The position numbers were made by a program, and so were the translations under genes. The notes under the pieces are model-generated. The model was not told the DNA's origin. It saw only the letters and a list, made by a program, of their open reading frames with translations, and did no database searches. Shown here piece after piece: positions 1 to 44,517 of a stretch of 44,517 bases of DNA. The stretch is taken from the sequence record OR594183; one strand, written 5' to 3'. How positions within the stretch are numbered: the first letter of the stretch is position 1; every line of letters begins with the position of its first letter. Origin of the DNA: Escherichia phage vB_EcoM_SHAK7858.

Positions 1-1224
1 ATGCATTGCAAGTTTCCGGCATTCGTAGCTGGCTTCGGTACGGGTAAATCCGAAGTTATGTGCAACTCTGCACTACTCGACAGCATGGAAGGTGGTAGCG
101 ATTCTATCATCGCCATGTATGAGCCGACTTATGACCTGGTGCGCCTCATCCTTGCACCGCGTATGGAAGAAAAGCTCACCGACTGGGGTATCCGGTACAA
201 ATACAACAAGTCTGACAACATAATCTATACGTCTTCCGGACAATTTGGGGATTTTGTTCTGCGTACACTTGATAATCCAGCACGAATCGTTGGCTACGAA
301 TCGTTTCGTGCGAAAATCGACGAGTTGGACACCCTTAACATGGAGCACGCCGAGCACGCGTGGAACAAAGTCATCGCCCGTAACCGCCAGTTGCCGCGGA
401 CATATAAACCTATTACACCGAAACCTGCTAATACCGTTTCCGTGTTCACTACCCCGGAAGGATTCCGTTTCGTACATGACCGCTGGGTAGTCAAAAAGAA
501 TCCAGGCTACGAGATGATTCAGGCGTCCACCCTGTCTAACCCGTTCCTGCCAGAAGATTATGTGCAGTCGTTACGCGACACATACCCAGGTCAGTTGATT
601 GACGCCTACATCAACGGCGAGTTCGTCAACCTGACGGCGGGGACTGTCTATTACGCCTATGACCGCAGGAAAAACAGCAGCCGCGAAACAATAAAACCAG
701 GCGAGACTCTGTATATCGGGCAGGACTTTAACGTAGGCCACATGGCTAGTACAGTTTACGTGCAACGTGGCAAAGTCTGGCATGCAGTCGCCGAGTTGGT
801 GGATATGTTCGATACGCCCGATGTGGTGAGAGCCGTAACAGAGCGCTGGAAAAGTAAGGGCCACTATATCGTTATGTACCCCGACGCAAGCGGTAAAAAC
901 CGTAAAAGTAACAACGCCAGCACATCTGATATTGCCCAGTTACAGCAGGCCGGCTTCGAAGTGCGCGCTAAATCGACAAACCCACCGGTTAAAGACCGCG
1001 TAGCGGCGATGAATAAGGCGCTTGAATCTGGTATGGTCATGATTAATGAACAGGCTTGCCCTGTTACCGCACGATGCCTGGAGCAACAGGCTTACGACAA
1101 GAACGGCGAACCGGATAAATCAGGCGATGTGGACCACCAGAATGATGGAACCACATACCCTATAGCGTATGAAATGCCGATTCGCAAACCAGTTATTAAC
1201 GTCCCGGTGACTTTCGCACTTTAA
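1..1224 (+). CDS. Terminase large subunit, C-terminal 407 aa of the gene; the 5' end appears to lie at 44470-44517
   Basis: Walker-A-like AGFGTGKS at the N-terminal end of the fragment, RNase-H-like nuclease-type C-terminal region, position directly upstream of portal. Reading frame is continuous across the window junction. Confidence 0.85.
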   Translation: MHCKFPAFVAGFGTGKSEVMCNSALLDSMEGGSDSIIAMYEPTYDLVRLILAPRMEEKLTDWGIRYKYNKSDNIIYTSSGQFGDFVLRTLDNPARIVGYESFRAKIDELDTLNMEHAEHAWNKVIARNRQLPRTYKPITPKPANTVSVFTTPEGFRFVHDRWVVKKNPGYEMIQASTLSNPFLPEDYVQSLRDTYPGQLIDAYINGEFVNLTAGTVYYAYDRRKNSSRETIKPGETLYIGQDFNVGHMASTVYVQRGKVWHAVAELVDMFDTPDVVRAVTERWKSKGHYIVMYPDASGKNRKSNNASTSDIAQLQQAGFEVRAKSTNPPVKDRVAAMNKALESGMVMINEQACPVTARCLEQQAYDKNGEPDKSGDVDHQNDGTTYPIAYEMPIRKPVINVPVTFAL

Positions 1225-1236
1225 GAGGATTATTCA

Positions 1237-2712
1237 ATGTTAACTATGAACGGTCAGAATCAGGGTGTTAAGACAAAACACCGGGAATGGCTGCATCACT
1301 TCGATAAATGGCAGAAGGTACGCCACGCTCTTGAAGGCGACCTTATCCGCTATCTGCGCAACGTCGGGAAGAACGAGCCTGACCAGACCTACGCAGCACA
1401 GCGACAGGAAGAATACGAGAACGGCGCTATCTGCTACAATTTCACCAAACGCACGCTGGCGGGGATGACGGGGTCAGTGATGCGCAAAGACCCTGAGCAG
1501 ATTATCCCGCCTGAACTTGAGTACCTGTTGCACAACGCTGACGGTTCAGGTGTCGGGCTGTGGCAGCACGCGCAGGATACGCTGATGGAGATTAACTCGA
1601 TAGGCCGTGGCGGGTTGCTGGTGGACGCCCCGGAAACAGCCGCAGCAACGGCGGCAGAGCAGAACGCGGGATTATTAAACCCGGTAATCGCATTCTATAC
1701 CGCGGAGAACATTATCAACTGGAGACTCACCCGCATCGGTTCAGTGAACCGCGTGACGATGGTTGTATTGCGTGAGGCATGGGAATACTCGGAACCAGGC
1801 GCTGAGTTTGAAACAAAATTCGGCGAGCAATACCGCGTCCTTGACCTGATTGACGGTCGCTACCGCCAGCGCATCTACCGCTTCGATGCCGAAGGTGGCG
1901 CACAGGATGAAGTAATCGAAATCTTCCCGGAACTCGGCGAACAGTTGCGCGGTAAAATCCCGTTCACGTTCATTGGCGCAAGCAACAACGACGCCACTAT
2001 AGACGATGCGCCTTTACTGCCGTTAGCTGAGCTAAATATAGGACACTTCAGAAATTCGGCCGATGTGGAAGAGGCCAGCTTTATAGTAGGTCAACCGACA
2101 CTGTTCATTGCCCCCGGCGAGAACATGAGCATGGAGCAGTGGAAAGACGCCAACCCACACGGCATACGCATGGGGTCGCGTTCAGGCCACAACATCGGCT
2201 CCGGCGGAAATGCGTTTCTGGTTCAGGCGGCGGAAACTAACCTCGCCAAACAGAATATGCTGGATAAAGAGAATCAGGCCATCCAGATTGGCGCGCAGCT
2301 TATCACCCCGACGCAGCAAATCACCGCGGAATCGGCCCGCCTGCAACGCGGCGCCGACACGTCAGTCATGGCAACAATAGCACGTAATGTAAGCATGGCG
2401 TATACCGATGCGTTGCGCTGGGTTGCGGGTATGCTTGGGCTTAGTGAAGATACTGAGTTCAAGCTGAATATGGAATTCTTCCTGCAACCTATGACAGCTC
2501 AGGACCGCGCTCAGTGGATGGCGGATATTAACGCTGGCCTGCTACCCGCCACCGCTTACTATGCTGCGTTGCGCAAGGCAGGTGTGACTGACTGGACAGA
2601 TGAGGACATTCAGAACGCTATTGAAGACGCACCTCTGCCGTTGGGTTCTGTTGCTCAGGTAGCGGGAGAGATTCCGCAGTCGGCGCAGCAACAGGACACC
2701 ACTCAGCAGTAA
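1237..2712 (+). CDS. Portal protein
   Basis: 491 aa ORF immediately after the large terminase and before the Mu-F-like head protein; call is by size and gene order. Confidence 0.7.
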   Translation: MLTMNGQNQGVKTKHREWLHHFDKWQKVRHALEGDLIRYLRNVGKNEPDQTYAAQRQEEYENGAICYNFTKRTLAGMTGSVMRKDPEQIIPPELEYLLHNADGSGVGLWQHAQDTLMEINSIGRGGLLVDAPETAAATAAEQNAGLLNPVIAFYTAENIINWRLTRIGSVNRVTMVVLREAWEYSEPGAEFETKFGEQYRVLDLIDGRYRQRIYRFDAEGGAQDEVIEIFPELGEQLRGKIPFTFIGASNNDATIDDAPLLPLAELNIGHFRNSADVEEASFIVGQPTLFIAPGENMSMEQWKDANPHGIRMGSRSGHNIGSGGNAFLVQAAETNLAKQNMLDKENQAIQIGAQLITPTQQITAESARLQRGADTSVMATIARNVSMAYTDALRWVAGMLGLSEDTEFKLNMEFFLQPMTAQDRAQWMADINAGLLPATAYYAALRKAGVTDWTDEDIQNAIEDAPLPLGSVAQVAGEIPQSAQQQDTTQQ

Positions 2713-2722
2713 GTTCACCTAT

Positions 2723-2744
2723 AGCCCCGAAAGGGGCTTTCTTA
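2723..2744 (+). terminator. Hairpin plus T-rich tract after the portal gene
   Basis: agcccc-gaaa-ggggct followed by ttctta. Confidence 0.4.
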
Positions 2745-2748
2745 TAGT

Positions 2749-3825
2749 ATGCTATTAACTTTAGCGCCACAGGGTTTATCTATGAGCTTACTTACATCCC
2801 TAATCAGCCATCAGATATGGCTGCAACGCACCGCATCCGGTGAGGTGAAAGACCTCACGCCGTTCATTCAGGAGATAAGGGATGAAATCAAACGGCAGGT
2901 GCTGTTATTCGGTGACGACGGTCGCAGCACTGCGCGACTGAATAAACTGTTACGCGACCTGGAAGAAGCACTAACCGGTATTACGGGTGACTGGCAAACA
3001 AAGCTAACAGACGACCTTAAGGAACTGGCGGCGTACGAGGCTGAGTGGAACGTAAAGACACTGACCGCCAACGTAGACGCGGAATTTGTTACGCCTACCG
3101 CTGAGCAGGTATGGGCCGCTGCCGAGTTTCAACCATTATCATTGAGCGACAAGCCCGTTGATTTCACCAAGCTGATGTCTGGATGGGGCGAAACGGAAGT
3201 AGCACGTCTTGTAACTGGAGTTAAGATGGGCTTTGTGCAAGGTCAAACCACACGGCAGATTGTTAAGAATGTTGTTGGCGCTGGTGGACTAGCCGACATC
3301 TCAGAACGTAACGCGACTACGGTAATCCGCACCGCGCTGTCCCACGTATCCAACGAGGCCCGTAACGAGACGTACCGCCAGAACGACGACATCATCGAGA
3401 AGTACGAGTGGGTGTCAACGCTTGACAGCCGCACCAGTACGATTTGCAGGGTCAGAGACGGGATGACGTGGGAAATTGGTAAGGGGCCGATGCCCCCAGC
3501 CCATCCGAACTGCCGGTCGTGCACGGCTCCGGTAATCAGTTCCGAGTTCGACTTCCTCGATAAAGGCGCAAAACGCGCGGCTAAAGGCGCGGAAGGTGGC
3601 ACTCAGGTAAGCGCAGACACCACTTACTACGAGTTCCTTAAACAACAACCGGCGTGGTTTCAGGACCAGGCGCTCGGCCCGGTGCGAGGTAAGATTTTCC
3701 GTAACAGCGGTATATCGCCGGAAGAGTTTCGCGTAATATCTGTAGATGGTTTCGGGAATCCGCTCACGCTTAAGCAGATGGCGGAACTCGATAAACGTGT
3801 TGCTGATTATCTGAAAGGGGAATAA
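2749..3825 (+). CDS. Head morphogenesis protein (Mu gpF-like minor head protein)
   Basis: Conserved C-terminal HPNCRSC motif typical of the Mu F family; position after portal. Start could be 2749 or the ATG near 2779. Confidence 0.75.
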   Translation: MLLTLAPQGLSMSLLTSLISHQIWLQRTASGEVKDLTPFIQEIRDEIKRQVLLFGDDGRSTARLNKLLRDLEEALTGITGDWQTKLTDDLKELAAYEAEWNVKTLTANVDAEFVTPTAEQVWAAAEFQPLSLSDKPVDFTKLMSGWGETEVARLVTGVKMGFVQGQTTRQIVKNVVGAGGLADISERNATTVIRTALSHVSNEARNETYRQNDDIIEKYEWVSTLDSRTSTICRVRDGMTWEIGKGPMPPAHPNCRSCTAPVISSEFDFLDKGAKRAAKGAEGGTQVSADTTYYEFLKQQPAWFQDQALGPVRGKIFRNSGISPEEFRVISVDGFGNPLTLKQMAELDKRVADYLKGE

Positions 3826-4286
3826 TGATGGGCTTTTTCAAAGTAACTGACGTACCGTCTCGTCGCGTAGTCCAGTACGCCCGCGTGTCTGGCTCGGGCG
3901 AGAACGTGGTATTTATTGAGGACGAAAGTGTACTCGGTACACCGGTAGATGATATGCCGTTTGCAGATAAAACCGGTATTGCGTTGCCCGCCGCCGGTGT
4001 GCTTTATGAAATTCCGTATCTGGCGGACGCTGGCGACGTGTATTTCTCTGTGCAACCGAAAGACGCTGAACTGGCAGACGGCAGCGCGACTATCACTGTC
4101 GAAGTTAAGGCGGGTAAAGCGCCGTATACGCTGACCTGGTACAAAGACGGTAAGGAAGTGGTAAACGCCCCAGAAGAGGCTTTGTCTCTGTCGGTTAATG
4201 CGGTAGGTGAATACTTCGTTAAAGTTACTGATGCCGATGGCGTAGAGGTGGTGAGTAAAGCGGCGAAGGTCACTAAGCCAGAATGA
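3825..4286 (+). CDS. Ig-like domain protein (possible head decoration or accessory protein)
   Basis: C-terminal PYTLTWYKDGKEV...GEYFVKV pattern resembles an Ig-like fold; paralogous to the ORF at 7601-7951. Confidence 0.5.
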   Translation: MMGFFKVTDVPSRRVVQYARVSGSGENVVFIEDESVLGTPVDDMPFADKTGIALPAAGVLYEIPYLADAGDVYFSVQPKDAELADGSATITVEVKAGKAPYTLTWYKDGKEVVNAPEEALSLSVNAVGEYFVKVTDADGVEVVSKAAKVTKPE

Positions 4287-4290
4287 CAAA

Positions 4291-4321
4291 AGGCCCCGTT
4301 ATGGGGCCTTAGTTTTATTTT
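4291..4321. terminator. Bidirectional rho-independent terminator
   Basis: aggcccc-gttat-ggggcct followed by a T-run; lies between convergent genes. Confidence 0.6.
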
Positions 4322-4523
4322 AACGGAACCTTGTGTTTATGTAATCCTCATGCACGACCCTCAGAACAGTGTCGTAGTCCCCGTATCTTGCAGGGTCAAA
4401 TACATATAACGCCCTCTCAGCAGAATTTACGTCAGGGAAAACCTGAAGAACCTTTTTAACCCGGCACAAGTCGCCATCAAATTCTTCATCGAACTCTTGA
4501 ACTACTTCGCAAATCGCATACAT
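4320..4523 (-). CDS. Hypothetical small acidic protein (67 aa), reverse-strand orphan inside the head module
   Basis: ORF with a strong SD (aggagg) before the ATG, its own upstream promoter with the recurrent palindrome, terminator downstream. Confidence 0.55.
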   Translation of the reverse strand: MYAICEVVQEFDEEFDGDLCRVKKVLQVFPDVNSAERALYVFDPARYGDYDTVLRVVHEDYINTRFR

Positions 4524-4549
4524 TTCCGCCTCCTGTTTAATTTGACTGA

Positions 4550-4578
4550 ATAGTACCCTATTATGTTGTGGTGTGCAA
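4550..4578 (-). promoter_or_regulatory. Sigma70-like promoter (TTGCAC-N17-TACTAT) with embedded palindrome TGAATAG-N4-CTATTAT
   Basis: Hexamers and spacing read on the minus strand; palindrome at about 4547-4564; directly upstream of the 4320-4523 gene. Confidence 0.45.
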
Positions 4579-4644
4579 ACTATTTGTTTACGTATTCCAG
4601 TTATTCCACTCGATTGTAAATGTAGGAATAAACTATTCGAATAG

Positions 4645-4787
4645 TTGACTTTTCACTAAAAATGTGCTAAGCTCCACCTGAGCTTGTGAAGTATGAACAA
4701 GCGACCGCGGCGCGGGCAGGTAACGGAGCGGGACGTAAGTCCTGAGTGTAGTTACGCTGACGCGTTCGGAAGGGCCATACTCTATTG
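4645..4787 (+). promoter_or_regulatory. Conserved promoter-leader element, copy 1 (TTGACT-N17-TAAGCT plus about 115 nt of leader)
   Basis: About 80 percent identical by eye to 36228-36370, with a 51-nt perfectly identical core at 4660-4710; inverted repeat aagctc-cacct-gagctt at the -10/+1 region. Confidence 0.5.
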
Positions 4788-4853
4788 CTTGTGTAAAAAG
4801 TAACAGGTTTACTTAGATTACGCCGTTTCTATGTTTAAATGATAAGGACTAGC

Positions 4854-4880
4854 GCCCTGCTTTAAGGCAGGGCTTTACTT
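4854..4880 (+). terminator. Terminator-like hairpin in the leader upstream of the spanin genes
   Basis: gccctgc-tttaag-gcagggc followed by tttactt, about 190 nt downstream of the promoter at 4645. Confidence 0.4.
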
Positions 4881-4897
4881 ATCGAGAAAGGAGAAAC

Positions 4898-5284
4898 ATG
4901 AATCTTAAAGCAACCGTCGTAGCAGGAGCATGTTTCATCATCCTGGCTTACACACACGGCATTTATCAGTACCGCAGCGGCTGGCACGAAGGCCGGGCGA
5001 ATCTCGTTTCGCAGCAACAGCAGAAAGCGCAGGCGGAGTTAGCGAAGAAAACACAACGGCAGCAGCAGGACGAATCAAAGGCCGCCGCCGCCGACAACGA
5101 AGGCAAGACGAAATCAGAGGTGATTACCCGTGAAGTCGTTAAATACATTAAAACGCCGGGTCGCAGCGTGTGCACTTTCGACGATGCTCGCGTCCTGCTC
5201 AAGTCCCACGCCGTCGCAAACGCTAATTCCATTACCGGATACGACGATGATGCAGCCTCCGTGCAAACTGGCAGCGCCAAGTAG
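4898..5284 (+). CDS. Inner-membrane spanin component (Rz-like)
   Basis: N-terminal transmembrane segment followed by a Gln/Ala-rich helical region; a lipoprotein ORF overlaps in another frame. Confidence 0.55.
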   Translation: MNLKATVVAGACFIILAYTHGIYQYRSGWHEGRANLVSQQQQKAQAELAKKTQRQQQDESKAAAADNEGKTKSEVITREVVKYIKTPGRSVCTFDDARVLLKSHAVANANSITGYDDDAASVQTGSAK

Positions 5285-5393
5285 CGACGCTGACGAGGAT
5301 TTAGCTATCGACGTTCAGAACGCTGAATGCGTACGGCAGCTGCGGCTGAAAGTGTTCATGTTGCAGGATTACGTGAGGAATATTCTGGAATAG
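5130..5393 (+). CDS. Outer-membrane spanin component (Rz1-like lipoprotein), GTG start
   Basis: Signal peptide with lipobox LASC, proline-rich mature region, overlaps the 3' part of the Rz-like gene in a different frame and extends beyond it. Confidence 0.55.
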   Translation: MKSLNTLKRRVAACALSTMLASCSSPTPSQTLIPLPDTTMMQPPCKLAAPSSDADEDLAIDVQNAECVRQLRLKVFMLQDYVRNILE

Positions 5394-5475
5394 TTGCCTT
5401 GTATGTTGGAATAATTTATTCTTGACATGTAAATCCGGGAGGCCCGGATTCCAACGTCCAGGGGACATACTGACT

Positions 5476-6180
5476 ATGAATCGTTTTTTACGTTATCCGT
5501 TCCAGGAAGAAGCTGGGGCAGAAGATAAAGCTGGTGGCGGTGACGCGCCTAAAATGTTCACCGCTGAAGAAGTTCAGGCGCTGATTGAGAAAGAAGTTGC
5601 CGGGCTTAAGGCTAATCAGGAAGCATTGTTGGCGGAGAAGAAAGAAGCCGCTCGCAAAGCAAAAGAGGCCGAAGAAGAACGGCAGCGCGCGCACCAGGAG
5701 GCGTTAAAAGCCGCTGGTAAGATGGATGAGTTCGAAAAGACGATTCGTAGCCAGTATGACCCGGTGCTAGCCGAGAAAGATGGTCGCATCTCCAAAATGG
5801 CAGAGCGTATCCTCGGCAGCGAACGTAAAGCGGTGCTAGGCTCTTTCGCGGGTGACTTTATTACCCCAGAAGCAGTGGACATTCTTGCTCCGTTCGTTAA
5901 GACTGAGTTTGAAGGCGATGACGTGGTTACTAAGTTTGTTGGCGCAGACGGCAACGTAATCACGACTGACCCGGAACAGTTCCGCAAATACTTGCGAGAA
6001 CACAAAGCGTTTTCACATTTGATTAAAGCAAATGCAGCTTCCGGCGGCGGGGCTTCCGGTAGCAAAGGCGGCGGGGCCGCACCAGCGTTTAAAGACATGA
6101 GTGAAGCGGAGCGTATCGCTCTGTACGAATCGAACCCTGCCGAATTTGAACGGCAACTTAAAGCCCTGAGGAAAAAATAA
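5476..6180 (+). CDS. Head scaffolding protein (putative)
   Basis: Helical, charged, Ala/Glu/Lys-rich protein immediately upstream of the major capsid gene. ORF track opens at 5422 (TTG); the first ATG is at 5476. Confidence 0.5.
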   Translation: MNRFLRYPFQEEAGAEDKAGGGDAPKMFTAEEVQALIEKEVAGLKANQEALLAEKKEAARKAKEAEEERQRAHQEALKAAGKMDEFEKTIRSQYDPVLAEKDGRISKMAERILGSERKAVLGSFAGDFITPEAVDILAPFVKTEFEGDDVVTKFVGADGNVITTDPEQFRKYLREHKAFSHLIKANAASGGGASGSKGGGAAPAFKDMSEAERIALYESNPAEFERQLKALRKK

Positions 6181-7229
6181 TGGCAATTACTACTATCGGC
6201 GACATCGTAACTGGTAAAGAATCGGTAATCCTGTCCTACATGACAGAGGACCCGGTAGAGAAAACCGCGTTCTTCCAGTCCGGTATCCTTACCTCGACTC
6301 CGTATGCCGCCGCTATCGCAAACGGCCCGTCCAACAAAGCGGTCCTGCCGTACTGGAAAGCTATTGATACCTCTATCGAGCCGAACTACTCGAACGACGT
6401 ATATCAGGACGTCGCCACCCCGCGTAACGTGCAAACCGGTGAGATGGATGTTCGCGTAGCTTACCTGAACGAAGGTTTTGGTCAGGCGGATTTGACTGTC
6501 GAACTGACCAGCCAGAACCCGCTGCAATCCGTAGCGTCCCGTCTGGATAACTTCTGGCAGCGCCAGGCACAACGCCGTCTGATTGCTACCGCGCTCGGTC
6601 TGTACAACGACAACGTAGCTGCTACCGATGCTTACCACGAGCAGAACGACATGGTTATCGACGTGTCTGCTACTCTGGGCTTCGATGTGGGCGCGTTCAT
6701 CGACGCTACCCAGACTATGGGCGATGCTCTGACGGGCAACGGCGGTGAAGTGCTGGGGGCTATCGCGATGCATAGCTTCGTTTATGCGCAGGCACGTAAG
6801 CAGCAGCTTATCGACTTCATCCGTGACGCGGACAACAACACCATGTTCGCCACCTACCAGGGCTACCGCGTGATTGTTGACGACAGCATGACCGTAGTCG
6901 GCACTGGCCCGACCCGTAAGTTCATCTCCATCATCTTCGGCAACGGCGCTATCGGTTACGGCGAAGGTTCTCCGTCCAACCCGCTGGAATACGAGCGCGA
7001 AGCGTCCCGCGGCAACGGCGGCGGCGTTGAAACCCTGTGGACCCGTAAGACCTGGTTGCTACATCCGTTTGGTTACAGCTTCACCAGCGCAGTAATCACC
7101 GGTAACGGCACCGAGACTGTCGCACGTTCTGCTTCCTGGCAGGACCTGGCGAACGCCTCTAACTGGAGCCGTGTTGTTGACCGTAAGCACGTACCGATTG
7201 CCTTCCTGGTAACTGGTGTCGGTGCTTAA
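6180..7229 (+). CDS. Major capsid protein
   Basis: 349 aa ORF directly after the scaffold, followed by a strong terminator; call by position and size. Confidence 0.75.
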   Translation: MAITTIGDIVTGKESVILSYMTEDPVEKTAFFQSGILTSTPYAAAIANGPSNKAVLPYWKAIDTSIEPNYSNDVYQDVATPRNVQTGEMDVRVAYLNEGFGQADLTVELTSQNPLQSVASRLDNFWQRQAQRRLIATALGLYNDNVAATDAYHEQNDMVIDVSATLGFDVGAFIDATQTMGDALTGNGGEVLGAIAMHSFVYAQARKQQLIDFIRDADNNTMFATYQGYRVIVDDSMTVVGTGPTRKFISIIFGNGAIGYGEGSPSNPLEYEREASRGNGGGVETLWTRKTWLLHPFGYSFTSAVITGNGTETVARSASWQDLANASNWSRVVDRKHVPIAFLVTGVGA

Positions 7230-7246
7230 GGTTAAGCTATAATCGA

Positions 7247-7273
7247 GAGGGACTTCGGTCCCTCTTTTCATTT
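7247..7273 (+). terminator. Rho-independent terminator after the major capsid gene
   Basis: gagggac-ttcg-gtccctc followed by ttttcattt. Confidence 0.6.
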
Positions 7274-7288
7274 ACTAAGAGGTAAATT

Positions 7289-7588
7289 ATGGTCAAGACC
7301 GGAAAAGGCTTGCCGCGCAGCCTTCAGAATGTCGATTTCGGCGACTTTGATATCCCAGTCACGCCTGCTACTACCAGCGTAGTTGGTGGGGTTAAAAAGT
7401 CAGCTACTGTAGCCGCACCTGCGGCGGTTACCGCTGGTAAAGGAGCGCAGTCCGCCGCGGCACCGACTAAGGAAGAGTTCGACGCCCTTGTAGCGGAGTA
7501 CAACAAACTCCAAACCGATGTTACCGCGCTGCGCACTACCGTAGCAAATCTGTTGACTGCGCTTAAAAACGCAGGAACCGTAAGCTAA
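7289..7588 (+). CDS. Hypothetical head-associated protein (99 aa)
   Basis: Ala/Thr-rich ORF between capsid and neck genes. Confidence 0.45.
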   Translation: MVKTGKGLPRSLQNVDFGDFDIPVTPATTSVVGGVKKSATVAAPAAVTAGKGAQSAAAPTKEEFDALVAEYNKLQTDVTALRTTVANLLTALKNAGTVS

Positions 7589-7600
7589 AGGAGCTTAAAA

Positions 7601-7951
7601 ATGGTTGATGTAATCAAACGTCGTATTACCGGTGTTTCTGATGATTCTCCTGCCGATGGTCAGGTTGAAATCGATATGGCGAATATCTCGCCAGCGTCTT
7701 TTTCTACCGCGCTTGCGGCTACCACCGCAGTTACGGTGGGGCGGACTATGACTCTTACCGTAGTGGTAACTGGCGGTCTGGAGCCGTATTCCTACCAGTG
7801 GTACAAAGATAACAACGCCATCGACGGAGCCACCGCAGCTACCTATGCGAAGGCGTCCACTACTACCGCAGATTCAGGCACGTATAAAGTGGTTGTTCAC
7901 GATGTGTATGGTAATATTATCTCCAGCAGCACCGTAGCAACTGTGTCTTAA
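7601..7951 (+). CDS. Ig-like domain protein
   Basis: EPYSYQWYKDNNAI...GTYKVVV pattern; paralog of 3825-4286. Confidence 0.5.
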   Translation: MVDVIKRRITGVSDDSPADGQVEIDMANISPASFSTALAATTAVTVGRTMTLTVVVTGGLEPYSYQWYKDNNAIDGATAATYAKASTTTADSGTYKVVVHDVYGNIISSSTVATVS

Positions 7952-7987
7952 TACAACGGCCCTTCGGGGCCGTAATAAGGAAAGGTC

Positions 7988-8167
7988 ATGGCAGATAATT
8001 ACGTAATCCGCGAAAAGTATACCCACGTTGATATCGTTGACGGACAGGTGATGCCTGTTCGCGGTGTGGTAGAAGCGGATGAACTGGTTGCAACCCAACC
8101 AGACAATGAAGAAGCGCACAACAACGGCGGTGGTACTAAGCGTCGTCGCCGTAAGTCAGAGGAATAA
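7988..8167 (+). CDS. Hypothetical protein (59 aa, below the ORF-track cutoff)
   Basis: Uninterrupted frame with SD aaggaaagg upstream, fits the gap between neighbouring genes; basic C-terminus KRRRRK. Confidence 0.4.
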   Translation: MADNYVIREKYTHVDIVDGQVMPVRGVVEADELVATQPDNEEAHNNGGGTKRRRRKSEE

Positions 8168-8170
8168 TTT

Positions 8171-8683
8171 ATGCCGCTAATCGTGGAAACTGGGGTGATC
8201 GTCCCAAATGCCGACAGTTACATTAGTCTGGCTGACGCCCGCGCGTTAGCGGCTAATTATGGCCTTGAGCTGCCGGAAGACGATACCGCAGCAGAGGTGG
8301 CCTTACGCAACGGTGCTACTTATGTAGGGCTTGCAGAACCGCAGATGTGCGGTCGTCGAGTATCCGCCGAACAGTCTCTTGCATACCCCCGCACCGGCGT
8401 TACGTTAAACGGGTTCCCGGTGGTCAACAACGCCATTCCGAAACAGGTGATTCTTGCGCAGGTAATCGCTGCCGCTACATATGGCGAGGGCACCGAAGTC
8501 CGGGCTAACTCAGACGGTCGCGCCGTGCAGACTGAGCGTGTCGAGGGTGCGGTAACAGTGACCTACTTCAACAATGGCAACAGTGGCGCTACGACCGCGA
8601 TTACCGCTGCTGACGACGCTTTACGCCCGTTATTGTGTGGCGGTCTTAACAATGGTTTCTCGTTTAACGTGTACCGGGGTTAA
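8171..8683 (+). CDS. Putative head-tail connector/adaptor protein
   Basis: Position in the neck region; no diagnostic motif recognised. Confidence 0.4.
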   Translation: MPLIVETGVIVPNADSYISLADARALAANYGLELPEDDTAAEVALRNGATYVGLAEPQMCGRRVSAEQSLAYPRTGVTLNGFPVVNNAIPKQVILAQVIAAATYGEGTEVRANSDGRAVQTERVEGAVTVTYFNNGNSGATTAITAADDALRPLLCGGLNNGFSFNVYRG

Positions 8684-8685
8684 AA

Positions 8686-9300
8686 ATGGCGAAGACTAAA
8701 TCAGAGATATTCACGCTAATCGGTTCCGAGCTACCGGACAACACGACCGGACTTATTACGCCTGCGAAGTTGCGCGGGGTATTAACCCAGATGGCTGACT
8801 CACCTATTTACGCCACTCCGGGTGTTAAAGAGGTTGAAGTTCTCCGCGCTGCGTCGACAGTAGCGCAAGCGCCTACCGCAGTAGATACGGCGTTGCAGGT
8901 ATCGTTCGGCTCTGATCAGGGTAGTGCATCTGACCCGGTAATGATTAATGCTGCGGGGCTGGTTACATTCAACACCGCGGGTAACTATGCCGTTCGCATC
9001 AAGTTACAGGCCGGTCGCTCCGGCGCTAGCGGAACGTCTATCCTGTTGTCGCGTATCCTCATTAACGGCGCTCAGTACGGCTCACCAGCAGCTACGAAAC
9101 TTGTTAGCTCGGAAACCACCATCCCTATTGAATCCCGTGTAGTGATTAACCCAACCGCCGGGCAAACATTCGCCGTTCAGATTATGCGAGATAGCGCCGG
9201 GACTAACTTCGGAGGCGTATACCCGCGGGTGGCTACTGTAACTGCATGGGGCACGGCACCGTCCGCGCTACTGGTTATTTCGAGACTGGAGGCTGCCTGA
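8686..9300 (+). CDS. Hypothetical structural protein
   Basis: 204 aa ORF in the neck region, translationally coupled to its neighbours. Confidence 0.4.
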   Translation: MAKTKSEIFTLIGSELPDNTTGLITPAKLRGVLTQMADSPIYATPGVKEVEVLRAASTVAQAPTAVDTALQVSFGSDQGSASDPVMINAAGLVTFNTAGNYAVRIKLQAGRSGASGTSILLSRILINGAQYGSPAATKLVSSETTIPIESRVVINPTAGQTFAVQIMRDSAGTNFGGVYPRVATVTAWGTAPSALLVISRLEAA

Positions 9301-9659
9301 TGAGCACTGCTTTCAGTAAACGTATGCAAGGCGTGGGTACACGCCTGCTAACCAAATTCGGTAGCACGGTATCTCTGATTCGCGCTGGCTCGAAAGTGTG
9401 GGATGAAGTTCTCGGTGAGTACGTCTGGTCTGCGGACGAAGTGTTGCCGTTGAAGGCCGTTCCGGTTCCTGTTAATGCGGGTCTGGTGAACGGTACGACG
9501 ATTCAGGCTGGTGACATGATTGTTAAAGCCGATTACAGCGTCGTTCCTAAGATGGAAGACAAAGTGCAATTCGGCGGCGAGCAATGGTCCGTCGTAGCCA
9601 TTGAGAAGAAGGTGGTTAACGATGATGTTGTGGCCTACTTTATTCAGGTGAGAAAATGA
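9300..9659 (+). CDS. Putative head-tail joining protein
   Basis: Position only; SD tggagg before the ATG at 9300. Confidence 0.4.
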   Translation: MSTAFSKRMQGVGTRLLTKFGSTVSLIRAGSKVWDEVLGEYVWSADEVLPLKAVPVPVNAGLVNGTTIQAGDMIVKADYSVVPKMEDKVQFGGEQWSVVAIEKKVVNDDVVAYFIQVRK

Positions 9660-10051
9660 GTTTCGCGCTGGACGTCTCTAAGTTCGTGGAAAAGGCGAAG
9701 AAGAACCCTGAGAAGGTGATGCGTCAGGTGTCTATCAAGCTGTTTTCCGCTATTATAAAGGCGAGTCCGGTAGATACTGGTCGGTTTCGCATGAACTGGA
9801 TGGCATCTGGCGGTACTCCTGCTTCCGGGATTACGGATGCTACGGATAAATCAGGAAACACAGCAACCGGAAACGCTACAAGTTTCGTGCTGAAAGCCAC
9901 CGACTGGCATGAGTTCACGCTGACAAATAACCTGCCGTATGCACAACGGCTGGAGTATGGCTGGTCGCAACAGGCCCCGCAAGGATTCGTCAGGACTAAC
10001 GTGTCCCGCTTCCAGCAACTCATTAACGAAGAAGCTAGCAAGGTGAGATGA
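9656..10051 (+). CDS. Putative neck/tail-completion protein (HK97 gp10-like)
   Basis: DTGRFRMNW motif resembles the gp10 family signature; position. Confidence 0.4.
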   Translation: MSFALDVSKFVEKAKKNPEKVMRQVSIKLFSAIIKASPVDTGRFRMNWMASGGTPASGITDATDKSGNTATGNATSFVLKATDWHEFTLTNNLPYAQRLEYGWSQQAPQGFVRTNVSRFQQLINEEASKVR

Positions 10052-10464
10052 TGGGCTACTTTGAGGACTTAACAAAAGCGTTTGATGTGCCGCTGGTAGC
10101 CTTCGGAACCACCAACGGCATCAAGGTAGCGCTTGAAAACATCGACGCGCCGACGTCAACAGATACGCCGTATCTGGCAAGTTACATGTTGCTGGCGGAT
10201 ACCGAGCAGGCTGACTTATTCTTCACGGAACAACGCGCCGGTGTCTATCAGATAGACATTAACTACGCATCGGTGAAAGGTAGCGCGCCAATCAATAAAA
10301 TGGCAGACTTACTTAACACGGCGTTTAAATCAGGTAAGGCATTTTCGCGTAACGACATCTGCGCCGAGGTTCAATCGGTTAGCCTGGGGCCGCTGATTGT
10401 AGAAAACGGATGGGCCAAACGACCATTGTCAATTAACTTTATTGCATTCACCAAGAGGCTGTGA
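10048..10464 (+). CDS. Putative tail terminator/completion protein
   Basis: Position immediately upstream of the major tail protein gene. Confidence 0.4.
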   Translation: MMGYFEDLTKAFDVPLVAFGTTNGIKVALENIDAPTSTDTPYLASYMLLADTEQADLFFTEQRAGVYQIDINYASVKGSAPINKMADLLNTAFKSGKAFSRNDICAEVQSVSLGPLIVENGWAKRPLSINFIAFTKRL

Positions 10465-10466
10465 AT

Positions 10467-11633
10467 ATGGCTACAACTCCTTTTAAGGGCGCGAATACCG
10501 CGCAATTCTATGTGGCGGAAAATACCCCTGGCGTAACACCGACTAACCCGGTATGGTCGCCGTTGCGTAACACGGGCGGCGTTCCCGCTGTAACCCGCGA
10601 TGCACTGACTTCCAACGAACTGGACGGCAGCCGTGAAACTACATCCATCCGAACCGGTAACAAACAGGTTAGCGGGGAGTACGCCATCGAACTTAGCTCT
10701 CGTAGCCAGGATGATTTCCTTGCGGGAGCGATGACTTCTACGTGGCAAGCTGGGGTAGAGATTACTGGCGCCGAAATTACGGTCGCCCCAGCAGGTAAAA
10801 CATTCACCCGCGCTGCCGGTAGCTTCATTACTGACGGTGTAGAAGTTGGCGACCTGATTGCGTTCACCGACTTAACCGGCGACAACGCAAAACCGTTTAT
10901 CGTGACCGCGGTTTCCGCTCTGGTAGTTACGGGCGCAGGTATTCAGCACACGCTGACAGCAGAGACAGTAACCACTGACGCAAAAACTGGCGACAAGCTG
11001 GAAACCGGTAACGCGTGTAAGACGTTCTCCATCCTGACGTGGTTCAAGGGCCAGTGTGGTAACCCGGGCGCGTACATGCTGACCAAAGGTGTGGAAATCT
11101 CTGGCTTTACCGTAGAGCAGGCGGTTAACGCCATGGTCACCGGCAGCTTCCCGTTCATCGGCCTGAGTCAGGAGATTCTTACCGCGCCGCCGTCTGGCTC
11201 TGATTTCTCTCAGGTTACGTTCACCGATGAGCCGTTCTCGTCGGTAGATGTGTCGGTGTTCGATGGCTCCACGCCGTTGCGTTGCGATACTCTCACCATC
11301 ACCAACGACAACGGAGCTTCCGCGCAGTTCGAACTCGGTAACAGTAGCGTGGCGTTCGTCGAACGTGGACGCGCAGCTAACACATTCTCTATCTCTGGCA
11401 AGCTGTACGACATGGCGATGATTCAGAAGTTTATCAACGAGCAGCAGGTAGAGATTAACTCTATTCTGGCGGGGGTAAACGGGGCTATGTCTTTCAGTTT
11501 GAAACGCGCAGAGCTTACGGCGGTTACACCAGAGATTGGCGGACCTGAGTCAATCACTCAGTCCATTGAGGGGCAGGCCACCGGCAACCAGTACCAGTCG
11601 TCTATCGTAATTCAACGTATCACCTACGCATAA
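10467..11633 (+). CDS. Major tail protein (putative)
   Basis: 389 aa ORF between the neck genes and the chaperone/tape-measure genes, with SD aagagg and a strong terminator downstream. Confidence 0.55.
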   Translation: MATTPFKGANTAQFYVAENTPGVTPTNPVWSPLRNTGGVPAVTRDALTSNELDGSRETTSIRTGNKQVSGEYAIELSSRSQDDFLAGAMTSTWQAGVEITGAEITVAPAGKTFTRAAGSFITDGVEVGDLIAFTDLTGDNAKPFIVTAVSALVVTGAGIQHTLTAETVTTDAKTGDKLETGNACKTFSILTWFKGQCGNPGAYMLTKGVEISGFTVEQAVNAMVTGSFPFIGLSQEILTAPPSGSDFSQVTFTDEPFSSVDVSVFDGSTPLRCDTLTITNDNGASAQFELGNSSVAFVERGRAANTFSISGKLYDMAMIQKFINEQQVEINSILAGVNGAMSFSLKRAELTAVTPEIGGPESITQSIEGQATGNQYQSSIVIQRITYA

Positions 11634-11638
11634 AACTA

Positions 11639-11662
11639 AGGCCCCTTTCGGGGCCTTTTTCT
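11639..11662. terminator. Bidirectional rho-independent terminator
   Basis: aggcccc-tttc-ggggcct with T-run on the + strand and A-run upstream; between convergent genes. Confidence 0.65.
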
Positions 11663-12216
11663 TACAAACCTAATTTTAAAGCAATGTCTATAACGTTCGA
11701 TTTAACGTCACCCGGTATGATGTAGGTGTCGTAATCTTTTACACCACTAACATCATACAGATAGCCACGGCTATCGCCGATGAACGTATAGCCGTCACGA
11801 TGGAGGCGGACGATTCGCACGTCATGCCCCGCGGCGACGATAGGGGCAACTTCACTGGCGAATCCACCATCGGACACTACAAAAACTTCGTCGCCGTCAG
11901 GCAAGTTTTCAGCAAGATACTTACCGAAATAATCATCGCCGAATACCGGTTTAATGAATTGCTCAGAAATGGCAATCATTAACCGGCGGCGGGACAACCC
12001 ATTAAGAAAACCCTCGGGTTTTTCTTTCCGCGCCCGGTCGTCGTAGCCGTCGAGAAAGTCGTGGTAAGCATCCGGGCCTAACGCTGCCAAAGCAATATTG
12101 AACATTGGATTCTTGAAACTGGTAGTTCCTTTCGCAAAGCCCATTTCTACCAGCGCCATAGCAAGCGTGTCTTTCCCGCAACCCGCAGGGCCATTAAGAA
12201 TAATTACCTTAGCCAT
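11662..12216 (-). CDS. P-loop nucleotide kinase (dNMP-kinase-like)
   Basis: N-terminal Walker A GPAGCGKDT resembling phage deoxynucleoside-monophosphate kinases. Confidence 0.6.
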   Translation of the reverse strand: MAKVIILNGPAGCGKDTLAMALVEMGFAKGTTSFKNPMFNIALAALGPDAYHDFLDGYDDRARKEKPEGFLNGLSRRRLMIAISEQFIKPVFGDDYFGKYLAENLPDGDEVFVVSDGGFASEVAPIVAAGHDVRIVRLHRDGYTFIGDSRGYLYDVSGVKDYDTYIIPGDVKSNVIDIALKLGL

Positions 12217-12704
12217 TATTTATCGCTCCCGTGTGGTTTTAAGTGTGTAGAGTTCCCGTTACAGTCGTATTCGGTAACTGCGTGTGCGGTTATGCCGAGG
12301 TCACGGAAATGCTTTATTACCGCTGGAGAGTCGTCGAACGCACACAAGATTCTTTCCAGTCCGAAAGCACGCAACACCTCTTCTTTAATTACGATGTCTT
12401 TTCTGTTGTCGTGTTTGCTGCGCATGATTAGCGTGTCAAACCTAACGTTATTCTCTCGTAACCATTCGCGAGTCTCCTCCTCAGCGTCATCACTTCGCCC
12501 GGTAAGGATAATTATAGTAAGTCCGGAATGCCACAGTACGCTACACAAATGGATATTGTCGTATATCGGAGCGTCATCTTTGCAGGCCATGTTAAATGGC
12601 TTCCACGCCCACGTTTCTCCGTAGTTATCTTTTGGTAACAGGTGTAAGCGATGGGTACCGTCGGCCAATGTCCCGTCTAAATCGAAAATTACAATATCTT
12701 TCAT
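12216..12704 (-). CDS. HAD-superfamily phosphatase (5'-nucleotidase or polynucleotide 3'-phosphatase-like)
   Basis: Motif I FDLDGTL at the N-terminus, downstream motifs consistent with the HAD fold. Confidence 0.65.
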   Translation of the reverse strand: MKDIVIFDLDGTLADGTHRLHLLPKDNYGETWAWKPFNMACKDDAPIYDNIHLCSVLWHSGLTIIILTGRSDDAEEETREWLRENNVRFDTLIMRSKHDNRKDIVIKEEVLRAFGLERILCAFDDSPAVIKHFRDLGITAHAVTEYDCNGNSTHLKPHGSDK

Positions 12705-13831
12705 CCCAGCATCTCCGGTGAAATAGTTAAACGTGCGACCTCGCCATATTCGGCGCTATAAGTAATTACATTTGCACTGCGGCCCGACATCCATCCGCCG
12801 CGAGAGGCGTAGGCGTCTTTAGCCGCTAAGGTGCGGTGTTGCTCAACAATCATGTTACGGCTTTCTACAATCTTCTGGTGGTGCAGATGGCCTACGTGGG
12901 CGTAGCTGTAAACACTCTCGCCGAACGCTTTACGGAACTTGGCAATCATAACCGGTTCGATAGCGTCGAATCGTGCTTTATGCCCGTGATGGAAGAACAG
13001 CGTCGTTTTGCCGTGTTGCACCATCTTATAAACATCCGGCGACGTATCGACGAATACACGAGGCTCGTTGTCGTACAGTGTGCTGAACATCTCCGCCAGC
13101 CAAATCATCCCGGATTCGTCGTGGTTCCCCTGAACTATAAGCAAGCGAACAGTTTTATGCTTAACCAGAGCCATATCAACAACACGGCGGACCATGCGAA
13201 TCATGTAGCGGACAAGTTTCTGGTAACGCGTGTCGGCGTCAAGGACATGACCACTCGCCGGTGTAACGGCGTCAAGACTATCGAAGTGAGCTAAGTCGCC
13301 AAGAAGATTAATAACCCCCGTACCTGCATCCGGTGCTTTCTGAAACGCAGCATCAAACCAACGAGAGAATAAGTCCTCCGCGATTTTCATATCCCAGTCG
13401 TCGCCGCTCTCGTCAGCCCAGGCTAACATACCGAGATGGAAATCAGACACGGTGTACAGGTTAAGCAGCTTGTCGTCACGTTTAGCCCGGGCGGCCTTAA
13501 CTGGCGGAACGGGAGTAATCTCCGACTTCATGCCTTCGACTACGGCTTTCATCAACTCAACCTGACGTTCGGCATCGGTGTCTGTCTTAACCCACTGCAA
13601 CTTAGTGTTACCGAACTCGTCCACCAGAGACGACGTGCCTTTAATCTTGTAGCCGTCTGGTACAAGGTGGCTTACGTCCCGCCCGTGGCCTACGCCTTTC
13701 TTAGCCAGCTTCGCTTTACGGATTCGGATAACGCGGTCTGAGATTCCGTATTTACGGGCGATATCGATATTCTTCATCCCGGCGTTCAATTCTTCCTGTA
13801 ATTGCTCGTCGGTTATTTTCTTCTGGGCCAT
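12701..13831 (-). CDS. HTH-fused calcineurin-like metallophosphoesterase (Mre11/SbcD-like motifs)
   Basis: N-terminal HTH (NIDIARKYGISDRVIRIRK), then DFHLG, GDLAH, GNHD, HHGH and GHLHH motifs. Start taken at the ATG with SD gaggaag; ORF track extends to 13936. Confidence 0.65.
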   Translation of the reverse strand: MAQKKITDEQLQEELNAGMKNIDIARKYGISDRVIRIRKAKLAKKGVGHGRDVSHLVPDGYKIKGTSSLVDEFGNTKLQWVKTDTDAERQVELMKAVVEGMKSEITPVPPVKAARAKRDDKLLNLYTVSDFHLGMLAWADESGDDWDMKIAEDLFSRWFDAAFQKAPDAGTGVINLLGDLAHFDSLDAVTPASGHVLDADTRYQKLVRYMIRMVRRVVDMALVKHKTVRLLIVQGNHDESGMIWLAEMFSTLYDNEPRVFVDTSPDVYKMVQHGKTTLFFHHGHKARFDAIEPVMIAKFRKAFGESVYSYAHVGHLHHQKIVESRNMIVEQHRTLAAKDAYASRGGWMSGRSANVITYSAEYGEVARLTISPEMLG

Positions 13832-13869
13832 GCTTACTTCCTCGTGTTTAGGATTTGTCTTATAGTAGC

Positions 13870-14061
13870 CTACTTCTCTTTCACGTTCGAGTTGCAAGCC
13901 CAGATTAAAATGAATACCCACGGCAACAGAATCCACCCGAGAAATAAGTTAGCCATGAATATCGCCAGCTTTGCTTTATGGTTACGCATATGTGCCACCA
14001 AAAACGGGATAAAATAAACGGCTACAAAAATAATTAAGAAGAACATAGTGATACCGGTCAT
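13870..14061 (-). CDS. Small two-TM membrane protein, superinfection-immunity (Imm)-like
   Basis: Two hydrophobic helices and NLFLGW motif; AT-rich. Start taken at the internal ATG preceded by SD aggag; ORF track extends to 14088. Confidence 0.5.
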   Translation of the reverse strand: MTGITMFFLIIFVAVYFIPFLVAHMRNHKAKLAIFMANLFLGWILLPWVFILIWACNSNVKEK

Positions 14062-14103
14062 AACATAACTCCTGATTTGAGATAACATCGTTGGTGTAAG
14101 TGA

Positions 14104-14132
14104 ATAGTACGCTATTATATTGGGGTGTGCAA
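14104..14132 (-). promoter_or_regulatory. Sigma70-like promoter (TTGCAC-N17-TACTAT) with embedded palindrome TGAATAG-N4-CTATTAT
   Basis: Same architecture as the promoter at 4550-4578; drives the reverse-strand cassette. Confidence 0.45.
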
Positions 14133-14239
14133 GTAGTGTGCTAGAATAATTTTGCGCCTAGTGTCGCACACGAAAAGCGGGTGGTTCCCGTCTGGCGCAT
14201 TTCCTTTAACCAGTAACCTCTTAACCAAAGGATTAAAGA

Positions 14240-14656
14240 ATGAAACTTTCTGATTTTTATTACGAAGCGGAAGCCGAAAAGGGCGCACGTATGCCGATAC
14301 CGCTAAAAGACGGTACTGATTCCGGGGAATGGCTTAATGTTGTTTCTCCTGAGGCGGACGTTGCCGTTAAGGCTATGCGCGCGTTCACCCTTGCATACCG
14401 GGCAGTATTAGGGAAATTAAAACCGCTTCGTGATAAGTGCGAAGAGATGAAAGATTTCTCTGAATACAACCTGAAGATGGAAGACGCGGCGACGGACCTT
14501 AACCGTCAGTTAGCGATTGAATTGGTTAACGGGTGGAGCCTTGACGACGAATTCAATAAAGAGAATCTGAACACACTCCTGACGCAATATAAACGACTCG
14601 CGGAACTTGTTGTTGTGTTTCATAACGAACAACTGCACCAGCTACAGGAAAAGTAG
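14240..14656 (+). CDS. Tail assembly chaperone (gpG-like, putative)
   Basis: Position immediately upstream of the tape measure gene. Confidence 0.5.
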   Translation: MKLSDFYYEAEAEKGARMPIPLKDGTDSGEWLNVVSPEADVAVKAMRAFTLAYRAVLGKLKPLRDKCEEMKDFSEYNLKMEDAATDLNRQLAIELVNGWSLDDEFNKENLNTLLTQYKRLAELVVVFHNEQLHQLQEK

Positions 14657-14661
14657 ACGCG

Positions 14662-15021
14662 TTGCTCCAGTTCGCCCGTTGGAACTTCATAACCCGCCAC
14701 AAACGGCGGGAATTTGACAGTATCGCCGATGGGCATAAAGCCGCGCTAATTGCTATGGGGGTTATGCAAGACGCGCCGGATGCAACGCAGGCCGCTGGGC
14801 CGGAATGCCCCCCTGAGCTACTAACCACATTTGAGAAGTACAGGGAAATTAAATTCACCCGCCGAGTGGACGACGACGGCATCAAGATGTATCCGCGTGA
14901 ACAGTTAAGATGGTCGGATTTAGTGGCATATAGCACCGTTTCAGGCCAGAATATAGGCATGTTTGAATCTGACATCATCATGAGCTTAGACGCTATTTTC
15001 GAGGGTAGAAACGATGGCTGA
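14662..15021 (+). CDS. Tail assembly chaperone second frame (possible -1 frameshift extension, gpGT-like)
   Basis: Lies in the -1 frame relative to 14240-14656, and that frame is already open from about 14626; no canonical slippery heptamer identified. Confidence 0.35.
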   Translation: MLQFARWNFITRHKRREFDSIADGHKAALIAMGVMQDAPDATQAAGPECPPELLTTFEKYREIKFTRRVDDDGIKMYPREQLRWSDLVAYSTVSGQNIGMFESDIIMSLDAIFEGRNDG

Positions 15022-17353
15022 TGTAGCTAGTTTAGTTGTAAAAGTATCAGAGCAAGGCGCGAAAGCTACATCAGACCGTCTTGATAACCTTTCCAAGTCT
15101 GCAAAGGTAGCCGGAGCTGCGGTAGCGGGCCTCGCTTCCATCGTCGCCGCTACCGCTTACAAGGCCGCACAGGAACTGGTAGAATCCCAACGGCAACTGG
15201 ACAAGATGTCCGCCAGTTTGAAGACCTTAACAGGAAGTACCCAAGGTGCTAAACAGGCGCTAAGTATCCTGCAAGATTTTGCCCGCGATACCCCATACGG
15301 ACTGGAGCAGGCGGTAGAGGGATTCCGTAAGCTGGTGGCCCTTGGCCTTACCCCATCCGAGGAGGCGTTGCGGTCCTACGGCAATACCGCATCGGCTATG
15401 GGCAAGGACCTTAATCAGATGATTGAGGCGGTAGCCGACGCCAGTACGTTTGAGTTCGAACGCCTAAAAGAATTCGGCATCAAAGCCAAGCAGAACAAAA
15501 ACGACGTAGAGTTTACATTCCAGGGGACAACAACCGTAGTTAAGAAAAGCGCTGCCGATATTGAGCAGTATTTACTTAATATTGGTAACGTAAATTTTGC
15601 CGGTGCCATGGCGGACCAGGCCAACACCCTTAATGGCGCTATCGCGAGCGCCAGTGACTCATGGTCGCAGCTAAAAATGACGCTTGCCACCAGTCTTGAT
15701 GTTGGCGCACTTGCGGAACCTATCAGGTATATCGATGACTTGATCCAGGAATTAAACGCGTCTGTTGCTTCCGGTGAATTAGCCGCTGAAATGCAGATGT
15801 GGGGCGACATAGCGTCGGAAGTAGGAAGCGCTATCGAGATGTCATTCGACGCTGCGTTTGGCTTTGTTGGTGATGCCATCAACGGGCTTAATGAACTGTG
15901 GGATTTCAGCAGCAAGAGTATTACCGATAGCGGAGAACAAACGGCCACCACCATCGCTGAATCCGCCGCCGATGCTCTTGACTTCATAGCGGAAGAGTTC
16001 ACCGCGATGGAGAGATTCTTTGAAGATATGGTTAAAGGTGCTCAGGACGCTGGCCGTCTTGTACGCGCCGCTTTTACCCCCGGGGAATCAGTAGACGTAG
16101 CTAAAAATATCAACTTCCAGCTTGGCATGGCTTTGGATACCCAGCGCGATGTCGCCGACGTTACGCGTAAAAGTTTCCGCGAACAGGTAGAAGCTCAACA
16201 GGATATTGTAGCGTTAAAACGCGCGGCGTATGACATCGATAAGGAGTCCGCAAAAGCTGAGGGGTTAAACAAATTTAAGGTAACCGGAACCGGCGGCGGT
16301 TCTGACGATGACGGGTCAGCCGCAAAAGCCGCTAAGAAAGCAGCGGACGCGTTCGAGCGCCAGAAAAAGGCGGCGGAAGACTTCTACTATCAGTCAATCC
16401 ATCTTAATGATGACGTATTTCAGAAAATAGAAGCTAACCAGGAAGAGCAACTGTCTAAGTTGCAGGATTTTTATAGCAATAAGCTTCTTAGCGACCAACA
16501 GTACGAAAACGCCAAGACGCAGATTATGCTCTCTGCCGAACAGGCCCGCCAGGAAGAACTGGACAAGAAAAGGAAAGAAGCCCAGGAGAAGCAGCAGAAA
16601 GGTGATGATTTCATGGCTCAGATTATGGGCCAGAACGCCACCGAGCTTGAGCTTCTGGATATTCAGGAACAGCAGAAACTGGCGGTAGCCGATAAGTACC
16701 GGGAACAAGGTCTGATTAGCGAGAAGCAGTATCAGGCCGCGCTTAACGCCATCAACGAGCAGTACGCAACCAAGCGTGCCGACGCAACGGCAACAGCTTT
16801 CGGTAACATGGCCTCAAACATCGGGTCTGCGTTGGGCGAGGCTTCTGGCGCGTATAAGGCATTCGCTATCGTACAGGCTACTATAGCCACGTACACCGCA
16901 GCTATTGAGGCATACAAGTCAACGGCGGCTATCCCTGTAGTCGGTCCGTTCCTGGCCCCAGTAGCCGCTGCTGCTGCTGTTGGGGCCGGTATGGCGCAGG
17001 TTTCCGCTATCAGGTCCGCGCGTGAACAGGGCGGTCAGTTATCAGCAGGACAGGCATCTACCATCGCCGAACGCGGTAAACCTGAGGTAATTATGCCGGC
17101 GGGGGCGTCGCGAGTACGCACCGCGCAACAAATGAAAGAGATTATGGGCCAAAACGGGTCTTCTTCCGGCCCATCTAATGTTACTATCGTAAACAACACG
17201 AGTTCGCAAATCGGCAACGTATCTACTGAACAGGATGATGAAGGGCGTCTGCGCATCATCATCGAGGAGCAGGTAGCTGCCTCTTTGCAGAACAGTAATA
17301 GTAAGATTAGCAAGGCCCGCAAGGCCACAAGAAACGCGCCGGGGTTTAAATAA
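15014..17353 (+). CDS. Tail tape measure protein
   Basis: 779 aa, helical with Ala/Gln/Glu-rich repeats and a Gly/Ala-rich hydrophobic segment near the C-terminus; canonical position. Confidence 0.85.
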   Translation: MADVASLVVKVSEQGAKATSDRLDNLSKSAKVAGAAVAGLASIVAATAYKAAQELVESQRQLDKMSASLKTLTGSTQGAKQALSILQDFARDTPYGLEQAVEGFRKLVALGLTPSEEALRSYGNTASAMGKDLNQMIEAVADASTFEFERLKEFGIKAKQNKNDVEFTFQGTTTVVKKSAADIEQYLLNIGNVNFAGAMADQANTLNGAIASASDSWSQLKMTLATSLDVGALAEPIRYIDDLIQELNASVASGELAAEMQMWGDIASEVGSAIEMSFDAAFGFVGDAINGLNELWDFSSKSITDSGEQTATTIAESAADALDFIAEEFTAMERFFEDMVKGAQDAGRLVRAAFTPGESVDVAKNINFQLGMALDTQRDVADVTRKSFREQVEAQQDIVALKRAAYDIDKESAKAEGLNKFKVTGTGGGSDDDGSAAKAAKKAADAFERQKKAAEDFYYQSIHLNDDVFQKIEANQEEQLSKLQDFYSNKLLSDQQYENAKTQIMLSAEQARQEELDKKRKEAQEKQQKGDDFMAQIMGQNATELELLDIQEQQKLAVADKYREQGLISEKQYQAALNAINEQYATKRADATATAFGNMASNIGSALGEASGAYKAFAIVQATIATYTAAIEAYKSTAAIPVVGPFLAPVAAAAAVGAGMAQVSAIRSAREQGGQLSAGQASTIAERGKPEVIMPAGASRVRTAQQMKEIMGQNGSSSGPSNVTIVNNTSSQIGNVSTEQDDEGRLRIIIEEQVAASLQNSNSKISKARKATRNAPGFK

Positions 17354-18750
17354 TGAGCGACTTATACTTTCCACGTAGCCTTAAGCCGGTGGTATCAAAA
17401 GGCTACTCAATGACCAGACGTAACAACGTCTGGAGTGTAGATTTAGCCGGTGGCGGGGTGCGTCAGGGCCGTGACACGTATTACGACGTGTTCCCTGTTA
17501 GCGTAACCCTGATTACATCCGCAATGGGGCGACAGGCGTTTCTGTCGTTCCTCGAAAAAGTAGACGGCGGTGCGTCAAGTTTCTGGATGGCGCACGACTT
17601 CGGCATGGGCATTGAGGATTACCAGGTAACAATTACATCCACCATCGCGGAGTCCACCGAAGACGGCATTAACTGGACGATTACCTTCACGGCAACCGCC
17701 GAGAAATCGCCGTTCCAGGACCAAGAGAACCAGTGCCTGATTAACAATCTTCCAGATTTGTACGGTTGTTACGGGGATTGTCTGGGTAGTTTCCTGAAAA
17801 TATACGCGAACTACGAAACTACGTTCCCGCGCATCTGGAGCAATGAAGGGCCTGCCGGGTATCCACCGATTAACCTTCTGGCGTCGACTCTTGATAGCCG
17901 CATTGTTTACGATGGGCCACAGGTTTACTACATCAACAGAAATGGCAATCTTGTGCAGTCCGCCGCCAATGAATGGCCTCTTACGTTCATTGATGGTGTT
18001 GCGGTCGGGCGTGTGCCGCCAGAATCCACATCCAGCAATATCCTGATTAAATCGTCGAAATTATCTGACGCATCGTGGACTAAAACTAGAGCAACAGTGT
18101 CGGATGCAGTTGACGGATTTCTAAACGGTGGTACGTTCTCGCTAGTCCCGAACCAGACAAACGGCACCCATCTCGTATATCAATCGGTGTCTTCCGCTTT
18201 TGCGGAGGGTGATGTATACACTCTCAGTTACGTTGCTAAGGCATATGGTTATAATTATGCGAGACTTCGCGCCGCTGATGATGCTGGGTTTATCGCGGAT
18301 TGTGTTGCTAACTTATCGACAGGGGTTATTTACGCGGGCGCCCCCGGCAGCGATATAGCAGAGCTTGGCGATGGTTGGTATCGATTTACAGAAACGGTAG
18401 CTATACGCCAGGGCGGCGCATCTTCTCTGCTTTTAGCGTCATGGGTGTACAACAACTCCGCCGTTGTTTCATTTGTCGGTGACGGGGTTAGTGGGATATT
18501 AGTGTGCGCGATGCAAATAGAAAAATCACCTTTTGCCACGTCGCCAATAGTAACCGAATCGTCACCGGTAACCCGAACGACGGCATCGGCAAAAGTAGTA
18601 ATGAACGGTGCAACAAGCATTGATATTACATATTCAGACGGCTCTGTGGTAAACGTTCCGTCTGTTGACGGTTACGCCGCCATCCCTCAAGCAGACTCTG
18701 CGTGGGGAAGCAAGTACATCACCCGTATTGATTTTAATGTGGACAGTTAA
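17353..18750 (+). CDS. Minor tail protein (possible distal tail protein)
   Basis: Position immediately after the tape measure gene. Confidence 0.5.
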   Translation: MSDLYFPRSLKPVVSKGYSMTRRNNVWSVDLAGGGVRQGRDTYYDVFPVSVTLITSAMGRQAFLSFLEKVDGGASSFWMAHDFGMGIEDYQVTITSTIAESTEDGINWTITFTATAEKSPFQDQENQCLINNLPDLYGCYGDCLGSFLKIYANYETTFPRIWSNEGPAGYPPINLLASTLDSRIVYDGPQVYYINRNGNLVQSAANEWPLTFIDGVAVGRVPPESTSSNILIKSSKLSDASWTKTRATVSDAVDGFLNGGTFSLVPNQTNGTHLVYQSVSSAFAEGDVYTLSYVAKAYGYNYARLRAADDAGFIADCVANLSTGVIYAGAPGSDIAELGDGWYRFTETVAIRQGGASSLLLASWVYNNSAVVSFVGDGVSGILVCAMQIEKSPFATSPIVTESSPVTRTTASAKVVMNGATSIDITYSDGSVVNVPSVDGYAAIPQADSAWGSKYITRIDFNVDS

Positions 18751-18753
18751 CTT

Positions 18754-19269
18754 ATGAGCCAGGAATCAGTAGAAGCCGCCTATCGCCGTAAGCTGGCCTC
18801 CAACCCCGACGGCGAGATGGACTACATCACGTTGCAAATCAGCCACCCGTTGCTGTCTAAGACGTACTATCTTGTGCGCGGGTTACAGGAACTCACGGCA
18901 ACACTGGAGACAGGCGAAATTATCACGTTCGAGCCAACCCCGATGGAGGCGTCGGGGGCGGCTAACAACAGTGATATGGACCAGACGACTACGTTTACTT
19001 TACCGGATATTCTCAATCAACTTGACGATGAGATGGATAAAATCCCTATGAGTAACACCGAGTTGCCGAAGTTCGTCTTCCGTCGTTACGTCAGCACAGA
19101 CCTGTCTTATCCGGCTGACGGTCCTGTCATGTATGAGTTGCAGGCCATCAACCAGGAGAAGGGCGAGTTCTCCGCGGATGTTGGTACACCTATGCTGAAC
19201 CAGCGAAGCACTGGTATACTGATGACACCTAAAGAGATACCGTTATTACGCGGCCTGTTGACCACATGA
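18754..19269 (+). CDS. Minor tail protein
   Basis: Position in the tail-tip cluster. Confidence 0.45.
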   Translation: MSQESVEAAYRRKLASNPDGEMDYITLQISHPLLSKTYYLVRGLQELTATLETGEIITFEPTPMEASGAANNSDMDQTTTFTLPDILNQLDDEMDKIPMSNTELPKFVFRRYVSTDLSYPADGPVMYELQAINQEKGEFSADVGTPMLNQRSTGILMTPKEIPLLRGLLTT

Positions 19270-19631
19270 ATATTAACGACTACACGGGCATACCTTACGA
19301 CTTTCGCAAGCGCAATTGCTGGCATCACGTGCGCATTGTCCGCGCGGATGCCGGGTTAGAAACCCCTGCGTTCGACGTTACAAGCCCAACGGCAATTAAC
19401 GAAGCGTTTGACGAAGGCCACCGTGACACGAAGGGGCTTACAAAAATTGATAAGCCTGAAAACTTCTGCGCGGTGCTTATGGGTTATCGCCGCGGGGGTC
19501 GTATCGTGTGGCACGCTGGAGTTTACTTCGACGGGATGGTGAGTCATTGCGAGCTTGCATCCCGTCAGGTACGACTTGACCGGCTGGCGGACCTCAGAGA
19601 CACGTACACGGAGATTGAATTTTGGCGATAA
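19266..19631 (+). CDS. Tail assembly protein with NlpC/P60-like Cys-His signature (lambda gpK-like)
   Basis: NCWHHV and WHAGVYFDG...SHCE motifs; position before the J-like gene. Confidence 0.45.
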   Translation: MNINDYTGIPYDFRKRNCWHHVRIVRADAGLETPAFDVTSPTAINEAFDEGHRDTKGLTKIDKPENFCAVLMGYRRGGRIVWHAGVYFDGMVSHCELASRQVRLDRLADLRDTYTEIEFWR

Positions 19632-22189
19632 TCCTGCACTACACGCGAAATGCCGACGGGGCTTTCGACCGTACAAAACACGTCGGGATGCCGATAGATT
19701 TTGTCGTTAACCATATTCCTGACGGGGTGCCTGCGCGCGTCTACCTCGGCGAGATTGGCGATGATACTGATGTTACAGACGACTTCGAAGCGCTTAAAGA
19801 CGAAGACGCCGTGTATCATATTATAGAGGGTGCTGGCGGCGGCATCGGCGACGCTATCGGTAGTGTATTCAGTTTCATCCTTAAGCCAATTGCCAAATTG
19901 TTCGGGCTAAACACAGCAGCTAACGCTAATTATTCCGCTACCAACAATCAGGCTACGTCGCCTAACAACAGTCTTACCGACCGCTCAAACAAGCCACGAC
20001 CTTACGAGCGTTCTTATGATATCTGCGGGACAGTGCAGACCATCCCCAATGACCTGATGCAAACATATAAGGTGTTTAATGCCTCTGGGGTACTTATTGA
20101 ATATGCGTACTATGACGCCGGTCGAGGGTATCTGCATATTGAGGAAGACGGTGTAACTGAGGCAGATACCCGAATCAGCGAGATAACTGGCTCGTCGGTG
20201 GTGGTGTATTCCCCTTACACTTCGCCGAATAACACCAACGCCCCACAATTGCATATTGGCGACCCGATAGACCAGAAGTTGTACGTTACATTTAAGAATG
20301 CCGATGTCGATGGCGCTGTTCTTCCCGCACCTAATGACATTGCTATAGACGTGCAGGGCTACACCGTCCAACGGCAGGGAACAACCGGCGTTGTAGTAGG
20401 CGATGACGCTGGTTTCGATGAGTTTTTGGCGGTCGGAGACATGGCATATTTCGATAACGTATATGCAGACACAACCCCAGGGTCTTTAGGTAATGAGGTT
20501 AACCTGGACGGGGGGTACACTGTCCTTTCGGTTAGTGAAACCACGCTAACGGTAGATATCAGCCCTAATCAATCAGTATGGAACCAGCTAGGGACGTCTG
20601 TGTGGTTTATAGGTGAAGAGGGCAACCATCTTATAGGCCCGGCGGATACTTACGCGGCTTCCCTCTCTGAATGGGCGTACATCACCCGCGGAACCGTCGA
20701 CCGTGTTGTAGCCAATGTGGCTGCCAGCAACGGCATGTACAAATACAACGGCGACTATAACCGCGCTTCAGTGACAGTCGAACTGCAATACCAGATGGTA
20801 GATGAATTGAAACAGCCTGTAGGTGACATATTTACCGTACGAGGAACCGTAACAGGCCGGAACACGGATTACACAGGGATTACTCTTTACGGAAGTTTAC
20901 CAACTGCTTCCAGATTCCGCGCCCGTATGCGTCGTGTTTCGGACACCGATAAAGATTTTGAAGGTACTGTTAGCGACGAGGTTACTTTCACTAATCTGTA
21001 TGGGCAGTCGCTGGACACAACCCCCCACTACGGCAACCGTACTACCGTACACTGCGCCCGTAAACAAACCCCACGTGCAGCCGAGGTGTCCGAACCGGAA
21101 CTGCGCATGATTGCAACCGAGATGTGCTACAAATACTTAGGTAACGGCGTATTCGATACGGTAATGACACCGAACACTCAGGCCGTGCAGTCGCTAATCA
21201 GGCTGGCGCGTGACCCTGTGGTGGGTAATCTGGAACTGACAACGGCAAATATGGACAAGTTACTTGCCGTGCAGGAAGAAATTGAGTCGTATTTTGACAG
21301 TGAATTAGCCGGGCAGTTCTGCTACACATTCGACGACTACGACACAACCATGCAAGACATCGTTCAGACCATCGCGGAAGCCGTGTTTTGTACGGCATAC
21401 CGTAAAGGTGCTGATATTATGCTGCGATTCGACCGTCCTGTTGCGGGGCCTGAGATGGTTTTCACCCACCGCAGCAAAACGACCGGTACGGAGAAATGGA
21501 CGCGCACGTTCAACGATTCGACAACCTACGATAGCCTGTCGTTCTCGTACATTGACCCGGATACAAACGTACAGGAGACGATTTATATCCCGGAAGAACT
21601 CGGCGCGAACACCGAGGAGTACGAATCGAAGGGTGTACGTAACTATCAGCAAGCGTACTGGCTGGCGTGGCGTCGCTACCAGCGCAACACGTTAAGTAAA
21701 GTTGTCGTAGAGTTCGAAGCTACCGAAGAAGGCGCTCTCGCTACTCCCGGCGGCGTAATCAGTGTGGTTAAAGGCTCGCGTATCGCGCCGCAGGATGGTT
21801 ATGTTGTTGCCGTCAATGGCCTTACGCTGACGCTGTCTCAGCCTGTTACGTTTACTCCTGGTGATGACCATTCCATCATTCTTAAGAAGCGCGACGGCTC
21901 TGTGCAGAGTATTTCTGTTATCAAAGGAAGCCACGACCGCGAAGTGATTATGCTCTCCGCGCCGGAGGAGGCAATCTACACGGGGAATAGTGCGCTAAAA
22001 ACTGAGTTTTCATTCGGCAACGAAGCAAGGCATAATGCTCAGAAGATAGTTGTTTCTTCAATCGACCCCGGCGACGACCGCACGGTCAAGATTACGGGCT
22101 ACAACTATGATGACGGATTCTATAAATACGACGGCGTCGCGCCATACGGCAGCGGTTTCTCCGACGGATTCAGCAATGGTTTTAATTAA
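19622..22189 (+). CDS. Tail tip / host specificity protein (J-like central fibre)
   Basis: 855 aa ORF at the canonical position. ORF track opens at a TTG; the first in-frame ATG is at 19688. Confidence 0.6.
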   Translation: MAIILHYTRNADGAFDRTKHVGMPIDFVVNHIPDGVPARVYLGEIGDDTDVTDDFEALKDEDAVYHIIEGAGGGIGDAIGSVFSFILKPIAKLFGLNTAANANYSATNNQATSPNNSLTDRSNKPRPYERSYDICGTVQTIPNDLMQTYKVFNASGVLIEYAYYDAGRGYLHIEEDGVTEADTRISEITGSSVVVYSPYTSPNNTNAPQLHIGDPIDQKLYVTFKNADVDGAVLPAPNDIAIDVQGYTVQRQGTTGVVVGDDAGFDEFLAVGDMAYFDNVYADTTPGSLGNEVNLDGGYTVLSVSETTLTVDISPNQSVWNQLGTSVWFIGEEGNHLIGPADTYAASLSEWAYITRGTVDRVVANVAASNGMYKYNGDYNRASVTVELQYQMVDELKQPVGDIFTVRGTVTGRNTDYTGITLYGSLPTASRFRARMRRVSDTDKDFEGTVSDEVTFTNLYGQSLDTTPHYGNRTTVHCARKQTPRAAEVSEPELRMIATEMCYKYLGNGVFDTVMTPNTQAVQSLIRLARDPVVGNLELTTANMDKLLAVQEEIESYFDSELAGQFCYTFDDYDTTMQDIVQTIAEAVFCTAYRKGADIMLRFDRPVAGPEMVFTHRSKTTGTEKWTRTFNDSTTYDSLSFSYIDPDTNVQETIYIPEELGANTEEYESKGVRNYQQAYWLAWRRYQRNTLSKVVVEFEATEEGALATPGGVISVVKGSRIAPQDGYVVAVNGLTLTLSQPVTFTPGDDHSIILKKRDGSVQSISVIKGSHDREVIMLSAPEEAIYTGNSALKTEFSFGNEARHNAQKIVVSSIDPGDDRTVKITGYNYDDGFYKYDGVAPYGSGFSDGFSNGFN

Positions 22190-22201
22190 AGAGGACTCTA
22201 T

Positions 22202-24187
22202 ATGTCAAGCGGATGCGGTGACGTTTTAAGCCTGGCGGATTTACAAACCGTCAAGAAACACCAAATTTTTGAAGCCGAGGTTATCACCGGTAAATCCGGC
22301 GGGGTTGCTGGTGGCGCCGATATTGATTACGCGACCAACCCTGTTACCGGGCAGACCCAGAAGACGCTTCCTGCTGTGTTGCGTGATGCCGGTTTTTCTC
22401 CCGTATCGTGGGACTTTTCCACCGGCGGTACGTTAACAGTTAATGACCGCGACAAAGTGGTGTATGACCCCGTAAGCAAGACGTGGTACTCATATGCGGG
22501 TACGTTGCCGGTTGTTGTTCCCGCGAGTTTTAATCCAGTCGGTAACGCTAACTGGAAGCCGCAGACAGACCCAAATTTGCGTAATGATTTGGCGTCAAGT
22601 ACCGCCGGTTTAGGGGCTTCACTGGTGTCTTTTTCCAACGGTAACACCGTTGAAACATTATCTGACGCGGAAGGTGCCAAGAACATAGGCAGTGGCGAAA
22701 GGAGTTTGCTTGCACGTAACAATGATATTAAGCATTCTGGCGACTTTTCTACCCTTCAAGCCGCGGTAGATGCGTCGTTAACTAAAAACGACTTAATTGT
22801 TTCTCCGGGTGAGTATACAGAAGCAATCACTCTGGGTAGTAAGCAGATAAAAGGTGTAGGTGGTGCTGCAATATTAAAACCATCGGCAAACTATGCAAAT
22901 ACTGTACAGGTTAATTTATCCACCCCGCACTGGCAGTTTCGACACAGCGGTGGTTTTGCCGTAGATGGTACAGGTACAACTGGGGCCGTAGGTATTAGTT
23001 TTGACCCGTCAGACCAATATTCCGGACGTCATAATTTTAGTGATTTATACATCCACAACATCAACAAGGCCATTCAGAAGCCTTCCGGGAACATCGGCAA
23101 TACGTGGAGAAGTATTGGGGTATCTACGTGTGATTGGGGGTATTACGCGATTAGTGGCTCGGAGATGCATTGCGGGGCCGATACCCTCTACAATATCCAC
23201 TTCGACGGCATCTCCACCTATGCCGTCTACCTAAACGGTACTGTCGATAACGGCGGGATAGGCGGATGGTGGCTTAAAGACTCCATTATTGAGGCTTCCG
23301 GAGGCGGCGGGATATACTTAAAAAGCAAATCGGGTGACTGTCCTACATCTCCATGCGGGGTATCCAATGTATGGATGGAAGCTATTGCAACATCATCGGC
23401 TGTTCAGGTAGATGGCGTGGCGCAAAAACCGCGAGTTCTCAAGTTGGTAGACACCGCGATATTCTTTGCTGAGTATTCTTATCTCAACAACATCGAGCTA
23501 TCCAACTCCAACTTAGTAACTTATGGTTGCCGTTTTGACAACGCTAATGGTAATCAGGATATTGTAGTGGATGCACAAAGCACCATTGTAGCCCACGATG
23601 TGTATTTAAACGGCAGTTCTGGAAAGGACGTTATTGTAGAGTCTGTCGCGTCGCAATCCGCAACGATAGCCACTACAAACTTGTCTCTACGAGGAAATTT
23701 AACAAGGGGACGAGTGTTTAATACGCCGACGGGGAATAAGTTAAAAGCTATCACATTTGACTCAGGTAGCCATAATTTTTCTGGTAGCGGTACCGTTAAC
23801 GGTTCGACTGTATCTGACGGACTTCACGCCGCTACATGTACAGAATTTTCATTCCCTGGGTCCGGTTTATATGAAATGGTAGCGTCAAGAACGACACTTA
23901 CATCCGGTAGATGGTACGTGTGGGGCGTCAACTCTCGCCTCCAATCAGGAACAGCAGATGTGAGTATAACGTTAGGTATTACTATGGGTAGCGTTTATAC
24001 TAAGTCTGGTGAGTGGATTAGCACATTTGGGGTGGGTAAAGCTTCCGCTAACGGTACTGTAGGTCTGTACGTCTCTACTGGGGGAGGTTCAGGTGCTGTT
24101 ATCAGATTTAGTGACTTCTTCATCGCTGAGTTTACGACGCAGGCTCAGGCTTTAGCTTTCGCTAACTCCCGAATGTCGTTGGCTTAA
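22202..24187 (+). CDS. Tailspike or tail fibre protein (probable beta-helix receptor-binding protein)
   Basis: 661 aa, last gene of the tail module, Gly/Ser/Thr/Asn-rich repetitive central region typical of beta-helix spikes. Confidence 0.6.
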   Translation: MSSGCGDVLSLADLQTVKKHQIFEAEVITGKSGGVAGGADIDYATNPVTGQTQKTLPAVLRDAGFSPVSWDFSTGGTLTVNDRDKVVYDPVSKTWYSYAGTLPVVVPASFNPVGNANWKPQTDPNLRNDLASSTAGLGASLVSFSNGNTVETLSDAEGAKNIGSGERSLLARNNDIKHSGDFSTLQAAVDASLTKNDLIVSPGEYTEAITLGSKQIKGVGGAAILKPSANYANTVQVNLSTPHWQFRHSGGFAVDGTGTTGAVGISFDPSDQYSGRHNFSDLYIHNINKAIQKPSGNIGNTWRSIGVSTCDWGYYAISGSEMHCGADTLYNIHFDGISTYAVYLNGTVDNGGIGGWWLKDSIIEASGGGGIYLKSKSGDCPTSPCGVSNVWMEAIATSSAVQVDGVAQKPRVLKLVDTAIFFAEYSYLNNIELSNSNLVTYGCRFDNANGNQDIVVDAQSTIVAHDVYLNGSSGKDVIVESVASQSATIATTNLSLRGNLTRGRVFNTPTGNKLKAITFDSGSHNFSGSGTVNGSTVSDGLHAATCTEFSFPGSGLYEMVASRTTLTSGRWYVWGVNSRLQSGTADVSITLGITMGSVYTKSGEWISTFGVGKASANGTVGLYVSTGGGSGAVIRFSDFFIAEFTTQAQALAFANSRMSLA

Positions 24188-24192
24188 AACTA

Positions 24193-24226
24193 GGGCCCCT
24201 ATAGGGCCCCTAACGGGGCCTTTTCT
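24193..24226. terminator. GC-rich hairpin cluster with T-run between convergent late and replication blocks
   Basis: gggcccc-taac-ggggcc followed by ttttct; additional gggccc palindrome. Confidence 0.6.
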
Positions 24227-24364
24227 CTACTCTTCTGATAACTTCTCCAGTACAAACGCCAGTTGCGCATTAGCGGCGTCTCTTTGCTGACGTAGCCGCA
24301 GAACCTCTTCTTCGAGTTCCTTGATACGTTTTTGCAATGCCGGAATTGGGGCTATGATGTTCAT
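24227..24364 (-). CDS. Hypothetical small coiled-coil protein (45 aa)
   Basis: Uninterrupted frame with ATGA start/stop overlap with the upstream Toprim gene; Leu/Glu/Arg-rich heptad-like sequence. Confidence 0.35.
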   Translation of the reverse strand: MNIIAPIPALQKRIKELEEEVLRLRQQRDAANAQLAFVLEKLSEE

Positions 24365-24876
24365 CTGGTAAATTTCCTCGCAAGATACGTTATTTCTTCT
24401 TCACAAAGTTCATCAAGGTCGTTAGATACAAATCCTCTGGTGAATGTTTTGCTGAACTTTAATCCAGCTTTATCATTGTCGCCAGCGCACACCCAGTCAT
24501 ACGGCAAAAGTGACATTTGCTGCCGTAGGTCTGTTGATATATTTGACCCCAGTGCGCTTACAGCATTGAACCCGCAATTCATCAAGGCTACGGCTTTGAA
24601 TATGCTTTCGGTAACAAATACCACCCCGCTTCCCGGCAAATACTCAAGCCCCCATAAACACGGCCTTGTTGTTCTGGTAAAGTACCGCGCGTCTTTAGGG
24701 TTTTTACAGTTCTTTTCGGCATGTGGTTTGTAATGCTGGTATCCGCGAAGCCTACCGTCAAACCCCCACAGGTAAAACGTAGCTACTCCAGGGGCTAAGA
24801 CTACCTGGAGACGGTCAGCGTCAAACCCACGCGCCAGCAGATGAGCTTTAAGTAGAAACTCTTCGAAATCCATCAT
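24361..24876 (-). CDS. Toprim-domain protein
   Basis: Conserved Glu (VFVTES) and DxD (AGDNDKAG) arrangement typical of the Toprim fold. Confidence 0.5.
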   Translation of the reverse strand: MMDFEEFLLKAHLLARGFDADRLQVVLAPGVATFYLWGFDGRLRGYQHYKPHAEKNCKNPKDARYFTRTTRPCLWGLEYLPGSGVVFVTESIFKAVALMNCGFNAVSALGSNISTDLRQQMSLLPYDWVCAGDNDKAGLKFSKTFTRGFVSNDLDELCEEEITYLARKFTR

Positions 24877-26303
24877 TTCTTACCTCGTCTCTTCATGTAA
24901 TTAAGCAACTCTTCCTGTACCGATTTCTTCTCGTCGGTACGCGCGGCGACAACCTCGTCCAGAGTGTCTTTAGCAACGATGTGATAAAGGAACACCGGGC
25001 GCTCGTGACCCGCCTGTTTCTGGCGGACTGGGCCTATGCGCTCAACAACCTGCAAATAGTGCTCAAGGTTCCAGCCTTGCGAGATGAACGCCAGATGATG
25101 ACCCCCGTCCTGTAAATTCAAACCATGCCCGGCTGACGCAGGATGCACGCATAAAATCTCGATTTCCCCACGGTTCCACGCTTCCATCTGCTTGTTCCCC
25201 CTAGCGCCTTTGGCGAACGCCTGTGCCTGTGGGAATCGCTTAAGGATACGCTCCAGTTCGTGTTTAAACTGATAGGCTACCAGCAACGGCGCACCCTGCA
25301 ACTCCTCAACAATCGACTCGAGCGCATCCAGTTTCGTGTCGTGCACTTTCTCCCAGTCTTTGGTCGCTTCGCCATCCGGCCCTGACACATACACGGCACC
25401 AGATGCAATCTGCAAGCACTTTGAGGTCTTCGCCGCAGCGTTAGCCGCTTCAACTTCCCCGCTCTCCAGTTCTGCGAATAACTTCTCCTCCATATCTATG
25501 TACGCCTGACGCGCTTTCTTCGGCAGGTCTATTTCCACCGGTACGATAACAGGCGCTTCACAACCAAACCACTCGGCAGGGTCTATGGTCAGGCTGATGT
25601 CTTTCATCTTCTGATGAATCTCATTATCCGCACCCGGTCGTGCATGATACTCGCGGGCCATAGCCGATTTACCTTTCTGTACCGAGTTAAACCAGCGGTC
25701 TGTGAATGCCGTATACGAAGAGCCGAGGCGCTCGCCAGCGTCGATAAACCAGTTCTGACCCCACAAGTCTTTGAGGCCGTTTGGTGACGGTGTGCCCGTC
25801 AGGTTGATGAAACGCTTAACCTTTCCGAACGCGACCTTGCTGAGCGCCTTTGCCCGCTTGCTACCACCCGAACGGCTGCGGAACGATTTAAGCTTCGTGC
25901 TTTCATCGGCAACGATAACCGTAAAAGGCCAGTCGTCTTTGCCGTAGTAGTCAATTAGCCACTCGATAACTTCGTAGTTAGTGCACACCACGTTAGCATC
26001 TGACTCCAGCGCCGCGATGCGGCGCTTCTCCGAACCAGTTGCATCTACGACACGCAGACAAGGGAATTGCCATTTCTCTTGTTCAGCGGGCCACGTACCG
26101 GACGCAACACGTAACGGGGCAAGGATTAACACGCGGTCCTCTTCCGTAAGCTGCCCGTTGCGGAACAGGCGGTTGAGCACCCACATAGTGGAGGAGGTTT
26201 TACCTCCCCCCATTCCGCACCAGATATTACAGCGCGGGTGTTGCAGCATGAACGAAGTCATGAGCTTCTGGTACTCTCGACGGATAAATTTAGACATGTT
26301 CAA
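24873..26303 (-). CDS. SNF2-family DNA-dependent ATPase/helicase
   Basis: Walker A GMGGGKT, DExx-type box VIVADESTKLK, LTGTP motif. Confidence 0.8.
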   Translation of the reverse strand: MNMSKFIRREYQKLMTSFMLQHPRCNIWCGMGGGKTSSTMWVLNRLFRNGQLTEEDRVLILAPLRVASGTWPAEQEKWQFPCLRVVDATGSEKRRIAALESDANVVCTNYEVIEWLIDYYGKDDWPFTVIVADESTKLKSFRSRSGGSKRAKALSKVAFGKVKRFINLTGTPSPNGLKDLWGQNWFIDAGERLGSSYTAFTDRWFNSVQKGKSAMAREYHARPGADNEIHQKMKDISLTIDPAEWFGCEAPVIVPVEIDLPKKARQAYIDMEEKLFAELESGEVEAANAAAKTSKCLQIASGAVYVSGPDGEATKDWEKVHDTKLDALESIVEELQGAPLLVAYQFKHELERILKRFPQAQAFAKGARGNKQMEAWNRGEIEILCVHPASAGHGLNLQDGGHHLAFISQGWNLEHYLQVVERIGPVRQKQAGHERPVFLYHIVAKDTLDEVVAARTDEKKSVQEELLNYMKRRGKK

Positions 26304-26494
26304 TCCTTAACGTAGAGTACCAGCTCTTTACGCCCGAACGCGGTAACGTTGCCTGTTACATCTTCGATAACCAGTTTACCGTTCGACTCGACGAACACCG
26401 TATCAACGGCAACAGGGCGACGTGTCTTAACGTTGAAAATCATGTCGCCAGGTACGATGTCACGTGCTGGTTTACGGTCATATTCGTGTTTCAT
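26300..26494 (-). CDS. Hypothetical protein (64 aa)
   Basis: ORF with SD aagga, first gene after the promoter at 26528-26556. Confidence 0.45.
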   Translation of the reverse strand: MKHEYDRKPARDIVPGDMIFNVKTRRPVAVDTVFVESNGKLVIEDVTGNVTAFGRKELVLYVKD

Positions 26495-26524
26495 TTCTCA
26501 ATTCCTTATATTGTTGGTGTAAGG

Positions 26525-26809
26525 CTAACTATAATAGTTCGCTATTAGGTCGTCAACCTGTTTAAACGAACCAACGACAAAAACATTTGCACCGCGTTTA
26601 CGGAATCTTTCATGCTCGCGTAACTGGTGGGGGTCAGGCTTCGTGTTTTCGTCTTTCTTAATCTCGACGAACCAGATGATACCGCCGGGGAGAATTACCA
26701 GCAGGTCCATGGCGGCTCGCCGGCCTTCAAATGCCATCTTGCGAACGAGGCCGCCGATGGCCTCGAATTGCTCTTTTGCGTATTTCTGTATTTTGCCTTC
26801 CGGGGTCAT
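26525..26809 (-). CDS. VRR-NUC domain nuclease
   Basis: PD-(D/E)XK-like pattern D...EIK (DLLVILPGGIIWFVEIKK) in a 94 aa protein adjacent to an SNF2 helicase. Confidence 0.7.
   Translation of the reverse strand: MTPEGKIQKYAKEQFEAIGGLVRKMAFEGRRAAMDLLVILPGGIIWFVEIKKDENTKPDPHQLREHERFRKRGANVFVVGSFKQVDDLIANYYS
26528..26556 (-). promoter_or_regulatory. Sigma70-like promoter (TTGACG-N17-TATAGT) with embedded palindrome ATAATAG-N4-CTATTAG
   Basis: Read on the minus strand; overlaps the 3' end of the VRR-NUC coding region. Confidence 0.45.
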
Positions 26810-26958
26810 GAGCGCAGAACCCAGGTTATAAACGCTCCTCCGAGAACGGCAACGCCAACAAACTTAAAGAACAGGCCGTAACAGAACATCGCAGCTATTC
26901 CCGCGCCGAGTAACAGTGCGAGCATGGTTACTATGGTCCTAAATACAAACATTGTCAT
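26806..26958 (-). CDS. Hypothetical small membrane protein (50 aa)
   Basis: Uninterrupted frame, SD gaggggtg, ATGA coupling to the VRR-NUC gene, two hydrophobic segments. Confidence 0.35.
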   Translation of the reverse strand: MTMFVFRTIVTMLALLLGAGIAAMFCYGLFFKFVGVAVLGGAFITWVLRS

Positions 26959-27040
26959 AATACACACCCCTCACGTTTCGTATGCTCAATCCCGCAGCGC
27001 GGACAGATTCGGCAGTCTTCTTCGTATAACCAGTAAATTT

Positions 27041-27172
27041 TCATTCCAGCACCCACAGATAAATTGCTACTAACATACCCAATACGGCGACCATCATGCC
27101 GTATCGGCCCTCGTGACAGTAGACAACTGCGGCGAATCCCGCCAGTACCGCGATAATCAGTTTACTTAGCAT
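27041..27172 (-). CDS. Hypothetical small membrane protein (43 aa)
   Basis: Uninterrupted frame overlapping the 3' end of the polymerase gene; hydrophobic. Confidence 0.3.
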   Translation of the reverse strand: MLSKLIIAVLAGFAAVVYCHEGRYGMMVAVLGMLVAIYLWVLE

Positions 27173-29342
27173 AGCGCTTCATCTCCGCACCTTCCGCCAC
27201 AAGAGGGAACCCCTCCGCCCATTCCGGTAATTCACACATCAACCGCTCAAGCTCTGCAACATTGTATTCCGGTAAATCAGGTGTCTCGCAGATAATCTCA
27301 TCGTGTACATGAAGCACAATATGGTAGCCGTTTGCCTCTACGTTCAGCAGGGCGTTAGCCAGCAAATCACGGCACAGCGCCTGAGTACAGTTTTCCACCA
27401 GTTTACCAGAGTAGGTGTACTGGAAACCCCACTGCCTGGTTAACTGATTTTCACCCTGATACTTGATGCGCACGTTAGTAGAAACTTTTCCGTCTTCGTC
27501 TGTCTCTTTCGACACGCTCAACCCGACGCCCGGGTATGACATAACGCGACCTGACGGCAACGTCATGCGCAACCACCAACCAGCGACTTTGTTGCCGTTG
27601 TTGTCTGTTTCTACGTTGCGAGAAAACTTAACCCCGCGAGGGCCAGCGGTGAACTCTTTCCCCGGATTACGGATTGCTGCCATAGCTGCGTCTTCAATAT
27701 CACGCCAGAAAGCTACTGTTTCCGGGTGGGACTCCCGCCACATACGCTTAATTGCGTCGCATGTACGCCAGACTTTCTTATCAAGAATATATGATGGTCG
27801 GTCATCCTTTTCACCCGGACGCGGTGGTCGCTTGGCTTCCTGAATACGCGCCCACTCGTACCCGCGCGCGGTAGCGGCCCAGATGTGGTCAGGGAAAGTA
27901 CCGTCCATTGTTTTAGCCATATCAACCAGGTCAAGGCCGAGGTTTTTAGCGAACTGAACGAAAGCACCGACACCGCCCGCGTATCCGAGGCCCAATTCGC
28001 AGGCTTTACCAATCTGGCGTAAGTCTTTACGTTCTTTCTTAATGTAATCCGGCTCCATGCCGAACATCTTACCTGCTGTTACGCAGTAAATATCCAGTCC
28101 GGCGCGGAACGTATCTAGCGCGGTTTCTTCGCCCGCCAGCCACGCAAGACCGCGGCCTTCGACGTTAGAGTAATCGGCGATGACAAACTTATGTCCGGCT
28201 TCCGGGATAATGCAGCTACGAACGGTCGACGCCGTCAGCTTGGCTACGTCAAATCGGCGGTGCGCCCGGCCCTTAAGTAACGCTGAAATGCCTTTATCCA
28301 GTTCATCATCGTGATAGTACCCACGCGCCAGGTTCTGTGGCTGGAAGCCTTTACCCGCGAACCGTAACGTACGCTTTGCCCCACCGTACTGGATACAACC
28401 GCGGCGTCGGTCGTCCGACGAGCGGCCTAACAGCAGCGGGTTATATTTCGTGGACGCTGTTGACGCGGCCCCGAGGCGCATTTCGATAATCATCCGGGCG
28501 TCGTCCGGTAAATCATCATCTGCCAACAGGTCGTTAAGCGTCGACTTCTGTGCATTGTGTATGCGGTGCGCGGGCGCAAGTTCACGCAGAATCGGAAGGA
28601 AGTCTTTACCGGTAAGCGAGCCGCCGTATTTACGTTGAGCTTCTTCCTGTAACTGTGCCTTGTGCTTCTCTACGGCTTCAATCGCGGCTTCCGCCAGTGC
28701 GACGTCAACCTTAAATCCGCGGTCGTTGATTAACTGGTCAAGTTCCAGTACACGGTCTTCGAACTCGGAGTTACCCCAACGCGGCAGCTTATGGAAGACT
28801 TCACGCATCGCAGTGATGTCGCTCACGGCGTACCTGATGAACATCGCCCACTCGTCAGGGTGAGTTTCTGCGGTGTAGCGGCGGATTTTGTAGTTCTTCG
28901 GCGTCGGTTTAGAGAAACGCTTAATCAGAGCCTTGCCGCGTTTATCTTTCGCGTTGTCTGCAGACACGCCCAGCACTTCGCACAGCGCATCAAGAGAACC
29001 CGGCAGCGCGTGACGGAACGCCCAAATCATAGTATCAATGGTGTTACTTACCGGAATATCAAAGTCCCAGCAGTGTTTCATGATTAGGCGATCGAAAAGT
29101 CCACCGTTGTGCCACACCATCTTGATGCGGCTGTTGGGCTTAACAAGGCGGCGCAGTGCGCGGTGTAAATCCCCCGGCATGTCGCTGCCGTCGGTGCAAT
29201 CCCATACCCGCACAGGTTCGTCGTCAAAAGCATATGTACAGATAAGCACTTCGGTTGACGGGTGTTCGGCGTAAGCGTAAGAACCGACTTTCTTCAAATC
29301 GGCTTCTGAGAATGTTTCAAAGTCTAAGAACAGGTAACTCAT
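27162..29342 (-). CDS. Family A DNA polymerase with N-terminal 3'-5' exonuclease domain
   Basis: Exo I FLDFETFS; polymerase motif A DYSNVEGR, motif B K..ELGLGYAGG, motif C HVHDEI. Confidence 0.9.
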   Translation of the reverse strand: MSYLFLDFETFSEADLKKVGSYAYAEHPSTEVLICTYAFDDEPVRVWDCTDGSDMPGDLHRALRRLVKPNSRIKMVWHNGGLFDRLIMKHCWDFDIPVSNTIDTMIWAFRHALPGSLDALCEVLGVSADNAKDKRGKALIKRFSKPTPKNYKIRRYTAETHPDEWAMFIRYAVSDITAMREVFHKLPRWGNSEFEDRVLELDQLINDRGFKVDVALAEAAIEAVEKHKAQLQEEAQRKYGGSLTGKDFLPILRELAPAHRIHNAQKSTLNDLLADDDLPDDARMIIEMRLGAASTASTKYNPLLLGRSSDDRRRGCIQYGGAKRTLRFAGKGFQPQNLARGYYHDDELDKGISALLKGRAHRRFDVAKLTASTVRSCIIPEAGHKFVIADYSNVEGRGLAWLAGEETALDTFRAGLDIYCVTAGKMFGMEPDYIKKERKDLRQIGKACELGLGYAGGVGAFVQFAKNLGLDLVDMAKTMDGTFPDHIWAATARGYEWARIQEAKRPPRPGEKDDRPSYILDKKVWRTCDAIKRMWRESHPETVAFWRDIEDAAMAAIRNPGKEFTAGPRGVKFSRNVETDNNGNKVAGWWLRMTLPSGRVMSYPGVGLSVSKETDEDGKVSTNVRIKYQGENQLTRQWGFQYTYSGKLVENCTQALCRDLLANALLNVEANGYHIVLHVHDEIICETPDLPEYNVAELERLMCELPEWAEGFPLVAEGAEMKRYAK

Positions 29343-29357
29343 TATTTTTGACCCCTA

Positions 29358-29388
29358 GTAAAAAGGCCCAATGAAGGGCCTTAGTTAA
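29358..29388 (-). terminator. Hairpin plus T-run on the minus strand between the SSB-like and polymerase genes
   Basis: aggccc-aatgaa-gggcct with A-run upstream on the + strand. Confidence 0.45.
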
Positions 29389-29401
29389 ATTGATTCAGAT
29401 A

Positions 29402-30028
29402 TTAGCGGCGGCGACGTTCGCGGCGCGGTGCTTCGTCTTCTTCGTCGTCTTCCAGGTCATTGACGCTCGCAGCGACTTTAGAACCGCCGAACGCTTTGCC
29501 TTCGCCAACGTATTTAATCGCCAGCAGGTTAACGCCGAGGACTTTGTATTTCTGGCTGAACCAGATTTCAACGCTTACGTTAGCTAAGCATCCGCTGTAA
29601 ACCTGTTCACCTTCAATCTGTTCACCGTCTACATTGAAGTCCTGTTCTACCTGAGTCTCACCTTTTTTAGAGGTTACAATCAGCGGCTGCTTCTGTGCCT
29701 TCGCTTTGAAGTAGAAGCCTTCCGGGAAGTCTTCAAACGGATTGTCACGCTCGGCAATGTCTTTAATCGCACATTTATCCATGTGCTTACCTTCGCCGTA
29801 GTTGGACTTCATCCACTTCTCGGCGGCGGCTGCACCTAACGCTTCTTCAACTACAGCGTAAACGGTGTCGTAGAGCGCGTCGATTTGCGCGTGGTCGGAC
29901 GGCAGGATAATAGTCGCGCTGTACTGACCTTTAGTGATTGAACCATCATCATTTTCACGGTCTTTTTCGCGTTCGAATACGTTAACCCATGCAGTGTTTA
30001 CTTTACGCAGATTCAGTTTAATGCCCAT
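29402..30028 (-). CDS. SSB-like protein (DUF2815-like) with acidic C-terminal tail
   Basis: C-terminal DLEDDEEDE tail, position beside the polymerase and Cas4-like nuclease. Confidence 0.5.
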   Translation of the reverse strand: MGIKLNLRKVNTAWVNVFEREKDRENDDGSITKGQYSATIILPSDHAQIDALYDTVYAVVEEALGAAAAEKWMKSNYGEGKHMDKCAIKDIAERDNPFEDFPEGFYFKAKAQKQPLIVTSKKGETQVEQDFNVDGEQIEGEQVYSGCLANVSVEIWFSQKYKVLGVNLLAIKYVGEGKAFGGSKVAASVNDLEDDEEDEAPRRERRRR

Positions 30029-30082
30029 CGTGATTTCTCGCTTTTAAGTTTACTCCGGGAAGCTGCCCGGCCAGTGATTAGA

Positions 30083-30111
30083 ACTATAATAGCTAACTAT
30101 TCATGTGTCAA
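30083..30111 (-). promoter_or_regulatory. Sigma70-like promoter (TTGACA-N17-TATAGT) with embedded palindrome ATAATAG-N4-CTATTCA
   Basis: Read on the minus strand, upstream of the SSB-like gene; palindrome at 30086-30103. Confidence 0.45.
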
Positions 30112-30330
30112 ATAAAATTTTGCAATAGGGATTATGTTCTCGAAATTAAGCATATCGGCCGGTTCGAACTCATCTTCTACAGGGTCGTATCGCATCATGG
30201 TACCGTTCAAGAACGTGAACGATTCCGAGTGTAGATACCCATCCCAGCGCCATACCATCAAAAAATCTTTATCAGTCGGCATTTCATTTACTTGAATAAT
30301 TCTAAATCCTCCTCTGTAACCTGATTCCAC
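30097..30330 (-). CDS. Hypothetical protein (77 aa)
   Basis: ORF overlapping the Cas4-like nuclease gene end. Confidence 0.4.
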   Translation of the reverse strand: MESGYRGGFRIIQVNEMPTDKDFLMVWRWDGYLHSESFTFLNGTMMRYDPVEDEFEPADMLNFENIIPIAKFYLTHE

Positions 30331-31538
30331 TCAGGACGTTTGTCATCTGCCGTTGCGACACATGGTGCGCCTGGCTTACGTGTAATGAAGTCTTTCAGTC
30401 CATCTTCAGGCACAACTTTAACCGCTTCGGTTGGCGTCATGAGCACTTGCTTCATTAGCGCTATGCCATACTTGCCAGCCACTTTCTCCGCGTCTTTCCA
30501 CACGCGATTACCCTGACGACCTTCAACCAGCTTGTACCCAGGCACTTTCTTACCGGAATGCAAAGCGGCAGCCATAGCTTTCTCAACCTTATCGATGTGC
30601 TGGCGCAGCAACGGCAACTTCTCATACTCAGCTACGAGTTGTTCAGGCGTCAGTTCCAGCGCAAAGTCGTCCTCCAGTTCTTCCGCCAGTACAGAATTAA
30701 CCGTCTTTGTACGCGCGGCGCACTGTTCAGAGAACCGACACCACTGACAACCATCGACCGACGGCTTGAAGTCCGACGCTTTCAGGTTCTTCTTGCCACG
30801 GGAATAGGCATCTAACGCTAACAGCGCACGTTTCTGCGCGAACTTAGCGAACAGTTCCAGACCTTCAACCGAGATGTCCCACTCCGACGCGCCCCCGGCG
30901 TACGGCTGGAAGATGACCAGGCGCACTACTGAGATGTTATAGCGTCTCTTGAGTCGACGATAAACACCGAGAGCGTAAAGCATAAGCTGCTTGTTTTCTT
31001 TCGCTTCGACGCGATGCCGCCCTGTTTTCAGGTCGCCGATAATGAGCATGTGCTCGTCGGTGTTTGCCAGTTCCTGGACAGCAACGAGGTCAGCGGTTCC
31101 GAACGTCTCAACGCCTTCATACCCCGGATGCAATACCTCAGTAAGATTGACCCGCATTTCCAGCTTAGCGTAAGCCGCTACGTCGATAATCGCTTTGCAG
31201 TAGTCGGTGTACTTGCGCACCTGCTCAATCATGTCCGCCGTAATCAGTACAGCACCTTTCATCGGGCTGATTAGCGCCTTAATCTGGCCTTTACCCTCGT
31301 CCAGCACGTAAGCGCCAACTTCACGCTCTAACGGCAGTGCAGTTCCGCGGATATAGGCGTTGAGATGGACCTCCGCTATGGTGTGGCACGCTGTACCTGT
31401 AACGGCGGCTTTACCTGACGTGTTGGGAATATCTTTCTCACAGGCCAGCGATGCGGCGCAGCTTAGCCACTTTTTAGCCCCTGACGGCGACAGCAGGGCG
31501 TGCACATCGTTATTGCCGCCGCGTTCTTTTAAAATCAT
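30288..31538 (-). CDS. PD-(D/E)XK nuclease with Cys cluster (Cas4-like / DUF2800-like)
   Basis: GTADLV...IIGDLKTG nuclease core plus CQWCRFSEQC cluster. Start taken at the ATG with SD gggagg; ORF track extends to 31553. Confidence 0.7.
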   Translation of the reverse strand: MILKERGGNNDVHALLSPSGAKKWLSCAASLACEKDIPNTSGKAAVTGTACHTIAEVHLNAYIRGTALPLEREVGAYVLDEGKGQIKALISPMKGAVLITADMIEQVRKYTDYCKAIIDVAAYAKLEMRVNLTEVLHPGYEGVETFGTADLVAVQELANTDEHMLIIGDLKTGRHRVEAKENKQLMLYALGVYRRLKRRYNISVVRLVIFQPYAGGASEWDISVEGLELFAKFAQKRALLALDAYSRGKKNLKASDFKPSVDGCQWCRFSEQCAARTKTVNSVLAEELEDDFALELTPEQLVAEYEKLPLLRQHIDKVEKAMAAALHSGKKVPGYKLVEGRQGNRVWKDAEKVAGKYGIALMKQVLMTPTEAVKVVPEDGLKDFITRKPGAPCVATADDKRPEWNQVTEEDLELFK

Positions 31539-31807
31539 ACCCTGACCTCCCACTGGTCAATTAAATGTCGTGTCTTGTGGTCACAATGCATCGCCCAGCT
31601 ATACATCGACTCGAAGACATAAAAGTCAGGCTTGGCGAAAGTTGTGCGCTTAATCTGTGACACGTGACGGCCTATGTCTTTAGGCCGTGGTACTTTTCCT
31701 AAGTACGCCATCTCTTCCATCTGGTGCGCACCGGACGGAGCACGCAATAGCCATAGCGCCTCTGTGTTATCACGCCTGTCGACGGCTCGGTAGAGTTGGT
31801 AAATCAT
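31535..31807 (-). CDS. Hypothetical protein (90 aa)
   Basis: ORF translationally coupled (ATGA) to the nuclease gene. Confidence 0.45.
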   Translation of the reverse strand: MIYQLYRAVDRRDNTEALWLLRAPSGAHQMEEMAYLGKVPRPKDIGRHVSQIKRTTFAKPDFYVFESMYSWAMHCDHKTRHLIDQWEVRV

Positions 31808-31850
31808 AATTCCGACCCTCAGTTAAAGCGGCCCGAAGGCCGCGAGATAG

Positions 31851-32369
31851 TTATTCTTCTTCGAAATACTTGTTCTTGATTGCTGTCAGGCGTTCCAGGT
31901 ACTCAACCAGGTCTTCGTCTTTAATCGCGGCAATCTTCATCTTCTTACCTGTGAACTCTTCCAGCAGTTCATCAGAATCATCGCACGCGGCATCGCTAGG
32001 ACCTTCATTAATTGCATCGTCGATGGCCTGAATCTGGTCACGCAGAGACTTGTAATCGACTTCTTCTTTCTCTTCTTCCGGTTCTGGCGCAGGTTCCTCT
32101 ACTTTAGCTTTACGCGGCTTGCGTTTTGGCTTCTCTTCCTCCGCCGGTTTAGTGTCAACTACGTCTTCACCCTCGACCGGGATTTCTTTTGTTTCTTCTT
32201 TTACAACAGTAGGCGTGATTGTTGCAGTTTCTGCGACACCACTGTCGACGTCTTTACCATATGGCGCCGTGATAGCCTTCGGCAGTTCAGTACGGCGTGC
32301 ACTGTTCGCAGCAATCAGTTCATGCGCAACTACGAAACGTTCCAGTAATACTAAGAATTTCTCTAACAT
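31851..32369 (-). CDS. Hypothetical acidic protein (172 aa) with a basic KPKRKPRKAK patch
   Basis: Glu/Asp-rich ORF, second gene of the leftward operon. Confidence 0.5.
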   Translation of the reverse strand: MLEKFLVLLERFVVAHELIAANSARRTELPKAITAPYGKDVDSGVAETATITPTVVKEETKEIPVEGEDVVDTKPAEEEKPKRKPRKAKVEEPAPEPEEEKEEVDYKSLRDQIQAIDDAINEGPSDAACDDSDELLEEFTGKKMKIAAIKDEDLVEYLERLTAIKNKYFEEE

Positions 32370-32393
32370 TATTTATTCTCCTGTTTATTTGGG

Positions 32394-32621
32394 TTACTCG
32401 CCGTCGCCTTCTGTAAGGCTATCGTCTATTAATTCAAATTTACCGTTTGGGTGTTGAATAGCTTCTTGCCCGCAATGGTCGCAGACAACAAGTTTATCGA
32501 ACCCATCAAACTCGTCCCCGACTACGCAAGAAAGTACAAATTTATGTTTTGTGCACACTTCCTGCGATTCTCCGAAAATTGCTAGAAAACCTTTAGCTAT
32601 GGCTCCCGTTATTGTGTTCAT
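32394..32621 (-). CDS. Small zinc-ribbon-like protein (75 aa)
   Basis: Cys pairs CTKHK...C and CDHCG; first gene after the promoter at 32650-32678. Confidence 0.45.
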   Translation of the reverse strand: MNTITGAIAKGFLAIFGESQEVCTKHKFVLSCVVGDEFDGFDKLVVCDHCGQEAIQHPNGKFELIDDSLTEGDGE

Positions 32622-32649
32622 ATCCGCCCCTCTCGTTTGGTATGGGCTA

Positions 32650-32678
32650 ACTATAATAGCGAACTATTCACATGTCAA
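32650..32678 (-). promoter_or_regulatory. Leftward promoter (TTGACA-N17-TATAGT) with embedded palindrome ATAATAG-N4-CTATTCA
   Basis: Read on the minus strand; palindrome at 32653-32670; part of the divergent control region next to the HTH gene. Confidence 0.5.
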
Positions 32679-32696
32679 TGGGCTTTTCTAAAATAA

Positions 32697-32714
32697 TTAA
32701 TATGGTACTATTCA
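32697..32714 (+). promoter_or_regulatory. Second, degenerate palindrome copy (TTAATAT-N4-CTATTCA) overlapping a TACTAT -10 for the HTH gene
   Basis: Lies about 40 bp from the first site and about 30 bp upstream of the HTH start codon; SD aaggag follows. Confidence 0.4.
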
Positions 32715-32742
32715 CATATCAACTGACTAAGGAGTAATTGAC

Positions 32743-32958
32743 ATGCAACCATCTGAACTAGGTATCCGTGTAGAACAACGCCGTAAAGAACTCGGCATCT
32801 CCCAGCGCCGTTTGGCGGCCCTGACCGGCGTTTCCCAGGGCGCGATTAACCAACTGGCACTTGGAGTAACTCAGGACGTCCGCCCGGCAACGCTGTTCAA
32901 ACTGGCGGAAGTTCTGGAAGTAGACGCCAAGTGGCTGGCGTTAGGTGAAGGGGCTTAA
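32743..32958 (+). CDS. Cro/CI-type (XRE-family) helix-turn-helix DNA-binding protein
   Basis: Classic HTH LGISQRRLAALTGVSQGAINQL; strong SD; terminator downstream. Confidence 0.85.
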   Translation: MQPSELGIRVEQRRKELGISQRRLAALTGVSQGAINQLALGVTQDVRPATLFKLAEVLEVDAKWLALGEGA

Positions 32959-32975
32959 AGCCCCTTTCTTTTTAT
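32949..32975. terminator. Rho-independent terminator after the HTH gene
   Basis: aggggc-ttaa-gcccct followed by ttctttttat. Confidence 0.6.
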
Positions 32976-33286
32976 AGCAACTTATCGAGTTCTTCCAAAT
33001 TCTTAATAGTGTGTTGCACGTTCAGGTACTGAATCCAGGCGAGAAACCACGCACTTACAGGAAAACTTATAACAATAGTTATCGATATAATTAATTTGAA
33101 AAGGCACTTTATAATCTCTGCCAGCGTCATGTCTAAAATGTCTTTAAACTCCGCAAAAATCCCCGCTGCATACACACAAAAAGTCCACCAGTTGTTGCTT
33201 ACAGCGGAAACACATGTCAGGTATGACGGGCGGTATCCTGCCTTCACTGCTTTAAACGGGTTATCTATAAAATCGTAAATATTCAT
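32972..33286 (-). CDS. Hypothetical membrane protein (104 aa), AT-rich
   Basis: Hydrophobic helices; noticeably lower GC than flanking genes. Confidence 0.45.
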   Translation of the reverse strand: MNIYDFIDNPFKAVKAGYRPSYLTCVSAVSNNWWTFCVYAAGIFAEFKDILDMTLAEIIKCLFKLIISITIVISFPVSAWFLAWIQYLNVQHTIKNLEELDKLL

Positions 33287-35535
33287 TCCAAATCCTCCTC
33301 GGTCACTGTCAGCATTTCATTCGGTTCGTATATTGTCTTCGGAATCTTGTTATCTGTTATCATGGTGTTCAGTCTGTAACGGCCTGGGATTATCTGATTG
33401 TTTTCGTCAGTACCCGGAACAAGATACCCAGCCTCAACCATTTTCTTAATCTTCCCGCGTTCTATGGCTTCTTTGGAGTTAAACGCCTTTGCGTTGGGGT
33501 CAGACTGCGCGAGCTTATTCGCTGCGGATACCGTGATGCCCTCGTTGCCGTTGTAGGTCCCCTCCGCCAGTTCAAACGCCGCGAGTATCGTGGCCTCGGA
33601 ACTGTTGACGGCGTTCTCTATGGTTTTACGTACATTTTGTTTACCTTCGTTAGTTAACCCTTCTTCCCTCTCTTTCTCCTCGTCGGTCTTGAATGGCTCG
33701 AAGCCCCACGGCATCAATACAAGCGCCTTGTGCGGCTCAGGCAGGTCGAGGTTTACTATTGTGCCGTATTCCTCTGTGCTACCGAGGAACTCAACCGCGC
33801 GGTACTCTTTCGGCGGCGGTGCTTCACGGAACTGTACAGACTCCAGTACCATGCCAACCGTCTTCTGTTGCGGACCGTGCTTAAATTTAGAGTGGTATAC
33901 GTTTATCTGACGGTCGGTAGCGCGTTCGATTGTCAGTTCCACGTCGACACCCGCATACAATGCTCCACTGCCGCGGGCTTTCTTTCCGCCCTTCGGAGTA
34001 TGGTGAACGACACCGACAGCGGCTTTAGTTGCATCGCGCACTTCTTTCAGGATGGCGATAACTTTACCCATACCGATTGCCGTTGATGAACTGTTCTCGT
34101 CGAACTTATCAATCGTCAGGGCCAGCGTCTGGTTAAGGGTGTCGAAGGCAACCATGCCAATAGGTTCATCCCCTGCGGTTTCGCGCATCCTGCGGATTAG
34201 AGCTGGAATTTTTTTATCACCATGCGTAGCGAGTATTTCGCCCATATCGATGACATGTACATAATCTTTACCTTCCTCGCCATATTTAGCCGCGAGTGCA
34301 TCAATACGTGTTCGTGTAGCTGCACCACCCTCGCCGTCAATATAGAAATGGTGGCAACGTTGGGTGTCAGCCCCCGCAAACCGGTACCCGGCGGCGCTCA
34401 GGTACATCATCCCCAGCGTATAGAATGATTTGTACGTGCCGGATTCCCCGACAATATCCCAGATACAATCCGACGGCATGTACCCCTCAACGACGAAATC
34501 AGCCTTTACCGGTTCTGGTAACTCGTCCTCTTCTTCAAGGTCTTCCAGCGTGCAAGTTACAGGCTCCTCGTTCTCTGTGCGGTGCAGTTCTTCAATCTCT
34601 TCATCCGGTAAATCAGGCAGAGCCGCACGAATGCTGTTAATACTGATAGGTTGCTTGTCTACGTTAAGCTCGTCCGGCAGGCCGCACATACGCAGGGCCA
34701 AATGCTGTCGGCGGTTAAGCTCGGTGCAAGCGCCGTTGTTTGTATGCTGGCACACAAAGCGCACTTCTTTACCATCAAGCATGATGCTTGTGGAGCCTTT
34801 GCCTGTATGCAGATGTTCGTTAGGGCATGGGACTTCGTACCCGCGCCCGGAAGATAAAGCGTCAAGGCCAAGCTCGGCTTCGCAGAAATGCGCTATATCA
34901 GCATTAAGCCCATACTCATCGGCGGCAAGTGTCTTAACTTCACGTTTACTCAACCCCATCTCTTCGGCTTTCTTGATGTACCGCTCGGCACGGATAACAC
35001 GCCCTTCTGTAACCGTTATCTTTGACTCTCTATGTGGCAGATAGATAAGGCGGTTGCCGTCTTCCGTGCAGTGGTCACGCAAGGCTTCATCTATTTCTAA
35101 CTCTGCACAAATAGCCCGTTGGACCATCCACGCGTCGTTAGAGTTAAACGGCGTGCGAGCCGGAACCAGAACGCGGAAGGCGTAATCACCGTTTTTACAC
35201 ACATGCTGATGCGATGCCGTTGTATGCAGAATATTGAAGAACGGTGCGTTCTTGAATTTGCGGGTAAGGTCGCGGTACTGAGTACGGTTGAGATGGTCAA
35301 AATCGAACTTAACCACACTGTCTTCCAGGATAGCGTTTTTACGGCGACCCCCAACAGGCGCAATAGCTTTCTGCTTAATCTTGGCAGCGTCGTACTCTTC
35401 CTTAGACCACGACGGATCCACGGATAAACGCTTCGATGTATCGCAGACATACTCCACAAACTGCTCGAGCGGCATCTCACGCGCTACAGGGTTTTTATCG
35501 AATGTGTTGCGCAGCGTTGCAAAAACAATATTCAT
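33283..35535 (-). CDS. DNA primase / RecA-like replicative ATPase fusion
   Basis: N-terminal primase-like region with a Cys/His zinc-binding segment; C-terminal Walker A GESGTYKS, Walker B MVAFDTL and VVHHTPKGG. Confidence 0.75.
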   Translation of the reverse strand: MNIVFATLRNTFDKNPVAREMPLEQFVEYVCDTSKRLSVDPSWSKEEYDAAKIKQKAIAPVGGRRKNAILEDSVVKFDFDHLNRTQYRDLTRKFKNAPFFNILHTTASHQHVCKNGDYAFRVLVPARTPFNSNDAWMVQRAICAELEIDEALRDHCTEDGNRLIYLPHRESKITVTEGRVIRAERYIKKAEEMGLSKREVKTLAADEYGLNADIAHFCEAELGLDALSSGRGYEVPCPNEHLHTGKGSTSIMLDGKEVRFVCQHTNNGACTELNRRQHLALRMCGLPDELNVDKQPISINSIRAALPDLPDEEIEELHRTENEEPVTCTLEDLEEEDELPEPVKADFVVEGYMPSDCIWDIVGESGTYKSFYTLGMMYLSAAGYRFAGADTQRCHHFYIDGEGGAATRTRIDALAAKYGEEGKDYVHVIDMGEILATHGDKKIPALIRRMRETAGDEPIGMVAFDTLNQTLALTIDKFDENSSSTAIGMGKVIAILKEVRDATKAAVGVVHHTPKGGKKARGSGALYAGVDVELTIERATDRQINVYHSKFKHGPQQKTVGMVLESVQFREAPPPKEYRAVEFLGSTEEYGTIVNLDLPEPHKALVLMPWGFEPFKTDEEKEREEGLTNEGKQNVRKTIENAVNSSEATILAAFELAEGTYNGNEGITVSAANKLAQSDPNAKAFNSKEAIERGKIKKMVEAGYLVPGTDENNQIIPGRYRLNTMITDNKIPKTIYEPNEMLTVTEEDLE

Positions 35536-35660
35536 TTCTTTTTCTCCGCACGTTCTAAGGCTTCCTGCATACGGCGCATTGCGCGGTTCATCTTTACCGG
35601 TGCGAAGAAGTCAGCGCCGTGTTTCTGGCGGCGTAGCTGTGGAACTATTAACTTTGTCAT
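35532..35660 (-). CDS. Hypothetical small basic protein (42 aa)
   Basis: Uninterrupted frame with SD aagga and stop/start overlap with the primase gene. Confidence 0.3.
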   Translation of the reverse strand: MTKLIVPQLRRQKHGADFFAPVKMNRAMRRMQEALERAEKKK

Positions 35661-35728
35661 TGTATAATCCTTATGCTTACTTTGATGATTTGTACTTTAG
35701 CCCCGACGTTCTGGCGTTGGGGTTTCTT

Positions 35729-35941
35729 TTACTTAACGCCCGCAATCCACGCACGCTCCGAAGCGTAGAAACGACACTTACTTAAAGCCTCGATTGGCAT
35801 CTTAATAATGCGTGTCGGTTCCAACAAATGATTAGGCTTACATATTTCCGCATAGAATCCGCTGTCAGTAATTTCCGACGCAAACTTAAACCAGTATTTA
35901 ACTTTACAGTTTTCAAAGTAACAACCCATACGCCCAATCAT
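35729..35941 (-). CDS. Hypothetical protein (70 aa)
   Basis: ORF translationally coupled to the upstream HTH gene. Confidence 0.4.
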   Translation of the reverse strand: MIGRMGCYFENCKVKYWFKFASEITDSGFYAEICKPNHLLEPTRIIKMPIEALSKCRFYASERAWIAGVK

Positions 35942-36120
35942 TTCACGTTCTCCTTAATCCATGCTTCAACTTTATTACGGTCAAATGTTCCTGGTAAACG
36001 GCGACCCATAACCTTAATACAGCAATCAGGGAATTTACCGCTGCGCAACCAGTTATTAATTGTTTGACGTGTCACCCCGATACGTTCAGCCACTTCATTC
36101 TGTGTCATGTAATGCTGCAT
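35938..36120 (-). CDS. Small HTH DNA-binding protein (AlpA/excisionase-like fold)
   Basis: MTQNEVAERIGVTRQTINNWLRSGKFP; start taken at the ATG with SD aggagat. Confidence 0.55.
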   Translation of the reverse strand: MQHYMTQNEVAERIGVTRQTINNWLRSGKFPDCCIKVMGRRLPGTFDRNKVEAWIKENVK

Positions 36121-36151
36121 TTTTATATCTCCTGTTTGTTTGGTGAAAACG

Positions 36152-36180
36152 AGTATAGGATAGCGTGAATGTAAAAGCAA
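36152..36180 (-). promoter_or_regulatory. Leftward promoter (TTGCTT-N17-TATACT) for the replication-side operon
   Basis: Read on the minus strand; followed by an aaacaggag leader before the HTH gene. Confidence 0.4.
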
Positions 36181-36227
36181 CCAAAACACCACACAAAGTT
36201 ACTAATATACAAAAGATGCTAATGGTA

Positions 36228-36370
36228 TTGACTTTTACTAAGAAATGTGCTAAGCTCCACCTGAGCTTGTGAAGTATGAACAAGCGACCGCGGTGCGGCA
36301 GGAAACGGAGCGGTGCGTCAGCACTGAGTGTAGTGTCGCTGCCTGCATTCGGAAGGGCCATAATCTATTG
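36228..36370 (+). promoter_or_regulatory. Conserved promoter-leader element, copy 2 (TTGACT-N17-TAAGCT plus leader)
   Basis: Same length as copy 1 at 4645-4787, identical 51-nt core at 36243-36293, diverged centre retaining the 10-mer ctgagtgtag. Confidence 0.5.
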
Positions 36371-36457
36371 TAAATCCCGTCTAAATAACCCAAGTCACTA
36401 ATAATTAAAAGTTTCTATAGTTGCCGTAAGCAAGGTAGAGAGTACTTCACTCCGCTG

Positions 36458-36477
36458 GGGTGGGCTAAAGCCCACCC
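36458..36477 (+). other. GC-rich hairpin in the leader downstream of promoter-leader copy 2
   Basis: gggtgggc-taaa-gcccaccc, not followed by a clear T-run. Confidence 0.3.
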
Positions 36478-36536
36478 GCTGCGTTGCGTACTCTTTAAAG
36501 AAACAAAAGAATCACAACGGCAACGTAACTAATCTC

Positions 36537-36565
36537 TTGCACACCCCAACATAATAGGATACTAT
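36537..36565 (+). promoter_or_regulatory. Sigma70-like promoter (TTGCAC-N17-TACTAT) with embedded palindrome ATAATAG-N4-CTATTCA
   Basis: Palindrome at 36551-36568; about 35 nt upstream of the ATG at 36600. Confidence 0.45.
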
Positions 36566-36599
36566 TCACTTATCGAAACGAGACATAAGGAATTTAGAA

Positions 36600-36818
36600 A
36601 TGAACAAAGCGACCGCAAGCGTAGTTTCCGCAATCAAAGAAGTTTACGGCATCGATATCTCAGAGCGCGTAATTATCGGGAACAAGCGCAACTTCTTTAC
36701 GTTCGACACCGACGGAATGGATGAAAATGATTTTGTTAACGTACAACGTTTCGCTAACGGTAAAGGACTTCGTAACGAGCCAGCGGGTTACAAGAAATTT
36801 GCTATCTACTTTAAATAA
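36600..36818 (+). CDS. Hypothetical protein (72 aa)
   Basis: ORF with SD and upstream promoter. Confidence 0.5.
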   Translation: MNKATASVVSAIKEVYGIDISERVIIGNKRNFFTFDTDGMDENDFVNVQRFANGKGLRNEPAGYKKFAIYFK

Positions 36819-36836
36819 GACAGAGGAGTGATGGTT

Positions 36837-37022
36837 ATGTTTAAGAAGAGTCAGTTGGTTCGGAATAAATCCACCGGCGATTTATTTACGGTAATAGAGT
36901 CGGAGTTAATGTGGTTCGGTTTTGTAGAGGTTAATAGCGTAGTTGGGTTTGGTAAAGGGTTACTCCGTAAATGTGATTTAGAACTCATCGGCAACAATTT
37001 TAAATTCAAAGGGGCGAAGTGA
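36837..37022 (+). CDS. Hypothetical protein (61 aa), AT-rich
   Basis: ORF with SD agaggag; start chosen by spacing. Confidence 0.4.
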   Translation: MFKKSQLVRNKSTGDLFTVIESELMWFGFVEVNSVVGFGKGLLRKCDLELIGNNFKFKGAK

Positions 37023-37462
37023 TGATTAAGCTAGAGATTAAATCGAAAGAGACAAGACAAACCGTAGCCAGTAAAGAATTCAACAGTAAATCTGAAATTG
37101 GCCCCTGGCTAAAACAGTACGCACATTTGCAGACTGTTTACATCCTTCTGACGAAAGCAAGTGGTGTAGTCACTTTACTTGAACCGGCATCGAATCATGA
37201 TGCTTGTGCCGACGACTATGAGGGGGGGGGGGTTGCCGTGAATAATATTTTAATTGCGGGGGTTGGTATGAGTCCGTATAACGAATTCCGCTTACGCCGT
37301 CTGATTGGCGGTCTGCGCGCCGCCGAGTTTGGTGTTGAATGCCGGGAAAAGGCGAAGTACGCCCCGTGGAAGTCGTGGCATTTGGCTCATGCTAAGGCGG
37401 TAGCACAGTACCGTGAGTACAAGTTAAACAGTTTTCTTAAGCACCACGGGGTTGAGTTATGA
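37019..37462 (+). CDS. Hypothetical protein (147 aa) containing an 11-G homopolymer
   Basis: ORF overlapping the previous stop; poly-G at 37222-37232 encodes EGGGV. Confidence 0.45.
   Translation: MMIKLEIKSKETRQTVASKEFNSKSEIGPWLKQYAHLQTVYILLTKASGVVTLLEPASNHDACADDYEGGGVAVNNILIAGVGMSPYNEFRLRRLIGGLRAAEFGVECREKAKYAPWKSWHLAHAKAVAQYREYKLNSFLKHHGVEL
37222..37232 (+). repeat. Homopolymeric G11 tract inside a coding region
   Basis: Eleven consecutive G read directly; position confirmed against the ORF frame. Confidence 0.9.
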
Positions 37463-37605
37463 GAGAAGCATTTGAACGTCGGGCCGTTGCAGATGGTCTG
37501 CCTGTCAACAAGGGCTCGCGGAACGAGTACCTTAGCGCTAAGACGCGTCTCGCGTGGCGGATGTGGAAAGCTGGTGTGCAGTATGCGATGAATACGAGGT
37601 GAGAT

Positions 37606-37794
37606 ATGGGCGAGTGGATTAAGTGTAGCGAGCGGATGCCGGAGCCTTATGAATACGTTCTTGTAACTGATGGTTTTGTCGGTTGTGAGGTTATGCGTGT
37701 TAATTCAGATGGCTACTGGGGACCAGCGAAGAGTTTATACCACGGCGATATCTCCCACTGGATGCCCTTACCTGAGCCACCGGCGCCGGTGTAA
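37606..37794 (+). CDS. Hypothetical protein (62 aa)
   Basis: ORF with SD; terminator downstream. Confidence 0.45.
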   Translation: MGEWIKCSERMPEPYEYVLVTDGFVGCEVMRVNSDGYWGPAKSLYHGDISHWMPLPEPPAPV

Positions 37795-37828
37795 CAGGTC
37801 AATAGTTTACTATTTGGCTTTGTGACTT

Positions 37829-37866
37829 ACGCTGCTACACAGCAGCGTATCATTTTTCTCATTTTT
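37829..37866 (+). terminator. Rho-independent terminator
   Basis: acgctgct-acac-agcagcgt followed by atcatttttctcattttt. Confidence 0.6.
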
Positions 37867-37942
37867 GTTCTATTTCACCAAACGCAACAATCGAAGCGAC
37901 TATTGCAGGAGATGCAACAATACAAACACCAATAAAATTTAC

Positions 37943-37971
37943 TTGCACACTAAAATAGAATAGGCTACTAT
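37943..37971 (+). promoter_or_regulatory. Sigma70-like promoter (TTGCAC-N17-TACTAT) with embedded palindrome AGAATAG-N4-CTATTCA
   Basis: Palindrome at 37957-37974; followed by the aaacgagaggagagacagag leader. Confidence 0.45.
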
Positions 37972-38001
37972 TCATTTACACAAACGAGAGGAGAGACAGA
38001 G

Positions 38002-38151
38002 ATGGTTACTTTAATGGTTGTGGAATTCGAAAACAGCACTGCAACTTACCGCGAGATGACTATGGCGCAGGCGTATCACCTGGCCTCAAACGGCAACTTC
38101 TACAAGGCGCAAATCATCAATGAGTTCGGGGTAATTGACTATGAATTTTAA
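38002..38151 (+). CDS. Hypothetical protein (49 aa, below the ORF-track cutoff)
   Basis: Uninterrupted frame preceded by the conserved leader and SD gaggag. Confidence 0.4.
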   Translation: MVTLMVVEFENSTATYREMTMAQAYHLASNGNFYKAQIINEFGVIDYEF

Positions 38152-38413
38152 CAGTTACACCGTTACCGTTGATTTTGAGGGGCTGGAGCTGCCCCTCCCC
38201 AACAACTACCGGTATATCTCACGCGACTGTAACGGGTTTATTCAGGGGTGGAGGAACAAACCAACAGACACTGAGTTCGGGATGTCAGGAGGAGAAGAGC
38301 TGCCGATCACGTTCGGGCACCAAAGTAGTAATGAAGAGCTTAAAACTGTGATTCGTAAGTATCGCCGCCGCGGTAATACTGGGCTTATAGCAATAACAGG
38401 CGCTGTTGAATAA
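38141..38413 (+). CDS. Hypothetical protein (90 aa)
   Basis: ORF; start chosen at the ATG rather than the upstream TTG of the track. Confidence 0.4.
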   Translation: MNFNSYTVTVDFEGLELPLPNNYRYISRDCNGFIQGWRNKPTDTEFGMSGGEELPITFGHQSSNEELKTVIRKYRRRGNTGLIAITGAVE

Positions 38414-38431
38414 ACGAGAGGAGAGACAGAG

Positions 38432-39181
38432 ATGAGTAACAAAAACGAAGTATTCGAGTACCTGATTGATCAACTACGGCAGCAGGTAAATAAGAAAGAT
38501 GTCACATCTTTCAATGTGTCTGTGCAGATATCCGACCTTGATGAGGTCAAGCAGGTAATTCACAACCTACAGCAGCATATCGCAGGTAAGGATGACGAAA
38601 TACGTGCGCTGAAAGACAGTTTACGGCAGCAGGTAAATAGCAACCAGTGCGAAGACCTGGCGCATGAGGTGCAGTCACTAAAGAATCAGTTACGTGATGC
38701 TTCGGCGCTGGTGGCGGAGTTGCAGGAAGACAACATTAAGAAATCCGACCATATATCACATCTGACCGGGCAATTGTCCGCATATCGCAATGATGCGTTG
38801 CGCTTTCAAGCGCAAGTCGGGGACCTGGTAAAACGACTGGCTAAGGTCACTGGCGACGAGTCTGTGCAGATTAAGGAGTTGACGCTCGCGCTAGATAGTT
38901 TAGATAACGAGGTTATGTGTCTTCGTTCAATCGTTGACCTGGACCCTAAAGGCGCGATTGGGTACATCCGGCGGGCAAATAGTGCAATGACTGACACCCT
39001 GCGCCGCCAATACCTTAGCAAAGCACTTGAGGAACTCGGATGTAAGGATGCGCCAGAACAATCCGGTTGCCGAAAGGAAGACGCTCAACTACCTGTATGC
39101 TCGTGCATTCCGGCTCACTGCGGAACTTACTACGGCAACACTGTAGTCTGTGATAACTGTGGTGGAGCTATAACCGAATGA
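38432..39181 (+). CDS. Coiled-coil protein with C-terminal Cys-rich (zinc-ribbon-like) tail
   Basis: Heptad-like Gln/Leu/Glu-rich N-terminal two-thirds; CSCIPAHCG...CDNCG at the C-terminus; shares a 28-aa motif with the ORF at 41656. Confidence 0.5.
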   Translation: MSNKNEVFEYLIDQLRQQVNKKDVTSFNVSVQISDLDEVKQVIHNLQQHIAGKDDEIRALKDSLRQQVNSNQCEDLAHEVQSLKNQLRDASALVAELQEDNIKKSDHISHLTGQLSAYRNDALRFQAQVGDLVKRLAKVTGDESVQIKELTLALDSLDNEVMCLRSIVDLDPKGAIGYIRRANSAMTDTLRRQYLSKALEELGCKDAPEQSGCRKEDAQLPVCSCIPAHCGTYYGNTVVCDNCGGAITE

Positions 39182-39381
39182 CCAGCATCTTATTTATCTG
39201 GGTATTGTCGGCAGGCCAGATGCAACTAGCGGCATCAGAAACGTTTTACTCGATGGAGGCGTGCCAGTCAGCGGCACGCGCCGCAGAGAACGCGCACTTC
39301 CTGTTTCAGGGCGACAAGCCCAACGATTCAGAGGTACGAGCTATCTGCTCACCTAAGCGACTTGGTAAACAGGAGAAGTGA
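39178..39381 (+). CDS. Hypothetical small protein with signal-peptide-like N-terminus
   Basis: Hydrophobic N-terminal stretch MTSILFIWVLSAGQMQLAASE. Confidence 0.4.
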   Translation: MTSILFIWVLSAGQMQLAASETFYSMEACQSAARAAENAHFLFQGDKPNDSEVRAICSPKRLGKQEK

Positions 39382-39566
39382 TTATGGTGCAGAGATATAC
39401 CTACGACCAGATATTCGGGTTTACTCCTGATGTTGAGGGCGTGTTAGTGCTTTACGAAGATTACGCGAAACTTGAAGCTGAGTTACAGAAATACAAAGAC
39501 CAGTACCCTGATTACGTCGAGTGCGCGAACTGTGGGTCGGTTACACATGTGGAGGGGGTGGAGTGA
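39378..39566 (+). CDS. Hypothetical small protein (62 aa)
   Basis: ORF with CANCG motif. Confidence 0.4.
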   Translation: MIMVQRYTYDQIFGFTPDVEGVLVLYEDYAKLEAELQKYKDQYPDYVECANCGSVTHVEGVE

Positions 39567-39859
39567 TGTCGTTAGCAACTGACATCCTGAAACGAAGCGG
39601 CCTTGCGCCGCTGTCACCGAGAGCGAAGACACGTATACACAAGCGTCGCCGTAACGTGCTGTACCCAGAGATACAAGAACGGCGTAAAGCTATCCGCGCC
39701 TGTGGATTCCAGAACGGAAAGGCCGTGAATCTAGGAGAGTTTAAAACACAGGAACGCGCGGCAATCGCTAATCGGTTATTTAATTACTGGAAATCGCTCG
39801 GATACGATGATATTCCGACTAAACCGCAGAGACGACAATACATCTGGCGTCATAAATAA
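39566..39859 (+). CDS. Hypothetical basic protein (97 aa)
   Basis: ORF with SD ggaggggg; start chosen at the ATG rather than the earlier track start. Confidence 0.4.
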   Translation: MSLATDILKRSGLAPLSPRAKTRIHKRRRNVLYPEIQERRKAIRACGFQNGKAVNLGEFKTQERAAIANRLFNYWKSLGYDDIPTKPQRRQYIWRHK

Positions 39860-39889
39860 ACCGTTATTAAGATAATTCCTAACCGTGCT

Positions 39890-39929
39890 ATCCTCCAGTT
39901 ACTGCATACTTAATACGCACCTGGAGGAT
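39890..39929 (+). promoter_or_regulatory. Perfect 9-bp inverted repeat (atcctccag ... ctggaggat) whose 3' arm contains the holin Shine-Dalgarno
   Basis: Arms separated by 22 nt; GGAGGA lies in the 3' arm, 6 nt before the TTG start at 39935. Confidence 0.45.
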
Positions 39930-39934
39930 TCATC

Positions 39935-40243
39935 TTGGATAAATTTACTGAAACAGTGACGGGGTGGCTTCTCGCTGCCGCATTAGCTGGTGGGGTAATA
40001 GGCTTACGGCAACACAAAGCCACTATTACCGGCCCTGTAGATGCTCTCTGTTTTCTCGCCACTGGCTTTGCGTGCGCCGTATTCGGTGCGCCTCTCGCCG
40101 CTCAATGGTTCGGTATCGCAGGTGAACGCGAAATAGCGGGCCTTGGATTCATCATTGCTATTCTCTGGATGCCAATTTATTCACGTCTCTCTGGCATTGT
40201 CGCTGGAGAATACATCGCACGTCGCGGAGGTGGTAATGAATGA
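39935..40243 (+). CDS. Holin (three predicted TM segments), TTG start
   Basis: 102 aa with three hydrophobic helices and a charged C-terminus; precedes a second membrane protein and the lysozyme. Confidence 0.55.
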   Translation: MDKFTETVTGWLLAAALAGGVIGLRQHKATITGPVDALCFLATGFACAVFGAPLAAQWFGIAGEREIAGLGFIIAILWMPIYSRLSGIVAGEYIARRGGGNE

Positions 40244-40508
40244 GTTATTCTGGTTTGGTGGTATGCTCGCAATCGGGAGCACATCGCTGTTTAACGTATA
40301 CCACCCCAGCGTAGATGATGGCCTGTTCGGGCGTGTGCTTTATATTCTGACTGCTATTGTCTGCGCCGCCGGATGTATCCACCTGTTACAGGGCAGCATG
40401 TCACCTACGCTGCCTGAGACATTAATTACATTAGTTGCGCTGCGTCAGATTCGTCAGGCGTGGCTGTCGTACGGAGGACATAAGCGTGTCTCGAAACATT
40501 TCAGATAA
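40236..40508 (+). CDS. Small membrane protein (second holin or antiholin-like component)
   Basis: Two hydrophobic helices; ATGAATGA overlap with the holin stop; SD ggagg. Confidence 0.45.
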   Translation: MNELFWFGGMLAIGSTSLFNVYHPSVDDGLFGRVLYILTAIVCAAGCIHLLQGSMSPTLPETLITLVALRQIRQAWLSYGGHKRVSKHFR

Positions 40509-41001
40509 TGGACTTAGCCATGACTATGTTCGTAGCGTTTTAGAATACAACCCTGACACAGGATTATTCACGTGGCTTAAGACGGTTAGTTCAAAAGCCC
40601 CTAAAGGGACTGTGCCTGACGGGATAGACCCGGACGGGTATAAAGTAATCATGCTCAAAGGTAAATACCTACGGCAACACAGGCTTGCATGGTTTTATAT
40701 GACCGGAGAGTGGCCGATAGGGCAGATAGACCACCGGAACGGGGTAAGAGACGATAATAGGTTTTGTAACCTGAGAGAATGTGATTCGCAGGATAACAAC
40801 CGCAACCGTGGGCTGTCGCGCAACAACACCAGTGGGGTATCAGGAGTCCATAGACAGCAAGGGAAATGGATGGTAAGAATCCGTTTGCAAAAAGGTGTGC
40901 GCAAGTTTTTCGGTTACTTCGATGACCTTGAGTTCGCTGAGTTAGTAGCTAGCGAAGCCCGAGATAAATATCACAAGGAGTTCTCTTTATGCGCTCGATG
41001 A
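40486..41001 (+). CDS. HNH homing endonuclease with AP2-like DNA-binding domain, GTG start
   Basis: QHRLAW...IDHRNG..DDNR..NLRECD..NNRN HNH core followed by GVSGVHRQQGKWMVRIRLQKGVRKFFGYFDD; SD ggagg 8 nt before the GTG. Confidence 0.8.
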   Translation: MSRNISDNGLSHDYVRSVLEYNPDTGLFTWLKTVSSKAPKGTVPDGIDPDGYKVIMLKGKYLRQHRLAWFYMTGEWPIGQIDHRNGVRDDNRFCNLRECDSQDNNRNRGLSRNNTSGVSGVHRQQGKWMVRIRLQKGVRKFFGYFDDLEFAELVASEARDKYHKEFSLCAR

Positions 41002-41474
41002 GTGACAACGGCCTCAAGTTTACTGCGGCTTGGGAAGATTTCCGTGGGACCGCCTACCGCGCGACACCTTCGGAAAAATACTTAACCATAGGCTACGGAA
41101 GCTATGGCCCTCATGTGTATGAAGGACAGACCATCACACCAGGGCAAGGCCTCCTGTTACTGAATCGTGATATGGCTAAAGCCGTTGCTGCGGTCGATGC
41201 GGCAGCACACCATTCGCTTACACAGGCGCAGTTCGACGCTGTGTGTGACCTGGTATACAACGCAGGTGCTGGTGTGATTGCTGCTACTACCGGCACGGGT
41301 AAGGCACTGCGTTCTGGTGATATTGCAACGCTGCGGGCTAAGCTGGCGCTGTTCATCAACCAGAACGGCAAACCGTTACTAGGCCTGCGTCGCCGTACCG
41401 CCGGTCGTCTGGCGCTGTTCGACGGTAAACCGTGGCAAGAGGCAGAGGCTATCGGGCGCGCGGTGAAAGGTTGA
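40989..41474 (+). CDS. Endolysin, lysozyme-type muramidase
   Basis: N-terminal catalytic pattern (E in WEDF, D/T, TIGYG) reminiscent of phage lysozymes; SD aaggag; terminator downstream. Confidence 0.7.
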   Translation: MRSMSDNGLKFTAAWEDFRGTAYRATPSEKYLTIGYGSYGPHVYEGQTITPGQGLLLLNRDMAKAVAAVDAAAHHSLTQAQFDAVCDLVYNAGAGVIAATTGTGKALRSGDIATLRAKLALFINQNGKPLLGLRRRTAGRLALFDGKPWQEAEAIGRAVKG

Positions 41475-41540
41475 CACCTAAGACTAATCCGACGATACTT
41501 AAATCACCTCCTGCTCCATCCCTCTGCTCTCCAGTTTTAT

Positions 41541-41570
41541 CCCGGCCCTGACCCAGCCGGGATTTTTTTT
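41541..41570 (+). terminator. Rho-independent terminator after the endolysin gene
   Basis: cccggc-cctgaccca-gccggg followed by a T8 run. Confidence 0.7.
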
Positions 41571-41592
41571 ATCTATTTTCTGTGATGACTAG

Positions 41593-41621
41593 TTGACTAT
41601 TATCCTCGACCCTATTATATT
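41593..41621 (+). promoter_or_regulatory. Sigma70-like promoter (TTGACT-N17-TATATT) carrying two CTATTAT half-sites
   Basis: Hexamers and spacing; followed by an acaacgagaacggag leader. Confidence 0.45.
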
Positions 41622-41655
41622 TACTTCATCGACAACGAGAACGGAGTAGAGAGAA

Positions 41656-41856
41656 ATGGGCAACGTATCGACGATAGAAATAACCGAAGAACTCGAAGTT
41701 AAATGTATCGCATCAGCTATAATAGGGAATGGTTCGGTGGAAAAACTACAGATGAGGGCTGCTGCGGGCTACATACGCAGGGCTAATAGCGCGCAGACTG
41801 ATGTTTTACGTAAACGTTACCCCGTGAAAGCGTTAGAAATACTGGAGAATAACTAA
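41656..41856 (+). CDS. Hypothetical protein (66 aa) sharing a motif with the 38432 ORF
   Basis: GYIRRANSAQTDVLRKRYPVKALE matches GYIRRANSAMTDTLRRQYLSKALE. Confidence 0.45.
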   Translation: MGNVSTIEITEELEVKCIASAIIGNGSVEKLQMRAAAGYIRRANSAQTDVLRKRYPVKALEILENN

Positions 41857-42005
41857 TGAAAATCACAGATATCGAAGCATTCAAAGACGCGCAACTGATG
41901 GCGCGCATCGCAGTTAGTAACCTGAGCAACAGCATTCCTGCGGGCGCGTTCTGGTTCGCTGCTATGCAGACACTTAAAGCAGCTTATGCAGGAGAGAAGA
42001 AATGA
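41856..42005 (+). CDS. Hypothetical protein (49 aa, below the ORF-track cutoff)
   Basis: Uninterrupted frame with TAATG and ATGA coupling to both neighbours. Confidence 0.35.
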   Translation: MKITDIEAFKDAQLMARIAVSNLSNSIPAGAFWFAAMQTLKAAYAGEKK

Positions 42006-42199
42006 AAGTTAAAGCCGCTAAAATTCTCTGGTTAGCCGCCCTTGACTATGTGACAGAGGGTAAAGTGTATGATGTATACAACCCGACAGCTACTGGTTTC
42101 GGTTATATAGACTCCGACGACGACTGCCATATTTTCATAGACTTTGGTAACGATGAAGGTGATGGCTTCCACGGCGTTAAATGGGAGATTGTAGAATGA
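42002..42199 (+). CDS. Hypothetical protein (65 aa)
   Basis: ORF, translationally coupled. Confidence 0.45.
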   Translation: MKVKAAKILWLAALDYVTEGKVYDVYNPTATGFGYIDSDDDCHIFIDFGNDEGDGFHGVKWEIVE

Positions 42200-42354
42200 G
42201 CGAACAAGGTCAAGTAAGCCAACCACTACGGGTAGGCCGTAAAGTCAGCCACACCCCGTTCCCGACACGCGAGGAACTGATGAAACGTAACAGTTTCCCT
42301 GGGCCGGACAAGAACAAGTATCTCAATCGCATGTGGGGAGAGCGTAAAGTATGA
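42196..42354 (+). CDS. Hypothetical protein (52 aa, below the ORF-track cutoff)
   Basis: Uninterrupted frame with ATGA coupling on both sides. Confidence 0.35.
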   Translation: MSEQGQVSQPLRVGRKVSHTPFPTREELMKRNSFPGPDKNKYLNRMWGERKV

Positions 42355-42575
42355 CTAATAACGAATATGAAAAAGCATGCGTCGAATCCGCGACCGGTGA
42401 ATCTGAAATAGCGTGGATTGACACCCACATCGAACACCACTTACGGCAGGTGGATAATCTTATGGAACGCCGCCGTGAGCTGATTAGCCGCTTCAACATG
42501 AACAAGGGGCGCGCTATTTCTGACGATTTCGATGGGGATTACCGAAATGGCGATTTTTATGAGGGAGCCGAATAA
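42351..42575 (+). CDS. Hypothetical protein (74 aa)
   Basis: ORF, translationally coupled. Confidence 0.45.
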   Translation: MTNNEYEKACVESATGESEIAWIDTHIEHHLRQVDNLMERRRELISRFNMNKGRAISDDFDGDYRNGDFYEGAE

Positions 42576-42865
42576 TGCCTAAAATCACAATCGCGTCACT
42601 TGAGCGTCGTATTCTGGTCCTTGAGTCAGAGAAACAGACGTTAGGCGGGCAACTGTCAATTAACGGTGAGTTTCAACTGGAGGCGTTTAAGGAGTTACTG
42701 GCTATTAAGACGCAAGAACCGAACGTGTACGCGGGGTTGTTCGTCGGTGAAGACAGTTCTTCGCTGGCTTATTACAACACGGCAACCGCAGCTTCAAAGG
42801 ATGGGGCTGATGTGATAATCCCGCTGTACGACAATGTTGTCGGACCAGAAGATGAAAGCGCCTGA
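42575..42865 (+). CDS. Hypothetical protein (96 aa)
   Basis: ORF, translationally coupled. Confidence 0.45.
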   Translation: MPKITIASLERRILVLESEKQTLGGQLSINGEFQLEAFKELLAIKTQEPNVYAGLFVGEDSSSLAYYNTATAASKDGADVIIPLYDNVVGPEDESA

Positions 42866-43034
42866 ACCGGTAGTTATTGATGGCGTCCTGTGGAAACCAT
42901 ACTCGGTTAACCACATCGACGCCGACGGGAAGAAGTTCAGCTTCTACATTTTTGCAATTAGCCGTGAGCATGCTGCCTGTGTGGTCGATGATATACGAGA
43001 AACGGCGTGGCTCGGTGATGAGATAGTGGGGTAA
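42852..43034 (+). CDS. Hypothetical protein (60 aa)
   Basis: ORF; start chosen at an internal ATG of the track ORF. Confidence 0.35.
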   Translation: MKAPEPVVIDGVLWKPYSVNHIDADGKKFSFYIFAISREHAACVVDDIRETAWLGDEIVG

Positions 43035-43121
43035 GAGTATGAGTCTTGAGGTTGTTATTGGCCTGGTCGGTCTTAGTTACTTCATCGGACTATTGGTTGG
43101 GTTTCTGTGGGGCAGATACTA

Positions 43122-43292
43122 ATGTTCAGTGACATCAACGCAGCAATCGAAGAGGCAATCTGGCGACGCTACAACGGCGAGCAGCAACGGCACTTCTGCC
43201 TGGTGCAACGCGGCAACATGGTCGCCGTAGTGCAGGACCGCGATAACAAATATCCGAATGCGATGTGGACGACGAGGAATTTCTTAGGATGA
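43122..43292 (+). CDS. Hypothetical protein (56 aa)
   Basis: ORF; start chosen at the ATG. Confidence 0.35.
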   Translation: MFSDINAAIEEAIWRRYNGEQQRHFCLVQRGNMVAVVQDRDNKYPNAMWTTRNFLG

Positions 43293-43525
43293 TTACCAGC
43301 ATTCCTAACCTTATTAAAGAATTTGGCACGATGGCGGAGACGTGCCGACAAACAGGCCTCAACGAAATGACGATTGCGAAGTACAGCAAAGACGTGAAAT
43401 GCGAGCGCCATGTAATTTATAATAACCGCCTTATGACGCACGTTAAGACAAGCCCGGTGTTATTCACGCGCCGTGGTATCACTAAAACAGAGCAACGCAT
43501 TGCGCGAGAGGAGAGCGGGGAATGA
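43289..43525 (+). CDS. Hypothetical protein (78 aa)
   Basis: ORF; ATGA coupling. Confidence 0.4.
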   Translation: MITSIPNLIKEFGTMAETCRQTGLNEMTIAKYSKDVKCERHVIYNNRLMTHVKTSPVLFTRRGITKTEQRIAREESGE

Positions 43526-43794
43526 TTGAATATGATAACTACCACATAAACCGGTGTGAGGCACTTGAATTTTTGTCCAGAAACTTCCACGATTTCCCAG
43601 AACACATGCCTAATGTACGCGAAGTTGCGGAGGGTATTTCCGAGAACATATTCAAAGGCTGGCGATTCGTCGTTATTGATTCTGGTGAGTTGGTTTTCGC
43701 TGATTGCCTTTCACCATGTATTCGTAAAATAGACCTTGAGGAATTTAATGCAACTTTTAGTCTTTCCGAATGCCTGGGTTATAGCGGTAGCTAA
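43522..43794 (+). CDS. Hypothetical protein (90 aa)
   Basis: ORF followed by a terminator. Confidence 0.45.
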   Translation: MIEYDNYHINRCEALEFLSRNFHDFPEHMPNVREVAEGISENIFKGWRFVVIDSGELVFADCLSPCIRKIDLEEFNATFSLSECLGYSGS

Positions 43795-43854
43795 CGACCA
43801 TTACGGCGGCGACGGTAAACGAGCGCCACGCCACGGCCTATATAACTGATACAA

Positions 43855-43878
43855 GCCCTCTACGGAGGGCTTTTCTGT
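43855..43878 (+). terminator. Rho-independent terminator
   Basis: gccctc-tacg-gagggc followed by ttttctgt. Confidence 0.65.
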
Positions 43879-43970
43879 ACATCCCGCCCAATCCCCTTAT
43901 ATAATCCCTTTAGACGCGTAGGGCGCGTCTGGTGCGCTCTGATGGTCAGACGCATATGCAAGGGGATTCT

Positions 43971-44480
43971 ATGAAGCTGAAACTTAAGCAGCCATCGCCA
44001 GAGGTGGTACAAGCTGCACATGAAGAAGCTGTTAGCGCAAACCGTCGCCGTAAACGACCGCGCGGTAAACAGAGCCTTTATCAATCATCCCGTAATTCTG
44101 CGGCATTGTGGGACCCGGACTACTGTGACGCGTTAATCGAGTTCTTCGACCGCACGTCGTGGGAGCTTGTGCCTACGTCTAAGGGTGACGAACGCCCGCT
44201 GATTCAGGATAAACCACCGTCACTGGCCCGCTTCGCCTTACACATCGGAGTCACTATCCCGATTATTAAGCTTTGGCTGCGTGAGATTCCCGCATTTGCA
44301 GAAGCCTGGGAGACAGCACAGGCGCTGGAAGAGGCATACTTCACTGAAACGGGGGCCGCGGGCATCTCTGCTACGTTTGCTGCCGCGAAACTGGGCCTGA
44401 ATAAAACAGTTGTCGCCGAAGAAGTACGCGACGAGCCAATCAGCGAAGTAACAATTAAGGTGGTGTCCGGTGAACGTTAA
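43971..44480 (+). CDS. Terminase small subunit (putative)
   Basis: 169 aa ORF immediately upstream of and overlapping the large terminase start, with a basic N-terminus and helical DNA-binding-like segment. Start could also be 43932 or 43956. Confidence 0.55.
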   Translation: MKLKLKQPSPEVVQAAHEEAVSANRRRKRPRGKQSLYQSSRNSAALWDPDYCDALIEFFDRTSWELVPTSKGDERPLIQDKPPSLARFALHIGVTIPIIKLWLREIPAFAEAWETAQALEEAYFTETGAAGISATFAAAKLGLNKTVVAEEVRDEPISEVTIKVVSGER

Positions 44481-44517
44481 TATCACGGCAACGGAGCCGC
44501 AAGGCGCGTTTCTCGGT
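44470..44517 (+). CDS. 5' end of the large terminase gene (GTG start), continuing in frame into position 1
   Basis: GTG preceded by SD aaggtgg; frame opens after a TAA at 44449-44451, runs to the last base of the window and is in phase with the ORF starting at position 1. Confidence 0.5.
   Translation, partial: MNVNITATEPQGAFLG

What the first reader, a model, noticed from the sequence alone, without database searches (positions are those of the whole stretch)
38951..39034. A 28-residue motif shared by two otherwise unrelated proteins
GAIGYIRRANSAMTDTLRRQYLSKALEEL in the 249-aa coiled-coil protein matches AAGYIRRANSAQTDVLRKRYPVKALEILE in the 66-aa protein at 41656-41856 (residues about 35-62, nt 41758-41841). 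The DNA is diverged while the peptide is conserved, pointing to a functional module, possibly an interaction or DNA-binding helix pair, reused in two genes.
Basis: seen in the sequence. Interest (0 to 1): 0.4.

Follow-up and report, generated by a model that had tools for sequence, protein, structure and literature searches.

The report
Small helical domain shared by two phage genes
Two genes of this E. coli phage (a Kagunavirus relative) share an old, duplicated domain of three short helices whose function is unknown; the match is real, but it is ordinary domain shuffling in mosaic accessory genes.

Summary
The 249-aa ORF (38432-39181, "A") and the 66-aa ORF (41656-41856, "B") share a significant match: 50% identity over 50 residues, pairwise E = 9e-12. 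It is the only paralogous pair among 297 ORFs in the window. The homology is longer than the 28 flagged residues. It covers a predicted unit of three helices that makes up nearly all of B. Synonymous sites between the two copies are saturated, so the duplication is old and the conservation acts on the protein.

The window is a complete genome of a Kagunavirus-like (Guernseyvirinae) phage. A belongs to a highly mosaic family: a conserved N-terminal coiled coil, optional in-frame cassettes (this module is one), a PEQSGCRKED linker, and swappable C-terminal zinc ribbons. B sits behind its own terminator and promoter-like site, downstream of the endolysin gene.

A profile search of 1.84 billion protein clusters found the module only in these two families. 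It is accessory. It occurs in A only, B only, both or neither, so the two copies do not need each other.

No Pfam, PDB or Foldseek relative exists, and nothing supports a helix-turn-helix. Function is inferred only: probably a small ligand-binding domain in accessory proteins that may act on the host. The window's B copy carries a private L56P change in helix 3.

The parts
38432..39181 (+). Gene A, 249 aa: a mosaic coiled-coil / zinc-ribbon protein (phrog_6094, function unknown).
   Evidence: ORF list. phrog_6094 match, E = 1.8e-26. 51 homologous protein clusters with cassette-like architecture. AF2 model: long helix 33-140, helices 145-168, 172-183 and 188-201, disordered 208-221, short strands 231-248.
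38909..39037 (+). Shared module in A (residues 160-202): the end of the coiled-coil helix (EVMCLRSIV), a turn, helix AIGYIRRAN, the SAMT loop, then helix DTLRRQYLSKALEE.
   Evidence: BLASTP. AF2 pLDDT is 85-92 for residues 171-200. The module is present in some A-family members and absent in others.
38951..39034 (+).
38475..38639 (+). A perfect 18-bp direct repeat (TACGGCAGCAGGTAAATA, encoding LRQQVN) at 38475-38492 and 38622-38639. It brackets a 147-nt (49-codon) in-frame insertion that most A homologues lack.
   Evidence: the repeat finder family D3. Alignment A4 shows the insertion in the window protein only among the rows displayed. The same insertion is in L005.
39056..39082 (+). Conserved linker EQSGCRKED, which precedes the C-terminal zinc-ribbon cassette in all A-family architectures.
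   Evidence: Motif scan. Family sequences.
39098..39160 (+). C-terminal Cys-rich zinc-ribbon-like cassette, CSCIPAHCG...CDNCG (residues 223-243). Relatives carry one or two CEHxW...CxxCG ribbons here instead.
   Evidence: Sequences. Beta strands 231-248 in the AF2 model. Metal binding is inferred only.
41539..41572 (+). Intrinsic-terminator-like hairpin (8-bp stem AUCCCGGC/GCCGGGAU followed by U8) after the endolysin gene.
   Evidence: Sequence. RNA fold -13.8 kcal/mol, z = -3.3.
41593..41621 (+). Sigma-70-like promoter match, TTGACT-17-TATATT, 35 nt upstream of B. A GGAG Shine-Dalgarno lies at 41643-41646.
   Evidence: This is a consensus match only: the number of such matches in the region is not above the shuffled controls. 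It is identical in relatives.
41656..41856 (+). Gene B, 66 aa: a free-standing copy of the module, with three predicted helices (11-23, 27-45, 49-65).
   Evidence: Orthologues occur in 27 GenBank Guernseyvirinae records, including Salmonella phages at 65% identity, in the same position after the lysin gene.
41695..41844 (+). Shared module in B (residues 14-63).
41822..41822 (+). Private T-to-C change (CTC to CCC, L56P) in helix 3 of B. This position is Leu in the other A and B family members compared.
   Evidence: DNA alignment. Family sequences. The column is over 90% Leu.
41856..42005 (+). Next gene (49 aa, phrog_2180). Its ATG overlaps B's stop codon (TAATG). In phage DUEC01 the N-terminus of B is fused in frame to this gene and the module is deleted.

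Best explanation
Shown: the similarity is true homology. A domain of about 45-50 residues, predicted as three short helices, exists in this phage in two forms. The flagged 28 residues are its helix 2, loop and helix 3. In gene A it is an optional in-frame cassette between the dimer-type coiled coil and the zinc ribbon. In gene B it is essentially the whole folded part of a 66-aa protein, with its own terminator, promoter-like site and RBS downstream of the lysis genes. The duplication is old. Synonymous sites are saturated. Both the A-type (LRR..AL[E/A]EL) and the B-type (LRK..ALEIL) occur in E. coli phages and in Salmonella phages. Each copy is under purifying selection. The domain is confined to Guernseyvirinae, is accessory, and is gained or lost independently in A and B. 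Inferred: the invariant Y, I, A and L positions form the core of the little bundle. The invariant or near-invariant R-R...R residues around the N-S-A-x-T-D loop form an exposed patch that binds one common ligand, most likely a host or core phage protein. B would present the domain as a monomeric small protein. A would present it on a coiled-coil stalk next to exchangeable zinc ribbons. The sharing arose by recombination-driven cassette shuffling among accessory genes. The two proteins do not need to act together.
For: Significance and uniqueness of the match. Selection on the protein: nucleotide identity 54% and pS saturated against pN 0.29 between A and B; within families, dN/dS is about 0.18-0.38 for the A core, and dN is 0.14 with saturated dS for B between E. 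coli and Salmonella phages. Predicted structure: the same helix-loop-helix in both, pLDDT 85-92 in A and 81-84 in B, with B as a three-helix unit at pTM 0.60. Restricted distribution: a profile search of 1.84e9 cluster representatives gave 7 hits; 6 are A- or B-type proteins and 1 is a spurious repeat protein. Cassette nature: A homologues with and without the module, joined at AQIKEL and PEQSGCRKED; an 18-bp repeat brackets another cassette; the module is deleted from B in DUEC01; the B slot holds a different 25-aa ORF in L018 and L027. Independence: 28 GenBank records carry the module, 27 in B and 1 in A, none in both. Among metagenomic and IMG/VR genomes, 2 have both, 2 have A only and 4 have B only. 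No other window gene tracks the module across 12 genomes, apart from a B-linked neighbour (42575-42865), the common ORF 39378-39566 and spurious overlapping-frame ORFs.
Against: No experiment and no annotated homologue bears on function. The ligand-binding role rests only on conservation pattern and context. The AF2 models have moderate confidence (B: mean pLDDT 74). The BFVD model of a 94%-identical orthologue superposes at only TM 0.62, rmsd 6.4 A, so the helix packing is uncertain. I had no model coordinates, so core versus surface assignment comes from helical periodicity and was not measured. The module is absent from over 90% of related phages, and B carries L56P here, so its contribution to fitness may be small. 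The co-occurrence test used only 12 genomes that are phylogenetically confounded.
Confidence: 0.55

Rival explanations
1. The module is a small nucleic-acid-binding domain of helix-turn-helix type. A and B would be DNA- or RNA-binding regulators that recognise the same site.
For: The unit has three helices, with conserved basic residues (RR, R, K/R) on helix 2 and helix 3. A also has zinc ribbons, which often bind nucleic acids. B is the first gene behind a promoter-like site.
Against: Neither protein matches any HTH family in Pfam or NCBIfam, even at E = 1. The profile search against PDB sequences gave nothing below E = 0.9. The Foldseek hits are up-down designed bundles, not HTH proteins, all at E above 1. 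The helix 2-helix 3 connection is a 4-residue capping loop rather than a classical glycine turn. The net charge of B is about neutral.
Confidence: 0.15
2. The shared module is a self-association interface. B docks onto A's module, for example as an antagonist or regulator of A, so the two genes form one system.
For: Paralogous helical domains often heterodimerise. Both copies are in the window and in two metagenomic genomes. Both genes are transcribed in the same direction.
Against: Most carriers have only one copy: 27 GenBank records have B only and 1 has A only, and metagenomic genomes include both A-only and B-only cases. Neither copy therefore needs the other. No multimer prediction could be run.
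Confidence: 0.1
3. B is a decaying fragment left by a partial duplication or illegitimate recombination of an A-like gene. The similarity is then a relic with no present function.
For: B is missing from most Guernseyvirinae. It is deletion-fused in DUEC01, replaced by another ORF in L018 and L027, and carries a probably destabilising L56P in the window.
Against: The B reading frame is intact in 27 GenBank records. These span E. coli and Salmonella phages, with saturated synonymous divergence but only 0.14 non-synonymous divergence. The invariant positions are the same as in A. B has its own RBS and promoter-like site, and its stop codon overlaps the start of the next gene.
Confidence: 0.1
4. 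The similarity between the two peptides arose by chance.
For: The 9-mer GYIRRANSA alone is not unique. A degenerate DNA pattern for it also hits unrelated metagenomic sequences.
Against: Pairwise E = 9e-12 over 50 residues. It is the only pair among 297 ORFs. Database hits are reciprocal. The predicted secondary structure is the same.
Confidence: 0.01

Closest known systems
PHROG family phrog_6094 (unknown function), the family that holds gene A
   Same: Gene A matches at E = 1.8e-26. It is the same coiled-coil plus Cys-rich C-terminus protein found in Guernseyvirinae phages.
   Different: The family has no assigned function. The module is only an optional insert within it, and gene B is not in this family. 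B's best PHROG hit is phrog_4360 at E = 0.054, which is not significant.
Generic small three-helix-bundle protein-binding domains (for example designed mini-binders, staphylococcal complement inhibitor 2qff, anti-CRISPR AcrIF25 8jdh)
   Same: Similar size (about 55 residues) and up-down-up helical topology. Foldseek TM is 0.5-0.69.
   Different: All E-values are above 1 and sequence identity is at most about 20%. This is resemblance in topology only and gives no evidence of common descent or function.
Helix-turn-helix DNA-binding domains
   Same: Three short helices with basic residues on the last two.
   Different: No profile match and no structural match.
Intragenic mosaicism in phage accessory genes, such as the variable ea22-type coiled-coil genes of lambdoid phages and module exchange at short conserved boundary sequences (from my own knowledge, not tested here)
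   Same: Gene A is built from interchangeable in-frame cassettes joined at short conserved junctions: LRQQVN (an 18-bp perfect repeat), AQIKEL and PEQSGCRKED.
   Different: No sequence relationship to ea22 was tested. Here one cassette also exists as a separate gene 2.8 kb away.
E. coli ZapB (coiled-coil cell-division protein, PDB 2jee)
   Same: The N-terminus of A (NEVFEYLIDQLRQQV) resembles the ZapB N-terminus (LEVFEKLEAKVQQA). One GenBank record under an A-gene match is annotated 'cell division protein' (H83).
   Different: BLASTP E = 0.079. hhalign probability is 10.8%. I rejected this as ordinary coiled-coil similarity, and it does not concern the shared module.

Membership tests
Paralogous domain (common descent of the A and B segments) | Statistically significant sequence alignment | tested here: met
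   E = 9e-12 pairwise. E = 3.8e-9 among all window ORFs. Reciprocal tblastn hits in 2.3 Gb of phage DNA.
Paralogous domain (common descent of the A and B segments) | Same predicted secondary and tertiary structure | tested here: inconclusive
   The helix-loop-helix boundaries agree in both AF2 models. I had no coordinates to superpose, and the models have moderate confidence.
Paralogous domain (common descent of the A and B segments) | Conservation maintained at protein level rather than at DNA level | tested here: met
   Synonymous sites are saturated and pN is 0.29. No DNA repeat between the two loci was detected at seed 8.
Helix-turn-helix DNA-binding domains | Profile match to an HTH family | tested here: not met
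   B has no Pfam or NCBIfam hit at E up to 1. A has only coiled-coil noise.
Helix-turn-helix DNA-binding domains | HTH geometry, or a structural neighbour that is an HTH protein | tested here: not met
   Foldseek against PDB and BFVD finds no HTH protein. The best matches are designed bundles at E above 1. Caveat: the model has moderate confidence.
Helix-turn-helix DNA-binding domains | Sequence-specific DNA binding | not testable with these tools
   This needs EMSA, ChIP or similar experiments.
phrog_6094 | Profile match of gene A | tested here: met
   E = 1.8e-26 over residues 60-245.
ZapB-like coiled coil | Profile-level similarity to ZapB | tested here: not met
   hhalign probability 10.8%. 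BLASTP E = 0.079.
Zinc ribbon (C-terminus of A) | Two Cys knuckles (CxC/CxxC) on beta hairpins | tested here: inconclusive
   The motif C223-x-C225...H229-C230...C240-x-x-C243 is present, with short strands 231-248 at pLDDT about 71-76. There is no profile hit above threshold (zf-C2HC_3, E = 0.07).

The most novel reading that the evidence does not exclude
Gene A and the B slot might form a combinatorial 'domain cassette' system. Short conserved junction sequences would act as recombination joints: the 18-bp LRQQVN repeat, AQIKEL, PEQSGCRKED and CxNCG. These joints would let Guernseyvirinae phages swap small binding domains and zinc ribbons in frame, within one gene and between genes. The phages would thereby diversify a host-targeting or anti-defence effector. 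The GYIRRANSA domain would be one such cassette caught in two locations.
Probability: 0.2. Interest if true: 0.5.

Novelty: new member of a known kind. Interest (0 to 1): 0.25.

Why it matters
The result defines a previously undescribed small helical domain with no Pfam, PDB or significant PHROG match for the module itself. The domain is restricted to Guernseyvirinae phages and is used both as a free-standing protein and as a cassette in a very mosaic coiled-coil / zinc-ribbon protein. This is useful for annotation: the two 'hypothetical proteins' can now be linked. It also marks gene A as a recombination hotspot that may encode a variable host-interaction factor in phages being developed for therapy. 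Conceptually it is ordinary domain duplication and shuffling, and nothing here opens a long-standing question.

Tried and rejected
(1) Known families. Pfam, PHROGs and NCBIfam scans of A, B and five relatives gave only coiled-coil noise and phrog_6094.

(2) Solved structures. phmmer and profile searches against PDB sequences gave nothing for B or for the module.

(3) Structure search. The B model against PDB and BFVD found only its own orthologue and generic bundles.

(4) Distant relatives. An exhaustive HMMER profile search of 1.84e9 clusters found no relatives outside the two families. A profile-driven scan of IMG/VR failed. It was replaced by a degenerate DNA pattern, which worked but also returned unrelated hits.

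(5) ZapB mimicry by the N-terminus of A: rejected.

(6) A phage-encoded partner inferred from co-occurrence. I ran tblastn with all window ORFs against 12 genomes (7 with the module, 5 without). Besides B itself, the ORFs that passed the enrichment filter were a linked neighbour (42575-42865), ORF 39378-39566 (also present in the module-negative DUEC01) and two spurious overlapping-frame ORFs. No gene tracks the module. This is a weak negative because the sample is small and confounded.

(7) An obligate A-B pairing: rejected by the census.

(8) Literature. The Kagunavirus papers, including BASEL phages Bas70-76 and the K1B4 transcriptome, say nothing about these genes. None of the BASEL Kagunavirus records carries the module.

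(9) The GenBank annotation 'RNA polymerase inhibitor, similar to 2LMC_A' on the homologue of window 42834-43034 could not be reproduced by sequence search.

Full report
**What the window is.** The region 38000-42400 matches 399 phage records in megablast. Almost all are Escherichia and Salmonella Guernseyvirinae (Kagunavirus, Jerseyvirus). The best hits are about 94% identical but cover at most 77% of the query. At 44.5 kb, with terminase, structural, replication and lysis genes, the window is a complete Kagunavirus-like genome.

The flagged genes lie on the rightward arm. From about 36 kb it holds small ORFs, then gene A (38432-39181), more small ORFs, two holins, an HNH endonuclease and the endolysin (40989-41474). 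After a gap of about 180 nt come gene B (41656-41856) and further small ORFs towards the terminase genes.

**Checking the observation.**
- BLASTP aligns A residues 160-202 with B residues 14-63: 25/50 identical, E = 9e-12.
- Among all 297 ORFs of at least 40 aa in six frames, this is the only pair with E below 1e-3.
- At database scale, B used as a tblastn query finds the A homologue of phage EP-B-K_E2 (E = 9e-5). A finds B genes (5e-4 to 7e-5).
- At the DNA level the copies are 54% identical over 38 aligned codons, and synonymous sites are saturated while pN is 0.29. By my count from those codons, only 8 of 24 identical residues use the same codon.
- No DNA repeat links the two loci.

So the match is real, it is old, and it is kept at the protein level.

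**Anatomy of the module.** AlphaFold2 with family alignments predicts the following.
- A has one long helix (33-140), then helices 145-168, 172-183 and 188-201 with pLDDT 85-92 over residues 171-200. A disordered stretch (208-221) and short strands (231-248) follow in the Cys-rich tail.
- B has three helices (11-23, 27-45, 49-65), mean pLDDT 74 and pTM 0.60.
- The flagged 28 residues are helix 2, the loop N-S-A-x-T-D and helix 3. The homology also covers helix 1 (EVMCLRSIV in A, EVKCIASAI in B).
- The invariant columns across both families are E, C, G-Y-I-R, A-N-S-A, Y, A-L and L. R42, R52 and L56 (B numbering) are over 90% conserved.
- By helical periodicity, Y/I/A and L/Y/A/L/L form the core and the arginines are exposed. 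This is inference, because I had no coordinates.

**Gene A is a cassette mosaic.** The 51 homologous clusters share an N-terminal coiled coil (MSNKNEVFEYLIDQLRQQV...CEDLAHEVQSLKNQLRDAS). After it they differ by whole in-frame blocks: extra coiled-coil segments, the GYIRRANSA module or unrelated fillers, a conserved PEQSGCRKED linker, and one or two interchangeable zinc-ribbon-like units (CEHxW...CxxCG, or CSCxPAHCG...CDNCG as here).

The window's version is the longest. It carries a 49-codon insertion bracketed by a perfect 18-bp direct repeat that encodes LRQQVN. P0030 has helices 2 and 3 of the module without helix 1, so the flagged helix pair is the conserved core. P0078, which resembles the A-type gene of Salmonella phage GRNsp27, has a different N-terminal domain but the same module.

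**Gene B is an optional free-standing copy.**
- Orthologues occur in 27 GenBank records, in E. coli, Shigella and Salmonella phages. The Salmonella ones are 65% identical. Where the flanks were inspected (for example GRNsp27, 22664BS2 and fEg-Eco06), B lies just after the lysin gene.
- B is preceded by a terminator-like hairpin with a U8 tail, a TTGACT-17-TATATT match and a GGAG ribosome-binding site. Its stop codon overlaps the next start codon.
- In DUEC01 the module is deleted and the N-terminus of B is fused to the next gene.
- In two metagenomic genomes whose A gene carries the module, the B slot holds a different 25-aa ORF.

**Distribution.** A profile of the module searched against 1.84 billion cluster representatives returned 7 hits. 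Six are A- or B-type proteins and one is a spurious repeat protein.

| Source | Both A and B | A only | B only |
|---|---|---|---|
| GenBank phages: 28 records carry the module | 0 | 1 | 27 |
| Metagenomes and IMG/VR, besides the window | 2 | 2 | 4 |

- DUEC01 and SE479 carry no module, and most of the roughly 400 related records have none.
- Both Salmonella-phage and E. coli-phage versions keep type-specific residues: LRK..ALEIL in B and LRR..AL[E/A]EL in A. The A/B split therefore predates that divergence.
- Within families the core evolves under purifying selection.

**Function.** No library gives a lead.
- Pfam, NCBIfam and PDB sequence searches found nothing for the module.
- Foldseek returns B's own orthologue and generic or designed three-helix bundles at E above 1, with no helix-turn-helix proteins.
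- A small co-occurrence test over 12 genomes found no phage gene that tracks the module.

I therefore commit, with moderate to low confidence, to this reading. The module is a small ligand-binding domain, probably protein-binding. B would display it as a free-standing protein. A would display it on a coiled-coil stalk next to variable zinc ribbons. The two copies act independently. The sharing is a product of cassette shuffling among accessory genes, which possibly interact with the host.

The helix-turn-helix, A-B docking and decaying-fragment alternatives are listed with their tests. Chance is excluded.

**A detail specific to this window.** The B gene and its promoter region are identical in DNA to those of phage 22664BS2 and to an IMG/VR contig, except for one T-to-C change at 41822. 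It turns the otherwise invariant Leu56 of helix 3 into Pro. This is either a sequencing error or a probably destabilising private mutation.

**Verdict.** It is an uncharacterised, lineage-restricted domain in mosaic phage accessory genes: a new member of a familiar kind of phenomenon, and of modest interest.

Noticed in passing
window 41822: The window's B gene has a private CTC-to-CCC change (L56P) in helix 3. This position is Leu in the other A and B homologues compared, while the surrounding 270 nt are identical to two relatives. It is a sequencing error or a crippling mutation.
   Followed up: yes
window 38475-38492 and 38622-38639: A perfect 18-bp direct repeat (encoding LRQQVN) brackets a 147-nt in-frame insertion in gene A that most homologues lack. 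This suggests cassette gain or loss by recombination at short repeats.
   Followed up: partly
window 40435-41001: An HNH endonuclease ORF (Pfam HNH_3, E = 2e-12) sits between the second holin and the endolysin and overlaps both. It is annotated as 'HNH homing endonuclease' in DUEC01. The other top hits list no HNH gene under the match, so it looks like a homing endonuclease inserted in the lysis cassette.
   Followed up: partly
L008 12854-13555 and L019 (ERZ1031020 NODE-113): In these contigs gene A's zinc ribbon is fused at CDNCG to the C-terminus (SVTHVEGVE) of the homologue of window ORF 39378-39566. The intervening DNA is deleted, apparently through the shared C(D/A)NCG coding sequence.
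   Followed up: no
L001 4939-5187 (phage DUEC01): The N-terminal 30 residues of B are fused in frame to the homologue of window gene 41856-42005. This is a deletion of the shared module.
   Followed up: yes
window 42834-43034: This 66-aa ORF is 97% identical to fEg-Eco06 g016, which GenBank annotates as 'RNA polymerase inhibitor, similar to 2LMC_A' (T7 Gp2). phmmer against PDB and a Pfam scan did not reproduce the link, so it remains an unverified lead that the operon starting at B includes host-takeover genes.
   Followed up: partly
L004 4016-4705 (ZCEC5), L033 500-979, P0076: Some gene A variants carry an extra Trp/Cys-rich cassette of about 55 residues (for example ...W.ECDGYGACPVP...DIVAYR). 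This is another swappable module at the PEQSGCRKED junctions.
   Followed up: no
window 41539-41621: A strong terminator-like hairpin with U8 is followed immediately by a near-consensus -35/-10 pair between the endolysin gene and gene B. The promoter-like site and the start of B are identical or nearly identical in three relatives (which starts at 41590). This is probably a transcription-unit boundary.
   Followed up: partly

What the first reader, a model, noticed from the sequence alone, without database searches (positions are those of the whole stretch)
39890..39937. Holin translation start buried in a perfect 9-bp inverted repeat and using TTG
The holin SD (GGAGGA) lies within the 3' arm of a perfect inverted repeat (atcctccag / ctggaggat, 22-nt spacer), and the only well-placed start codon is TTG. 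Both features would damp and possibly regulate holin translation, a plausible lysis-timing device. The repeat could alternatively be a protein-binding operator.
Basis: seen in the sequence. Interest (0 to 1): 0.5.

Follow-up and report, generated by a model that had tools for sequence, protein, structure and literature searches.

The report
Hairpin-guarded holin start with embedded promoter
A conserved RNA hairpin hides the ribosome-binding site of this phage's first lysis gene (which starts with the weak codon TTG), and a promoter-like sequence sits on the hairpin's first arm, so the gene is probably silent on transcripts coming from upstream and translated only from its own transcript, a safety design already known from phage T4.

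Summary
ATCCTCCAG (39890-39898) and CTGGAGGAT (39921-39929) form a perfect 9-bp inverted repeat. The GGAGGA Shine-Dalgarno (39924-39929) lies in the 3' arm, and TTG (39935) is the only usable start of a phrog_2359 holin in a Kagunavirus lysis cassette.

A 9-bp repeat alone is not above chance (8 in the window, about 5 expected). What makes it real is comparison. The block 39885-39959 is the least variable stretch of the region. Four other holin lineages carry a hairpin of different sequence at the same place, with compensatory changes and G-U pairs only on the + strand.

In three sister lineages the hairpin is called terminator-like (a fourth has a U-rich tail but was not called). In all 18 element variants an extended -10 motif (TGnTAnnnT; here TGcTATCCT, 39886-39894) overlaps the 5' arm, so a transcript started there (about 39901) would lack that arm.

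Best model, at about 0.5 confidence: a T4 gene e-like insulator. Read-through RNA is translationally blocked, and in sister lineages terminated. Promoter-proximal RNA is open, and TTG tunes the rate. The start site is not mapped. This is a new member of a known kind, of moderate interest.

The parts
39857..39885 (+). Upstream edge of the conserved block. It holds a weak candidate -35 (TTAAGA, 39867-39872, 16-nt spacer to the -10) and a variable spacer.
   Evidence: Conservation begins at AAAC even where the upstream gene is replaced. TTATTAAGATA is also kept in non-coding DNA of lineage L147. Spacer positions vary. The -35 assignment is inference.
39886..39894 (+). Extended -10-like motif TGcTATCCT (TG 39886-39887, hexamer TATCCT 39889-39894). 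This is the candidate lysis-cassette promoter.
   Evidence: TGnTAnnnT is present in all 18 distinct element variants from about 150 loci in 5 lineages. T1 G2 T4 A5 T9 are invariant columns while the n positions vary. One Dhillonvirus variant has the perfect TGaTATAAT at the cost of a stem pair. The tool calls TTCAGA-18-TATAGT with TG in L103. Promoter activity is not shown.
39890..39898 (+). 5' arm of the hairpin (ATCCTCCAG, an anti-SD mimic). It overlaps the last 5 nt of the -10 hexamer.
39899..39920 (+). 22-nt loop. It contains the predicted transcription start (about 39900-39904, A39901) and would form the 5' UTR of the promoter-proximal mRNA.
   Evidence: The TSS is inferred from the usual 6-10 nt distance from the -10 (established knowledge). 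The loop is nearly invariant within Kagunavirus but differs in LSPA1, L004 and L147.
39921..39929 (+). 3' arm of the hairpin (CTGGAGGAT), containing the Shine-Dalgarno GGAGGA (39924-39929).
   Evidence: P(unpaired) is about 0.01 in read-through RNA and 0.3-0.6 in RNA starting at 39899-39903.
39930..39934 (+). SD-start spacer TCATC. It is a degenerate U-rich tail (UUCAUCUU counting flanking bases).
   Evidence: The T-tail score is 1.5-2.3 here against 2.7-4.1 in sister lineages. It is not called a terminator in the window.
39935..40243 (+). Holin 1 (102 aa, phrog_2359, 3 predicted TM segments) with a TTG start at 39935-39937. The first 25 nt are as conserved as the leader.
40236..40508 (+). Holin 2 / antiholin candidate (90 aa, phrog_2508). 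Its ATG overlaps the end of holin 1 by 8 nt.
40989..41474 (+). Endolysin (Phage_lysozyme, PF00959), the last gene of the cassette.
39566..39859 (+). Last gene of the upstream + strand operon (phrog_9632, function unknown). Its transcripts would read into the hairpin.
   Evidence: No + strand terminator-like site lies between 37849 and the hairpin.

Best explanation
The 75-nt gap before the holin gene is a compact junction between two transcription units and works like the phage T4 lysozyme (gene e) control. Shown by computation: on any RNA that contains both arms, i.e. transcripts reading in from the upstream small-gene operon, the 9-bp hairpin forms and buries the GGAGGA Shine-Dalgarno. Inferred consequence: the holin is not translated from those RNAs. 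In three sister lineages the homologous hairpin is called terminator-like and would probably also stop those transcripts. In this phage the U-tail has decayed and the loop is long, so the block is mainly translational. Inferred: an extended -10 promoter (TGcTATCCT, 39886-39894) overlaps the 5' arm. RNA polymerase starting there (about A39901) makes an mRNA that lacks the 5' arm, so its SD is open and the holin, the second holin and the endolysin are translated. The TTG start, paired here with a strong SD, sets a low initiation rate suited to a protein whose accumulation times lysis.
For: The hairpin is real and stable, and the SD is occluded in context. The holin initiation region is the 4th most occluded of 82 genes in the near-identical phage Bas72, and TTG is used by 3 of 82 genes. 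Diversity across 53 distinct relatives is 0.01-0.03 over 39885-39959, against 0.1-0.27 in the holin CDS and 0.3-0.6 upstream. Five holin lineages (Kagunavirus, L147, Dhillonvirus/HK578, L103, L104; 39-81% protein identity to the window holin, and 66% for L147) each have a hairpin of different sequence ending 5-7 nt before the start codon. On a hand-anchored alignment 90% of cells pair, against 29-48% when slid, and 10 of 13 pairs change on both sides. One-sided changes give G-U on the + strand. TGnTAnnnT is invariant in all 18 variants, with variation only at the n positions. A variant with perfect TATAAT sacrifices a stem pair. The predicted start lies at or beyond the 3' end of the 5' arm in every lineage, and the truncated RNAs have P(unpaired) of 0.35-0.6 for the SD window. 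The terminator-like call holds for HK578, L103 and L147. No + strand terminator separates the upstream operon from the hairpin. The precedent is documented for T4 genes e, soc, 49 and I-TevI (PMC3014915).
Against: No transcription start site, promoter activity or termination has been measured for any of these phages. The one Kagunavirus RNA-seq study is too coarse and gives no per-gene table. The window's -10 hexamer TATCCT is only 4/6 and its -35 is weak, so the generic promoter scan did not call it. TGnTAnnnT with at least 4/6 occurs about 30 times on both strands of the window by chance. The five lineages are homologous, so the shared motif is conservation, not independent recurrence. The structural alignment was fitted by hand to the hairpin. 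If the promoter is constitutive it would not by itself delay holin synthesis. Folding of the truncated RNA depends on the chosen 3' end: the SD window is 0.35 unpaired and the start codon 0.01 unpaired in one construct.
Confidence: 0.5

Rival explanations
1. Constant translational damper. Every holin mRNA carries both arms. The hairpin plus TTG simply keeps holin synthesis low, and lysis timing follows from slow accumulation.
For: The hairpin and TTG are real and conserved. Lambda S is known to use RNA structure at its start to tune holin translation (established knowledge). SD strength and start codon look compensated across lineages: GGAGGA or GGGGGA with TTG, and GGGA or GGGG with ATG.
Against: Hairpins of -14 to -24 kcal/mol over the only SD, with no upstream ORF close enough to unwind them (the stop is at 39859, 31 nt before the arm), would repress translation very strongly. 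This view does not explain the invariant TGnTAnnnT over the 5' arm. It also does not explain the variant that improves the -10 while weakening the stem.
Confidence: 0.2
2. The element is mainly an intrinsic terminator or attenuator ending the upstream operon. The SD overlap is a by-product of a compact genome, and the lysis genes are expressed by read-through or antitermination.
For: The homologous hairpins in HK578, L103 and L147 are called terminator-like, with U-runs directly before the start codon. L104 has TTTATT. Promoter-terminator overlap is reported as common in bacteria (bioRxiv 10.64898/2026.08.19.745784).
Against: In the window lineage the loop is 22 nt and the T-tail score is 1.5-2.3, and the scan does not call it. 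Read-through RNA would still have its SD buried. No antiterminator is known here. The geometry in the cited preprint (-10 downstream of the T-tract) differs from this element.
Confidence: 0.15
3. The element is a trans-controlled RNA switch. A late phage factor (protein or RNA) or a condition such as temperature opens the hairpin to start holin translation.
For: The 22-nt loop and the first 25 nt of the CDS are almost invariant within Kagunavirus. A 7-nt upstream segment (39865-39871) is complementary to the loop (39909-39915), with one compensatory change in LSPA1.
Against: The loop is not conserved in L147, Dhillonvirus, L103 or L104. The upstream-loop pairing is broken in the L004 type and absent in L147. 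There is no Rfam match and no second copy or antisense partner in the window.
Confidence: 0.07
4. The inverted repeat is a DNA operator bound by a dimeric phage regulator.
For: It is a perfect palindromic pair overlapping a promoter-like -10. The genome encodes annotated transcriptional regulators.
Against: Arm spacing varies from 3-7 to 22 nt and arm lengths from 9 to 13 bp between lineages. The substitutions keep RNA pairing, including G-U that is strand-specific. A 22-bp centre gap is atypical for an operator.
Confidence: 0.03

Closest known systems
Phage T4 gene e (lysozyme) translational control; also T4 soc, 49 and I-TevI (McPheeters et al. 1986; reviewed in PMC3014915)
   Same: A lysis gene lies downstream of earlier transcription units. 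Long transcripts form a hairpin that sequesters the Shine-Dalgarno or start. A promoter lies in the DNA encoding the 5' strand of that hairpin, so its transcripts lack the inhibitory arm and are translated.
   Different: T4 uses gp55-dependent late promoters (TATAAATA). Here the motif is a host sigma70-type extended -10. The guarded gene is the holin, not the endolysin. In sister lineages the same hairpin also looks like an intrinsic terminator. Nothing here has been tested experimentally.
Lambda S (and P22 gene 13) holin start region: the sdi stem-loop and dual-start motif
   Same: RNA secondary structure at the ribosome-binding site of a holin gene sets how much, and which, product is made and so affects lysis timing.
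   Different: There is no dual start here. The N-terminus is MDKFTE, and the next in-frame start-type codon is codon 8 without an SD. The hairpin covers the single SD rather than choosing between two starts. A separate second holin/antiholin gene follows.
IS10 / IS50 'fold-back inhibition' of read-through transcripts (Davis, Simons and Kleckner 1985; Schulz and Reznikoff 1991; cited from my own knowledge)
   Same: Transcripts entering from outside contain a 5' segment that pairs with the ribosome-binding site. Transcripts from the element's own promoter start inside the pairing region and are translatable.
   Different: It occurs in a transposase gene rather than a phage lysis gene, and it has no terminator-like U-run.
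Promoter-coupled intrinsic terminators in bacteria (Fletcher et al. 2026 preprint)
   Same: One short intergenic element serves both as the end of one transcription unit and the start of the next, with shared bases.
   Different: In that work the -10 lies just downstream of the T-tract and the stem DNA acts as the -35. Here the -10 lies upstream and overlaps the 5' arm, and the 3' arm is the SD.

Membership tests
T4 gene e-type promoter-in-hairpin translational insulator | A hairpin sequesters the SD or start on transcripts initiated upstream. | tested here: met
   MFE is -15.6 kcal/mol. P(unpaired) of the SD is about 0.01 in 76-191 nt read-through contexts. The same holds in all five lineages. 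This is computational only.
T4 gene e-type promoter-in-hairpin translational insulator | A promoter is placed so that its transcripts begin inside or after the 5' arm. | tested here: inconclusive
   An invariant TGnTAnnnT overlaps the 5' arm in 18 of 18 variants. The predicted +1 is at or beyond the arm's 3' end. However, the window hexamer is only 4/6, the generic scan does not call it, and no TSS data exist.
T4 gene e-type promoter-in-hairpin translational insulator | Upstream transcription actually reads into the gene. | not testable with these tools
   The gene order is co-directional, and no + strand terminator-like site lies between 37849 and 39890. This is indirect evidence only.
T4 gene e-type promoter-in-hairpin translational insulator | The long transcript is translated far less than the short one. 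| not testable with these tools
   This needs reporter fusions or toeprinting.
Intrinsic (Rho-independent) terminator | A G+C-rich stem, a short loop (3-8 nt) and a U-run directly after the stem. | tested here: not met
   The window is not called: the loop is 22 nt, the tail is UCAUCUU and the T-score is 1.5-2.3. The feature is met in the sister lineages HK578, L103 and L147.
Lambda S-type dual-start holin with sdi structure | Two in-frame start codons separated by one or two codons that include a basic residue, giving holin and antiholin from one gene. | tested here: not met
   The translation is MDKFTETVTGW. There is no second Met/Val/Leu start codon near the N-terminus, and there is a stop 8 codons upstream.
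Holin (phrog_2359) | A small membrane protein encoded next to an endolysin that matches a holin family profile. | tested here: met
   phrog_2359 matches at E = 3.7e-29 over residues 1-96. A curated relative has 3 TM segments by TMHMM. Holin 2 and the endolysin are adjacent. There is no Pfam hit. Function is by annotation only.
Palindromic DNA operator | Fixed half-site spacing and sequence conserved for protein contacts. | tested here: not met
   Spacing is 22, 14, 7, 6 and 3-7 nt in different lineages. The arms differ but stay complementary, with strand-specific G-U pairs.

The most novel reading that the evidence does not exclude
The hairpin is not merely bypassed by an internal promoter but is an actively opened lysis timer. 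In this reading a late phage factor, or the conserved 22-nt loop pairing with the upstream segment 39865-39871, remodels the RNA to release the holin SD at a set time. That would be a new RNA-level clock for lysis in T1-like siphoviruses.
Probability: 0.07. Interest if true: 0.65.

Novelty: new member of a known kind. Interest (0 to 1): 0.35.

Why it matters
Premature holin synthesis kills the host before progeny are made, so phages must keep lysis genes silent on early transcripts. If the model holds, a whole group of widely used therapeutic-candidate coliphages (Kagunavirus, Dhillonvirus and relatives) solves this problem with the same logic as T4 gene e. The difference is that they build it from a host-type extended -10 promoter, a terminator-like hairpin and the ribosome-binding site, all packed into about 50 nt.

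There are two practical points. First, the TTG start causes this holin to be missed in several GenBank records. Second, the element is a ready-made, portable 'read-through-proof' expression insulator that could be tested directly.

Tried and rejected
- **Second copy in the window.** A search for a second copy of the 75-nt element or a shared phage promoter motif found only chance matches of 10 nt or less. Extended -10 motifs are rare in the other intergenic gaps.
- **Rfam.** No match.
- **Prophage or bacterial copies.** None found in genome contigs.
- **RNAalifold on a plain MAFFT alignment.** It gave no structure, because the arms are out of register between lineages. I replaced it with a hand-anchored, N-padded alignment, with the caveat that this alignment is fitted to the hairpin.
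- **Lambda Q-like module.** I considered an upstream -10 (GATAAT, 39871-39876), a sigma-dependent pause at TATCCT and then a terminator. I rejected it because GATAAT is lost in L147 and weakened in some Kagunavirus variants (GATAAA, GATGAT).
- **Pseudoknot between 39865-39871 and the loop 39909-39915.** There is one compensatory change (LSPA1), but the pairing is broken in the L004 type and absent in L147, so this is left open.
- **Published Kagunavirus papers.** They contain only in-silico promoter and terminator lists, or coarse RNA-seq without per-gene data.
- **Wider protein search.** It found only 23 clusters, so no further lineages were available.

Full report
**Where we are.** The window is a Kagunavirus (Guernseyvirinae, K1G-like siphovirus). 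The 800 bases around the finding match 131 phage records, mostly Escherichia phages, at 85-98% identity. The finding lies in the 75-nt gap in front of the lysis cassette. That cassette holds four genes:
- holin 1, 39935-40243 (phrog_2359);
- holin 2, 40236-40508 (phrog_2508);
- an inserted HNH endonuclease, 40486-41001;
- the endolysin, 40989-41474 (PF00959).

Upstream is a co-directional run of small genes of unknown function. The last of these ends at 39859.

**The observation.** It is correct to the base. ATCCTCCAG (39890-39898) and CTGGAGGAT (39921-39929) are perfectly complementary with 22 nt between them. GGAGGA (39924-39929) is inside the 3' arm, 5 nt before TTG (39935).

An in-frame TAA at 39911-39913 rules out any earlier start. 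The next start-type codon, GTG at codon 8, has no Shine-Dalgarno.

As RNA the hairpin has an MFE of -15.6 kcal/mol (z = -2.9). It survives in 76-191 nt contexts with the SD about 99% paired.

A perfect 9-bp inverted repeat is not rare in itself. The window has 8 with 3-30 nt spacers, against 5.0 +/- 2.9 in shuffles. In the near-identical phage Bas72 the holin initiation region is the 4th most occluded of 82 genes, and only 3 of 82 genes use TTG.

**The start codon.** All 54 distinct Kagunavirus-type contexts I collected have TTG. The homologous Dhillonvirus holins begin with ATG at the aligned codon (MDKL.. against MDKF..). Two further lineages (L147, L104) again use TTG at the homologous position. 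The PHROG holin profile aligns from residue 1. Curated records annotate this RBS and start. I therefore take TTG as settled on comparative grounds.

**Conservation.** Among 53 distinct relatives, nucleotide diversity by segment is as follows:
- 39885-39959: 0.01-0.03;
- the rest of the holin gene: 0.1-0.27;
- upstream, where the preceding gene is even replaced in many phages: 0.3-0.6.

Within the block the variable sites are informative:
- The base between TG and TATCCT switches between C and G.
- A few spacer bases vary.
- One arm position shows A to G on the left (giving G-U) in some genomes, and T to C on the right (giving A-C) in one.

**Other lineages.** Homology searches gave four more holin lineages. 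Protein identity to the window holin is 39-81% among the aligned representatives and 66% for L147. The sources were the IMG/VR scans, one metagenome scan and one protein search. The lineages are Dhillonvirus (HK578-like), L103, L104 and L147.

Each has a hairpin of different sequence ending 5-7 nt before the start codon, with its 3' arm purine-rich:

| Lineage | 5' arm / 3' arm | Bases before the start codon | Start |
|---|---|---|---|
| HK578 | AGTCCCAGTGAG / CTTACTGGGACT | TTTTT | ATG |
| L103 | CCCCAGTGAGGT / ATCTTACTGGGG | CTTTTTT | ATG |
| L104 | ATCCCCCGTG / CACGGGGGAT | TTTATT | TTG |
| L147 | ATCCTCTGGTCGT / GTGGCTGGAGGAT | TTATT | TTG |

On a hand-anchored alignment of 15 variants, 90% of cells pair, against 29-48% when the partner is slid. 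Ten of 13 pairs show changes on both sides. That alignment was fitted to the hairpin by me, which favours it.

The non-Watson-Crick pairs are G-U on the + strand. Loop length ranges from 3-7 to 22 nt. Both facts point to an RNA structure on the + strand transcript rather than a protein-binding DNA palindrome.

1. In HK578, L103 and L147 the hairpin plus U-run is called terminator-like by the scan. L104 was not called, but its hairpin is followed by TTTATT. The window version is not called. Its loop is 22 nt and its tail is UCAUCUU, with a T-tail score of 1.5-2.3 against 2.7-4.1 in the others.
2. Every one of the 18 distinct element variants carries TGnTAnnnT overlapping the 5' arm. The versions are:
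   - TGcTATCCT or TGgTATCCT in Kagunavirus and L147;
   - TGaTATAGT or TGaTATAAT in Dhillonvirus and L103;
   - TGtTAATAT in L104.

In a plain MAFFT alignment the invariant columns include exactly T, G, T, A and T of that motif. The rest include a C directly after it, G positions in the SD region and the TG of the start codon. These five are the positions that define an extended -10 sigma70 promoter (established knowledge).

One Dhillonvirus variant has the perfect TGaTATAAT, obtained by a change that breaks a stem pair. In L103 the scan calls a full promoter, TTCAGA-18-TATAGT with TG.

**The consequence.** A transcript started the usual 6-10 nt after the -10 would begin at 39900-39904. That is just past the 5' arm. 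The same geometry holds in all lineages, although stems are 9-13 bp and shifted relative to the -10. Such RNAs cannot form the hairpin. Their SD window is 0.35-0.6 unpaired, against about 0.1 or less in read-through RNA.

The upstream operon has no + strand terminator-like site between 37849 and the hairpin. Its transcripts should therefore run into the element.

**Interpretation.** This is the logic documented for T4 gene e (lysozyme), soc, 49 and I-TevI. [quoted passage not shown] Late promoters in the DNA encoding the 5' strand give RNA without the inhibitory arm (PMC3014915).

I therefore read the element as a read-through insulator for the lysis cassette. In the sister lineages it would act by termination plus SD sequestration. 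In this phage it would act mainly by SD sequestration. An embedded promoter supplies the translatable mRNA, and TTG sets a modest initiation rate.

There is a small supporting pattern. Lineages with a strong SD (GGAGGA, GGGGGA) use TTG, and those with a weak one (GGGA, GGGG) use ATG. With only five lineages this is weak.

**What is shown and what is inferred.**

Shown by computation and comparison:
- the repeat, its stability and its covariation;
- the TTG start;
- the terminator-like form in three sister lineages;
- the invariant extended -10-like motif and its geometry.

Inferred:
- that the motif is an active promoter, its start site and its timing;
- that upstream transcripts reach the hairpin;
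- the size of the translational effect.

No start-site data exist. The two genome papers give only software predictions. The one Kagunavirus RNA-seq study is too coarse.

**Rivals.**
It leaves the -10 motif unexplained, and it implies near-complete repression by hairpins of -14 to -24 kcal/mol.
- A pure terminator fits the sister lineages better than this one.
- A trans-opened switch is suggested only by the very conserved loop and a weakly supported upstream-loop complementarity.
- A DNA operator fits the variable spacing and the G-U pattern poorly.

**Verdict.** The element is best filed as a new, untested member of the known 'promoter inside an SD-sequestering hairpin' design. Here it guards a holin in T1-like siphoviruses. 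Interest is moderate.

Noticed in passing
window 40486-41001: An HNH homing-endonuclease gene (PF13392, phrog_99; GTG start with SD GGAGGA at 40473-40478) is inserted between holin 2 and the endolysin. It overlaps the end of holin 2 by 23 nt and the start of the endolysin by 13 nt. It is present in phage DUEC01 but absent from Schulenburg, K1G and LSPA1, where holin 2 overlaps the endolysin directly.
   Followed up: partly
L043 1201-1509 (Salmonella phage LSPA1, NC_026017); also ST20, phiWAO78-1 and Henuyfy11N: The TTG-start holin 1 is not annotated in several GenBank records. Only the ATG-start second holin is called, probably because gene callers missed the TTG start behind the hairpin.
   Followed up: partly
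window 39865-39871 and 39909-39915: TATTAAG upstream is perfectly complementary to CTTAATA in the hairpin loop, a pseudoknot-like arrangement. LSPA1 has TATTAGG / CCTAATA (compensatory) and many phages have TATTAGG / CTTAATA (G-U). The L004 type breaks one pair and L147 lacks the pairing.
   Followed up: partly
window about 39560-39860, compared with L004, L006, L012 and others: The gene just upstream of the element is swapped between relatives: a small phrog_9632 protein here, an HslV-family peptidase or ATP-dependent protease in others. The junction is at about 39857-39860, where the conserved block starts, so the element marks a mosaic boundary.
   Followed up: partly
window 39935-39959 and 39947-39961: The first 25 nt of the holin CDS are as invariant as the leader, synonymous sites included. 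A small hairpin, TTACTG-AAA-CAGTGA, lies 12 nt after the start. TTACTG also occurs at 39899-39904, so alternative pairings are possible.
   Followed up: no
window 41471-41499 and 41593-41621: Two near-consensus sigma70 promoter-like sites (TTGACA-17-GATACT and TTGACT-17-TATATT) lie directly after the endolysin, in front of another run of small genes. The lysis cassette is thus an island between two early-looking gene clusters.
   Followed up: no
L147 1501-2313: In this Jerseyvirus-like lineage the holin 1 homologue is followed directly by the endolysin. No second holin gene was called between them.
   Followed up: no
window 37828-37849: A perfect 9-bp hairpin with a 4-nt loop and a T-rich tail (TACGCTGCT-ACAC-AGCAGCGTA TCATTTTTCT) lies on the + strand in a 207-nt gap. 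It is likely the terminator that separates the first rightward small-gene cluster from the operon leading to the holin.
   Followed up: no

What the first reader, a model, noticed from the sequence alone, without database searches (positions are those of the whole stretch)
40486..41001. HNH-AP2 homing endonuclease wedged between the holin genes and the endolysin
A clear HNH core plus AP2-like DNA-binding domain starts at a GTG inside the end of the second holin-like gene and ends inside the endolysin start region. A free-standing homing endonuclease in this position suggests a recent mobile insertion into the lysis cassette, and its overlaps with both neighbours may couple its expression to lysis timing.
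Basis: partly seen in the sequence, partly recalled or inferred. Interest (0 to 1): 0.55.

Follow-up and report, generated by a model that had tools for sequence, protein, structure and literature searches.

The report
Homing endonuclease inserted in endolysin start
A selfish HNH-type homing endonuclease gene has inserted into the first ten codons of this E. coli phage's endolysin gene, taking its start signal and bringing a replacement start; it is a good but ordinary example of a known kind of mobile gene.

Summary
ORF 40486-41001 (+, GTG, 171 aa) starts 23 nt inside holin 2 and ends 13 nt inside the endolysin. It hits Pfam HNH_3 (E 2e-12) and PHROG 99 (E 1e-62). The protein alone gives no Pfam AP2 hit. 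However, 45 of 66 aligned homologs do, the family profile hits plant AP2 structures (E 2e-9) and I-HmuI (E 3e-8), and a confident AlphaFold model superposes on AtERF1 (1.2 Å).

The window is a Kagunavirus-like coliphage. Of 144 related records, one carries this gene and two phages carry a 50%-identical lineage at the same site. 112 records have an uninterrupted junction.

The gene is not wedged between genes. In insert-less relatives the endolysin starts at this same GTG (MSRNISDNGL...). The insert sits in frame after codon 10, and its 3' end supplies a new ribosome-binding site, ATG and recoded N-terminus.

About 610 nt (~40512-41120) are foreign. From ~40560 on they are ~96% identical to Salmonella Jerseyvirus S102, inside a backbone ~100% identical to an insert-less Kagunavirus. 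The same 120-nt endolysin tract travels with the gene in both genera. dN/dS is 0.05.

The mobile-insertion reading is supported. Orthologs are already annotated as homing endonucleases, so novelty is low. Cleavage is untested.

The parts
39935..40243 (+). Holin 1 (102 aa), first gene of the lysis cassette
   Evidence: phrog_2359 holin, E 3.7e-29. Annotated as holin or class II holin-like in relatives.
40236..40508 (+). Holin 2 (90 aa). Its last 23 nt overlap the start of the endonuclease gene.
   Evidence: phrog_2508 holin, E 2.9e-33. Protein identical to those of DUEC01 and 22664BS2.
40473..40478 (+). GGAGGA ribosome-binding site, 7 nt upstream of GTG 40486. It serves the endolysin in insert-less relatives and the endonuclease here.
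   Evidence: Read from the sequence. Identical in the insert-less phages 22664BS2 and Bas72, where the endolysin starts at this GTG.
40486..40515 (+). Captured endolysin leader: codons 1-10 (MSRNISDNGL) of the ancestral endolysin, now the N-terminus of the endonuclease. Nucleotide identity to insert-less alleles ends at 40511.
   Evidence: Alignments. The insert-less endolysins begin MSRNISDNGLHFTAAFEGFRG. Distant family members align only from about residue 10.
40486..41001 (+). Free-standing HNH(HNN)-AP2 homing endonuclease gene, 171 aa
   Evidence: Pfam HNH_3 E 2.2e-12. PHROG 99 E 1e-62. 97% aa identical to the DUEC01 'HNH homing endonuclease'. dN/dS 0.05 against DUEC01.
40678..40803 (+). 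HNH (beta-beta-alpha-metal) nuclease core, residues 65-106. D82, H83 and N104 align with I-HmuI D74, H75 and N96.
   Evidence: Pfam stretch 65-106. D82, H83, N104 and N107 are invariant in 66 homologs. Profile alignment to I-HmuI 1u3e, E 2.7e-8.
40822..40974 (+). AP2-like DNA-binding domain (about residues 113-163): three strands plus a helix
   Evidence: Profile hits to AP2 structures. AlphaFold strands 121-124, 127-133 and 139-145 and helix 148-162. Foldseek match to 1gcc at rmsd 1.2 A. No direct Pfam AP2 hit.
40512..41120 (+). Foreign tract of about 610 nt: the endonuclease body plus about 120-130 nt of recoded endolysin 5' coding sequence. It is embedded in a Kagunavirus backbone. The right crossover lies between 41118 and 41128.
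   Evidence: Sliding identities and alignment. In the first 114 aligned nt of the endolysin the window matches S102 at 112/114 and insert-less 22664BS2 at 67/114; beyond column 150 the values are 73% and 90%.
40975..40980 (+). AAGGAG ribosome-binding site inside the 3' end of the endonuclease gene, 8 nt upstream of the relocated endolysin ATG
   Evidence: Read from the sequence. The junction is conserved in all carriers, including metagenomic relatives.
40989..41474 (+). Endolysin (161 aa, T4-lysozyme-like) with a relocated start and recoded N-terminus, MRSMSDNGLKFTAAWEDFRG
   Evidence: Pfam Phage_lysozyme E 4.7e-24. Translations.
41539..41571 (+). Intrinsic terminator closing the holin-holin-endonuclease-endolysin unit
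   Evidence: 8-bp GC-rich stem followed by U8, -13.8 kcal/mol, z -2.1. No promoter or terminator match on the + strand inside the cassette.

Best explanation
ORF 40486-41001 is a free-standing homing endonuclease gene of the HNH(HNN)-AP2 family. It homes to the 5' end of the T4-lysozyme-type endolysin gene of Guernseyvirinae phages.

Anatomy (shown). The element sits in frame after codon 10 of the endolysin. The endonuclease is therefore translated from the endolysin's original ribosome-binding site and GTG, which overlap the end of holin 2. The element's 3' end carries a new ribosome-binding site, an ATG and recoded N-terminal codons, so a complete endolysin is still encoded, overlapping the endonuclease stop codon.

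Mechanism (inferred). The gene is expressed late with the lysis genes. In a mixed infection the enzyme binds an insert-less endolysin allele through its AP2-like domain and N-terminal beta domain, and nicks or cuts near codons 10-40 with the HNH centre (D82/H83/N104). Recombinational repair from the carrier genome copies in the gene together with 55-130 nt of flanking endolysin sequence. The carrier allele is immune because the site is split by the insert, recoded in the co-converted tract, or both.

History (shown by comparison). This window is a Kagunavirus backbone that acquired the element, plus about 120 nt of foreign endolysin sequence, from an unsampled donor related to the Salmonella Jerseyvirus S102 group.
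For: Domains: HNH_3 E 2.2e-12; PHROG 99 E 1e-62; family profile against I-HmuI E 2.7e-8 and against AP2 structures E 1.8e-9; AlphaFold model pLDDT 89.8 with an AP2 fold; catalytic D82/H83/N104 invariant in 66 homologs.

Sporadic presence: only 1 of 144 related records covers the insert. 112 records have an intact insert-less junction. 14 of 353 Jerseyvirus-type records carry lineage A. 18 records carry lineage B, comprising 15 Salmonella and 3 Escherichia records, RefSeq duplicates included.

Same site in two genera with near-identical genes, although the holins are only ~40-55% identical in nucleotides.

Exact junctions: the insert-less endolysin starts at the same GTG.

Mosaic flanks: left of 40512 the window is ~100% identical to insert-less 22664BS2; 40560-41117 is ~96% identical to S102; right of ~41128 it is Kagunavirus-like again. 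The same 120-nt foreign endolysin tract accompanies lineage A in Jerseyvirus (S102 against insert-less S100: 74/114, then 96%). Lineage B in the Kagunavirus BUCT825 brings about 55 nt of Jerseyvirus-type endolysin.

Purifying selection: 23 synonymous against 5 non-synonymous differences from DUEC01, dN/dS 0.05.

Decay stage: Bas74 retains a 38-codon remnant.

More distant relatives (65-78% identity) also lie directly upstream of a Phage_lysozyme gene with the same 13-nt overlap.

Family precedent: HNH-AP2 is a described homing endonuclease family (PMC10448857). The HNN-AP2 boxes HRLAW, WP, DH, DNR and NLRE described for Xanthomonas phages are all present (PMC2248197).
Against: No cleavage activity, target site or biased inheritance has been shown for this protein or its orthologs, and I found no paper on them. 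The mosaic pattern could also arise from ordinary homologous recombination between co-infecting phages. The protein itself misses the Pfam AP2 model. For lineage B in Jerseyvirus the downstream endolysin sequence is essentially native (SETP13 against S100 is high throughout), so recoding cannot be the general source of immunity. Expression late in infection, alongside the lysis genes, leaves little time for homing. No RNA structure supports obligatory translational coupling.
Confidence: 0.8

Rival explanations
1. Passive passenger. The gene is of homing-endonuclease descent but no longer drives its own spread, or never did at this site. It and the adjoining endolysin segment are shuffled among co-infecting Guernseyvirinae by ordinary homologous recombination through the conserved holin and endolysin flanks.
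For: Recombination boundaries on both sides lie in homologous sequence. Phage genomes of this group are described as mosaic (PMC8425127). Carriers are few: about 4% of records per lineage in Jerseyvirus and under 3% in Kagunavirus. A decayed copy exists in Bas74.
Against: Catalytic residues are intact and invariant. Purifying selection is strong, dN/dS 0.05. Two lineages have each crossed a genus boundary carrying only short flanking tracts of 55-130 nt. A whole clade is found repeatedly at the same endolysin position in otherwise different phages. This much site fidelity is hard to obtain without a site-specific break.
Confidence: 0.13
2. Domesticated accessory gene. The nuclease serves the phage, for example by cutting competitor phage genomes (marker exclusion), helping DNA packaging as terminase-associated HNH proteins do, or tuning endolysin translation and lysis timing as an upstream cistron.
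For: It is placed in the lysis operon and overlaps both neighbours. It is under purifying selection. The remnant in Bas74 keeps both translational junctions. This benefit is not exclusive of homing.
Against: It is absent from the great majority of close relatives, which lyse and package without it. It lies about 3.5 kb from the end of the window and is not next to a terminase gene. There is no second HNH copy in the window. No RNA structure sequesters the endolysin start.
Confidence: 0.06
3. Intron- or intein-borne endonuclease. The ORF lies inside a self-splicing element that interrupts the endolysin.
For: The ORF is fused in frame to the first 10 endolysin codons. Phage lysin genes elsewhere are known to hold group I introns (from my own knowledge).
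Against: No Rfam intron or ribozyme match in 40200-41300, even at E<=1. The ORF ends in a stop codon. The endolysin restarts in a different reading frame with its own ribosome-binding site, ATG and a duplicated N-terminus, so no splicing is needed. There are no intein motifs.
Confidence: 0.01

Closest known systems
Annotated orthologs at the same locus: Escherichia phage vB_Ec_DUEC01 XOE93288.1 'HNH homing endonuclease', and Salmonella Jerseyvirus S102 AXC39668.1 'homing endonuclease' together with phages S103-S142, vB_StyS-sam and dunkel
   Same: 97% (DUEC01) and 93.5% (S102 group) amino-acid identity. Same position between holin 2 and the endolysin, the same 23-nt and 13-nt overlaps, and the same recoded endolysin 5' tract.
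   Different: The window's copy differs from each by 4-5% in nucleotides (dS 0.24-0.28). The S102-type copies have a different 5' segment of about 75 nt, shared with lineage B. Those records carry annotation only; I found no functional study or description of the start-codon capture.
HNH(HNN)-AP2 free-standing endonucleases: the Xanthomonas phages Xp10, OP1 and Xop411 (PMC2248197); the family of Magnani et al. 2004 as cited in PMC10448857; and the IPA-HNH genes of vibriophage ICP1
   Same: Same two-domain architecture. Same sequence boxes (HRLAW, WP, DH, DNR, NLRE, then an Asn-rich helix). Free-standing, sporadic, and with decayed copies in relatives. Xp10 49L/50L is 45% identical.
   Different: Those genes are dispersed between genes. 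Here the element is fused in frame to the target gene's first codons and supplies a substitute start for the target. The ICP1 genes are too divergent for the Pfam HNH_3 model, whereas this one matches it.
I-HmuI (PDB 1u3e), the intron-encoded HNH homing endonuclease of Bacillus phage SPO1
   Same: The N-terminal beta domain and HNH core are homologous at profile level (E 2.7e-8; profile positions 33-122 against chain residues 24-120). D74/H75/N96 correspond to D82/H83/N104.
   Different: I-HmuI is intron-encoded, and its C-terminal DNA-binding modules are a helical and helix-turn-helix type, not AP2. From my own knowledge it nicks one strand. Whether the window enzyme nicks or cuts both strands is unknown.
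Free-standing homing endonucleases of T-even phages (SegG, SegE, MobE) and the nuclease-marked recombination boundaries described in PMC10448857
   Same: Free-standing genes beside essential, conserved genes. They spread in mixed infections with co-conversion of flanking markers, producing mosaic boundaries at the nuclease gene, which matches the pattern.
   Different: They belong to other nuclease families (GIY-YIG for the Seg proteins). They usually lie in intergenic positions with their own starts, whereas this one uses its target gene's start codon.

Membership tests
HNH endonuclease, Pfam HNH_3 (PF13392) | Match to the family model above its gathering score | tested here: met
   46.8 bits against a cut-off of 24.8, E 2.2e-12, residues 65-106 covering model positions 4-46 of 46. 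All 66 aligned homologs also match.
HNH endonuclease, Pfam HNH_3 (PF13392) | Intact beta-beta-alpha-metal catalytic residues (Asp-His general base pair and the distal metal-binding Asn) | tested here: met
   D82, H83, N104 and N107 are invariant in 66 homologs. They align with I-HmuI D74, H75, N96 and N99. The model is confident across this region.
AP2 DNA-binding domain (PF00847) | Match of the protein itself to the Pfam AP2 model | tested here: not met
   No AP2 hit for the full protein or for the C-terminal 66 aa, even at E<=10.
AP2 DNA-binding domain (PF00847) | Homology at profile level and the three-strand-plus-helix fold | tested here: met
   45 of 66 aligned homologs hit PF00847, best E 1.2e-10. 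The family profile hits WRI1 (E 1.8e-9), TEM1 (4e-6), ERF096 and AtERF1. The model has strands 121-124, 127-133 and 139-145 and helix 148-162. The top PDB fold matches are all AP2 domains at rmsd 1.2-1.6 A and probability 0.99-1.0, although Foldseek E-values are weak (0.02-0.2) because the domain is small.
Free-standing homing endonuclease gene | Sporadic presence or absence among close relatives, at one fixed site | tested here: met
   Only 1 of 144 Kagunavirus-type records covers the insert, and 112 records have an intact junction. 14 of 353 Jerseyvirus-type records carry lineage A. 18 records carry lineage B across both genera. Every copy lies at the same codon of the endolysin.
Free-standing homing endonuclease gene | Horizontal transfer with co-conversion of flanking target sequence | tested here: met
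   The parentage switches at 40512 and at ~41118-41128. The same 120-nt foreign endolysin tract accompanies lineage A in both genera, and a tract of about 55 nt accompanies lineage B into Kagunavirus.
Free-standing homing endonuclease gene | Not inside an intron or intein | tested here: met
   No Rfam intron match. The ORF has a stop codon, and the endolysin restarts separately in another reading frame.
Free-standing homing endonuclease gene | Site-specific cleavage of the insert-less allele and nuclease-dependent super-Mendelian inheritance | not testable with these tools
   This needs biochemistry and phage crosses. I found no published assay for this clade.

The most novel reading that the evidence does not exclude
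This endonuclease clade may be a specialist of phage lysozyme-type endolysin genes that installs itself as the leader cistron of its target. By capturing the endolysin's native start and moving the endolysin's ribosome-binding site and ATG into its own 3' end, it would make clean loss difficult: deletions must keep both ends, as in the 38-codon Bas74 remnant. It could also change endolysin dosage or lysis timing, so that a selfish element becomes wired into the lysis clock. Two lineages, A and B, compete for and recombine at the same site.
Probability: 0.25. Interest if true: 0.45.

Novelty: new member of a known kind. Interest (0 to 1): 0.3.

Why it matters
The window adds one more member to a known family whose orthologs are already labelled as homing endonucleases in public records, so the finding is not surprising in itself.

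Its value is as a clean natural example. The insert-less, insert-bearing and decayed alleles are all available in cultured coliphages (22664BS2 and Bas72; this phage, DUEC01 and BUCT825; Bas74). The junctions are defined to the nucleotide, the co-conversion tracts are short and measurable, and two endonuclease lineages compete for one site across two phage genera. That makes target-site mapping, homing crosses and the effect on lysis timing directly testable.

There are two practical consequences. Genome annotators should be aware that endolysin start sites differ between carrier and non-carrier phages. The lysis cassette is also a recombination hot spot in phages that are being considered for therapy.

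Tried and rejected
1. Intron or intein: Rfam on the whole window at gathering scores and on 40200-41300 at E<=1 found no intron or ribozyme. The stop codon and the frame change exclude an intein.

2. Direct Pfam AP2 hit: none, even at E<=10. AP2 had to be established through homologs, a profile search and the predicted fold.

3. Other HNH paralogs in the window, which might indicate a dispersed family: none by tblastn.

4. Endonuclease remnants in the Kagunaviruses whose match spans about 165 nt more (phiWAO78-1, Bas76, fTaEco03): the extra DNA lies downstream of the endolysin, or is a duplication upstream of holin 1, and is not at the insertion site. A true remnant was found only in Bas74.

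5. Internal promoters or terminators that would uncouple the gene from the lysis operon: consensus matches are no more frequent than in shuffled sequence, and there are none on the + strand between holin 1 and the endolysin apart from one weak 9/12 promoter-like match at 40851.

6. RNA structure masking either translation start, which would force translational coupling: energies are no better than shuffles (z +0.97 and -0.16).

7. A native donor of the 120-nt endolysin tract among metagenomic relatives (L013, L015, L017): none matches it closely (60-87% per 30-nt bin), so the donor lineage remains unsampled.

8. Literature describing this insertion: searches on Jerseyvirus, Kagunavirus, Jerseyvirinae, HNH and homing endonuclease found only generic mentions of 'putative homing endonuclease'.

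Full report
**1. What is at the coordinates**

The + strand ORF listed as 40435-41001 has a well-placed start at GTG 40486, with a GGAGGA at 40473-40478 seven nt upstream. From that GTG it encodes 171 aa and stops at TGA 40999-41001.

Its neighbours are as follows.
- Upstream: holin 1 (39935-40243; phrog_2359, E 4e-29) and holin 2 (40236-40508; phrog_2508, E 3e-33).
- Downstream: a T4-lysozyme-type endolysin (ATG 40989-41474; Pfam Phage_lysozyme, E 5e-24).

An AAGGAG at 40975-40980 lies 8 nt before the endolysin ATG. An 8-bp GC stem followed by U8 at 41539-41571 closes the unit. No convincing promoter or terminator lies inside it.

**2. What the protein is**

- Pfam HNH_3 matches residues 65-106 (46.8 bits against a cut-off of 24.8, E 2.2e-12). 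PHROG 99 'HNH endonuclease' matches residues 4-167 (E 1e-62).
It holds at greater depth.
  - The protein search returned 270 homologs, many with precomputed PF00847 plus PF13392. In an alignment of 66 homologs, 45 hit AP2 individually.
  - A profile of that alignment hits solved AP2 domains: WRI1 (E 1.8e-9), TEM1 (4e-6), ERF096 and AtERF1. Through profile positions 33-122 it also hits the homing endonuclease I-HmuI (1u3e, E 2.7e-8).
  - An AlphaFold model built on the alignment is confident (pLDDT 89.8, pTM 0.79). It shows three strands (121-124, 127-133, 139-145) packed on a helix (148-162). Its best PDB matches are all AP2 domains; for 1gcc the rmsd is 1.2 A over 48 columns with probability 1.0.
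- D82, H83, N104 and N107 are invariant in the family. They align with I-HmuI D74, H75, N96 and N99.
- The boxes HRLAW, WP, DH, DNR and NLRE, described for the 'HNN-AP2' free-standing endonucleases of Xanthomonas phages, are all present (PMC2248197). HNH plus AP2 is a recognised homing endonuclease architecture (PMC10448857).

**3. Presence and absence in relatives**

The window is a Kagunavirus-like (Guernseyvirinae) coliphage.

- Megablast of 39800-41600 found 144 phage records. Only one, vB_Ec_DUEC01 (95.1% identical), covers the insert, and there the gene is annotated 'HNH homing endonuclease'. The others lack about 500 nt.
- A 201-nt probe spanning the uninterrupted holin 2-endolysin junction of 22664BS2 is matched contiguously in 112 records.
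- tblastn found 93.5%-identical proteins at the same position in 14 Salmonella Jerseyvirus records: the S102 group, vB_StyS-sam and dunkel. I call this lineage A.
- The same search found a second lineage, B, about 50% identical. It occupies the same position in the Jerseyviruses SETP13, SETP7, AG11, SB3 and others, and in the Kagunaviruses BUCT825 and ZCEC5.
- Of 353 records matching the S102 lysis region, 14 carry lineage A. Most of the rest span 757 nt instead of 1257, which means the site is empty.

**4. The insertion is inside the endolysin gene, not between genes**

In the insert-less Kagunaviruses 22664BS2 and Bas72 and the insert-less Jerseyvirus S100, the endolysin itself starts at the position of GTG 40486, overlapping holin 2. 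It begins MSRNISDNGLHFTAAFEGFRG in Kagunavirus and MSNRNISNNGIKFTAAFEGFRG in S100.

In the window those ten codons (MSRNISDNGL, 40486-40515) head the endonuclease. Nucleotide identity to the empty allele ends at 40511. The endolysin restarts at 40989 as MRSMSDNGLKFTAAWEDFRG, in a different reading frame.

Every carrier of either lineage has this arrangement. So do more distant metagenomic relatives (65-78% identity). These lie directly upstream of a Phage_lysozyme gene with the same 13-nt overlap and a conserved ...FSLCAR*/MR(T/S)(M/I)S junction.

Family members from other loci align only from about residue 10. That fits a leader taken from the endolysin.

No intron or ribozyme is detected, and the stop codon and frame change exclude an intein.

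**5. Mosaic flanks**

Sliding identities give the following picture.

| Region of the window | Identity to the Kagunavirus backbone (insert-less 22664BS2) | Identity to Jerseyvirus S102 |
|---|---|---|
| Left of 40512 | ~100% (49-50 of 50 per bin over ~800 nt) | 40-55% |
| 40560-41117 | gene absent; only ~60% in the endolysin part | ~96% |
| Right of ~41128 | ~90% | ~73% |

- In the first 114 aligned nt of the endolysin, the window matches S102 at 112/114 and 22664BS2 at 67/114.
- The same holds in the other genus. S102 against its insert-less sibling S100 is 74/114 in this tract and 96% afterwards. Lineage A therefore carries one and the same foreign endolysin tract of about 120 nt into both backbones. 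This is the classic signature of co-conversion.
- Lineage B looks native to Jerseyvirus, since SETP13 against S100 is high throughout. It brought about 55 nt of Jerseyvirus-type endolysin into the Kagunavirus BUCT825.
- The native source of the lineage A tract was not found among the relatives sampled.

**6. Is the gene functional, and what is its life cycle?**

- Against DUEC01 there are 23 synonymous and 5 non-synonymous differences (dN/dS 0.05). Against S102 the ratio is 0.17, inflated by a swapped 5' segment. The protein is therefore under constraint.
- The gene differs from DUEC01's copy (dS 0.24) far more than the adjoining holin genes do (~99.5% identical). This points to separate acquisitions or later conversion.
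- The S102-type genes share their first ~75 nt with lineage B (TADKLREVLHYDPDTG). The window and DUEC01 have SHDYVRSVLEYNPDTG instead. The two lineages have therefore recombined at the shared site.
- Phage Bas74 holds a decayed lineage B copy. It is a 38-codon ORF made of the first 28 and last 10 codons, joined at a GTTTTCGCG microhomology. It still bridges holin 2 to the relocated endolysin start.

**7. Mechanism**

Shown:
- the domains and intact catalytic residues;
- the exact junctions;
- the sporadic distribution;
- cross-genus transfer with short co-converted flanks;
- purifying selection;
- a decayed copy.

Inferred:
- late expression from the former endolysin start, coupled to holin 2;
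- nicking or cutting of empty endolysin alleles near codons 10-40 in mixed infection;
- repair that copies in the gene and its flank;
- immunity of the carrier allele because the site is split or recoded.

Recoding cannot be the whole story, because lineage B keeps a native downstream sequence in Jerseyvirus. RNA folding gives no sign that either start is structurally masked, so obligatory translational coupling is unsupported.

**8. Rivals**

- Passive spread by general recombination cannot be excluded without biochemistry or crosses. It fits poorly with the site fidelity of a whole clade, the short flanks and the strong constraint.
- A domesticated role in packaging, exclusion or lysis tuning is unlikely to be essential, given the gene's absence from most relatives. 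Such a role is compatible with homing.
- An intron or intein origin is rejected.

**9. Novelty and verdict**

Orthologs are already annotated as homing endonucleases at this locus, and the family is described. This is a new member of a known kind.

The start-codon capture, the shared 120-nt tract, the competition between two lineages and the Bas74 remnant were not found in the literature searched. They are refinements and not a new principle.

Interest is about 0.3.

Noticed in passing
L011 (Escherichia phage Bas74, PQ850627) 987-1103: A 38-codon ORF (VSRNISDNGLTADKLREVLHYDPDTGVF|ANHKLREGAL*) is a deletion remnant of the lineage B endonuclease gene, joined at a GTTTTCGCG microhomology. It still starts at the old endolysin start and still overlaps the relocated endolysin ATG. 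In the record it is annotated only as a hypothetical protein from 1009.
   Followed up: yes
L004 (Salmonella phage S102) 1495-1575, compared with window 40486-40560: The S102-type lineage A genes share their first ~75 nt (codons 11-26, TADKLREVLHYDPDTG) with the 50%-identical lineage B genes. The window and DUEC01 have a different segment (SHDYVRSVLEYNPDTG). This implies recombination between two competing endonuclease lineages at one site.
   Followed up: partly
L013, L015, L017 (Logan metagenome contigs), endonuclease at 2501-~3010: Endonucleases 65-78% identical to the window's sit directly upstream of Phage_lysozyme genes in other phage backbones, with the same 13-nt overlap and a conserved FSLCAR*/MRT(M/I)S junction. 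L017 has an entirely different upstream gene and an Rz-like (DUF2570) gene downstream. L018 is next to an IS605-type TnpB element.
   Followed up: partly
window 14151-14215 (+): Rfam int-alpA sRNA match just above the gathering score (36.6 against 35.8 bits, E 5e-4). It is the only Rfam hit in the window.
   Followed up: no
window 38432-39181 and 41656-41856 (+): Two ORFs on either side of the lysis cassette share a motif: GYIRRANSAMTDTLRRQYLSKALEELG and GYIRRANSAQTDVLRKRYPVKALEILE. This suggests a duplicated or shared domain of unknown function.
   Followed up: no
window 39521-39859 (+): The gene just upstream of holin 1 (phrog_9632, unknown function) has no Pfam hit. Its C-terminal half (…GKAVNLGEFKTQERAAIANRLF…) looks by eye like the strand-helix part of an AP2 or integrase-type DNA-binding domain. 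This was not tested.
   Followed up: no
L009 (Escherichia phage fTaEco03, MT711528) 436-735: About 300 extra nt upstream of holin 1 include a short ORF annotated 'putative antiholin/holin class II'. It appears to be a partial duplication of the start of holin 1.
   Followed up: no
window 40550-41300, compared with L001 (DUEC01): The window and DUEC01 are ~99.5% identical across the holin genes but only ~93-95% across the endonuclease gene and ~84-90% in the middle of the endolysin. The two E. coli carriers therefore did not simply inherit the cassette from a recent common ancestor.
   Followed up: partly
L003 (Bas72), L008 (phiWAO78-1), L007 (BUCT825), L005 (ZCEC5): Public annotations of this locus are inconsistent. 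The endolysin is called from an internal start in Bas72 and phiWAO78-1. The BUCT825 endonuclease is split into two CDSs although the ORF is continuous. The ZCEC5 endonuclease is not annotated at all and runs to the end of the record.
   Followed up: partly

What the first reader, a model, noticed from the sequence alone, without database searches (positions are those of the whole stretch)
44449..44517. Large terminase reading frame is continuous across the window ends
A GTG at 44470 with SD aaggtgg opens a frame that runs to the last base of the window, and position 1 starts exactly in phase with the 407-aa terminase ORF. Joined, they give a 423-aa protein with the Walker A about 30 residues from the N-terminus. 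The window therefore looks like a circular or circularly permuted genome opened inside the terminase gene, and the terminase small subunit (43971-44480) belongs immediately upstream of it.
Basis: seen in the sequence. Interest (0 to 1): 0.5.

Follow-up and report, generated by a model that had tools for sequence, protein, structure and literature searches.

The report
Terminase gene split by record ends
The window is a complete Kagunavirus (E. coli siphophage) genome whose sequence record was cut open at an internal methionine codon of the large terminase gene, so the gene's first 16 codons sit at the far end; this is an ordinary record-layout artefact, not new biology.

Summary
GTG 44470 to base 44517 is exactly 16 codons and continues in phase into the ORF at 1-1224, giving a 423-aa protein.

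An open 16-codon frame alone is not beyond chance (P about 0.46). Comparative data show the extension is real:
- The joined ends align in one piece to 96 phage records, up to 99.8% identical.
- Where the region is internal, relatives annotate a 1272-nt terL from the same GTG, overlapping terS by 11 nt.
- In Jerseyvirus relatives the window's ATG is CTG (Leu), while the GTG and its Shine-Dalgarno are unchanged.
- 11 of 14 variable sites in the extension are third-codon positions.
- P10 and Q11, inside the extension, are invariant down to 27% identity.
- 101 of the 120 best database homologues listed are exactly 423 aa and one is 407 aa.

The window is therefore a circularised or permuted Kagunavirus assembly opened at codon 17 of terL. 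Literature on the sister genus points to headful packaging, but the physical ends cannot be tested without reads. The feature is already known and of low interest. The practical result is that the 407-aa TerL is a truncated annotation.

The parts
44470..44517 (+). Codons 1-16 of the large terminase gene terL (VNVNITATEPQGAFLG; the GTG is read as fMet). Includes the invariant P10-Q11 motif.
   Evidence: Searches give the frame. One search shows the GTG and Shine-Dalgarno invariant in 9 relatives. One search shows 11 of 14 variable sites at codon position 3. One search shows P10 and Q11 invariant down to 27% identity.
1..1224 (+). Codons 17-423 of terL plus the stop. Contains Walker A GFGTGKS (residues 26-32), Walker B with catalytic Glu (D123-E124), and an RNase H-like nuclease domain.
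   Evidence: Pfam Terminase_6N and Terminase_6C. Invariant columns G27, G31, K32, D123, E124, D258, D311, D394 and D398. An AF2 model of a 99%-identical protein matches the D6E, Sf6, T4 and HK97 TerL structures.
44457..44463 (+). Shine-Dalgarno AAGGTGG, 6 nt upstream of the terL GTG and lying inside the 3' end of terS.
   Evidence: Identical in all 9 relatives compared.
43971..44480 (+). Small terminase subunit gene terS (169 aa). Its stop overlaps the terL start by 11 nt.
   Evidence: PHROG 3064 'terminase', E=2e-75, aligned from residue 1. Annotated as terS in NTEC3, fEg-Eco06 and ST20. ATG 43971 is preferred over GTG 43932.
1237..2712 (+). Portal protein gene, immediately downstream of terL. 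It completes the terS-terL-portal packaging cassette.
   Evidence: PHROG 145 portal, E=5e-146. Pfam DUF4055.

Best explanation
The window is a complete genome, about 44.5 kb, of a Kagunavirus-like E. coli siphophage (Guernseyvirinae). It was assembled as a circle or as a circularly permuted unit. Someone then linearised it at an ATG that they took to be the start of the large terminase gene. That ATG is in fact codon 17.

The true terL starts at GTG 44470, behind the Shine-Dalgarno AAGGTGG. It overlaps the end of terS by 11 nt, an arrangement typical of translationally coupled genes, and encodes a 423-aa protein. [quoted passage not shown] This most likely corresponds to the conserved adenine-pocket glutamine of terminase ATPases.

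Shown here: frame continuity, a seamless junction, conservation of the GTG, Shine-Dalgarno and extension, non-conservation of the ATG, and the TerL fold.

Inferred: translational coupling, the role of Q11, and that virions carry terminally redundant, circularly permuted DNA packed by a headful mechanism, so that the record ends have no physical meaning.
For: - Frame arithmetic.
- The junction sequence (43856-44517 joined to 1-606) aligns over 100% of its length in one piece to 96 records. Identity is 99.8% to phage 590B and 99.6% to NTEC3. The match sits at widely different record coordinates and on both strands.
- Across the junction, the base-by-base sequence is identical to NTEC3 and Bas71.
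- terL is annotated as 1272 nt from the same GTG, with the 11-nt terS overlap, in NTEC3, fEg-Eco06, Bas71, ST20, RP180, PST-H1, SGP007 and dunkel.
- Codon 17 is CTG in the three Jerseyvirus-like Salmonella phages compared, while the GTG and Shine-Dalgarno are invariant.
- 11 of 14 variable sites in the 48 nt are at third-codon positions, P=7e-4.
- P10 and Q11 are invariant in 8 TerLs down to 27% identity and nearly invariant in 48 metagenomic homologues.
- 101 of the 120 best database homologues listed are exactly 423 aa, 116 are 415-429 aa, and only one is 407 aa.
- tblastn alignments to 38-55%-identical TerLs begin at query residues 3-5.
- The AF2 model places residues 9-15 in a confident helix (pLDDT about 94 for residues 11-20) just before strand 21-26 and the P-loop.
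- The best structural matches are full-length TerLs: D6E at 1.4e-20 and Sf6 gp2 at 1.4e-14.
- HK97 TerL has a conserved glutamine forming the adenosine pocket upstream of Walker A (PMC9410871).
- Packaging in relatives: Jerseyvirus K47 showed P1-like headful packaging by PhageTerm, a circular-like EcoRV map and a broad PFGE band (PMC10783031). PhageTerm found no termini in Kagunavirus fBC-Eco01 (PMC9825357). K1G and K1H TerL group near headful packagers (PMC5582158).
Against: - No sequencing reads or virion-end data exist for this phage, so circular permutation is an extrapolation from relatives.
- The ATG at position 1 is conserved within Kagunavirus, so a minor internal initiation cannot be excluded.
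- phiWAO78-1 annotates the 407-aa form even though its region is contiguous. That is an annotator's choice, not evidence.
- The role of Q11 was not mapped residue by residue onto a solved nucleotide complex.
Confidence: 0.95

Rival explanations
1. The ATG at position 1 is the true terL start (407 aa). The 16 in-frame codons at the other end of the record would then be untranslated sequence that happens to be open.
For: - An open 16-codon stretch has a chance probability of about 0.46.
- Several GenBank records annotate 407 aa, including phiEc3 and phiWAO78-1.
- One 407-aa database entry exists, P0077.
Against: - The ATG is CTG (Leu) in the three Jerseyvirus-like Salmonella phages compared.
- No usable Shine-Dalgarno precedes it: AAGG lies 13 nt upstream.
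- The extension evolves like coding sequence, with 11 of 14 changes at third positions.
- P10 and Q11 are invariant across distant TerLs.
- With the ATG start, Walker A would begin at residue 10 and the preceding helix would be lost.
- The phiEc3-type records cannot annotate the long form, because they are themselves cut 27 nt upstream of the ATG.
Confidence: 0.03
2. The window ends are true physical genome ends (cos or direct-terminal-repeat type) that lie inside terL. The gene would be reconstituted only after circularisation in the host.
For: Nothing in the sequence directly excludes it, and there are no reads. Pac and cos sites are commonly near the terminase genes (general knowledge).
Against: - The cut falls exactly at an ATG codon boundary, as expected from a human or software re-orientation.
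- There is no terminal repeat at the ends.
- Relatives 92-99.8% identical at this locus are deposited with the same sequence internal, and they are opened at many different places.
- PhageTerm found no termini in a Kagunavirus and headful packaging in a Jerseyvirus.
Confidence: 0.02
3. Both starts are used. The GTG would give full-length TerL, and the internal ATG would give a shorter isoform lacking the Pro-Gln helix, acting for example as a regulator of motor assembly.
For: The ATG is conserved within Kagunavirus-type sequences.
Against: - It is not conserved in the sister genus, where the codon is CTG.
- There is no Shine-Dalgarno at a functional distance.
- Met at that position is adequately explained as an ordinary residue.
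Confidence: 0.03

Closest known systems
terS-terL cassette of Kagunavirus phages NTEC3 (OK539620), 590B (MW722821), fEg-Eco06 (PQ141284) and BASEL Bas70-76
   Same: The sequence across the junction is 97.6-99.9% identical. terL is 1272 nt from the same GTG, with the same 11-nt overlap with terS, followed by the portal gene.
   Different: Only the place where the record is opened differs. Over the whole genome the window is at most about 94% identical to any record in the collection, so it is a distinct isolate or species-level relative.
Truncated 407-aa TerL annotations in phiEc3, phiEc4, Golestan, SCS44, BEU33/35, fFiEco03 and SHAK7693
   Same: The same artefact occurs. These records are opened inside terL, 27 nt upstream of the same ATG, and terL is annotated from that ATG.
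   Different: The window is cut exactly at the ATG rather than 27 nt before it.
Jerseyvirus (Salmonella) large terminase, e.g. dunkel, PST-H1 and the Kenya-K phages
   Same: 83-89% amino-acid identity, 423 aa, and the same GTG, Shine-Dalgarno and terS overlap. Headful packaging has been shown experimentally and by PhageTerm for K47.
   Different: Codon 17 is Leu (CTG) instead of Met. The host genus is different.
Solved large terminases: D6E TerL (5OE8/5OEA), Sf6 gp2 (4IDH), T4 gp17 (3CPE), HK97 TerL (6Z6D)
   Same: The same two-domain fold, an ASCE ATPase plus an RNase H-like nuclease (Foldseek probability 1.00). A conserved glutamine lies upstream of Walker A, as reported for HK97 Q33.
   Different: Only 10-18% sequence identity, and no hit by sequence search of the PDB. 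The protein is compact at 423 aa with a very short N-terminus.

Membership tests
Phage large terminase (TerL; Pfam Terminase_6N + Terminase_6C) | N-terminal ASCE ATPase domain with a Walker A P-loop (GxxxxGK[ST]) | tested here: met
   GFGTGKS at residues 26-32. G27, G31 and K32 are invariant. Terminase_6N matches at E=1.5e-11, above the gathering score.
Phage large terminase (TerL; Pfam Terminase_6N + Terminase_6C) | Walker B followed by a catalytic glutamate (hhhhDE) | tested here: met
   AKIDE, with D123 and E124 invariant, at the end of predicted strand 119-123.
Phage large terminase (TerL; Pfam Terminase_6N + Terminase_6C) | [quoted passage not shown] | tested here: inconclusive
   Q11, preceded by P10, is invariant in 8 TerLs down to 27% identity and lies 21 residues before K32. 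It sits in a confident helix. HK97 Q33 is described as this residue. Residue-level superposition on a nucleotide complex was not done.
Phage large terminase (TerL; Pfam Terminase_6N + Terminase_6C) | C-terminal RNase H-like nuclease domain with conserved acidic residues | tested here: met
   Terminase_6C matches at E=3e-11. D258, D311, D394 and D398 are invariant. The model matches the SPP1 G2P nuclease domain and RuvC.
Phage large terminase (TerL; Pfam Terminase_6N + Terminase_6C) | Overall fold matches solved TerL structures | tested here: met
   AF2 model of P0001 (99% identical), pLDDT 83. Foldseek matches: D6E 1.4e-20, Sf6 1.4e-14, T4 8e-11, HK97 1e-10.
Phage large terminase (TerL; Pfam Terminase_6N + Terminase_6C) | Gene context: terS upstream, portal downstream | tested here: met
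   PHROG 3064 terminase (terS) and PHROG 145 portal. The order is restored only when the window ends are joined.
Genus Kagunavirus (Guernseyvirinae) | Genome-wide nucleotide similarity to recognised members (genus level roughly 70% or more) and co-linear gene order | tested here: met
   92.6-94.1% identity over 95-100% of window 1-24000 in the seven distinct phages with the fullest matches, and 90-92% over about 75% of 24001-44517, to Kagunavirus records. Taxonomy lines are given.
Circular or circularly permuted assembly (record ends arbitrary) | Joined ends are co-linear with relatives, with no missing or duplicated bases | tested here: met
   One-piece, 100%-coverage alignments to 96 records. 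Identical bases across the junction in NTEC3 and Bas71. No terminal repeat.
Headful (pac) packaging with terminal redundancy | No fixed virion ends or a pac-fragment series; more than 100% of the genome per head | not testable with these tools
   This needs reads or virion DNA. Only literature on relatives is available: Jerseyvirus K47 is headful, Kagunavirus fBC-Eco01 has no termini, and K1G/K1H TerL group near headful clades.

The most novel reading that the evidence does not exclude
In Kagunavirus-type phages, but not in Jerseyvirus, the conserved internal ATG (codon 17) might serve as a second initiation site. It would produce a TerL isoform lacking the Pro-Gln adenine-pocket helix, which could modulate assembly or ATPase activity of the packaging motor.
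Probability: 0.03. Interest if true: 0.3.

Novelty: already known. Interest (0 to 1): 0.06.

Why it matters
The value here is annotation hygiene only.
- The 407-aa TerL that a linear reading of this record yields is truncated. It lacks an invariant ATPase element.
- The same truncation is already present in at least eight GenBank Kagunavirus records and can spread by homology-based annotation or re-orientation.
- Anyone using this genome for terminase phylogeny, packaging-type prediction or synthetic rebooting should use the 423-aa product, written as join(44470..44517,1..1224), and treat the record as circular.
- The finding raises no new biological question.

Tried and rejected
- A sequence search of the PDB with the 423-aa protein gave only noise (E of 0.15 or worse). 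A fold search was needed instead.
I used P0001, a 99%-identical database homologue.
- Literature searches for 'Jerseyvirinae' with 'circularly permuted', and for the terminase 'Q motif', returned nothing useful. The phi28 paper uses 'Q-motif' for different residues, so I cite the HK97 paper instead.
- I considered that the window might be phage ST20, which has the identical length of 44,517 bp. I rejected this because identity at this locus is only 92%.
- I looked for terminal redundancy between the window ends and found none.
- I searched 43700-44517 for repeats that might mark a pac site and found only short, chance-level repeats.
- I rejected the alternative terS start at GTG 43932, because the intervening 13 codons change at first and second codon positions between genera.

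Full report
**Observation**

- A GTG lies at 44470. It is preceded by AAGGTGG at 44457-44463, with a 6-nt spacer.
- The GTG opens a frame that runs for 48 nt, or 16 codons, to the last base, 44517.
- The in-frame stop upstream is TAA at 44449-44451.
- Position 1 is an ATG in the same phase, and that ORF ends at 1224.
- The joined ORF is 1272 nt, or 423 aa: VNVNITATEPQGAFLG|MHCKFPAFVAGFGTGKSEV... Walker A, GFGTGKS, is at residues 26-32.
- The upstream ORF 43971-44480 ends 11 nt after the GTG.
- There is no direct repeat of 8 nt or more shared by the two window ends.

**Is it more than chance?**

Not by itself. Sixteen stop-free codons occur with probability about 0.46 in random sequence. The perfect phase is what one gets whenever a record is cut at a codon. 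The case has to be made comparatively, and it can be.

**What the window is**

Megablast of the two halves of the window against 50,697 phage records finds no identical record. It does find Kagunavirus (Guernseyvirinae) genomes.
- Identity is 92.6-94.1% over 95-100% of window 1-24000 in the seven distinct phages with the fullest matches.
- Identity is about 90-92% over about 75% of window 24001-44517.

The window is therefore a complete genome of a Kagunavirus-like E. coli siphophage. Relatives are 41-45.5 kb.

**The junction is seamless**

I built a 1268-nt query from 43856-44517 joined to 1-606.
- It aligns over 100% of its length in a single piece to 96 records. Identity is 99.8% to phage 590B, 99.6% to NTEC3 and 99.2% to 22664BS2.
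- The matches lie at very different record coordinates and on both strands.
- Base by base, the 108 nt around the junction are identical in NTEC3 and Bas71.

So nothing is missing or duplicated at the window ends. The deposited relatives are opened at essentially arbitrary positions.

**Which start codon is real**

- Annotation in relatives. Where the region is internal, terL is annotated as 1272 nt from the same GTG, overlapping terS by 11 nt. This holds for NTEC3, fEg-Eco06, Bas71, ST20, RP180 and the Salmonella phages PST-H1, SGP007 and dunkel.
- Truncated annotations. Records opened 27 nt upstream of the ATG cannot hold the long form and annotate 407 aa. These include phiEc3, phiEc4, Golestan, SCS44, BEU33/35, fFiEco03 and SHAK7693.
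- Conservation of the starts. The GTG and the Shine-Dalgarno are invariant in all nine relatives aligned. The window's ATG codon is CTG (Leu) in the three Jerseyvirus-like Salmonella phages.
- Substitution pattern. Of 14 variable sites in the 48-nt extension, 11 are third-codon positions (binomial P=7e-4). Only two codons change the amino acid.
- Distant homologues. In an alignment with TerLs down to 27% identity, P10 and Q11 are invariant, alongside G27, G31, K32 (Walker A) and D123, E124 (Walker B). The set comprised the dunkel and UTEC10 TerLs (UTEC10 carries the K1G-type TerL), Klebsiella Fuzzy, Vibrio 1.115.A and 1.226.O, Pseudomonas MR15 and HK578.
- tblastn. Alignments to TerLs 38-55% identical start at query residues 3-5. 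PHROG terminase profiles align from residue 6.
- Database lengths. In the 5.8-billion-protein database, 101 of the 120 best homologues listed (61-99% identity) are exactly 423 aa, 116 are 415-429 aa, and only one is 407 aa. P10 and Q11 are nearly invariant in a 48-sequence sample.

**Protein identity and the role of the stranded residues**

- Pfam gives Terminase_6N at residues 24-233 and Terminase_6C at 255-404.
- A sequence search of the PDB finds nothing.
- An AlphaFold2 model of P0001, a 423-aa homologue 99% identical, has mean pLDDT 83.
- Its best structural matches are full-length large terminases: D6E at 1.4e-20, Sf6 gp2 at 1.4e-14, T4 gp17 and HK97.
- In the model, residues 9-15 form a helix immediately before strand 21-26 and the P-loop. 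Mean pLDDT is about 94 for residues 11-20.
- For HK97 TerL, a conserved glutamine (Q33) upstream of Walker A is reported to form the adenosine pocket (PMC9410871).
- Q11 lies 21 residues before K32 and is the obvious counterpart. This is an inference, because I did not do a residue-level superposition.
- The 407-aa form would lack this element and would place Walker A at residue 10.

**How it works**

Some steps are shown and some inferred.
- terS (169 aa; PHROG 3064, E=2e-75), terL and the portal gene (PHROG 145) form the usual packaging cassette.
- The terL Shine-Dalgarno and GTG lie inside the last codons of terS. That arrangement is typical of translational coupling (inferred).
- The record was probably re-oriented to 'start at terL' using a 407-aa reference or gene call (inferred).
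- The type phage K1G is itself deposited as a circular record starting at its own full-length terL ATG, with terS spanning the origin. Starting at terL is therefore a genus convention.

**Physical ends**

These cannot be tested here. The literature on relatives points to headful packaging.
- Jerseyvirus K47 gave a P1-like headful call by PhageTerm, a circular-type EcoRV map and a broad PFGE band (PMC10783031).
- PhageTerm found no termini in Kagunavirus fBC-Eco01 (PMC9825357).
- K1G and K1H TerL group near headful packagers (PMC5582158).
- Other Guernseyvirinae assemblies are reported as circularly permuted, with genes spanning the contig ends (PMC9409062).

I put headful, permuted packaging at about 0.75. 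I put 'the window ends are not physical ends' at about 0.95.

**Comparison with known systems, and novelty**

The gene, its start, its overlap with terS and its family are all already annotated in close relatives. What is 'found' is a linearisation artefact and the truncated annotation it invites. Novelty is 'already known' and interest is low. The useful outcome is the corrected feature, join(44470..44517,1..1224), and the advice to treat the record as circular.

**Side observations**

- The packaging module is mosaic. This TerL is closer to Jerseyvirus TerL (83-89% aa) than to the K1G-type TerL of other Kagunaviruses (about 54%). Against UTEC10 it is 42% identical in the ATPase domain and 70% in the nuclease domain.
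- Upstream of terS there are three elements in order. The first is a hairpin with a T-run. The second is a promoter-like site, TGTACA-18-TATAAT, at 43876-43905. The third is a hairpin at 43912-43930 whose stem is largely conserved, but not its loop, between genera.
- ATG 43971 is the better terS start than GTG 43932.

Noticed in passing
window 43971-44517 + 1-1224 (terS and terL), compared with L011 (UTEC10) and L017 (K1G): The packaging module is mosaic within the genus. The window's TerL is 83-89% aa identical to Salmonella Jerseyvirus TerL but only about 54% to the K1G-type TerL of other Kagunaviruses (Shashou, UTEC10, KMB36). Against UTEC10 it is 42% identical in the ATPase domain and 70% in the nuclease domain. 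Those phages match the window at nucleotide level only from about position 596 onward.
   Followed up: partly
window 43856-43930: Three elements lie upstream of terS. A hairpin with a T-run, CCCTC-TACG-GAGGG-CTTTTCT, is at 43856-43876. A promoter-like site, TGTACA-18-TATAAT, is at 43876-43905. A 7-bp hairpin, AGACGCG-TAGGG-CGCGTCT, is at 43912-43930. A 6-bp version of its stem is kept while the loop differs in SGP007 and dunkel. It may be a late-operon promoter with a 5' stem-loop, or be pac-related. This was not tested.
   Followed up: partly
window 43932-43971: There are two competing terS starts in public records: GTG 43932 (Bas70-76, RP180; an ATG at the same place in dunkel) and ATG 43971 (NTEC3, fEg-Eco06, ST20). 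The 13 codons between them change at first and second codon positions between genera. PHROG 3064 aligns from residue 1 of the short form. ATG 43971, with Shine-Dalgarno AAGGGG, is therefore favoured.
   Followed up: yes
GenBank records phiEc3 (L004), phiEc4, Golestan, SCS44, BEU33, BEU35, fFiEco03, SHAK7693: At least eight deposited Kagunavirus genomes are opened 27 nt upstream of the same ATG, which is also inside terL. Those whose annotation was inspected (phiEc3) carry the truncated 407-aa TerL; BEU33 and BEU35 have no annotation. phiWAO78-1 annotates 407 aa even though the region is contiguous in its record.
   Followed up: partly
whole window versus MF153391 (ST20): Phage ST20 has exactly the same record length, 44,517 bp, as the window. 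It is only about 92% identical at the terS-terL locus and is deposited in the opposite orientation. The equal length appears to be coincidence.
   Followed up: partly
window about 35000-38000: G+C content dips to about 0.45, and GC skew changes sign where minus-strand replication genes meet plus-strand early genes. This is probably the divergent early-promoter or origin region. It was not examined.
   Followed up: no
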